A DNA stretch of 30,138 bases from Verrucomicrobiota bacterium. Its GTDB lineage: Bacteria; Verrucomicrobiota; Verrucomicrobiia; Limisphaerales; CANJSG01. Positions 1-30,138 of the stretch are shown piece by piece (position 1 is the stretch's first letter; every line of letters starts with the position of its first letter). The position numbers and the translations under genes were made by a program. A model generated the notes under the pieces. It was not told where the DNA came from and did not search any database. It saw only the letters and a program-made list of their open reading frames with translations. The stretch is from positions 1-30,138 of the forward strand of contig JBBQXJ010000060.1 in NCBI GenBank assembly GCA_038209745.1, read 5' to 3'.

Positions 1-835
1 GACCAGCTCCTGGGTCTGGGCCAGCCGAAGGACTAACTCCTCTCCCTGGACTATACCGCTCGAGGCATCGGCTTGGCGCATCTACCGGACCTGCTCCGCA
101 TGGTCGCGGATGAGAAGCTGCACAAAGCTCTGGAAAAAAGCCCCCTGATCTGGGCGCCGGTCCACCCCTGGCGTGCCCTCGCCCAACTGAAGGATCCATC
201 CGCCGTCGGCCCGCTCCTGGGTTTGCTGCGCCGGATCGATGAATATCGACGACGACTGGATCAGCACCGAACTGCCGAAGGTGCTGGGAGAATTCGGCCA
301 AACCGCGCTGGAACCGGTATCCTCCTATCTGGCGGACCCGACCCACGACGAATGGGCCCGGGAGTCCGCCGCCGAGGCTCTGGGCAAAATCGGTGAGCGT
401 CACACGGAATTGCGGACGGAGTGCGTGGCTCGGTTGATCGACCAACTGGAGAAGTTCGCGGAGCAGTCCCCGACGTTGAACGCCTTCCTGGTCTCGCCGT
501 TGCTGGAGCTGAAAGCCGTTGAAGCATTGCCCGTCATAGAGCGCGCCTTTGCCGCCGATCAAGTGGACGAGACCGTCGCGGGCGACTTCGAAGACGCGGA
601 GATCGCGCTGGGACTGAAGACTCAGCGCCAACATCCCCGAGAACCGAACGAATTGACGGCGATGGGCAAGCGGCTAAGGGCCTTGGCAGGTGACAAACTC
701 GTGGACGGGATCATGGGCGGCGCGGGCGGAGCCATCCCCACGGCGACCGTCCGGAACCCGCCCAAGATCGGCCGAAACGATCCCTGTCCCTGCGGCAGCG
801 GCAAGAAGTTCAAGAAATGTTGCGGGAGCGCGTAG
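1..835 (+). pseudogene. SEC-C motif / HEAT-like (DUF1186-type) protein, disrupted and 5'-truncated by the window edge
   Basis: Frame 1 reads DQLLGLGQPKD*LLSLDY...[14 protein letters not shown]...RRIDEY with TAA at 34-36. The protein then continues in frame 2 after about 247 ([14 protein letters not shown]...) and ends in the SEC-C motif [20 protein letters not shown]. Confidence 0.7.
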
Positions 836-904
836 CGGCCGGACAAGCGACGGGATTGGCGGCAGGCGGAAGCGCGACTGCCGTTCCGCCAGCTTCGTTC
901 CGAT

Positions 905-3900
905 TCAAGGCCGCCACACCGGCAGCGAACCAAGCTCACCGGCCGGAATCCAGAGACCGGTCGTGCGGTCGCCTTGAAGGCCTGGCAACCCGAGACCGAG
1001 GCAGTCGATGGCGTCTTCCCCAGGCATGGGCTGCGGAGTCGTTGGTTGCGCCAAGTCCACTAGGTTCACGCCGTTCGAGGTGAGGAACGCCGCGATGTCG
1101 CCTAGAAGCTTCAGTTCACTGAAGACGGCGGGTTCATCCAAGGAACCGAGGCGGCTGAAGGTGCCGGTCGAACCCAGCTTCCAGGTTTCGATCCGGCTCA
1201 GCTCGTTGGTCGGGCCGATGTTCCGTTCGGTGACGACGAGGCCATTCGGGGCGACGGCGACAAGCGGGGCATTCCAAGCGTTGCTCGCGGAGAGAAAGAC
1301 GCTGTCCACGAGATGCGCGGAGAGTCCGTCGTAGGCCAACCCGTGCAGGGTGGCGCCGACCGGAACGCCCGATCCATCGAAGGTGGCTTGGGACGCGGCA
1401 TAGACCATCGCGCCGCCGTGGGAGATCCCTGCGAGCAAGCCGGGAAACGAGATCGGTTCACGGACCACGGGCGCGGCCGGATCCTGGCCGAAGTCGGTCA
1501 CGACCAGCTCGTGCTGGTTCCAGAAGCGGGTCACGGGCACGGCATTGGTGACGACTTCCCTTCGTAGACCCCGGCTGACCACGAGCTCACGGGAGATGTT
1601 GGTCGTGATGACACCGGCATTGTGTTGGGCAACGACGGGCAACTCGCTGACAAGCGTGAAGGAAACAGACTCGCCCATCCCGCCCACGGTCGCGAGATCG
1701 GCGCCCCAGACGAAGAGATCGCCGGAGCCGGTCACGGCCAAGGAATGTTTCCGACCTGCTCCGATGGCGGTGACACCGGTCAAGCCTTGCACGCGGGCCA
1801 TCACCGGCGTGAGCGAAACCGGCTCGCGCCCGATGAACCAGACCTCCCCGTTTTCGGCCAACGCCAAAGTATGATAGGTGCCGCCCGCGATCGAGCGAAT
1901 GGCGGGCAGGCCGGCGATGGGGTGCGGAGCCTGGCCGATCTCCGGAGGGCCGGCACCGAGCTGATAGAAGGCATTGTTGCCCCAGCCCCACACCGTCCCG
2001 TCCTCGGCCAACGCCAACGAATGGGCGCCCCCGGCCGCTACGGCGCGAACCATGACACCCGACGGCAAGGTCACGGGGTTGGGAAACTCCTGAGCACCCC
2101 TCCGTCCCAACTGTCCCGAGTCGTCCCAACCCCATGACCAAATCCGTCCTGCCTCATCCAACGCGAGGCTGTGCAGCAACCCGCCGGAAACAGCCCGGAA
2201 GGCGGTTCCCGGAACGGGCCGCGGTTCCGTCCCGAACTCGCGATTTCCGAGCCCGAGCTGTCCCTGTTCATTGTGGCCCCAGGCCCAGAGCTGACCGTTC
2301 CGATCCAGCGCCAGCGCGTGCCAACCACCGGAGGCGATCGCGGCCATCGGCCCGGGAAAGAGAATCTTGCGCGGAGTCGAATTGTCCGACGGCGGCTGGC
2401 CGGGCAACGGCGGCAGTGGACCATCCCAGGAACCCCAGTTCCAAACGGTGCCGTCGCTCCCCAAGGCAAAGCTCTGCCAGTTCGCGCCGGCCACGGCGAC
2501 CATCGGCGAGGAAAGTGCGACGCGGGTGGGAACAGAGACCACACCGGAGCCCGCGGTTCCCACGGAGCCTCCCGCATTGTCACCCCAGCCGAAGACGTCT
2601 CCCGTATCGTCCAAGACCAAGCTGTGCGACCGACCGCCGGCCAGTGCGGTGCCGGATCGGTGCAAGCGGACGGCGGAAACGGTGATCGGCGCGGGCAGGT
2701 TGGTTTCGGTCACGACCACCTGGGTGAAGACCAGGTTCGTCCACCAGACCTCGTTGGTCATCGTGAACCAAACCTGGTTGGTCTGGACGTAGTAGTTGGT
2801 CGAAGCAATCTCCGAGTGCTGCGTCGTTTGACTGGCGTAGACGAGGCCTTCGGCGGCGAACGCGGCGCTGGTCTCAAGGGCTGAAGCACCAATCGGAGTT
2901 TCAGACTGGAAGCGCGGATGGGTCGCGTCTCTCACATTGACGGCCTCCAGCAGGAAGGGTTGGCCCTGCGGCCGATAGGGTGCGACCAGACCGGGGCGAA
3001 TCCTGGACACTGAATCCACGCCGACCAAATACGGCATCATATACCAAGGCCCCCACCAGGAGCGCTGCTCGCGAACGGACCAGACCAACAGTCCTGGCGT
3101 CGGCCACAGCGGCTCGGCCCCGCTCAGGGATCCTTCGGCTTTGGTCTTCCAAGTGTCGCGGCCGAGTTCCGCCAGATCCGGCAGCGCGGCCGCATCCAGC
3201 ACGACGTGCCGCATGGTGCCGCGATTGGTGGAATTCTCGGGCTGGGTTCCCGCCCAAAGGCGGACTAACCCGAAACCCTCGTTGGATCCCTCTCCTTGGA
3301 GAAGGTGGATCCGGTCACCGGCGACGGTCGCACCGATCACCCTCGGCCCGTCGAGCGCATAGCGCTGCAAGGCGACGCCCGGTTTGGCGGCGGAACTGAC
3401 ATGGACTTCGTTGCCTGCGAATTCCACCAGCCAGTCTCCAACCGGCAGGATGCGGTCGACGGGATAACCCAGCTCCAGTCGGCTCTTGAGCACTGGGGCG
3501 TCGCGGTCGGCGAAATCGATGCCGAGCAGTTCACGGGTCGAGATCGTGAAGAACCGTTCCGCCCGGATCACCGTGCGTCGGGGAATGATCGTCGCGTTGG
3601 TGAAGGCGGCGCGGGCCGTCACGGCGTTGCTGGACAGATCGACCAGCTGGACGGCTTCGACATAGCCGTTCGTCGTCCACGACGAGATCGGCACCAGCAC
3701 GAGACCTTCGTCCGGGAAGACGCCGAAGGCCTTCTCGTTGCCCAGCGCTTCGCTGGTGGACCAGCCGTCACCGAGCACGGCTTTGCTCAGCAGCCCGGGC
3801 TTCGCCGGATCGGCCACGTCGAAGAGCTGCACGGCCACGCGATTGCCGGCGGTATCATCGATCCCGATGGTCAACAGCCGATCCCCGAGCGGCTGGATGT

Positions 3901-5329
3901 AGGTGGACCAGCCCGGGACGTGGAGTTCGCCGACAATCGAAGGATGGGCCGCGTCGGCGAAATCCAGGATCCAGAGCGGATCCGTGCGTCGATAGGTCAC
4001 CGCGTAGAGACGGGTTCCTTCGAAGCGCGTGGCGAAGAGCGACTCGCCCTTATCGAACGGAACGGAACCAAGCTTCTGCCAACCGGTGCCGCCCGCCCCC
4101 GGCAACCGATACGTGGTCAACACCGAGGTCAGGGATCCGCTGTCCGAACGGACTTCGGTGACGACGGCCAGGAGATCGCCTTCTTGCTGGAGCTTGAACT
4201 TGTCGAGCAAGGCGCCGCCCAACGGGATCTCAGCCACGGGGTGAACGTCTCCTGGGGCATCGCCGATATTGAAGACATGGAGCACGTCCTGCCGCGGCCA
4301 GCCGTTCGTGGCCACGGTGACAAACAGAAGGGTTGGTGTGGCGGAGACCACGTTGCCAGAGCCGTTCAGACGGACCCCCTCATGGGAGACGGGAGCCGTC
4401 GGTTGAGCGAGGTCGAAGGAATGGATGTTGACCCCTTCCTGCCAGACGCCGTCTTTGCCGGAGGGTTCCCAAGTCCGGGTCGCGACGTGGAGCACCTGGC
4501 CGACGAGACGAGATTCGAGCACCGGTCCGTCGAGGGGCAAACGAGCGACTTCACGCGGATCTGCGGCGGTCACATCGACGATCAACGCGTAGCCGGTGCT
4601 GCCTCCGTCGCAGCGGTCATCGACGAGCAGCACCACATGGTCGTCACCCAGCAGGTACATCTGTTCGCCGGTGCCGGCCACGCGCAGCGAACCGCGCAGG
4701 ACGGGCGCGTCCTTGACTGAGATGTCGATGACCTGGAGACCGCGCGCGCTGTTGAAGAAATAGATCCGGTCGCCGTTCGCGCGCCAGATGTCGGACTCCT
4801 CGACCGGTCGCAATCCGGTCCCATCGCCAGCCGGCCCGGCACCGACAACGCCGCCAGCGCCACTGACGAACTTCATCGCCGGGTTGAAATCCACCGGAGG
4901 CACCACGCCTTCGATCTCGCCGGCAGGTTCCCCGACGAAGTGGGTCTTCCCGGAGTAGAAAGTGGCCGGCAGAGGGTCGGTCTCGTCCACGCGAACCCGG
5001 AACAATTCCATCGGAGCGCCGGTGGACGCCGACAGGCGGAAGAGGATTCCTCGGGCGCCCGAGGCCCGCTTGATGCCGCGCGGCGTCCACGCCCTCAAGT
5101 CGTCCCGCTGGCAGCTCTCCAGCACCACGCGTTCGATGCCAAGAGGCACGACGACCGACACTTCGATCTGATCGCCGAACAGTTTGATGGCGGTGATCCG
5201 AGGCGCCGGCCCTTGCGCCGACACAGTGCCACCGTATGCAACCAGCAAAGCTGCGACGATGAGCATTCCGACGGTTCGGATCCGGCGGAGGAAAGCGGTA
5301 GGTTTCATGGTCGGGAAAAGGTTCTTCAC
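905..5329 (-). CDS. Large secreted protein: Beta_propel (PF09826-like) domain plus 7 RCC1/BLIP-II repeats
   Basis: Signal peptide (MKPTAFLRR...VSAQ). Beta_propel-type motifs VEESDIW and GESLFATRF...YRRTDPLWILD...GELHVPGWSTY. Seven RCC1-type repeats (e.g. AVAAGGAHSLALAEDGTVWGWGNN). Start is either GTG 5329 (GTGA overlap with the upstream stop) or ATG 5308. Confidence 0.8.
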   Translation of the reverse strand: MKNLFPTMKPTAFLRRIRTVGMLIVAALLVAYGGTVSAQGPAPRITAIKLFGDQIEVSVVVPLGIERVVLESCQRDDLRAWTPRGIKRASGARGILFRLSASTGAPMELFRVRVDETDPLPATFYSGKTHFVGEPAGEIEGVVPPVDFNPAMKFVSGAGGVVGAGPAGDGTGLRPVEESDIWRANGDRIYFFNSARGLQVIDISVKDAPVLRGSLRVAGTGEQMYLLGDDHVVLLVDDRCDGGSTGYALIVDVTAADPREVARLPLDGPVLESRLVGQVLHVATRTWEPSGKDGVWQEGVNIHSFDLAQPTAPVSHEGVRLNGSGNVVSATPTLLFVTVATNGWPRQDVLHVFNIGDAPGDVHPVAEIPLGGALLDKFKLQQEGDLLAVVTEVRSDSGSLTSVLTTYRLPGAGGTGWQKLGSVPFDKGESLFATRFEGTRLYAVTYRRTDPLWILDFADAAHPSIVGELHVPGWSTYIQPLGDRLLTIGIDDTAGNRVAVQLFDVADPAKPGLLSKAVLGDGWSTSEALGNEKAFGVFPDEGLVLVPISSWTTNGYVEAVQLVDLSSNAVTARAAFTNATIIPRRTVIRAERFFTISTRELLGIDFADRDAPVLKSRLELGYPVDRILPVGDWLVEFAGNEVHVSSAAKPGVALQRYALDGPRVIGATVAGDRIHLLQGEGSNEGFGLVRLWAGTQPENSTNRGTMRHVVLDAAALPDLAELGRDTWKTKAEGSLSGAEPLWPTPGLLVWSVREQRSWWGPWYMMPYLVGVDSVSRIRPGLVAPYRPQGQPFLLEAVNVRDATHPRFQSETPIGASALETSAAFAAEGLVYASQTTQHSEIASTNYYVQTNQVWFTMTNEVWWTNLVFTQVVVTETNLPAPITVSAVRLHRSGTALAGGRSHSLVLDDTGDVFGWGDNAGGSVGTAGSGVVSVPTRVALSSPMVAVAGANWQSFALGSDGTVWNWGSWDGPLPPLPGQPPSDNSTPRKILFPGPMAAIASGGWHALALDRNGQLWAWGHNEQGQLGLGNREFGTEPRPVPGTAFRAVSGGLLHSLALDEAGRIWSWGWDDSGQLGRRGAQEFPNPVTLPSGVMVRAVAAGGAHSLALAEDGTVWGWGNNAFYQLGAGPPEIGQAPHPIAGLPAIRSIAGGTYHTLALAENGEVWFIGREPVSLTPVMARVQGLTGVTAIGAGRKHSLAVTGSGDLFVWGADLATVGGMGESVSFTLVSELPVVAQHNAGVITTNISRELVVSRGLRREVVTNAVPVTRFWNQHELVVTDFGQDPAAPVVREPISFPGLLAGISHGGAMVYAASQATFDGSGVPVGATLHGLAYDGLSAHLVDSVFLSASNAWNAPLVAVAPNGLVVTERNIGPTNELSRIETWKLGSTGTFSRLGSLDEPAVFSELKLLGDIAAFLTSNGVNLVDLAQPTTPQPMPGEDAIDCLGLGLPGLQGDRTTGLWIPAGELGSLPVWRP

Positions 5330-6510
5330 GGTGGATTCGACCCGGTTGTGGGCACGATCCCGATGAGGGCGGCAGGCCACTCTGGATGGTGCCTGCTGCC
5401 GGTCGTCACGGACAGGACATTGCCGGGTGCCGCGACCCTGTCTGAGAAAAGGGTGACGATGACGGGATCCCCGTGGAAAGGCACGGACCCGAGCGAAGTC
5501 GCCGAGCCGGCGATCGAATTAGCGATGAAGGTCAAGGTGTCATGGCCCGCCGGCACGGATCCGGCATCGACGATCAGCACTGCGTGGTCGCCGTTGATGA
5601 AGCCGACCAAACCGCCGGCGCCGCTCGATGCAACGCGCTCGTTCCCCGTCGCACCGTCTCCCGCGAATTGGGCCTGGGCCTTCAGCCCGGCCGGAGGCGC
5701 GTTCGAGGTCTGCCCTCGGGCAACGCGGACCAGGTCCACGAAGTCGACGCCCAGACCGTTCTCCGTCGCCAGGCTTTGACTCCCTTGAAGTCCGTCGCCT
5801 CCCGGCTGTTGCCGGGCGAGTTCACGGGCCAAAGCGAGGACCAATACGCGTTGTAGACCGGGGCTGAGAACAAGTTTTCCGCCACCGGGCGACCCGTCGG
5901 AAGTTGGCTGCTGGAAGTAACGGATTCCGTCGAGCCCGACCGAGGCCTTGGCGGGCCGCTGGGTCAGGGTCTGCGAGATCTCGGTCATTCGCTCTTCCAA
6001 CGCGGCGATCCGCGCATTGAGAGGATCCGGAGAAGAGGCAGTCCGCTCAGCGGCCGCCGGGTGAGCCGGCGGCTCGATCTGAGATTGGCCATTGGCCGAG
6101 GAGGATAATGCCGTGCTCTCTGAAACCGTCGTATTCAAGGGTCCCGTTTCCGCAATCGCCGCTTCAGACGGCTTGACCGGAGGTTCGGACCATACGCCGT
6201 GCAGAAGCCAACCGGCGAAACAGGCGGCGGCCGCCCAGCCAATCCAGAGCCGCGGCCGACGGAACGAAACGGCGACGACCTTCCGCTCGTTCGCCAATGC
6301 CTTCTCAATCTCCAACCAAAGGCCGCTGGGCAGAGGCTGCTGCGGCACGGCGTGGGAGAGCGCCTCGGTGCCAGACCGAAGATCGGTCACCAGCGACTTC
6401 AACTCCGGCGACGCTTCCAAGCTTAGTTCGAACGCTTCGCGCTCTTCCGGCGACAGTTCACCAAACACGTAGAGCACGGCCTGGTCTTCGATGTCGGCGG
6501 CGTCAGTCAT
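5326..6510 (-). CDS. Anti-sigma factor, RskA/RsiW-like, single transmembrane helix
   Basis: N-terminal LYVFGELSPEEREAFE...L anti-sigma domain, transmembrane segment LWIGWAAAACFAGWLL, and overlap with the 3' end of the ECF sigma gene. Confidence 0.8.
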   Translation of the reverse strand: MTDAADIEDQAVLYVFGELSPEEREAFELSLEASPELKSLVTDLRSGTEALSHAVPQQPLPSGLWLEIEKALANERKVVAVSFRRPRLWIGWAAAACFAGWLLHGVWSEPPVKPSEAAIAETGPLNTTVSESTALSSSANGQSQIEPPAHPAAAERTASSPDPLNARIAALEERMTEISQTLTQRPAKASVGLDGIRYFQQPTSDGSPGGGKLVLSPGLQRVLVLALARELARQQPGGDGLQGSQSLATENGLGVDFVDLVRVARGQTSNAPPAGLKAQAQFAGDGATGNERVASSGAGGLVGFINGDHAVLIVDAGSVPAGHDTLTFIANSIAGSATSLGSVPFHGDPVIVTLFSDRVAAPGNVLSVTTGSRHHPEWPAALIGIVPTTGSNPP

Positions 6511-7132
6511 GGTGGTCTTGCAGCACGCGGCGGAGCGCGAGCAATCCTCGGCGGATGCGGGCCTTGATCGTGCCCAGGGGTTCGTTCTCCGCGTGGGCGA
6601 TCTCCTCGTGGGTCCAGCCCCGGAGAAAGGCGAGCTGGAGAACCCGACCCTGGGCTTCCGGCAGGGCGTTCAACGCCGAGGCGCACGCCGTCGCCCGCTC
6701 GTCGCGGTCCGTCTGATGGAACCCGTTGATCGACTCGACGGACACCAAGGCAACTTCCTGCTCATACGCGGTCTGGGTCGCGCTGCGCCGCGACCGGGCC
6801 CGGATCCGGTCCACGGCCAGACCCCGGGCGATCATGATCATCCAAGGCAGCGGAGCGGAGCGGGCGGGATCAAATCCTCCCGCGCGGCGCCAAAGTTGAA
6901 CGAAGGTGTCCTGCATGGTTTCCTGCGCTTCCGTTTCATGGACGAGCATCCGAAGAACGAGCGAATGGAGCAGCCCGCCCCGACGCTGATAGAGCCGCTC
7001 CAACGCGTGCGGATCGCCGGCCGCGACGCCCGCGAGCAGACGCGTGTCTTCGCACGCCTCCACTTCCTCCCGGGGCTTCTCCGACTCGGCTTCGCCCGGG
7101 AGCCGCAACACTGGATGATTGGCCGGCTCCAC
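6503..7132 (-). CDS. ECF RNA polymerase sigma-70 factor (SigK-like)
   Basis: Region 2 AQETMQDTFVQLWRRAGGFDPARSAPLPWM...AVDRIR and region 4 LAFLRGWTHEEIA...PLGTIKARIRRGL. Confidence 0.92.
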   Translation of the reverse strand: MEPANHPVLRLPGEAESEKPREEVEACEDTRLLAGVAAGDPHALERLYQRRGGLLHSLVLRMLVHETEAQETMQDTFVQLWRRAGGFDPARSAPLPWMIMIARGLAVDRIRARSRRSATQTAYEQEVALVSVESINGFHQTDRDERATACASALNALPEAQGRVLQLAFLRGWTHEEIAHAENEPLGTIKARIRRGLLALRRVLQDHHD

Positions 7133-7162
7133 GTTTTGTTCGGTTTGGCTTCGTCACCATCC

Positions 7163-7191
7163 TATCCGTCCGTCGCCGGATTTTGGATGCA
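7163..7191 (-). promoter_or_regulatory. Putative autoregulatory ECF promoter TGCATCC-N16-CGGATA
   Basis: Matches the CATCC-N16-CG(A/T)A architecture of SigK-type ECF promoters with one deviation, 30 nt upstream of the sigma start. Confidence 0.55.
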
Positions 7192-7304
7192 GGAAAAATC
7201 GACCGCTGAAGCTTGTGGACTTGCCTCATTTCCATCTCCCGACGCCGGCAGTGGACGAAGCCGTTTCTCAATTCCAAGGAATCGGCTCCCAAATCAAGAC
7301 TGCC

Positions 7305-7341
7305 AAACAAAAAAGCGAGGCCGGGTTGCCCCGGCCTCGCT
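7305..7341 (-). terminator. Intrinsic terminator of groEL
   Basis: 12-bp stem AGCGAGGCCGGG / CCCGGCCTCGCT with a GCAA loop, followed by a U-rich tail. Confidence 0.9.
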
Positions 7342-7372
7342 GTGGATTGATTCGGTGGTTAACGGATCGGAC

Positions 7373-9034
<1,662 letters not shown>

Positions 9035-9055
9035 TTAAGTTGAGAAGCGGTTCGA

Positions 9056-9349
9056 TCAGCCGATCACGGCGAGGATGTCTTCGGAGCTGAGGATCTTGTA
9101 TTCCTTGCCGTCGATCTTGATGTCGGTGCCACCATACTTGCTGGTGAGGATGCGGTCCCCGACCTTCACTTCGAAGGCGATCTTCTTGCCGTCGTCGTCG
9201 GTCTTACCGGTGCCGAGAGCGCGGACGACGCTTTCCTGCGGCTTTTCTTTGGCGGAATCGGGGATGATGATGCCGCCTTTTTTGGTTTCCTTCTCTTCGA
9301 CGGCTTCCACGAGGACGCGATCACCGAGAGGTTTCACATTGAGTGCCAT
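9056..9349 (-). CDS. groES: Co-chaperonin GroES
   Basis: KPLGDRVLV...[19 protein letters not shown] ribosome binding site upstream. Confidence 0.99.
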
Positions 9350-9412
9350 GTTTCTTTTCCTTCTATTGGTTGGTTTCTGACTGAATCAACTCCCGCCGCA
9401 CCCGCGGCGGGC

Positions 9413-9454
9413 AAAATGAAGCCTGCCCGGAACGGCTCGCCGTTCCGGGCAGGC
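9413..9454 (-). terminator. Terminator-like hairpin after dnaK
   Basis: Perfect 15-bp stem (9421-9435 / 9440-9454) followed by TTCATTTT on the minus strand. A second 8-bp hairpin lies at 9392-9411. Confidence 0.7.
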
Positions 9455-9465
9455 AGAATCTTTTA

Positions 9466-11418
9466 TTACTTCTTCGTCTCGTCCACGACTTCGGCGTCGA
9501 TGATCGGACCGCCATCCTTGTCGGAGTCGGATGATTTGCCGGACTTGGCTCCACCCTTCGGTGCCTCACCGGGGGCACCCGCTGCATCGCCCTGCGGCGG
9601 CTGGGCGGCGGCGGCTTTGTAGAGCTCTGCGGATGCGCCTTGGACGGCTTCGTTCAGCTTGTCGAGAGCGGTGCGGATCGCGGCGGTGTCGGAACCTTTC
9701 TGCGCTTCCTTCAGGGCTTCGACGGCCCCCTCCAGCTTGGCCTTGGTGTCGCCCGAGACCTTGTCGCCACTGTCTTTGAGCATCTTCTCGGTGCGATAGA
9801 CGGTGTTGTCGGCTTCGTTGCGGGTCTCGACCTCCTCGCGGCGCTGCTTGTCTTCGTCGGCGTGCAGCTCGGCGTCTTTCCGCATCTTCTCGATCTCGTC
9901 TTTCGAGAGACCGGAGCCGGCGGTGATGGTGATCTTCTGCTGCTTGCCGGTGCCGAGATCCTTGGCGCTGACGTTCAACATGCCGTTGGCATCGAGGTCG
10001 AAGGTGACTTCGATCTGGGGCACGCCGCGGGGTGCGGGTGGGATGTCGGTGAGCTGGAACTTGCCGAGGGACTTGTTGTCCTTGGCGAACTGCCGTTCGC
10101 CCTGCAAGGCGTGGACTTCGACGCCGGGCTGGTTTTCGCTGGCGGTGGAGAAGATCTCGGACTTGCGGGTGGGGATGGTGGTGTTGCGCTCGATGAGCTT
10201 GGTGAACACGCCGCCCATGGTTTCGATGCCCAGCGAGAGCGGGGTCACATCGAGCAGGAGCACATCCTTCACATCGCCCTTGAGCACGCCGCCCTGAATG
10301 GCCGCGCCGATGGCGACGACTTCGTCCGGGTTCACACCCTGATGGGGCGCCTTGGTGACAAGGGTCTTGGCCGTCTCGACGACGCGGGGCATGCGGGTCA
10401 TGCCGCCAACGAGCACGAGCTCGTCGATCTGGGCGGTGGTGAGACCGGCATCTTTCAAGCAGGCCTTAACCGGGGTGATGGTGCGCTCAAAGAGGGAATC
10501 GCAGAGCTGCTCCATCTTGGAACGGCTGAGCGTCTTCTGGATGTGCTTCGGCCCCGACGCGTCGGCGGTGACGAAGGGCAGGGAAATGTCGTAGGATTGG
10601 GCCGAGCTGAGGGTGATCTTCGCCTTTTCAGCCTCTTCCTTGATGCGCTGAAGCGCGTCGGGCTGTTTGCGCAGGTCGATGCCGGAGTCTTTCTGGAACT
10701 CGTTCAAGACCCAGTCGATGATGGCATTGTCCCAGTCGTCGCCGCCGAGGTGGGTGTCGCCGTTGGTGGCCTTCACTTCGAAGACGCCGTCGCCGATTTC
10801 CAACACGGAGATGTCAAACGTGCCGCCACCGAGATCATACACGGCGATCTTCTCGTCCTTCTTCTTGTCGAGACCGTAGGCGAGCGACGCGGCGGTCGGC
10901 TCGTTGATGATGCGGAGCACTTCCAGACCGGCGATCTTGCCGGCATCCTTGGTGGCCTGCCGCTGGGTGTCGTTGAAATACGCGGGAACGGTGATGACCG
11001 CCTGGGTGATGGTCTCACCGAGACGCATTTCGGCATCGGCCTTGAGCTTGGCCAAGATCATCGCGGAAATCTCGGGCGGACTGAACGCCTTGGGCTTGCC
11101 ATCCACTTCCACCTCGATGTGGGCGTCGCCGTTGGAAGCGCGGACGACCTTGTAGGGCACGCGCTTCTGCTCTTCGCCTATCTCGTCGAACTTACGGCCC
11201 ATGAAGCGCTTCACCGAATAGACGGTGTTCCGGGAGTTGGTGACGGCTTGCCGTTTGGCGGCTTCACCCACGAGACGCTCTCCGTTCTTGGCGAATGCGA
11301 CGACAGACGGGGTTGTGCGACGCCCTTCGGAGTTCTCCAAAACCAACGGCTCCCCGCCTTCCATCACGGACATGCAGGAGTTAGTGGTTCCCAAATCGAT
11401 GCCTAAAACTTTTGCCAT
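9466..11418 (-). CDS. dnaK: Molecular chaperone DnaK (Hsp70)
   Basis: [27 protein letters not shown]; 650 aa. Confidence 0.99.
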
Positions 11419-11460
11419 AAAATCTTTAGTCGCCGTGCGATACGGCCTCGCCTTCTCACC

Positions 11461-11475
11461 GCAAGGAGCATGCCG
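11461..11475 (-). promoter_or_regulatory. Putative sigma54 (-24/-12) promoter of dnaK
   Basis: CGGCATGCTCCTTGC has GG-N10-GC spacing and is close to the TGGCACG-N4-TTGC consensus. It sits 42 nt before the ATG with an AT-rich tract upstream. Confidence 0.7.
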
Positions 11476-11804
11476 TCAACGAAAAATGATTCGTTAGACA
11501 TTGATTACCAGCATTTTACAATAGATTCGAAGATATTTGGACAGCAAAGGGCGCGGGATAAAAGCGCCATGATGACTCACGGTGGATTCGTGGTGTGACA
11601 ACCTGGGCGAGGATTTGTCCCAATCTTCGAGCCATTCAGGCTGGCGACGCAGGAGAAATAGGGAGTCTCCACATTTGCACGGATAAAGGGGCTTTACTCT
11701 GCTTTTCCATTCCCATTCGGGTGTCGGCTTGAGTCGGCTCGGACCGGTTGTTTTGGGCGTCCCCCGGACTTTCCTTCACTGGTTGCGCGGCTATCCTCGC
11801 CGCC

Positions 11805-13109
11805 ATGAAGCAAGCCTACATCGCGGCGAAGGAAGGCAGGACGCGGAAGACGGCTGGGTGGGAAAAGAGGGTCGCTCGCCTCTCTCTCCGCTTTGGCTTG
11901 GCCTTCCTGCTGGTTTCCCTCGGGCTCCCGCTGCGGGCGGCTTCGTTCGACGAGGCGAAGCTGGCCGAAATTCCCAAAGCCTTGCAGCGCTTTGTGGACG
12001 ACCACACCATCGCGGGCGCCGTGACGCTGGTGGCGACGAGCAACGCCGTGGTGCGCACGGATGCGGTCGGCTACTCGAGCTTGTCCGGCAAGGCCCCGAT
12101 GAAAGCGGACGATCTTTTCTGGATCGCCTCGATGACCAAGCCGATGACGGCGGTCTGCATCCTCCTGCTGAAGGACGAGGGCAAACTGTCGATCGACGAT
12201 CCGGTGGAGAAATGGCTGCCGGCCTTCAAGGACCAATGGATGACAACGGAGAAATCCGCCGACCGCCTCGTGCTGAAACGGCCCGCCCGCCCGATCACCC
12301 TCCGGGATCTCCTCACCCACACCTCCGGTCTCGGCTCCATCGATTCGCCGCAGCCCGACACCACGCTGGCGGAACTGGCGATGGCCTATGCGCGAGAGCC
12401 GCTGGAGTTTGAGCCCGGTTCCCGCTGGGCCTATTGCAACGCCGGCATCAACACGCTAGGCCGTATCGTCGAAGTGGTTTCAGGCAAACCCTACGCGGCT
12501 TTCATCGAATCCCGGGTCATCCGGCCGTTGGGCATGAACGACACGACCTTCTGGCCCGCCCCGCGGCAGATCCCGCGTATCGCGAAATCCTACCAGCCTG
12601 ACGGTGATGGCCGACTGGAAGAAACGTCGGTCTACTTCCTGAAGGGCGACCTGCAGGATCGCCATCGGACCGCGTTTCCGGCCGGCGGGCTGTTCTCCAC
12701 GGCGGGGGACATGGCGAAGTTCTACGGCATGATGCTCCAGGGCGGAGTGTGGAACGGCCGCCGGATTCTCAGCGAAGAATCCGCTGGGGAGATGACCCAT
12801 ACCCAGACGGGCGACATCAGGACCGGCTTCGTGGACGGAATGAGCTGGGGACTGGGCTTCCAGGTGGTGAAGGAGCCGCAGGGGATCACCGGAATGCTGT
12901 CGCCGAGCACCTTCGGCCACGGCGGCGCCTACGGTACTCAGAGCTGGGCCGATCCCAAGACGGGCGTGGTCTATGTGATGATGATCCAGCGGGCCAAGCT
13001 GGGGAACGGCGACGCCTCTCCGGTCCGGCAGGCTTTTCAGGCGGCGGTCGCGGCGGCGATCGTCGAAACGCCGGCCGAAGCGAAGCCTACTTCTTCGCCG
13101 CGGCGTTGA
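11805..13109 (+). CDS. Serine hydrolase, beta-lactamase class C / esterase family, probably exported
   Basis: SxxK (FWIASMTK), YxN (AYCNAG), FGHGG motif and a hydrophobic signal segment. ATG 11805 is preferred as the start. Confidence 0.9.
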   Translation: MKQAYIAAKEGRTRKTAGWEKRVARLSLRFGLAFLLVSLGLPLRAASFDEAKLAEIPKALQRFVDDHTIAGAVTLVATSNAVVRTDAVGYSSLSGKAPMKADDLFWIASMTKPMTAVCILLLKDEGKLSIDDPVEKWLPAFKDQWMTTEKSADRLVLKRPARPITLRDLLTHTSGLGSIDSPQPDTTLAELAMAYAREPLEFEPGSRWAYCNAGINTLGRIVEVVSGKPYAAFIESRVIRPLGMNDTTFWPAPRQIPRIAKSYQPDGDGRLEETSVYFLKGDLQDRHRTAFPAGGLFSTAGDMAKFYGMMLQGGVWNGRRILSEESAGEMTHTQTGDIRTGFVDGMSWGLGFQVVKEPQGITGMLSPSTFGHGGAYGTQSWADPKTGVVYVMMIQRAKLGNGDASPVRQAFQAAVAAAIVETPAEAKPTSSPRR

Positions 13110-13773
13110 GAGCGGTGACCAGTTCCTTGATCGTCTGGCCGGGTTCCACTTTCTTCTCGAACAGGATCTCCCGGATCTTCACCGGTTGGTTGTAATAGAC
13201 CGTGTTGGCCGAGTCGTCGGCCGCGAGCGATCCGCCCTTCACCGAGGCGCCTCCGAAGAGTCCCCGGCGATCCGAGTAAACCAAGATGGAGTGCTCGTTG
13301 GAGAAGGGGTCAGAAGAAACCGTCCCTTCCGCCGTCGCGCTGGTGGCGCCGGCGGTGCCCTCCGCCTATCCGCCAAAATCGATCTTGGGCTGGCAGAGGC
13401 TGAGGGCGACGTTGGTGTTCATCAGAAGGATGACGACGAACGAATGCTGGCCACCGGCCTGCACGCCGACGCTCGCTTCCGAGGAGGTCATGAACGACGC
13501 CGGGCTCCATTTTCCCGTTTCGGCCTGCCGCACCAACGACACGCCCCACCCGTTTTCATAGGCGAAAACGAGCCCGCCCTTCGTCCGACTGAGGAGCACG
13601 ATGCCCTGGGCCTTGGCCAGGGTTTCCGCCGGAATTCCCCTCTCGGGGTCGCGCTGCAGGTCCTGGAACCTGTTCTTGAGCTCCCGGACTTGGTTGTCGA
13701 GTTCGTGCTTCTCAACCGCGAAGGAGGAGGCACCCAGGGCGCAGAGAACGAGGCAGGCCAAAAATGACTTCAT
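13087..13773 (-). pseudogene. Lipid-binding SYLF (Ysc84-like) domain protein with one in-frame TAG
   Basis: Signal peptide [19 protein letters not shown] and SYLF motifs ([36 protein letters not shown]). A TAG at 13368-13366 (DFGG*AEGTAG) interrupts an otherwise continuous 228-codon frame. Confidence 0.8.
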
Positions 13774-13870
13774 GTGGGAACTATTGGACCGTCCCGGTCG
13801 ACGTGCAATGGTCGGGAGCACGCGGGATTTTCCTTCTGCCCCGGCACGGGCTTCGTTTGAATCGCGGCCC

Positions 13871-14206
13871 ATGAGCGAGACGCACGCGATGACGACGACC
13901 GCCTTCGAGCTGCCCGGCCATCGAGTAGTGCGTTCGATGGGCGTGGTGCGCGGCATCGTGGTGCGGTCCCGGTCGGTGATCGGGAACATGGGCGCGGCGC
14001 TCCAGACCGTCTTCGGCGGCAACATCTCGATCTATCGGGAGCTGTGCGAAAAGGCGCGGGACGACGCCTTCCAGCAGATGCTGGCGCATGCCTCGGAGAT
14101 GGGCGCCAACGCCGTGATCGGCGTGCGCTACGATGCCAACGAGATCGCCGCCGGCGTGACCGAGGTGCTGTGCTACGGTACGGCGGTGTTTGTGGAACGA
14201 GCTTAA
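13871..14206 (+). CDS. ybjQ: YbjQ/UPF0145 family protein
   Basis: [11 protein letters not shown]...[11 protein letters not shown]...EVLCYGTAV. Confidence 0.92.
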
Positions 14207-14209
14207 GAC

Positions 14210-14938
14210 ATGGCCAGACATTCAAAGTGGTCGAAGGTCAAGACCTTCAAGGGCGCCATCGACGCCAAGCGCGGCAAGATGTTCGCCAAGCTTTCCAAGG
14301 AGATCTTCGTCGCCGCCAAGATGGGCGGGGCGGATCCCGACATGAACCCGCGCCTCCGTGCCGCCATGCTCAAAGCGCGCCAATCCTCGGTGCCGGCCGA
14401 CAACATCGACCGGGCGGTCAAGCGCGCCACGGGCGAGGACGACATGACGGTCTACGAGGACCTCGTCTATGAAATCTACGGGCCGGGCGGGGTGGCGTTG
14501 CTGGTCGACCTGAGCACGGACAACCGCAACCGCACCGCGGCGGAGCTCCGCAGCATCTGCGCGAAAAACGGAGGCACCATCGCCGCTGCCGGCGCGGTCA
14601 GCCGACTCTTCCACCGCCAGGGCCAGATCATCGTGGCCCGGGAATCCGCCCGGGAAGACGCGTTGATGGAGATCGCGCTGGAAGCGGGGGCCGAGGACTT
14701 GAAGGCCGACGAACATGGCTATGAGATCCTCACGGAGGCGGCGCATTTCGAGGCCGTGCACAAGAAGATCGAGGACGCCGGCATCCCGTGCGAGGTGGCC
14801 GAGGTGACGTCGCTGCCCACGTTGACCGTGCCGTTGACCGACCCGGCGCTGGTCCAGTCCTACCAGACGCTGCATGATCTGCTGGAAGAGCACGACGACG
14901 TGAAGGAGCTGTATTCCAACGCGGAGCTGCCAGAATAG
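14210..14938 (+). CDS. yebC: YebC/PmpR family protein
   Basis: MARHSKW...DAKRGK...NPRLR...YEIYGPGGVA...TDNRNRT. Confidence 0.96.
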   Translation: MARHSKWSKVKTFKGAIDAKRGKMFAKLSKEIFVAAKMGGADPDMNPRLRAAMLKARQSSVPADNIDRAVKRATGEDDMTVYEDLVYEIYGPGGVALLVDLSTDNRNRTAAELRSICAKNGGTIAAAGAVSRLFHRQGQIIVARESAREDALMEIALEAGAEDLKADEHGYEILTEAAHFEAVHKKIEDAGIPCEVAEVTSLPTLTVPLTDPALVQSYQTLHDLLEEHDDVKELYSNAELPE

Positions 14939-14965
14939 CCCGGCGCCAGATCGGCTCCTTCTAAG

Positions 14966-17692
14966 ATGACCCACCATTCTGACAGCAACCCAAAGAAGGG
15001 CACGCGCACGGGCTCCCCGACCGAACGGGCGCTGGAATGGGTGACGAACATGGTGATCCGGCACCGGGTCTGGTGCATCCGGATCCAGCTCGTGCTCTTC
15101 GCCCTGAGCGTCTGGTTCACGGTGGCCAAGCTGGGGTTCCAGACGAGTCGCGACGATCTCGTCGGCGCGGACAAGCGCTACCACCAGATCTATCTGAACT
15201 TCAAAAAGGAATTCCCCGCCCAGGAAGACATGGTCGTGGTGGTGGAGAGCGAGTCCATTTCCCGCAATCGCCAGTTCGTCGAGCGGCTCGGCGTCCGATT
15301 GGAGAGCGAGACGAACCTGTTCGCGGACGTCTTCTACAAGGGCGACCTCCGCATGATGGGGTCCAAGGCGTTGCTCTTCGCCCCGGAGGAGGATCTGACG
15401 GTGCTGCGGGACAAGCTGCAGGCTTTCCGGCCATTCATCGGCAAGTTCCTCCAGACGTCCAACCTGGTTTCCTTGTTCGAGATGGTGAACCGGCAGTTCC
15501 GCACGGCCACCCGGGAAACCAACGCCCAGAACGACGCGCTCATCGGGGCGCTGCCCGCGTTGGAGAGGATCCTCGTGGGAGCCACCGAAGCGGTGGAGCG
15601 GCACGGCACGCCGCCATCCCCGGGAGTGGACGCGCTCTTCGGCGCCGGCCCGGAGGCGGAGAACGCGTCCTATGTCACCTTCGCCCGCGGCCGGCTCTAC
15701 CTCGTGACCGCCCGTGCCAGCAGCAAGGAGAACGTCATCCCGGCCGTGGAGCGGATGCGCCAGCTCGTGGCGGAAACCCAGGCCGAAGTGACGGGTGTGA
15801 ACGTGGGATTGACCGGCGAATCCGTTTTGGAAGTGGACGAGATGGCCCAGTCCCAGACGGACTCGATCAAGGCGTCGATCCTCTCGTTCATCGGCTGCGG
15901 GCTGATCTTCATCATCGGCTATCGGGAAACCGGCCGCCCGTTGAAAGCGGCGGCATGTCTCCTCGTCGGCCTCGGCTACACGATGGGCTTCACCACGTTG
16001 GTGGTCGGGCATCTGAACATCCTCACCATTGTCTTCGTGCCGATCCTCATCGGCCTGGCGATCGACTTCGGCGTGCATCTGGTGACGCGCTACGAGGAGG
16101 AACTGCGGGCCGGTCGCACCGAGGAGGAGGCGATCCGCCTCGCCGTGGTGAACACGGGCATGGGCGTCTTCACCGGCGCTTTGACCACGGCAACGGCGTT
16201 CCTGGCCATGGGCTTCACCGACTTCAAGGGAGTGCGGGAGATGGGCATCATCTGCGGCGCCGGCATGCTGCTCTCGCTCGTGCCGATGATGACGATGCTC
16301 CCGGCGCTGCTGCTGCGCGGGCGGCAGAACACGATCGACCACGGGCGCCCGCCGATGGATCGACGCGCACGCCTGGAACGCCTGTGGCTTGACCGTCCCT
16401 GGATCACGACCGGCATCACGCTGGCCTTGACCGGCCTCGCGGTCATCGGCGCGCGACGGGTGACCTTCGACTACAACCTGTTGAACATGCAGTCGGATGG
16501 CCTGCCGGCCGTGGTCTATCAAAAGAAGCTCATCCACTCGGCGGACAAGTCCGTCATCTTTGGTGTGGTGGCCGTGGATTCGGTCGAGGAAGCGCGCAAA
16601 CTGGAAGCGCGGTTCAAGCAGCTCCCGACCGTCCGGGATGTGGAGTCGATGTCAGCCTTCCTCGGCGGCAACCAGGAAACCAAGCTGGCGCGGGTCCGGG
16701 AGATCAAGACCCTGGTGGAGGATCTTCGTTTCGCCGCCCCGGACCCGGAGCCCGTCAATACCCAGGACCTGAGCCGCACGCTCTGGTCGTTCAAGGGCTA
16801 TCTGGGACTGGTCGCCCAGGAAGTTGGCGATCAGAAGCCCGAGCTGCTGGCGGAAGTGCAGTCGCTCGTCCGCGCAGTGGAGGATCTCCGGGTTAAGCTC
16901 AACGACAGCAGGACAGCCGACGTCGCGCTGAAGGTCACCGAGCTCCAGACCGCTCTGTTCACCGATCTGCGAGACACCTTCGCCGCTTTGCGGAATCAAA
17001 ACGCAGACGCGCCATTGACCGCCGCAGATTTGCCTCCCTCCCTCAGGAGCCGGTTCATCGGGGTCACCGGCAAACATCTGCTGATGATCTATCCGAAAAA
17101 GGACGTCTGGGAACGGGAGCCGCAGGAGGAGTTTGTGGACGAGCTCCGCACCGTCTATCCGGAAGTGACCGGCACGCCGGTGCAGCTGCTGGAATACACC
17201 TCGCTGCTGAGGAGAAGCTACGAGGACGCGGCCTGGTATGCGCTGGCCGCCATTGCGGTGATGGTGCTGGTCCACTTCCGCTCCATTCCATGCCTGGTAT
17301 TGGCTCTGATCCCGGTTGGAGTCGGGTTTCTCTGGATGGTGGGCCTGATGGGCTGGCGGGGCCTGCATTTCAACCCCGCCAACATCATGACCCTGCCGTT
17401 GGTGGTCGGGATCGGCGTGACCAATGGCATCCATATCCTCAACCGTTACGCGGAAGAGAGAAGTCCGGCCCTCCTCGCCAAGAGCACGGGCAAGGCGGTG
17501 CTGATCTCGGGACTGACCACGATCGTGGGATTCGGGAGCCTGCTGACCGCCGAACATCGCGGGATCGAGAGCCTGGGCTTCGTCATGTCGGTCGGAGTGG
17601 CGACCTGCCTCTTCGTTTCGCTGACGTTTCTGCCGGCGTTGCTCCAGATGTTCCCGTGGTCGGGCCCAAAAAAAACCGACGCCAAGCCATAG
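14966..17692 (+). CDS. MMPL/RND family transporter (HpnN-like)
   Basis: Two membrane repeats with IGLAIDFGVH and VGIGVTNGIH motifs and large periplasmic loops; 908 aa. Confidence 0.88.
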   Translation: MTHHSDSNPKKGTRTGSPTERALEWVTNMVIRHRVWCIRIQLVLFALSVWFTVAKLGFQTSRDDLVGADKRYHQIYLNFKKEFPAQEDMVVVVESESISRNRQFVERLGVRLESETNLFADVFYKGDLRMMGSKALLFAPEEDLTVLRDKLQAFRPFIGKFLQTSNLVSLFEMVNRQFRTATRETNAQNDALIGALPALERILVGATEAVERHGTPPSPGVDALFGAGPEAENASYVTFARGRLYLVTARASSKENVIPAVERMRQLVAETQAEVTGVNVGLTGESVLEVDEMAQSQTDSIKASILSFIGCGLIFIIGYRETGRPLKAAACLLVGLGYTMGFTTLVVGHLNILTIVFVPILIGLAIDFGVHLVTRYEEELRAGRTEEEAIRLAVVNTGMGVFTGALTTATAFLAMGFTDFKGVREMGIICGAGMLLSLVPMMTMLPALLLRGRQNTIDHGRPPMDRRARLERLWLDRPWITTGITLALTGLAVIGARRVTFDYNLLNMQSDGLPAVVYQKKLIHSADKSVIFGVVAVDSVEEARKLEARFKQLPTVRDVESMSAFLGGNQETKLARVREIKTLVEDLRFAAPDPEPVNTQDLSRTLWSFKGYLGLVAQEVGDQKPELLAEVQSLVRAVEDLRVKLNDSRTADVALKVTELQTALFTDLRDTFAALRNQNADAPLTAADLPPSLRSRFIGVTGKHLLMIYPKKDVWEREPQEEFVDELRTVYPEVTGTPVQLLEYTSLLRRSYEDAAWYALAAIAVMVLVHFRSIPCLVLALIPVGVGFLWMVGLMGWRGLHFNPANIMTLPLVVGIGVTNGIHILNRYAEERSPALLAKSTGKAVLISGLTTIVGFGSLLTAEHRGIESLGFVMSVGVATCLFVSLTFLPALLQMFPWSGPKKTDAKP

Positions 17693-17954
17693 ACTTGACG
17701 TCGGTCTGAGGAGGAACCGAGGTAAAAACCTCTTGTTTCGCCGCAAAGCTATTCTGTCCTAAAAGCGGTCGTCAACCTTCGTTGTCTACAAAAATGTGGA
17801 CTTTAGCGCCTCCAAATCCTCTTGCCAGCCAGGGTTATCGTTAACGGCAACCGATGGGCGAGACGCTTTACCCGCCATTATTCCAGCTGACTCAGCGAAG
17901 ATAGGAAGTCATGTCGACCTGGAAACTTGGGATTCCAACGGTCCGGCCGCAGCG

Positions 17955-18971
17955 TCAACTCCGGCCCACTGCCGCGACGAAGGGCTTCAATTCCTCCATG
18001 AGCTTGGCGAAGCCTTCCAAAGACACCTGTTGGGCACCATCGCTCCACGCTTCAGCCGGATTTGGATGCACCTCGATCAGAAGCGCGTCGGCACCCATGG
18101 CGATCGCTCCCTTGCTGAGGGAGATGACGAGATCGCTGCGGCCGGCGCCCTGGCTCGGATCGATCACGATCGGGCAGTGCGATTCCTTCTTGATGATGGG
18201 GATAGTCGACAGATCAAGCGTGTTGCGGGTGTAGGTCTCGAAGGTGCGGATGCCGCGTTCGCAGAACATCAGCCCAGGGTTCTCGTTCGCCAGGACGTAT
18301 TCGCCGGCCAACAGCCATTCCTCGATCTTCATGGAAAGGCCGCGTTTCAAGAGCACGGGCCGACCGGTCTTGGCGGCGGCAATAAGCAACTGGAAGTTCT
18401 GCGCGTTCCGGGCGCCGATCTGGAGGATATCGGCGTAGTCCGCGACCATCGTCGCCTGCTGCTCCGAGAGGAGTTCGGTGATGACGGCGAGGCCGGTTTC
18501 CTTGCGAGCCTTTGCCAGCAGCTTCAGGGCCTTCTCACCGAGACCCTGGAATTCGTAGGGAGAGGTGCGGGGTTTGAAGGCGCCGCCACGGAGGACGGTG
18601 GCCCCAGCCTTCTTTACCGCGTGGGCGGTGGTCAGAAGCTGCTTCTCGCTCTCCACCGAACACGGGCCGGCCATGATCTGGATCTTGTCGCCACCGATGA
18701 CGGCTCCGTTGCCCAGCGTGATGGTGGAATTGGAGGGATGGGCCTCGCGGCTGACGAGCTTGAAGCGCTTCTGCACCGGCATGACCGACTCCACCTGGGG
18801 AAAAGCAGAGAGGGATTCCAGCGTGTGGTTCTTGCGCTCGTCGCCGATGGCACCGATGACGGTGCGGGCGACTCCGCGCATGAGGTGGGGCCGGTAGCCG
18901 AGGCGTCGGATTTCCTTGAGGACGGACAGCTCGGCCTTGCGGTTGGTCTTTGGTTTGAGAACGACGATCAT
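17955..18971 (-). CDS. aroF: 3-deoxy-7-phosphoheptulonate (DAHP) synthase, class I-beta, with N-terminal regulatory domain
   Basis: AGPCSVES, RGGAFKPRTSPYEFQGLG, QIGARN, LLKRG, CERGIRTFE, EVHPNP; starts MIVVLKP at ATG 18971. Confidence 0.96.
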   Translation of the reverse strand: MIVVLKPKTNRKAELSVLKEIRRLGYRPHLMRGVARTVIGAIGDERKNHTLESLSAFPQVESVMPVQKRFKLVSREAHPSNSTITLGNGAVIGGDKIQIMAGPCSVESEKQLLTTAHAVKKAGATVLRGGAFKPRTSPYEFQGLGEKALKLLAKARKETGLAVITELLSEQQATMVADYADILQIGARNAQNFQLLIAAAKTGRPVLLKRGLSMKIEEWLLAGEYVLANENPGLMFCERGIRTFETYTRNTLDLSTIPIIKKESHCPIVIDPSQGAGRSDLVISLSKGAIAMGADALLIEVHPNPAEAWSDGAQQVSLEGFAKLMEELKPFVAAVGRS

Positions 18972-19001
18972 AGGATTTATTCCTGCCCTGGATCTCCACA
19001 C

Positions 19002-19029
19002 AAAAAAACCGCAGGTGGAGTCCTGCGGC
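19002..19029 (-). terminator. Attenuator terminator in the aroF leader
   Basis: CCGCAGG-actcca-CCTGCGG followed by T7, ending 30 nt upstream of the aroF ATG. Confidence 0.85.
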
Positions 19030-19061
19030 ATCGGAGACGGTTTGTGTCGGGGTTCACAAGC

Positions 19062-19136
19062 TCACGAAATGGCGCAGTCGGCCAGGCCAAAAAAGCCCGC
19101 CCAGTACCAGGCGCCAAATCGAAAGCTGCGGTTCAC
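19062..19136 (-). CDS. Aromatic-amino-acid leader peptide MNRSFRFGAWYWAGFFGLADCAIS
   Basis: GTG start and TGA stop. 7 of 24 codons are aromatic (4 Phe, 2 Trp, 1 Tyr). It lies between a promoter and a terminator upstream of the DAHP synthase. Confidence 0.85.
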   Translation of the reverse strand: MNRSFRFGAWYWAGFFGLADCAIS

Positions 19137-19143
19137 AGGCCGA

Positions 19144-19171
19144 AAGCTATCAGCCGATCATGCCGGGTCAA
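19144..19171 (-). promoter_or_regulatory. Sigma70-type promoter of the aroF leader
   Basis: TTGACC-N16-TAGCTT with an extended TGn. The leader GTG follows 7 nt after the -10 box. Confidence 0.7.
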
Positions 19172-19542
19172 GAAACGCTTCCCGCGAGATCCGCTCCCGG
19201 CAGGGCCAGGAAGTCCCCCAGCAACCGTTTCAAAGCGGGTTCGTCGTAGTCGTTCAAATCCCTCAGCGTGAAGACTCCGAGGCAGATCCCGTCCTTGCGA
19301 CGGGCGGCGTGCAGCACGGCGTTCTCATAGACCAGGCGGACCGTCTCGCCCGGGAGCCGTTGCGCCTGGAGCAGGCGGAATATATCGGACAAAGAACTCA
19401 GCGCATGGTCGCAGATGGATTGGGGGAAGGCCGTCGAAAAGCTCTGCGAAAAAGGGGCGCCATCGGCATACCGGAGGCCTCCGGCCAGGACGCCGTGGAT
19501 CATCAGGTTCTGGGAGAACCAAAGATTCAGGGCCGCCTTCAT
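19168..19542 (-). CDS. Hypothetical protein, roadblock/LC7-like
   Basis: 124 aa with an ATGA overlap with the upstream regulator. The helix/strand pattern (GVLAGGLRYADG...VRLVYENAVLHAARRKDGICLGVF) suggests a roadblock/profilin-like fold. Confidence 0.6.
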   Translation of the reverse strand: MKAALNLWFSQNLMIHGVLAGGLRYADGAPFSQSFSTAFPQSICDHALSSLSDIFRLLQAQRLPGETVRLVYENAVLHAARRKDGICLGVFTLRDLNDYDEPALKRLLGDFLALPGADLAGSVS

Positions 19543-20663
19543 TCCATCGACCCCGCAATGGGCGCCGGCGCGTAGACCGTTCGCAGAAACAGCGCGCGAT
19601 CGGCCTCGGCCTGCACCAGGACGCGGGTCCTATGCTCGGTGCTTTCCATCCGCTCGAACAGGCCCACTGGCAGCCCCTGGGCCAACTGCCGCGCCTTCTG
19701 CGACAGCATCTCCATGAAATCGATCCGCCCGTTGCTGTTCATGCACTGCCATTCGTAGAGCACGTCGCCCTGCGTGGAACAGAGGATGAACTCAGCGACC
19801 GTCGGCTTCAGCTCCATCCCTTCCGGGAGTTCCGGAGCCGGCTGCACGCGGAAGAACGCCGTGTTGCCCGTCTCCTCTTCGGCCATTTGCAGGGCGGCCT
19901 GAGTTTCCGCGTCCAGCTCGCCGGATTTGGGAGCGGAAGGGTCGATCGGCACATCCGTCTCCCGTTCGTCCCGCTGCTGCGCCGCCTCCATCAGCAACGA
20001 TTCCCAGCTACCGGAAATCGTCCTTTGGTCCGGCTCGGAAAAGGGTTTGAGGGTGAACTCGCCCCCGGAGAGCGCCAACAGCCGGTTGAAGGCGGGTTCT
20101 CCAAGGAACTCTCCGACATGCGCATGGACCACCTGGCCAACCTCGACGTAGATCTGTCCGCGCACCCCTCCGGTGTTGATCTCCAGAACGCTGGAATTTC
20201 GCGCCAGACATTCCATCTGCAATACATCGGCCAACCCCACCTTCCGCAGCACGCCCCGAAATCCTTCCTCCGGCTGGAACTTCGCCAGTTCGGCGAGCGT
20301 GGCGAAGATGCTTTGCCATCCTCCGGGATCGCGCGGCTTTTCCAGGAAAAGCTCCGCACCGCTGTCGAGGCACGTATCGCGGTAGGCTCCGGTATAGTCG
20401 CCGGTCAGGACGACCTTCAGCAGATCGGGGAACTTCCGGCAGAGAAGCCGCAGGAACTGGAGCCCGTCGACGACGGGCATGTGGATGTCGATCACCAGGA
20501 GATCGACCGACTGCCCCTGCATCGCGGCGAGGGCGGCGCCGGAACTTTGCGCCGTCGATACCTGCCAGGATGCGCCCACAAACTGCTCCGCCAGCTCGGG
20601 CAGCAGCCGGAGAAAGTCGGGATCGTCGTCGACGAACAAAACGCGTGTCTTTCGGCCACCCAT
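19539..20663 (-). CDS. Response regulator: REC + DUF4388 (PatA_N-like) + C-terminal roadblock-like domain
   Basis: FVDDD, VIDIHMP, LTG and EKP receiver motifs; FRGVLRKVGLADVLQM...LLMEAAQQRDE DUF4388 pattern. Confidence 0.85.
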   Translation of the reverse strand: MGGRKTRVLFVDDDPDFLRLLPELAEQFVGASWQVSTAQSSGAALAAMQGQSVDLLVIDIHMPVVDGLQFLRLLCRKFPDLLKVVLTGDYTGAYRDTCLDSGAELFLEKPRDPGGWQSIFATLAELAKFQPEEGFRGVLRKVGLADVLQMECLARNSSVLEINTGGVRGQIYVEVGQVVHAHVGEFLGEPAFNRLLALSGGEFTLKPFSEPDQRTISGSWESLLMEAAQQRDERETDVPIDPSAPKSGELDAETQAALQMAEEETGNTAFFRVQPAPELPEGMELKPTVAEFILCSTQGDVLYEWQCMNSNGRIDFMEMLSQKARQLAQGLPVGLFERMESTEHRTRVLVQAEADRALFLRTVYAPAPIAGSME

Positions 20664-20785
20664 ATTTCGCAGCAACTGTGCAGCAAGCTCCAGACCCGGC
20701 AAAGAAAATGATCGGCTCGGATTCCCCGGACCGGCGTCTCCTTTTCGCGTTTCTCCCCGACGCGCGTTCGCTAGGGTCCCGATCG

Positions 20786-21589
20786 ATGATTCATTTGACC
20801 GCCGTCGTTCATCCCGGGGCCCGGATCGATCCCACCGCCGAGATCGGCCCCTACGCCGTCGTCGATGGCGATGTCACGCTCGGTGCTGGCTGCAGGGTCG
20901 GGCCGGGAGCCTATTTGACCGGACTCACAACCGTCGGCCAAGGGAACGTCTTCCACGCGGGTTGCGTGATCGGCGACTCGCCCCAGGACCTGAAGTATCG
21001 CGGCGAGCCGACTCGGCTTCGCATCGGGGACAAAAACGTCTTCCGCGAACACGTCACCGTTCACCGTTCCAACAAGCTGGACGAGGACACGGTGATCGGC
21101 TCGAACAACCTGCTGATGGCCGGTAGCCACGTGGGCCACAACTCCGTGATTGGAAACCATGTCATCCTCGCCAACGGCGCCCTCCTCGGCGGCCACGTCA
21201 CAGTGGCGGATCGGGTCTTCATCTCGGGCACCTGCATGCTCCACCAATTCGTCCGGGTCGGGACGTTGGCGCTGATGCAGGGCGGCTCCGGCATCAGCAA
21301 GGATCTGCCGCCCTTCTGCGTCGCCCGCGGCAACAACCGCATCGCCGGGCTGAACATCGTCGGCCTCCGCCGCGCTGGTTTCACCGCCCCGCAGAGGCTG
21401 GCTCTGAAACAAGCCTACCACCGGCTTTTCCGCTCGGGACTGCGGATGAACGAGGCCATCGCGAGAGCTCGGGAGGAATTTGGAACCGACGCCGCAGTTG
21501 CGACGCTTGTCGATTTTATCGCCGACTCAATCCGCGGCGTCTGCGCCGACACCGGAAAGCTGCGAACCGTCGCGACAGATCCCGAATAA
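20786..21589 (+). CDS. lpxA: Acyl-ACP--UDP-N-acetylglucosamine O-acyltransferase
   Basis: Hexapeptide repeats, IGDSPQDLKY, FREHVTVHR, SHVGHN, LGGHV, HQF, GLNIVGLRRAGF. Confidence 0.93.
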   Translation: MIHLTAVVHPGARIDPTAEIGPYAVVDGDVTLGAGCRVGPGAYLTGLTTVGQGNVFHAGCVIGDSPQDLKYRGEPTRLRIGDKNVFREHVTVHRSNKLDEDTVIGSNNLLMAGSHVGHNSVIGNHVILANGALLGGHVTVADRVFISGTCMLHQFVRVGTLALMQGGSGISKDLPPFCVARGNNRIAGLNIVGLRRAGFTAPQRLALKQAYHRLFRSGLRMNEAIARAREEFGTDAAVATLVDFIADSIRGVCADTGKLRTVATDPE

Positions 21590-21660
21590 ACCAAGCATCG
21601 CGAGGCTCGCCTCTCCGACACCCTGAATCAATCCAGCCGCGCCTTCATCGGAACCCTCCG

Positions 21661-22353
21661 CCGGAGCGATGCAGTGGGAGTTGTCTTTCGGTGGGGATCA
21701 GGGGGTAAAAGATGGGCGCTTTCCGACTGCATTGCAGTTGGGGAAAGGCGCAGAGGATCTTCTCCCCCGCGCGCGACCGCTCGTCGCGTTCGCGCAGGGG
21801 CACGGCGAACTTCATCATCATCTTGGCGGGGGCCATGCACGATTTGGTCTGACCGCCGAGATGGCGTTGGAAGAGAAAGGTCAGGTTGTTGGTGAGTGTG
21901 GCCAGGGACAGCGCTTCTTCCGTGGCCCAGAACGATTCCAAGCGGAGCGTGGGCCAGGCGAAGCCTTGGCGGAGTTCCTTGATCGACGTCTCGCAATCAG
22001 CCCGGCCGTGGTCGTCGCGCCATACGCTGAGCGGCGGGCTGGCGGCCAAATGCCTGATACTCGACTTCGGCCACGTCGGCGTCGGCCAGCTCGGTCGGCG
22101 TCCAGACCCGGTCGTGCCGGAGCAGCCGTTCCACCGGTTCGGTCAGCTTGGCCGCGCCCAGAACGTCGCCGTCCCGGTGTGCGCCCTGAGCTGCTGCCCG
22201 GTGAACTTCATCGCAATCGATTTCCCGCCGCTTTTGAACTCCCCTCCTCGGCCACCGTTTGGTGAAGCCGGCTCTCGCCCTTCCATCACCCTGTTTTCAT
22301 CAATTACCCATCGCTTCGCGATCGGCCGCTCCGTTTCGGCTGCATCGTTCCAG
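21661..22353 (-). mobile_element. Internally deleted IS1380-family element
   Basis: Terminal inverted repeats CCGGAGCGATGCAG (21661-21674) and CTGCATCGTTCCAG (22340-22353) match at 12/14. Frameshifted transposase fragments include FTGQQLRAHTGTATFW, GRADCETSIKELRQGF and FPNCNAVG. Confidence 0.8.
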
Positions 22354-22509
22354 ATACAGCTTTCCAAAACGCTTGCCCGAATGGCTTTGGGCGAACACCT
22401 GATTTGATCGGACCGACTAAAGCGTCGAGGCGGCATATCGGTCTACAGCCTCACGGCGCCACTCTGGGACAGGAGGAGCGGGAGAATTGACTATCACCGA
22501 GCGACAAAC

Positions 22510-22848
22510 TCAACCCGGTGGCCAACTCATCGGACGGCCACCGAGGATGTGGCAGTGGAGATGCGGAACAGATTCCCCGCCGTTCTTTCCGTTGTTGATC
22601 ACCAGCCGGAATCCGTCCGGCGTCAGGCCGACCTTCTTCGCCACTTCGCGCGCTTTCAGCAGCAGATGCCCGAGGAGGGCCTGGTCTTCGTCGCCCGTTT
22701 CGGCGATGCGGGCAAGGGGCTTCTTCGGAACGATCAGGATGTGGGTCGGAGCCTGGGGATTGATGTCGTTGAAGGCGAAGACGAGGTCGTCTTCGTAGAC
22801 GATCGAGGCGGGGATCTCGCGGGCGATGAGTTTCTCGAAGAGCGTCAT
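22510..22848 (-). CDS. hinT: HIT family nucleotide-binding protein (HinT-like)
   Basis: TLFEKLIAREIPA...DINPQAPTH...VPHLHCHILGGR. Confidence 0.93.
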   Translation of the reverse strand: MTLFEKLIAREIPASIVYEDDLVFAFNDINPQAPTHILIVPKKPLARIAETGDEDQALLGHLLLKAREVAKKVGLTPDGFRLVINNGKNGGESVPHLHCHILGGRPMSWPPG

Positions 22849-22952
22849 GATGCCGTCAGCATTGGTCTGTCTCTCAGGCGCCGCCAAGCGTTTTTGGGTC
22901 GGTCTGGCTGGCAAACGGGCCACTCCGACGGAGGAGCGGCGGGCCAACCCGC

Positions 22953-23519
22953 TCAGAAGACCCTCAACTCGCAATCGTGGTCTTTGTGCTCGGAATTGAG
23001 CACGCAGCGGAGGAACTCGACGATCTGGTCGCTCAATGACTGGCAGCGAGCCGTCCAGCGGCGGACGCCGACCAGTTGCTTGACGCAGCTTTTGAGGCCG
23101 GAGAACCGGACCACGTCGGGATCGGCCTCCAGTTTGGAGATCATCTGTTCGCGGAGCTGGTTGAAGAAGAAGAGTTCGCAGCCACTGCCCGCGTTGGAGG
23201 CGAGCTCCCGCAGGTCGGATTCCACGATGTGCTTCCTTGACGCGATCACGGAATCCCCGTCTTCGTAGCTGACGTTGAAGCCGAAGCCGCGCAGGACTTT
23301 TTCGAGGGCTTCGGAAAACTCGACCACCGAGACGCGGTCGCGTTTGAGCTCGGTCTTGAAGTAGTGGAGCACGGCGGCGGCGGCGTTCCGGATGATGTCC
23401 GGGTCGATGATCTGCGTCGAGTCGCCCATCAGCTCCACGGTGAAGTCCTCGGCCGAGCAGGGGATCTGCTGGCCGTCGGCGGTGCTGAAGATGAGGCAGT
23501 CGGGCTTCAGTTGGATCAT
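22953..23519 (-). CDS. Hypothetical protein with degenerate ATP-cone-like N-terminus
   Basis: 188 aa with an ATGA overlap with the nrdR stop and host-like codon usage. Confidence 0.75.
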   Translation of the reverse strand: MIQLKPDCLIFSTADGQQIPCSAEDFTVELMGDSTQIIDPDIIRNAAAAVLHYFKTELKRDRVSVVEFSEALEKVLRGFGFNVSYEDGDSVIASRKHIVESDLRELASNAGSGCELFFFNQLREQMISKLEADPDVVRFSGLKSCVKQLVGVRRWTARCQSLSDQIVEFLRCVLNSEHKDHDCELRVF

Positions 23520-23971
23520 TGGGTATCCTCCAGTTTTTTCACGGCGTGGACAAAGTCGGTCGCTTCCTGAAATTGTCGATAGACGCTGGCGAAACGGACG
23601 TAGGCCACTTCGTCCAGCTCGCGGAGCGCCTCCATCACCTTCTCGCCGACGACCATTCCAGGCACCTCGGAGTCGTGGCCTTCGGTGATCTCGGCGACGA
23701 TCCGATCGACGATGCTGGCGATGGCTTCAGGGCTGACGGGTCTTTTTTGGCAGGCCTTGCGGATGCCGGACAAAAGTTTCTCCCGGGAGAACTCCTCGCG
23801 CCGGTTGTCCCGCTTGATCACGACGAGGCCTTCGTGCTCGATCTCTTCGTAGGTGGTGAAGCGGAAGGCACAGGTCGCGCACTCCCGGCGCCGCCGGATG
23901 ACAGCGCCTTCCCGTGAGGATCGTGAATCAATCACCTTATCCTCCTGACATCCGCATTTTGGGCAGCGCAT
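23516..23971 (-). CDS. nrdR: Transcriptional repressor NrdR
   Basis: MRCPKC...VIDSR...IRRRRECATCAFRFTTYE zinc ribbon; VIKRDNRREEF ATP-cone; VAYVRFASVY. Confidence 0.97.
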   Translation of the reverse strand: MRCPKCGCQEDKVIDSRSSREGAVIRRRRECATCAFRFTTYEEIEHEGLVVIKRDNRREEFSREKLLSGIRKACQKRPVSPEAIASIVDRIVAEITEGHDSEVPGMVVGEKVMEALRELDEVAYVRFASVYRQFQEATDFVHAVKKLEDTQ

Positions 23972-23986
23972 AGTCGGGTTGTGGAC

Positions 23987-24034
23987 ACACAACCTGTCGT
24001 GTCCGGGACGCGAGTAACATACCAAGGATTGTGG
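23987..24034. promoter_or_regulatory. Tandem NrdR-box-like operators
   Basis: ACACAACCTGTCGTGT (23987-24002) and ATACCAAGGATTGTGG (24019-24034), 32 bp apart, adjacent to a minus-strand TTGACG (24040-24035). Confidence 0.65.
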
Positions 24035-24130
24035 CGTCAAGAAAGCCCGTCCCTTTGGAAGTCCGATCCAAGGCCGGAGAATTCGCGGTTGCACCGGCGG
24101 TCGGCGCCGAAATAATCAGGGCACTTTCAG

Positions 24131-24760
24131 ATGAACGAATGGCATATCCAGTCTAGGGCCCATGTCTGCCAAGTCTCCGGAGTTCGCTTCGAGGACAAGC
24201 AGGCCTATTTCACCCTGCTCTTCGAAGAGGGCCACGAGCTCAAACGGATCGACGTCTGCGAGGCGGTCTGGCGTGACCAGTATGGCGCCGATCCTTCCAA
24301 GGTTCCCGGCTACATTTCCCACTGGAAGGGCGTCTATGAAGTTCCGCCTCCGGTGGCCCCGGACGCCATTCGCAAGGAATCCGCCGAAACCCTGTTGCGG
24401 AAGCTGATCGAGCAGGATGATCCGACCCACGGCCCGGCCTGCTACATCCTCGCGGTGATGCTCGAGCGCAAACGGCTGTTGAAGGTGAAGGAGCAGTTCC
24501 GCCGCGACGGTGTCCGCGTCTTCCTCTACGAACAGCCGAAGACGGGCGACCTCTTCACCATCACGGATCCCGATCTGCAGCTGGACCAGCTGGAGAACGT
24601 GCAGCGCGACGTCGCGGATCTATTGGAGCACGGCTTGCCAGGAGATGCTCCGAACAAGGTGGCCGAAACGCCACTTTCAGCCGAACCGGTCCCGGAGACC
24701 GAGGGGGAACCGCTGCAAGAAGAGCCTTCGGTCTCGGGAGAGCCAGTTTCCGCCGTGTAG
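24131..24760 (+). CDS. Conserved hypothetical protein
   Basis: 209-aa ORF with host-like codon usage and a YILAVMLERKRLLK segment; TTGCAC-N16-AATAAT lies upstream. Confidence 0.8.
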   Translation: MNEWHIQSRAHVCQVSGVRFEDKQAYFTLLFEEGHELKRIDVCEAVWRDQYGADPSKVPGYISHWKGVYEVPPPVAPDAIRKESAETLLRKLIEQDDPTHGPACYILAVMLERKRLLKVKEQFRRDGVRVFLYEQPKTGDLFTITDPDLQLDQLENVQRDVADLLEHGLPGDAPNKVAETPLSAEPVPETEGEPLQEEPSVSGEPVSAV

Positions 24761-24847
24761 CTTCTGGGGCGTGTCCATGAGGAAGAGGCTGGCTGGATTT
24801 GCGGCTTGCCGCGTCCTGCTGTCCGGCCGTAAATCCGCGCACCTGTT

Positions 24848-25147
24848 ATGTTTTCACACGTTGTCATTTTCTGGACCGATCCCGCGAAACCGAACGCCGC
24901 CGCCGACCTGTTGGCCGGGGCCGAGAAATACCTGCGCCCCATTCCCGGCGTGCTCCATTTCCACGTGGGCAAGATGGCAGCCAGCCATCGGCCCGTGGTG
25001 GACCAGTCCTATCAGCTCGCGCTGAACATCGTCTTCCCCGACAAACAGGCCGAGGCAGCCTATCAGGTCCATCCAATGCATCTCGAATTCGTCGAGAAGG
25101 CTTTCAAACCGAATTGCCAGAAGGTGGTCATCTACGACTTCGAGTGA
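24848..25147 (+). CDS. Dabb family (stress-responsive A/B barrel) protein
   Basis: MFSHVVIFW...IPGV...YQVHPMHLEFV...VIYDF. Confidence 0.9.
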   Translation: MFSHVVIFWTDPAKPNAAADLLAGAEKYLRPIPGVLHFHVGKMAASHRPVVDQSYQLALNIVFPDKQAEAAYQVHPMHLEFVEKAFKPNCQKVVIYDFE

Positions 25148-25166
25148 CCCGATCCGTTCGCCAGCC

Positions 25167-25724
25167 GTGAAGACCACGTTCAAGGAATGGGCCATCGTGG
25201 TCGACGCGCTGGGCCGCGGAGATCAGACCCTCATCCTGCGCAAAGGCGGCATCGCGGAAGGGCGCGGTGGCTTCAGGCCCGAGCACGAACGGTTCCTGCT
25301 CTTTCCGACGCTCTTCCATCAGCAGCGGGAATCGGTCGTCCCTGCGGCGCAGATCCGGCACGACGAGATCGTTCCCGGCCTGGCCAAGGCCGAGATCCTG
25401 CGGCTGGAATTCACGGCCGAAGTGGTGATGGCTCGGCAGCTCCAGTCGTTGGAGGAAGCCCGTCGGTTGCGCCCGTTCCATGTCTGGCGCGACGAAGTGG
25501 TGGCCGAACGGTTCGACTGGGGCCGCGACAAGAGCCTATATGTGATGGTGGTTCGGATTCGTAGACTCCCACGGCGGATCGAGCTGCCGATGCTGCCGGC
25601 CTACGGTGGCTGCAGGTCGTGGATCGACACGGCGGAAGAGATTTCCGTGGAGAGCGCGGAGCCGGTCCTGTCCTACGACGAGTTCTCCTCGAGGCTCGCG
25701 GCAGTGAAGTCGGCTCTGGGCTAG
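25167..25724 (+). CDS. DUF1802 family protein
   Basis: FKEWAIVVDALGRGDQTLILRKGGIAEG...FLLFPT...YGGCRSW. Confidence 0.9.
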   Translation: MKTTFKEWAIVVDALGRGDQTLILRKGGIAEGRGGFRPEHERFLLFPTLFHQQRESVVPAAQIRHDEIVPGLAKAEILRLEFTAEVVMARQLQSLEEARRLRPFHVWRDEVVAERFDWGRDKSLYVMVVRIRRLPRRIELPMLPAYGGCRSWIDTAEEISVESAEPVLSYDEFSSRLAAVKSALG

Positions 25725-25760
25725 GTAGCCTCGAGGGTGGCGCCGCTTTCTACCGGTGGG

Positions 25761-26408
25761 TCAGGATACGACGAACAGCGCCTTTGGATGCGAGGCGAGG
25801 GCGCGTTCCACGAAGGCGGGCGTTTCGGGGAGGAACTCGTTCAAGATCCGTTCGCATTCCACGCTCGGCAGTGCACGGCCGACGACGACGGATTCCGCCC
25901 AGCCGGTCAAGGTCCGTTCGACGTAGTGGACCAATCCTTGGCGGAACGGGATGGAGTAGATTCCAAGCGTGATCCCGTAGACGACCGTGTGCCACGGCAA
26001 CACGCGATTCTCGTCCGACGCGGCGAGAAATTTTTGGAGCGCGCGATGGTCCTTAAGCGGGCGGAGGCGACGGAGGTGGCTGCGGCCGACGCGGCGGCTG
26101 GCATCGGCGAAATCGCGGAGCCCCGGCTCCTTGGTCAGCGAACGATCCAGCTCGATCAGCTCGCGCCCCAGGTTCTGACGGGTCAGCTCGGCGGCGCGCA
26201 GAATCGTGGGCAACTCCAAGGGTGAAAGGATCTCGGCCCGATACCGGTGGAGAAACGAGGTCAATTCGGCGGCGTTGGTCAGGGGCTTGCGCCAGAGGGA
26301 CCGTGGGGTGGGCGCCGAAGCGTCGCCGCCGGGTCCGATCTGATGGAGGAGCGCGGTGTATTCGCCGAGCAGCTCGGAGGTTTCCTGGATGGCGGTCTGG
26401 GCGTTCAT
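25761..26408 (-). CDS. UreF-like (urease accessory fold) protein
   Basis: LIELDRSL...ASRRVGRSHLRRL...HTVVYG pattern; TTGACC-N16-TACCTT promoter at 26472-26445. Confidence 0.6.
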   Translation of the reverse strand: MNAQTAIQETSELLGEYTALLHQIGPGGDASAPTPRSLWRKPLTNAAELTSFLHRYRAEILSPLELPTILRAAELTRQNLGRELIELDRSLTKEPGLRDFADASRRVGRSHLRRLRPLKDHRALQKFLAASDENRVLPWHTVVYGITLGIYSIPFRQGLVHYVERTLTGWAESVVVGRALPSVECERILNEFLPETPAFVERALASHPKALFVVS

Positions 26409-26608
26409 CAAATCTCGAACCGGCGGAACCGGTGCCGACCGAAGAAGGTATGGACGAACCCCGGGAGGTCAAAGGGGGAATCGCAAAACCCCGAGGAGCG
26501 AGTCCGATTGCGGCGCGGGTCGCGCCGTCGCTTTGGTCTTCGAGTCGCGGTCTTCGCCTCGCTTGTTCCTGCGTGCGGAGTGGCCGAACTTTGTCCACCC
26601 TCTGGCCC

Positions 26609-26914
26609 ATGAGCGAGATCACACGGCACTGCCACGCCTGCGGCACCGTCTATGGATTGAAAGGCAATCCCGGGCGGCTGGAAGCCTGCGAGCAATGCGG
26701 CGCGGATCAGAAGGTCTGCCTGAACTGCGGCCACTACGCCGCCACCGGCTACGCGCAGCAGTGCAAGGAACGCCGCGCCGACGAGGTCTTCGACAAGGTA
26801 ACCGCGAATTTCTGCGAGTGGTTCGAGTTCGCCCGCCGGGAGTTCAAGGGCATCGGCGGCAGCTCGCGGGAGCAGTCCGCGCGCGATGGACTGAAGAAGC
26901 TGCTGGGGGATTGA
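26609..26914 (+). CDS. Small Cys-rich zinc-ribbon protein
   Basis: CHAC, CEQC, CLNC, QCKE and NFCEWF give 8 Cys in 101 aa. Confidence 0.8.
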   Translation: MSEITRHCHACGTVYGLKGNPGRLEACEQCGADQKVCLNCGHYAATGYAQQCKERRADEVFDKVTANFCEWFEFARREFKGIGGSSREQSARDGLKKLLGD

Positions 26915-26966
26915 ATCCCATCAATGTCCAGTCTCCGCGACTCCAAGCCAGCGATCGGGAATCGGA

Positions 26967-27046
26967 GGTGTCGCCGCGTCTCGCGGGCGGGTGAGCAATC
27001 AAGGAAGCGGGACGCTCCAGGAACCCGCCGCCGGGACGGCGACGCT
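26967..27046. repeat. REP-like imperfect inverted repeat
   Basis: Arms GGTGTCGCCGCGTCTCGCGGGCGGG and CCCGCCGCCGGGACGGCGACGCT. Confidence 0.45.
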
Positions 27047-27054
27047 AGAGGCCG

Positions 27055-27212
27055 CCTGCACCCTCTGGCACTTGGTTTATTTCCAGGAACCCTTCACCCC
27101 CGAAGTCTTCGCCCGCGAAGCGGAAAAGATGAAACACCGCAAGCTTTCCCGCCCTCTTCCTCGCCTACGCCCTCGTTCCAAACCTACAATTTACACCGTC
27201 AGTTTCTCAGCG
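27055..27212 (+). mobile_element. Probable IS110-family 3' remnant
   Basis: LWHLVYFQEPFTPEVFAREAEKMKHRKL resembles IS110 transposase C-termini; the stretch ends in GTTTCTCAGCG. Confidence 0.45.
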
Positions 27213-27216
27213 GGCA

Positions 27217-27636
27217 TCATTTTAGAATCAGGTCTTTCGAGTTAATGTTGTAGCCGACCAACACCGCCTTGGCGTTCTCCATCTGGAATGTAAAAACCTC
27301 CGTGCCTTTGCCCTGCTGGAAGGTCGTGGCCTGAGTCAGCACGACGGTCGTCGTGAAATTGAATGTTCCAACATTGAAGGCCGTCTCGGTAGTCTGGGTG
27401 ACCTTGCCAAGCTTCCGCTGCACTGCACCCAAAAACTCCAGAAACTGCTTCTCTGTCGTCGCGCCCTTGAACTTGGAATGGCCGGCCGAGTAGATGTCTG
27501 AGAGCTTCCCGTCGTTGTAGAGCTTGTGGAAGTCGGCAACGCCCTGCTCTGCGGCTTTCTTGCCCTTGAACATCCCTCCACAGCCAGACGCGAATAGCGC
27601 GACGCTCAGAACAAGAAATAGCGGGGTGGTTTTCAT
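27217..27636 (-). CDS. Lipoprotein (DUF4019/DUF3887-like), probable integron cassette gene
   Basis: Lipobox FASGC; visibly more AT-rich than neighbours; GTTAGGC 14 nt upstream of the ATG. Confidence 0.8.
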   Translation of the reverse strand: MKTTPLFLVLSVALFASGCGGMFKGKKAAEQGVADFHKLYNDGKLSDIYSAGHSKFKGATTEKQFLEFLGAVQRKLGKVTQTTETAFNVGTFNFTTTVVLTQATTFQQGKGTEVFTFQMENAKAVLVGYNINSKDLILK

Positions 27637-27650
27637 GGCGGTGCGATGAT

Positions 27651-27741
27651 GCCTAACATTTAAGTGAGCGACAGTTCCTTAGGATGTTCGTCGCCATATT
27701 GGTAGTAACTGGAAGATGGGGCCGGGTCCAAGGAACTGTCG
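27651..27741 (-). other. Truncated attC-like recombination site
   Basis: The minus strand ends GTCGCTCACTTAAATGTTAGGC (GTTRRRY core). There is a perfect 12-bp inverted repeat at 27669-27680 / 27730-27741. The distal RYYYAAC box is absent. Confidence 0.6.
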
Positions 27742-27902
27742 ATGCCAACCCTACGGATTGAGCGCGGGGAATGCGGTCGCCCATCCCTTTCGCGACAGCC
27801 CCGGGAGCAGGGGCCCGCGCCAGCGGTAAGGTCTCGCGGACGTGACCGTCCGCGCTCCGTGAGTCTCGGGACACCTCGGCGCGCCTGCCTTCCTCCGGTG
27901 GG

Positions 27903-28970
27903 TCACTCCCCGTGGTAGCCGCGCCAGACCCAGACCAGCGTGTCGGCCAAGGTCTGCTGGAAGACCTTGCCGTCGCAGTGGCCGGTTCCGAGGCTGAAGA
28001 CGAAACGATGGTCGTAGCCTTTGGCGGCCAGAGCGGCTTCGGTGCGTTTGCCGGCCATGGGCCAGTTGTGGTGGTCCGATTCGGGGGAGTTTTCGCGGAG
28101 GTCGTGTTCGGACACGTGCGTGAAGATGCGGAGGGGTTTCTTCTCCGTGTTTTCGATCAGCTTCATGCCGGAGTGGTATTCCCAGGCGCCGAGCGGGTAT
28201 TTGGCTTCTTCCGGCGCGTCGTCGTCCTGCTGATCCACGAAGGTCCCGGAGTAGGCGATGATGCGACGGAACAGGTCGGGCCGGAACCAGCCCATGGTCA
28301 GGGCGGCGGCGCCACCGGAGCTGCAGCCCATGGTGGCGCGGCCCCAGGGATTGTCGGTGATGGCGAGGTGCGGGAAGGCGGCCTTGATCTCCGGATTATT
28401 GACCACGGCGGGGAACACTTCGTCGTTGATGAACCGGGCGAAGCGGTCGGACATGGTGTCGTATTCGAGGCCGCGTTCGCTGTTCTTGCCGTCGTTGCCG
28501 CCGTTCTCGACGGAGACGACGATGAACGCGGGCAGCTTGCGGTCCGGGTCGGTGGAGATGGTCAAATTGTCGAGCGCGTTGCGCACGAGGTTCAGCTGGC
28601 TCGGCCCGTCGTGGGTGACCAGCACGGGTGCCTTGGTGCCGTCTTTGTAGGCGGCCGGCACGTAGACGAAGATCTTGCGCTCCGTGCGGACCTTTTTCTT
28701 TTCCGGCTCCAAGGTCGTGTCGTCACCTTTGAAGATCTTGCTGTCGGCCAAGGCCATCGTGAACTCGAAGGACTGGCCCTTCGGATTGCCTTTGTCGGTG
28801 AGGTCGGGCGCGATCTTGTAGTCGGGTCCGATCGTGACGATGCCGTTCCCGGCGGTGCCCGGACTTTCCGTGTAGGTCTCGGCGGCTCTTCCAGTCTGGG
28901 TCAGCAGTCCGATGAGGCTCAGAAGAGGGAGGCAACGGATGCGGGCGGAGCGAAGACGCGTGATGGGCAT
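27903..28970 (-). CDS. Secreted alpha/beta-hydrolase esterase (enterochelin esterase/Fes-like)
   Basis: Signal peptide, RKIFVYVPAAY, ERGLEYD, nucleophile GCSSG and C-terminal GTGHC. Confidence 0.88.
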   Translation of the reverse strand: MPITRLRSARIRCLPLLSLIGLLTQTGRAAETYTESPGTAGNGIVTIGPDYKIAPDLTDKGNPKGQSFEFTMALADSKIFKGDDTTLEPEKKKVRTERKIFVYVPAAYKDGTKAPVLVTHDGPSQLNLVRNALDNLTISTDPDRKLPAFIVVSVENGGNDGKNSERGLEYDTMSDRFARFINDEVFPAVVNNPEIKAAFPHLAITDNPWGRATMGCSSGGAAALTMGWFRPDLFRRIIAYSGTFVDQQDDDAPEEAKYPLGAWEYHSGMKLIENTEKKPLRIFTHVSEHDLRENSPESDHHNWPMAGKRTEAALAAKGYDHRFVFSLGTGHCDGKVFQQTLADTLVWVWRGYHGE

Positions 28971-29136
28971 GGAGGAGTGGTTAAGGCATCGGGGACGGGA
29001 CACAAGCGGGAATTGGGAAAAGGCGGAATTCTCGGCGGCGGGCCCGACCCTTGACGGGGTTCATCCAATTGATGGCCTCGGGTTGCCCGGCGTTGATGAA
29101 CCCGACCCGGACCCGGGGTGAGGTGCGGTCTGGGCT

Positions 29137-29832
29137 TTAGTTTTCGCCTACGGGAGCCTGTCCGAAGACGACCGTGTCGCGGTAGCGTTTGTTGTCGGCC
29201 CGGATGCGTGAGACCAACGTCTTGCCCACGGCGAAGAGAAACGGAGCGGCAAGATGAGGGGCGTCCCCGACGAGGCGCTTGAACGAGGCGGCCGAGATCT
29301 TCAGTAAAGTGCTGTCCATGTTGGCGACGACGCCGGCGGAGCGGGGGCCATGATCGAAAAGGGCGATTTCGCCGAAGAATTCGCCCGCGCCCAACGTGGT
29401 GAGGATCTTCTCGCGACCGTCGATCATGAGGCGCACGCGGACTTCCCCGTCGAGGATGAGATACATCGCGTCTCCATCGTCGTTCTGACGGACGATATCG
29501 TCCCACTGCTTGACATGGTGGACCTGCATGAAACCGGCGAATTCGACGAGCTGCTCGTTGGAGAGGTCGGCCAGGACCTTGACGCGCCTGAGCGAGCCAG
29601 GCTTGAACCCGAGATTGGCAGTCACGGTCGGGGAAACGCCGAAAAACTTGCCGAGCTCCCCGAGGCTGGCGGCCTTCTTCCAAGCGTCCGACTCGATGAG
29701 GTAGATCCAAGTGACGGCAATGATGCGTTCGTCCTTCACCCATCCCACCAGGGTCGCCAGGTCGATCGGGCCATAGATCGCGTCGTCGTCGCCAAGGATC
29801 TTGTAGCCCGGTTCCAGATTGTCTTGGCTCAT
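29137..29832 (-). CDS. GYF_2-like + cyclic-nucleotide-binding domain protein (no HTH)
   Basis: YKILGDDDAIYGPIDLATLVGWVKDERI at the N-terminus; phosphate-binding cassette GEFFGEIALFDHGPRSAGV. Confidence 0.85.
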   Translation of the reverse strand: MSQDNLEPGYKILGDDDAIYGPIDLATLVGWVKDERIIAVTWIYLIESDAWKKAASLGELGKFFGVSPTVTANLGFKPGSLRRVKVLADLSNEQLVEFAGFMQVHHVKQWDDIVRQNDDGDAMYLILDGEVRVRLMIDGREKILTTLGAGEFFGEIALFDHGPRSAGVVANMDSTLLKISAASFKRLVGDAPHLAAPFLFAVGKTLVSRIRADNKRYRDTVVFGQAPVGEN

Positions 29833-30138
29833 CGCGATGTAATTACGGGAATCAGCGGACGCCCGGAAGGAGAAAACGGCCGGATCCCGTCGGGTTCCGC
29901 GCGGTGCAAACCCGGGCCAAAACGTCCCGTCGAAAGGGTGGTTGCTCTCGGCCGGAGGCCCACTAGGAATCTGCAAGACGCTCCGGCAATTGAATGCCTT
30001 AAGGGGACTTCCAGAAACTCGATTTTCCAGAAAAGAAACAGTCGTTGAAATTGAGCAAGCAGGGCGGGATTTTCGTCCAAGAACGCGTGTCCGAAACCAT
30101 TCGTCCCTCTGAGCTTTCCTTCTTCTCCCTGACCGAGC

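Follow-up and report, generated by a model that had tools for sequence, protein, structure and literature searches.

Directly upstream of the only DAHP synthase gene found in a genome of the soil and freshwater Verrucomicrobiota (order Limisphaerales/Pedosphaerales), there is very probably a ribosome-mediated (leader-peptide) transcription attenuator that controls this gene. It lies on the minus strand of the window, the stretch of 30,138 nucleotides that was analysed. In this 92%-complete genome a search for a type II DAHP synthase found none, and the second match to the DAHP synthase search showed only 33% identity. The encoded protein matched Pfam PF00793 and the ferredoxin-like domain PF18152. 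An earlier note on the window had described a promoter, a GTG codon opening a 24-codon ORF, a hairpin followed by seven T residues and then aroF, and each of these parts is present where the note had placed it.

19166..19171, minus strand: -35 hexamer TTGACC, read in the sequence.
19144..19149, minus strand: -10 hexamer TAGCTT, 16 nt after the -35 hexamer, read in the sequence.
19062..19136, minus strand: putative leader ORF, GTG to TGA (TGA at 19064-19062), 24 codons plus stop, encoding MNRSFRFGAWYWAGFFGLADCAIS.
19055..19130, minus strand: long imperfect 1:2 hairpin enclosing most of the ORF, 5' arm CGCAGCUUUCGAUUUGGCGC, present in the minimum-energy fold.
19069..19077, minus strand: region 2, candidate antiterminator box CUGCGCCAU, a copy of the terminator 3' arm (family consensus (A)CCUGCG).
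19023..19031, minus strand: region 3, AUGCCGCAG, which can pair with the box and also provides the terminator's 5' arm.
19002..19029, minus strand: intrinsic terminator, stem GCCGCAGG/CCUGCGG(U), loop ACUCCA, seven U; also found in the terminator scan.
17955..18971, minus strand: DAHP synthase gene, type I-beta, 338 aa with an N-terminal ferredoxin-like domain; the putatively regulated gene.

According to the attenuation model, transcription would start on the GTG at 19136 or a few nucleotides from it, and a ribosome would follow and translate the 24-codon leader. When the Phe-, Trp- and Tyr-tRNAs are charged, this ribosome would reach the stop codon and cover the CUGCGCC box. After its release the box would be sequestered again in the very stable 1:2 hairpin, and the CCGCAGG/CCUGCGG hairpin with its U7 tract would then form and stop transcription about 30 nt before the aroF start codon. 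If any one of the three tRNAs is scarce, the ribosome would stall in the aromatic cluster, and the stall would melt the 5' arm of the 1:2 hairpin and keep the box exposed. The exposed box could pair with the terminator 5' arm to form the 2:3 antiterminator, so that the polymerase would enter the DAHP synthase gene. We infer the transcription start site, the translation of the leader and the starvation response, all three, from the sequence.

The earlier note had proposed that the region upstream of aroF be searched in related genomes for a short ORF that is conserved and rich in F/W/Y, together with alternative helices, and the outcome was positive across the order. Our orthologue set comprised 30 loci from 30 genomes of the order, 28 of them with enough upstream sequence, and 26 of these 28 have an aromatic-rich short ORF upstream of the DAHP synthase gene (4 of the 26 without a clear U-tract terminator). 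Nearly all of 80 further loci, from records named Verrucomicrobiota, Limisphaerales or Pedosphaera MAG, show the same arrangement. R1, a covariance model of the leader element built in this analysis, matches 88 of 95 loci and, in a sample of 151 genomes of the order, 87 genomes. Each of these 87, with two exceptions, has exactly one match, and in the loci examined the match lies directly upstream of a type I-beta DAHP synthase gene. Among 150 other genomes of the phylum, R1 gave 7 weak matches (E of at least 6.7e-5), none of which adjoins a DAHP synthase gene. Unrelated analogues precede the DAHP synthase genes of other Verrucomicrobiota (loci L123, L128 and L146). A brief look upstream of pheA and of two genes for chorismate-binding enzymes in the source genome showed no comparable leader; pheA overlaps an upstream ORF, and one of the chorismate-binding genes has a short upstream intergenic region without an aromatic ORF.

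The leader ORF of the window devotes 7 of its 24 codons to aromatic residues, namely 4 Phe, 2 Trp and 1 Tyr, at positions F5, F7, W10-Y11-W12 and F15-F16. The peculiar choice of Phe codons that had been claimed for it is real, as all four are TTT, a codon that makes up 20% of the Phe codons in the long ORFs of the genome and 1 of 9 in the DAHP synthase gene. Genome-wide, 59 short ORFs begin 5 to 11 nt after a promoter-like site. The leader ORF tops them in aromatic count (7) and is the only one that joins such a count to a terminator, the other four with a terminator having one to three aromatic codons. Across the family, ATG, GTG or TTG stands at the aligned start column in 85 of 87 distinct copies, the start codon being defined here solely by the model alignment, and the ORFs that begin there are 21 to 32 codons long. 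F, W and Y take up 560 of the 2254 codons of these leaders (24.8%) versus 5.8% in the long ORFs of the source genome, a count that is free of aromatic-picking bias but whose model was built partly from ORF sequence. The leaders have 3-9 aromatic codons, with Trp codons among them. The excess is specific to the reading frame, with a mean of 6.6 aromatic codons per ORF in frame versus 2.0 and 2.2 in the other two frames and the leader frame being the richest of the three in 79 of 84 copies, where the ORFs compared had been picked by a score that rewards aromatic content. Apart from this richness the peptide is poorly conserved. It has a C-terminal motif, N-L-R-x-G-L-R, which is evidently dictated by the RNA helices.

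The mutually exclusive helices of the earlier note were recovered by computation, which predicts that the box either pairs with the terminator 5' arm or sits in the 1:2 hairpin. Positions 19121-19111 and 19075-19065 pair at 9 of 11 positions, as part of the predicted minimum-energy fold, and positions 19077-19069 and 19031-19023 pair at 8 of 9; the terminator was confirmed as well. The 1:2 hairpin has an apical hairpin within the aromatic cluster, and the antiterminator box lies in the 3' arm of the 1:2 hairpin, which extends to just beyond the stop codon. Folding of the 146-nt leader gives -64.7 kcal/mol versus -47.4 +/- 3.9 for 200 shuffles (z = -4.49), none of which is as stable. The predicted energies of the 1:2 hairpin alone (-38.8 kcal/mol), the 2:3 structure (-17.0 kcal/mol) and the 3:4 terminator (-14.5 kcal/mol) come in an order that fits the attenuation model. 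The 2:3 complementarity of the window's own copy is not beyond that of mononucleotide shuffles (p = 0.66), and a test of box-to-arm duplex energy against shuffles, which gave p <= 0.05 in only 5 of 25 sequences, was dropped.

What suggests the antiterminator is its positional conservation, not the energetics of single sequences. In the family, 86.1% of the antiterminator cells pair versus 34-46% when the partner is slid by 1 to 3 columns, and these pairs are outside the model to which the alignment was fitted; shuffled columns already pair in 84.7% of the cells. Covariation is limited because most antiterminator and terminator pairs are simply conserved. One antiterminator pair varies, being AU in 34 copies, GC in 12 and GU in 11, and in two loci a variant terminator arm is matched by a variant box (L012, CUCGCGG opposite CCGCGGG; L020, AUCGCG opposite CGCGGU). 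The terminator itself pairs in 99.3% of its cells, and its stem sequence hardly varies within the order, 74 of 84 distinct copies having CGCAGG. In the outer helix, 87% of the cells are paired and all 6 of its 6 pairs have changed on both sides. RNAalifold recovered only the terminator from a plain MAFFT alignment of 27 sequences, and the terminator and the outer helix from a 20-sequence subset. The inner helices shift register between lineages.

In our geometry model, only the RNA downstream of the ribosome is folded. The model predicts a sequestered terminator 5' arm for as long as the ribosome occupies codons 1 to about 17-21, and a free one in 74 of 78 copies once the ribosome has reached the stop codon. 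The stretch that is competent for antitermination holds 472 of 513 aromatic codons (92%) versus 975 of 1484 others (66%). In part, this contrast only repeats that the aromatic codons are located 5' of the box, given that the model treats almost every early codon as competent. The state without a ribosome frees the arm in only 22 of 78 copies, so the model does not reproduce termination in the absence of translation for most copies. The window's own copy yields almost no information in this model. Its terminator 5' arm has a predicted probability of sequestration of 0.38 when no ribosome is present, 0.36 when one is at the stop codon and roughly 0.6-0.8 when one is on codons 1-21; the value drops to roughly 0.4 only for codons 22-24. 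Our first occlusion models let helices close around the ribosome. With the A site at W10-Y11-W12, and nowhere else, they put the terminator probability at 0.01-0.08; this result, though striking, is physically doubtful, and the models were replaced by the downstream-only folding.

It is conceivable that the structured leader RNA is itself the sensor, of a metabolite in the manner of a riboswitch or of a protein in that of a protein-mediated attenuator, and that the short ORF is incidental. Folding far beyond shuffles (z = -4.49) would be expected of such an RNA, as would the nucleotide-level conservation, across many families, of the blocks CGAUUUAGC and CCUGCG and of the terminator stem, and the fact that the one peptide motif follows from the helices points the same way. 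We consider this explanation improbable, as it leaves unexplained why a start codon occupies one aligned column, directly after the promoter, in 85 of 87 copies, why there is a threefold, frame-specific excess of aromatic codons, and why in 59 of 85 copies the stop codon ends exactly 5 nt past the outer helix's 3' arm. The hairpin interior differs between copies in its length and in the register of its pairs, unlike a ligand pocket, and no Rfam family was matched. A more trivial explanation would be that the hairpin with U7 merely terminates the upstream neighbour, a 124-aa ORF that ends at 19168, about 140 nt before the terminator, with its TGA overlapping the -35 hexamer, and that the aromatic ORF is a chance frame or an independent small protein. 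Short frames are indeed not rare, given the 59 promoter-adjacent ones in this genome. This explanation has very little chance of being correct. A homologue of the upstream gene occurs in only 1 of the 29 other orthologue loci (L002); L031, from the 80-locus set, also has one, and its leader is the same as that of L002. The element accompanies DAHP synthase across the order, and its near-invariant stem, atypical for an ordinary terminator, is what one would expect if one arm must pair with two partners. Such poor conservation of a peptide, aromatic richness aside, also speaks against an independent small protein. The DAHP synthase ATG at 18971 is about 30 nt past the U-tract, too short a distance to hold a promoter, and transcription of aroF must therefore pass through the terminator. 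A generic promoter scan of positions 17500-21000 listed no minus-strand site, and it also missed the leader's own promoter. Across the loci compared, the element travels with DAHP synthase and not with the upstream gene. The attenuator reading of the earlier note is supported.

Within the attenuation model, the form of initiation and the number of amino acids sensed are less certain. The promoter TTGAC-N17-TAnnnT is conserved in the family 5 to 11 nt before the leader start codon, with TTGAC at a fixed distance from that codon in the 84 distinct upstream regions that pass the promoter pattern. The spacer between the two hexamers is 16 nt in 61 of these relatives, 17 nt in 20 and 18 nt in 3. 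From the end of the -10 box to the start codon there are 5 to 11 nt in all 84 copies and 6-7 nt in 49 of them, so the predicted transcription start either coincides with the start codon or is no more than about 4 nt away from it. The leader promoter is absent from the output of the generic sigma-70 scan, since TAGCTT agrees with TATAAT in just 3 of 6 positions. In the window, the GTG at 19136 is 7 nt after the -10 box and has no SD-like motif in front of it, and across the family an SD-like 4-mer precedes 2 of 84 leader ORFs. The lack of an SD motif is in itself no argument for a leaderless start, because the DAHP synthase genes are SD-poor too (9 of 84). Judged from the gap between the -10 box and the start codon, the leader transcript is probably leaderless or nearly so. 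A point against this is that GTG is the leader start codon in 37 of 84 copies, and leaderless initiation on GTG is inefficient in E. coli. Genome-wide, the strict promoter-like sites number about 40, too few to tell whether long ORFs peak 6-9 nt downstream of them.

It is rather unlikely, in our view, that the attenuator is neither leaderless nor a sensor of three inputs, with transcription starting further upstream or initiation occurring internally and independently of SD, and with one aromatic amino acid (e.g. Phe) mattering. The paucity of SD-like motifs before the DAHP synthase genes themselves would agree with such initiation, and some Verrucomicrobia have been described as SD-scarce (PMC10783764, in the part consulted), so SD-free initiation needs no start codon at the 5' end; against it stands the 5- to 11-nt gap in every copy that passes the promoter pattern. 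Similarly, for the C. glutamicum aroR leader, PMC11802643 describes, in the part consulted, that only Phe limitation is effective and that Tyr availability has no effect, and because of this a three-input response should not be assumed. Phe is also the commonest aromatic residue in our leaders (297 F versus 150 Y and 113 W), and the leader of L010, a relative from the same genus, has six Phe and no Trp or Tyr. A single input does not readily account for the presence of all three aromatic residues in 74 of 85 leader ORFs, or for Trp, the rarest amino acid, making up 5% of the leader codons. On the basis of those 74 ORFs, we suggest that one leader may integrate the charging of three tRNAs. The fuller reading, a leaderless or near-leaderless sensor of Phe-, Tyr- and Trp-tRNA with a duplicated switch, found order-wide in an SD-scarce lineage and with convergent analogues, is tentative, and we give it slightly less than an even chance. 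In the duplicated switch, regions 1 and 3 would share GCAG-type arms, and two CUGCG boxes, regions 2 and 2', would both be able to trap the terminator 5' arm.

Rfam release 15 gave no match in the window at gathering thresholds, and permissive thresholds gave three chance-level matches to unrelated families (E 2-9). The classical trpL and pheL leaders are represented in Rfam as Trp_leader and Phe_leader, and classical enterobacterial leader peptides are translated from an SD-containing leader. The Verrucomicrobiota element resembles trpL and pheL in having regulatory codons in a short ORF, exclusive 1:2, 2:3 and 3:4 helices, and an intrinsic terminator before a biosynthetic gene. Each of those leaders responds to a single amino acid and governs a terminal branch, whereas here the codons of three amino acids precede the gene for the common first step. 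Furthermore, the leader in Verrucomicrobiota appears, from its promoter spacing, to begin where the transcript begins, and region 2 lies inside the ORF, whereas in trpL and pheL it follows the stop codon. The mechanism of leader-peptide attenuation is summarised in the parts consulted of PMC11802643 and PMC8079986.

Both leader-peptide control of DAHP synthase and leaderless leader peptides have already been published for other phyla. In C. glutamicum, aroR is an aromatic short ORF (Phe-Tyr-Phe) upstream of aroF, where ribosome stalling raises transcription (PMC11802643, in the part consulted). The aroR-aroF attenuator (Neshat et al. 2014) also appears in a survey of sRNAs (PMC4046766) and in the reference list of PMC8079986, as far as these were consulted. 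The likeness, an aromatic short ORF before a DAHP synthase gene, is functional only: the phylum is another one, the sequence is presumably unrelated, and the consulted part of PMC11802643 mentions no Trp codons for aroR. The Verrucomicrobiota element differs further in its strongly conserved terminator and in its box that duplicates a terminator arm. The uORFC-13-1 motif upstream of aroF in Acholeplasma (Brewer et al. 2021, PMC8632094) is, according to the part consulted, likewise a bioinformatically defined uORF, with a run of Phe codons immediately before an intrinsic terminator and a DAHP synthase gene. It belongs to Mollicutes, has an RBS and signals Phe alone, whereas the element in Verrucomicrobiota has no SD-like motif and contains Phe, Trp and Tyr. 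Finally, trpL1, leuL and ilvL of Streptomyces lividans are leaderless leader peptides of Actinobacteria (PMC8079986, in the part consulted), with the ORF at the transcription start, no 5' UTR, and then hairpins and a U-stretch. The Streptomyces start sites were mapped by RNA-seq, whereas the leaderless start proposed here is predicted from promoter spacing only, and none of the leaders listed in the consulted part of that paper controls DAHP synthase.

No principle is changed by our results, as the mechanism and its use for DAHP synthase are known from Corynebacterium. They would extend leader-peptide attenuation to Verrucomicrobiota, for which we found no report of it in the literature searched. 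R1 offers annotators a concrete, order-wide family of an RNA together with a small ORF. The element is compact and natural and, placed at the committed step of the shikimate pathway, may respond to all three aromatic amino acids. With it, leaderless or SD-independent translation could be tested in a phylum that has been little studied. If the fuller reading is true, it would mean that attenuation of the whole pathway has been invented repeatedly and convergently outside the phyla of the textbook leader peptides.

The DAHP synthase gene of the window, aroF, is very likely controlled by a leader-peptide transcription attenuator that is found across the order (Limisphaerales/Pedosphaerales), as judged from sequence anatomy, conservation and frame-specific aromatic enrichment. 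The promoter, 24-codon GTG ORF, terminator and aroF that the earlier note had described in this order on the minus strand are each where it had placed them. The leader and its surroundings are as follows.

19539-20702, minus strand: response-regulator receiver plus DUF4388 protein, 387 aa (Pfam)
19168-19542, minus strand: 124-aa ORF with no Pfam match, its start overlapped by 4 nt by the 387-aa gene
19171-19166, minus strand: -35 hexamer TTGACC (read from the sequence)
19149-19144, minus strand: -10 hexamer TAGCTT, after a 16-nt spacer (read from the sequence)
19136, minus strand: leader start GTG, 7 nt past TAGCTT (read from the sequence)
19064-19062, minus strand: stop codon of the 24-codon leader frame MNRSFRFGAWYWAGFFGLADCAIS (translation)
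19029-19002, minus strand: terminator hairpin GCCGCAGG-ACUCCA-CCUGCGG(U) plus seven U (sequence and terminator scan)
18971, minus strand: ATG of the DAHP synthase gene (338 aa), about 30 nt past the U-tract

The TTGACC of the leader promoter overlaps the TGA stop of the 124-aa ORF. A generic promoter scan did not include the promoter at 19171-19144 among its listed sites, because TAGCTT fits the -10 consensus at only three of six positions. The 146-nt leader RNA has a folding energy of -64.7 kcal/mol (z = -4.49 against 200 shuffles). The mutually exclusive helices proposed earlier could be drawn as described: helix 1:2, the long hairpin around the leader ORF, is paired at 9/11 positions and is part of the minimum-energy fold, and helix 2:3, the antiterminator, is paired at 8/9. 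The energies of 1:2, 2:3 and 3:4 (the terminator) are -38.8, -17.0 and -14.5 kcal/mol, the order that the attenuation model requires. The codon usage pointed out in the earlier note also holds: all four leader Phe codons are TTT, whereas the long ORFs of the genome use TTT for 20% of their Phe and the window's DAHP synthase gene for 1/9; across the leader copies TTT accounts for 242/289. Among the 59 short ORFs of this genome that start 5-11 nt past a promoter-like site, the leader has the highest aromatic count (7, with runners-up of 6 and 4). A terminator follows five of these short ORFs, and among those five only the leader is aromatic-high, the other four having one to three aromatic residues.

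Of 41 related genomes, the window's own included, 31 have an orthologue of this DAHP synthase. A first set comprised 30 loci from 30 genomes, of which 28 had enough upstream sequence to be read. The aromatic-rich short ORF that the earlier note proposed to look for in relatives lies 5' of the DAHP synthase gene in 26 of these 28. Almost all of the 26 have a TTGAC-N17-TAnnnT promoter with the start codon a few nucleotides past the -10 box, and most have a CCGCAGG...CCUGCGG hairpin with a U-run after the ORF. L017 and L021 showed nothing comparable upstream of the gene, and a clear U-tract terminator is absent from L009, L010, L016 and L029. L016 and L029 keep the CCGCAGG/CCUGCGG hairpin 3' of the leader ORF without the U-run; there, transcription may be stopped in another way, or the signal may be defunct. 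A second set of 80 loci, taken from records titled as Verrucomicrobiota, Limisphaerales or Pedosphaera MAGs, gave the same picture, with L084, L098 and L107 lacking the element; in that survey the ORFs were chosen by a score rewarding aromatic content. R1, a covariance model of the leader family built from 29 sequences, matched 88/95 loci and, in a sample of 151 genomes from the order, 87, with a single match per genome in all but two; several of the R1-negative genomes also lack the DAHP synthase orthologue. In 150 other genomes of the phylum R1 gave just seven weak matches, none adjoining a DAHP synthase gene. Homologues of the upstream 124-aa gene are confined to one of the 29 other loci of the first set (L002) and, in the second, to L031, whose leader is identical to that of L002. 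As the 124-aa gene is so rarely kept beside the element, the element belongs to aroF and not to the upstream gene.

A less biased ORF count takes the start codon from the R1 alignment alone. The aligned start column holds ATG in 50, GTG in 34 and TTG in 1, together 85 of 87 distinct copies, the other two being alignment offsets, and the frames run to 21-32 codons. Aromatic codons make up 560 of 2254 in the R1-aligned copies, or 24.8% (297 Phe, 113 Trp, 150 Tyr); the figure for the genome's long ORFs, a set that includes some shadow frames, is 5.8%. All three aromatic amino acids are present in 74/85 frames, and in 59/85 copies the last base of the stop codon lies exactly 5 nt beyond the outer helix's 3' arm. 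In a frame comparison using ORFs again chosen by the aromatic-rewarding score, there were on average 6.6 aromatic codons per ORF in frame versus 2.0 and 2.2 for the two alternative frames, and the reading frame was the aromatic-richest of the three in 79/84 copies.

Individual folds share one architecture, a single long hairpin around the ORF. Covariation between relatives, which the earlier note had proposed to test, was seen in the outer helix. The elements of the common architecture, with their pairing in the R1 alignment, are listed here.

Outer helix: GCAGC (around codons 3-5) joined to GCUGC (at the stop codon); 87% of cells paired, 6/6 pairs changed on both sides
Inner helix: uses the CCUGCG box; 76% of cells paired, 3/4 pairs changed on both sides
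Apical hairpin: inside the aromatic cluster
Terminator: 3' of the long hairpin; 99.3% of cells paired, 4/9 pairs changed on both sides

The antiterminator would form when the CCUGCG box (19077-19069 in the window) pairs with the 5' arm of the terminator. These pairs are absent from the R1 model; 86.1% of their cells are paired, and sliding the partner by one to three columns lowers this to 34-46%. One of the pairs occurs as AU (34 copies), GC (12) or GU (11), and a variant terminator arm is matched by a variant box, for example in L012 and L020. Shuffled columns pair at 84.7%, so the antiterminator signal is mostly conservation with modest covariation. The CGCAGG terminator stem occurs in 74/84 distinct copies and is near-invariant across dozens of families, as would be expected of a strand obliged to pair with two partners.

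We modeled ribosome position at equilibrium by folding only the RNA 3' of the ribosome, with its leading edge 13 nt past the A-site codon and the transcript ending just 5' of the terminator 3' arm. Earlier models that allowed helices to close around the ribosome were discarded. The model predicts a sequestered terminator 5' arm with the ribosome at codons 1 to about 17-21 and a free one at later codons, including the stop codon in 74/78 copies; the last aromatic cluster typically finishes a few codons ahead of this boundary. Aromatic codons fall in the antitermination-competent stretch in 92% of cases (472/513) versus 66% (975/1484) for other codons, a difference that partly restates the position of the aromatic codons 5' of the box, because nearly all early codons are competent. 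With no ribosome, the model frees the arm in just 22/78 copies. For the window's own copy it is nearly uninformative: the sequestration probability is 0.38 without a ribosome, about 0.6-0.8 with one at codons 1-21, down to about 0.4 no earlier than codons 22-24, and 0.36 with the ribosome on the stop codon.

The distance from the end of the -10 hexamer to the start codon is 5-11 nt in 84 copies (6 nt in 25, 7 in 24, 8 in 12 and 9 in 16), and the transcript is therefore predicted to begin at the start codon or no more than about 4 nt from it. The leader transcript is thus predicted to be leaderless or nearly so. SD-like 4-mers at -16 to -4 are found in 2/84 leader ORFs and 9/84 DAHP synthase genes of distinct loci, which suggests that SD-independent initiation is usual in the order; the sequence preceding the DAHP synthase start codons looked A-rich in the loci read. 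A survey describes some Verrucomicrobia as SD-scarce (PMC10783764). As a missing SD is usual in this lineage, it is by itself no evidence for a leaderless start.

The window's enzyme has a Pfam DAHP_synth_1 domain and a ferredoxin-like N-terminal domain. In work on the Thermotoga enzyme this domain is reportedly a Tyr/Phe allosteric module, and feedback inhibition and attenuation may therefore act together on DAHP synthase. The window's genome, which is 92% complete, yielded no type II DAHP synthase, and the second DAHP synthase match there (33% identity, 274 aa) would fit the related KDO8P synthase. As no second DAHP synthase was found, the entire aromatic pathway would be under one attenuator. 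About 250 nt past the DAHP synthase stop codon, at 17673-17707 of the minus strand, is a 16-bp hairpin with a U-run, overlapping in part the 3' end of the 908-aa ORF that converges from the plus strand (14966-17692). It is probably the DAHP synthase terminator and may double as that of the convergent gene. With its own probable terminator, the DAHP synthase gene looks monocistronic.

The same genome has a second, probable near-leaderless attenuator on contig C128, at about 2100-2265 of the plus strand (L113:101-266). There, TTGACC-N17-TACCTT is followed after 8 nt by the ATG of a 23-codon ORF, MIRLKAIEVRALVVPGYDADGPC, with seven residues that are Ile, Leu or Val, and then by a strong terminator (whole leader -53 kcal/mol, z = -5.1), just 5' of a TPP enzyme of the acetolactate-synthase type. 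In the same-genus genome G001, the leader 5' of DAHP synthase (L010, and also L055) reads MFSGPELFRATRFRVSFFRPGFRCVRRR, in which Phe occurs six times and Trp and Tyr are absent. The terminator there is both weaker and different, and R1 has no match in L010 or G001; this lineage may have switched to Phe-only sensing. In other Verrucomicrobiota families, L123, L128 and L146 have DAHP synthase orthologues of 48-56% identity behind leaders of unrelated sequence and analogous design, each followed by a strong terminator (e.g., MSAAGQWFRYFEGFFAASGPEVRRT and MSGKIYNSFYFYFGYRFYFRNGARCCMVGC), pointing to aromatic attenuators in other parts of the phylum that are either convergent or highly diverged. 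No such leader was seen in the 26 further loci examined alongside them. Phe-rich hydrophobic short ORFs, MAYFFILSLAFFSLFCHCIM and MFSFIGIFFCSFACFFPLYCHCIVM, lie about 160-180 nt 5' of DAHP synthase in L131 and L132, with no terminator by the rule used.

The mechanism proposed for the Verrucomicrobiota element is that of the classical leader-peptide attenuators. In Corynebacterium glutamicum, the aroR-aroF DAHP synthase is described as being under leader-peptide attenuation, and aroR, with Phe-Tyr-Phe, responds to Phe limitation with no effect of Tyr (PMC11802643, PMC4046766). Other precedents are a Phe uORF motif 5' of aroF in Acholeplasma, predicted by Brewer et al. (PMC8632094), and leader peptides from leaderless transcripts in Streptomyces lividans (PMC8079986). 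Literature searches for aromatic leader peptides and aroF brought up no papers beyond these, and full-text searches gave no relevant report of a leader peptide, attenuator or leaderless transcript for Verrucomicrobia; a term search of Naville and Gautheret 2010 (PMC2965389) found no mention of aro genes or Verrucomicrobia. This is a known type of mechanism in a phylum where none has been catalogued, and an attenuator of DAHP synthase would add the Verrucomicrobiota to the phyla with leader-peptide control.
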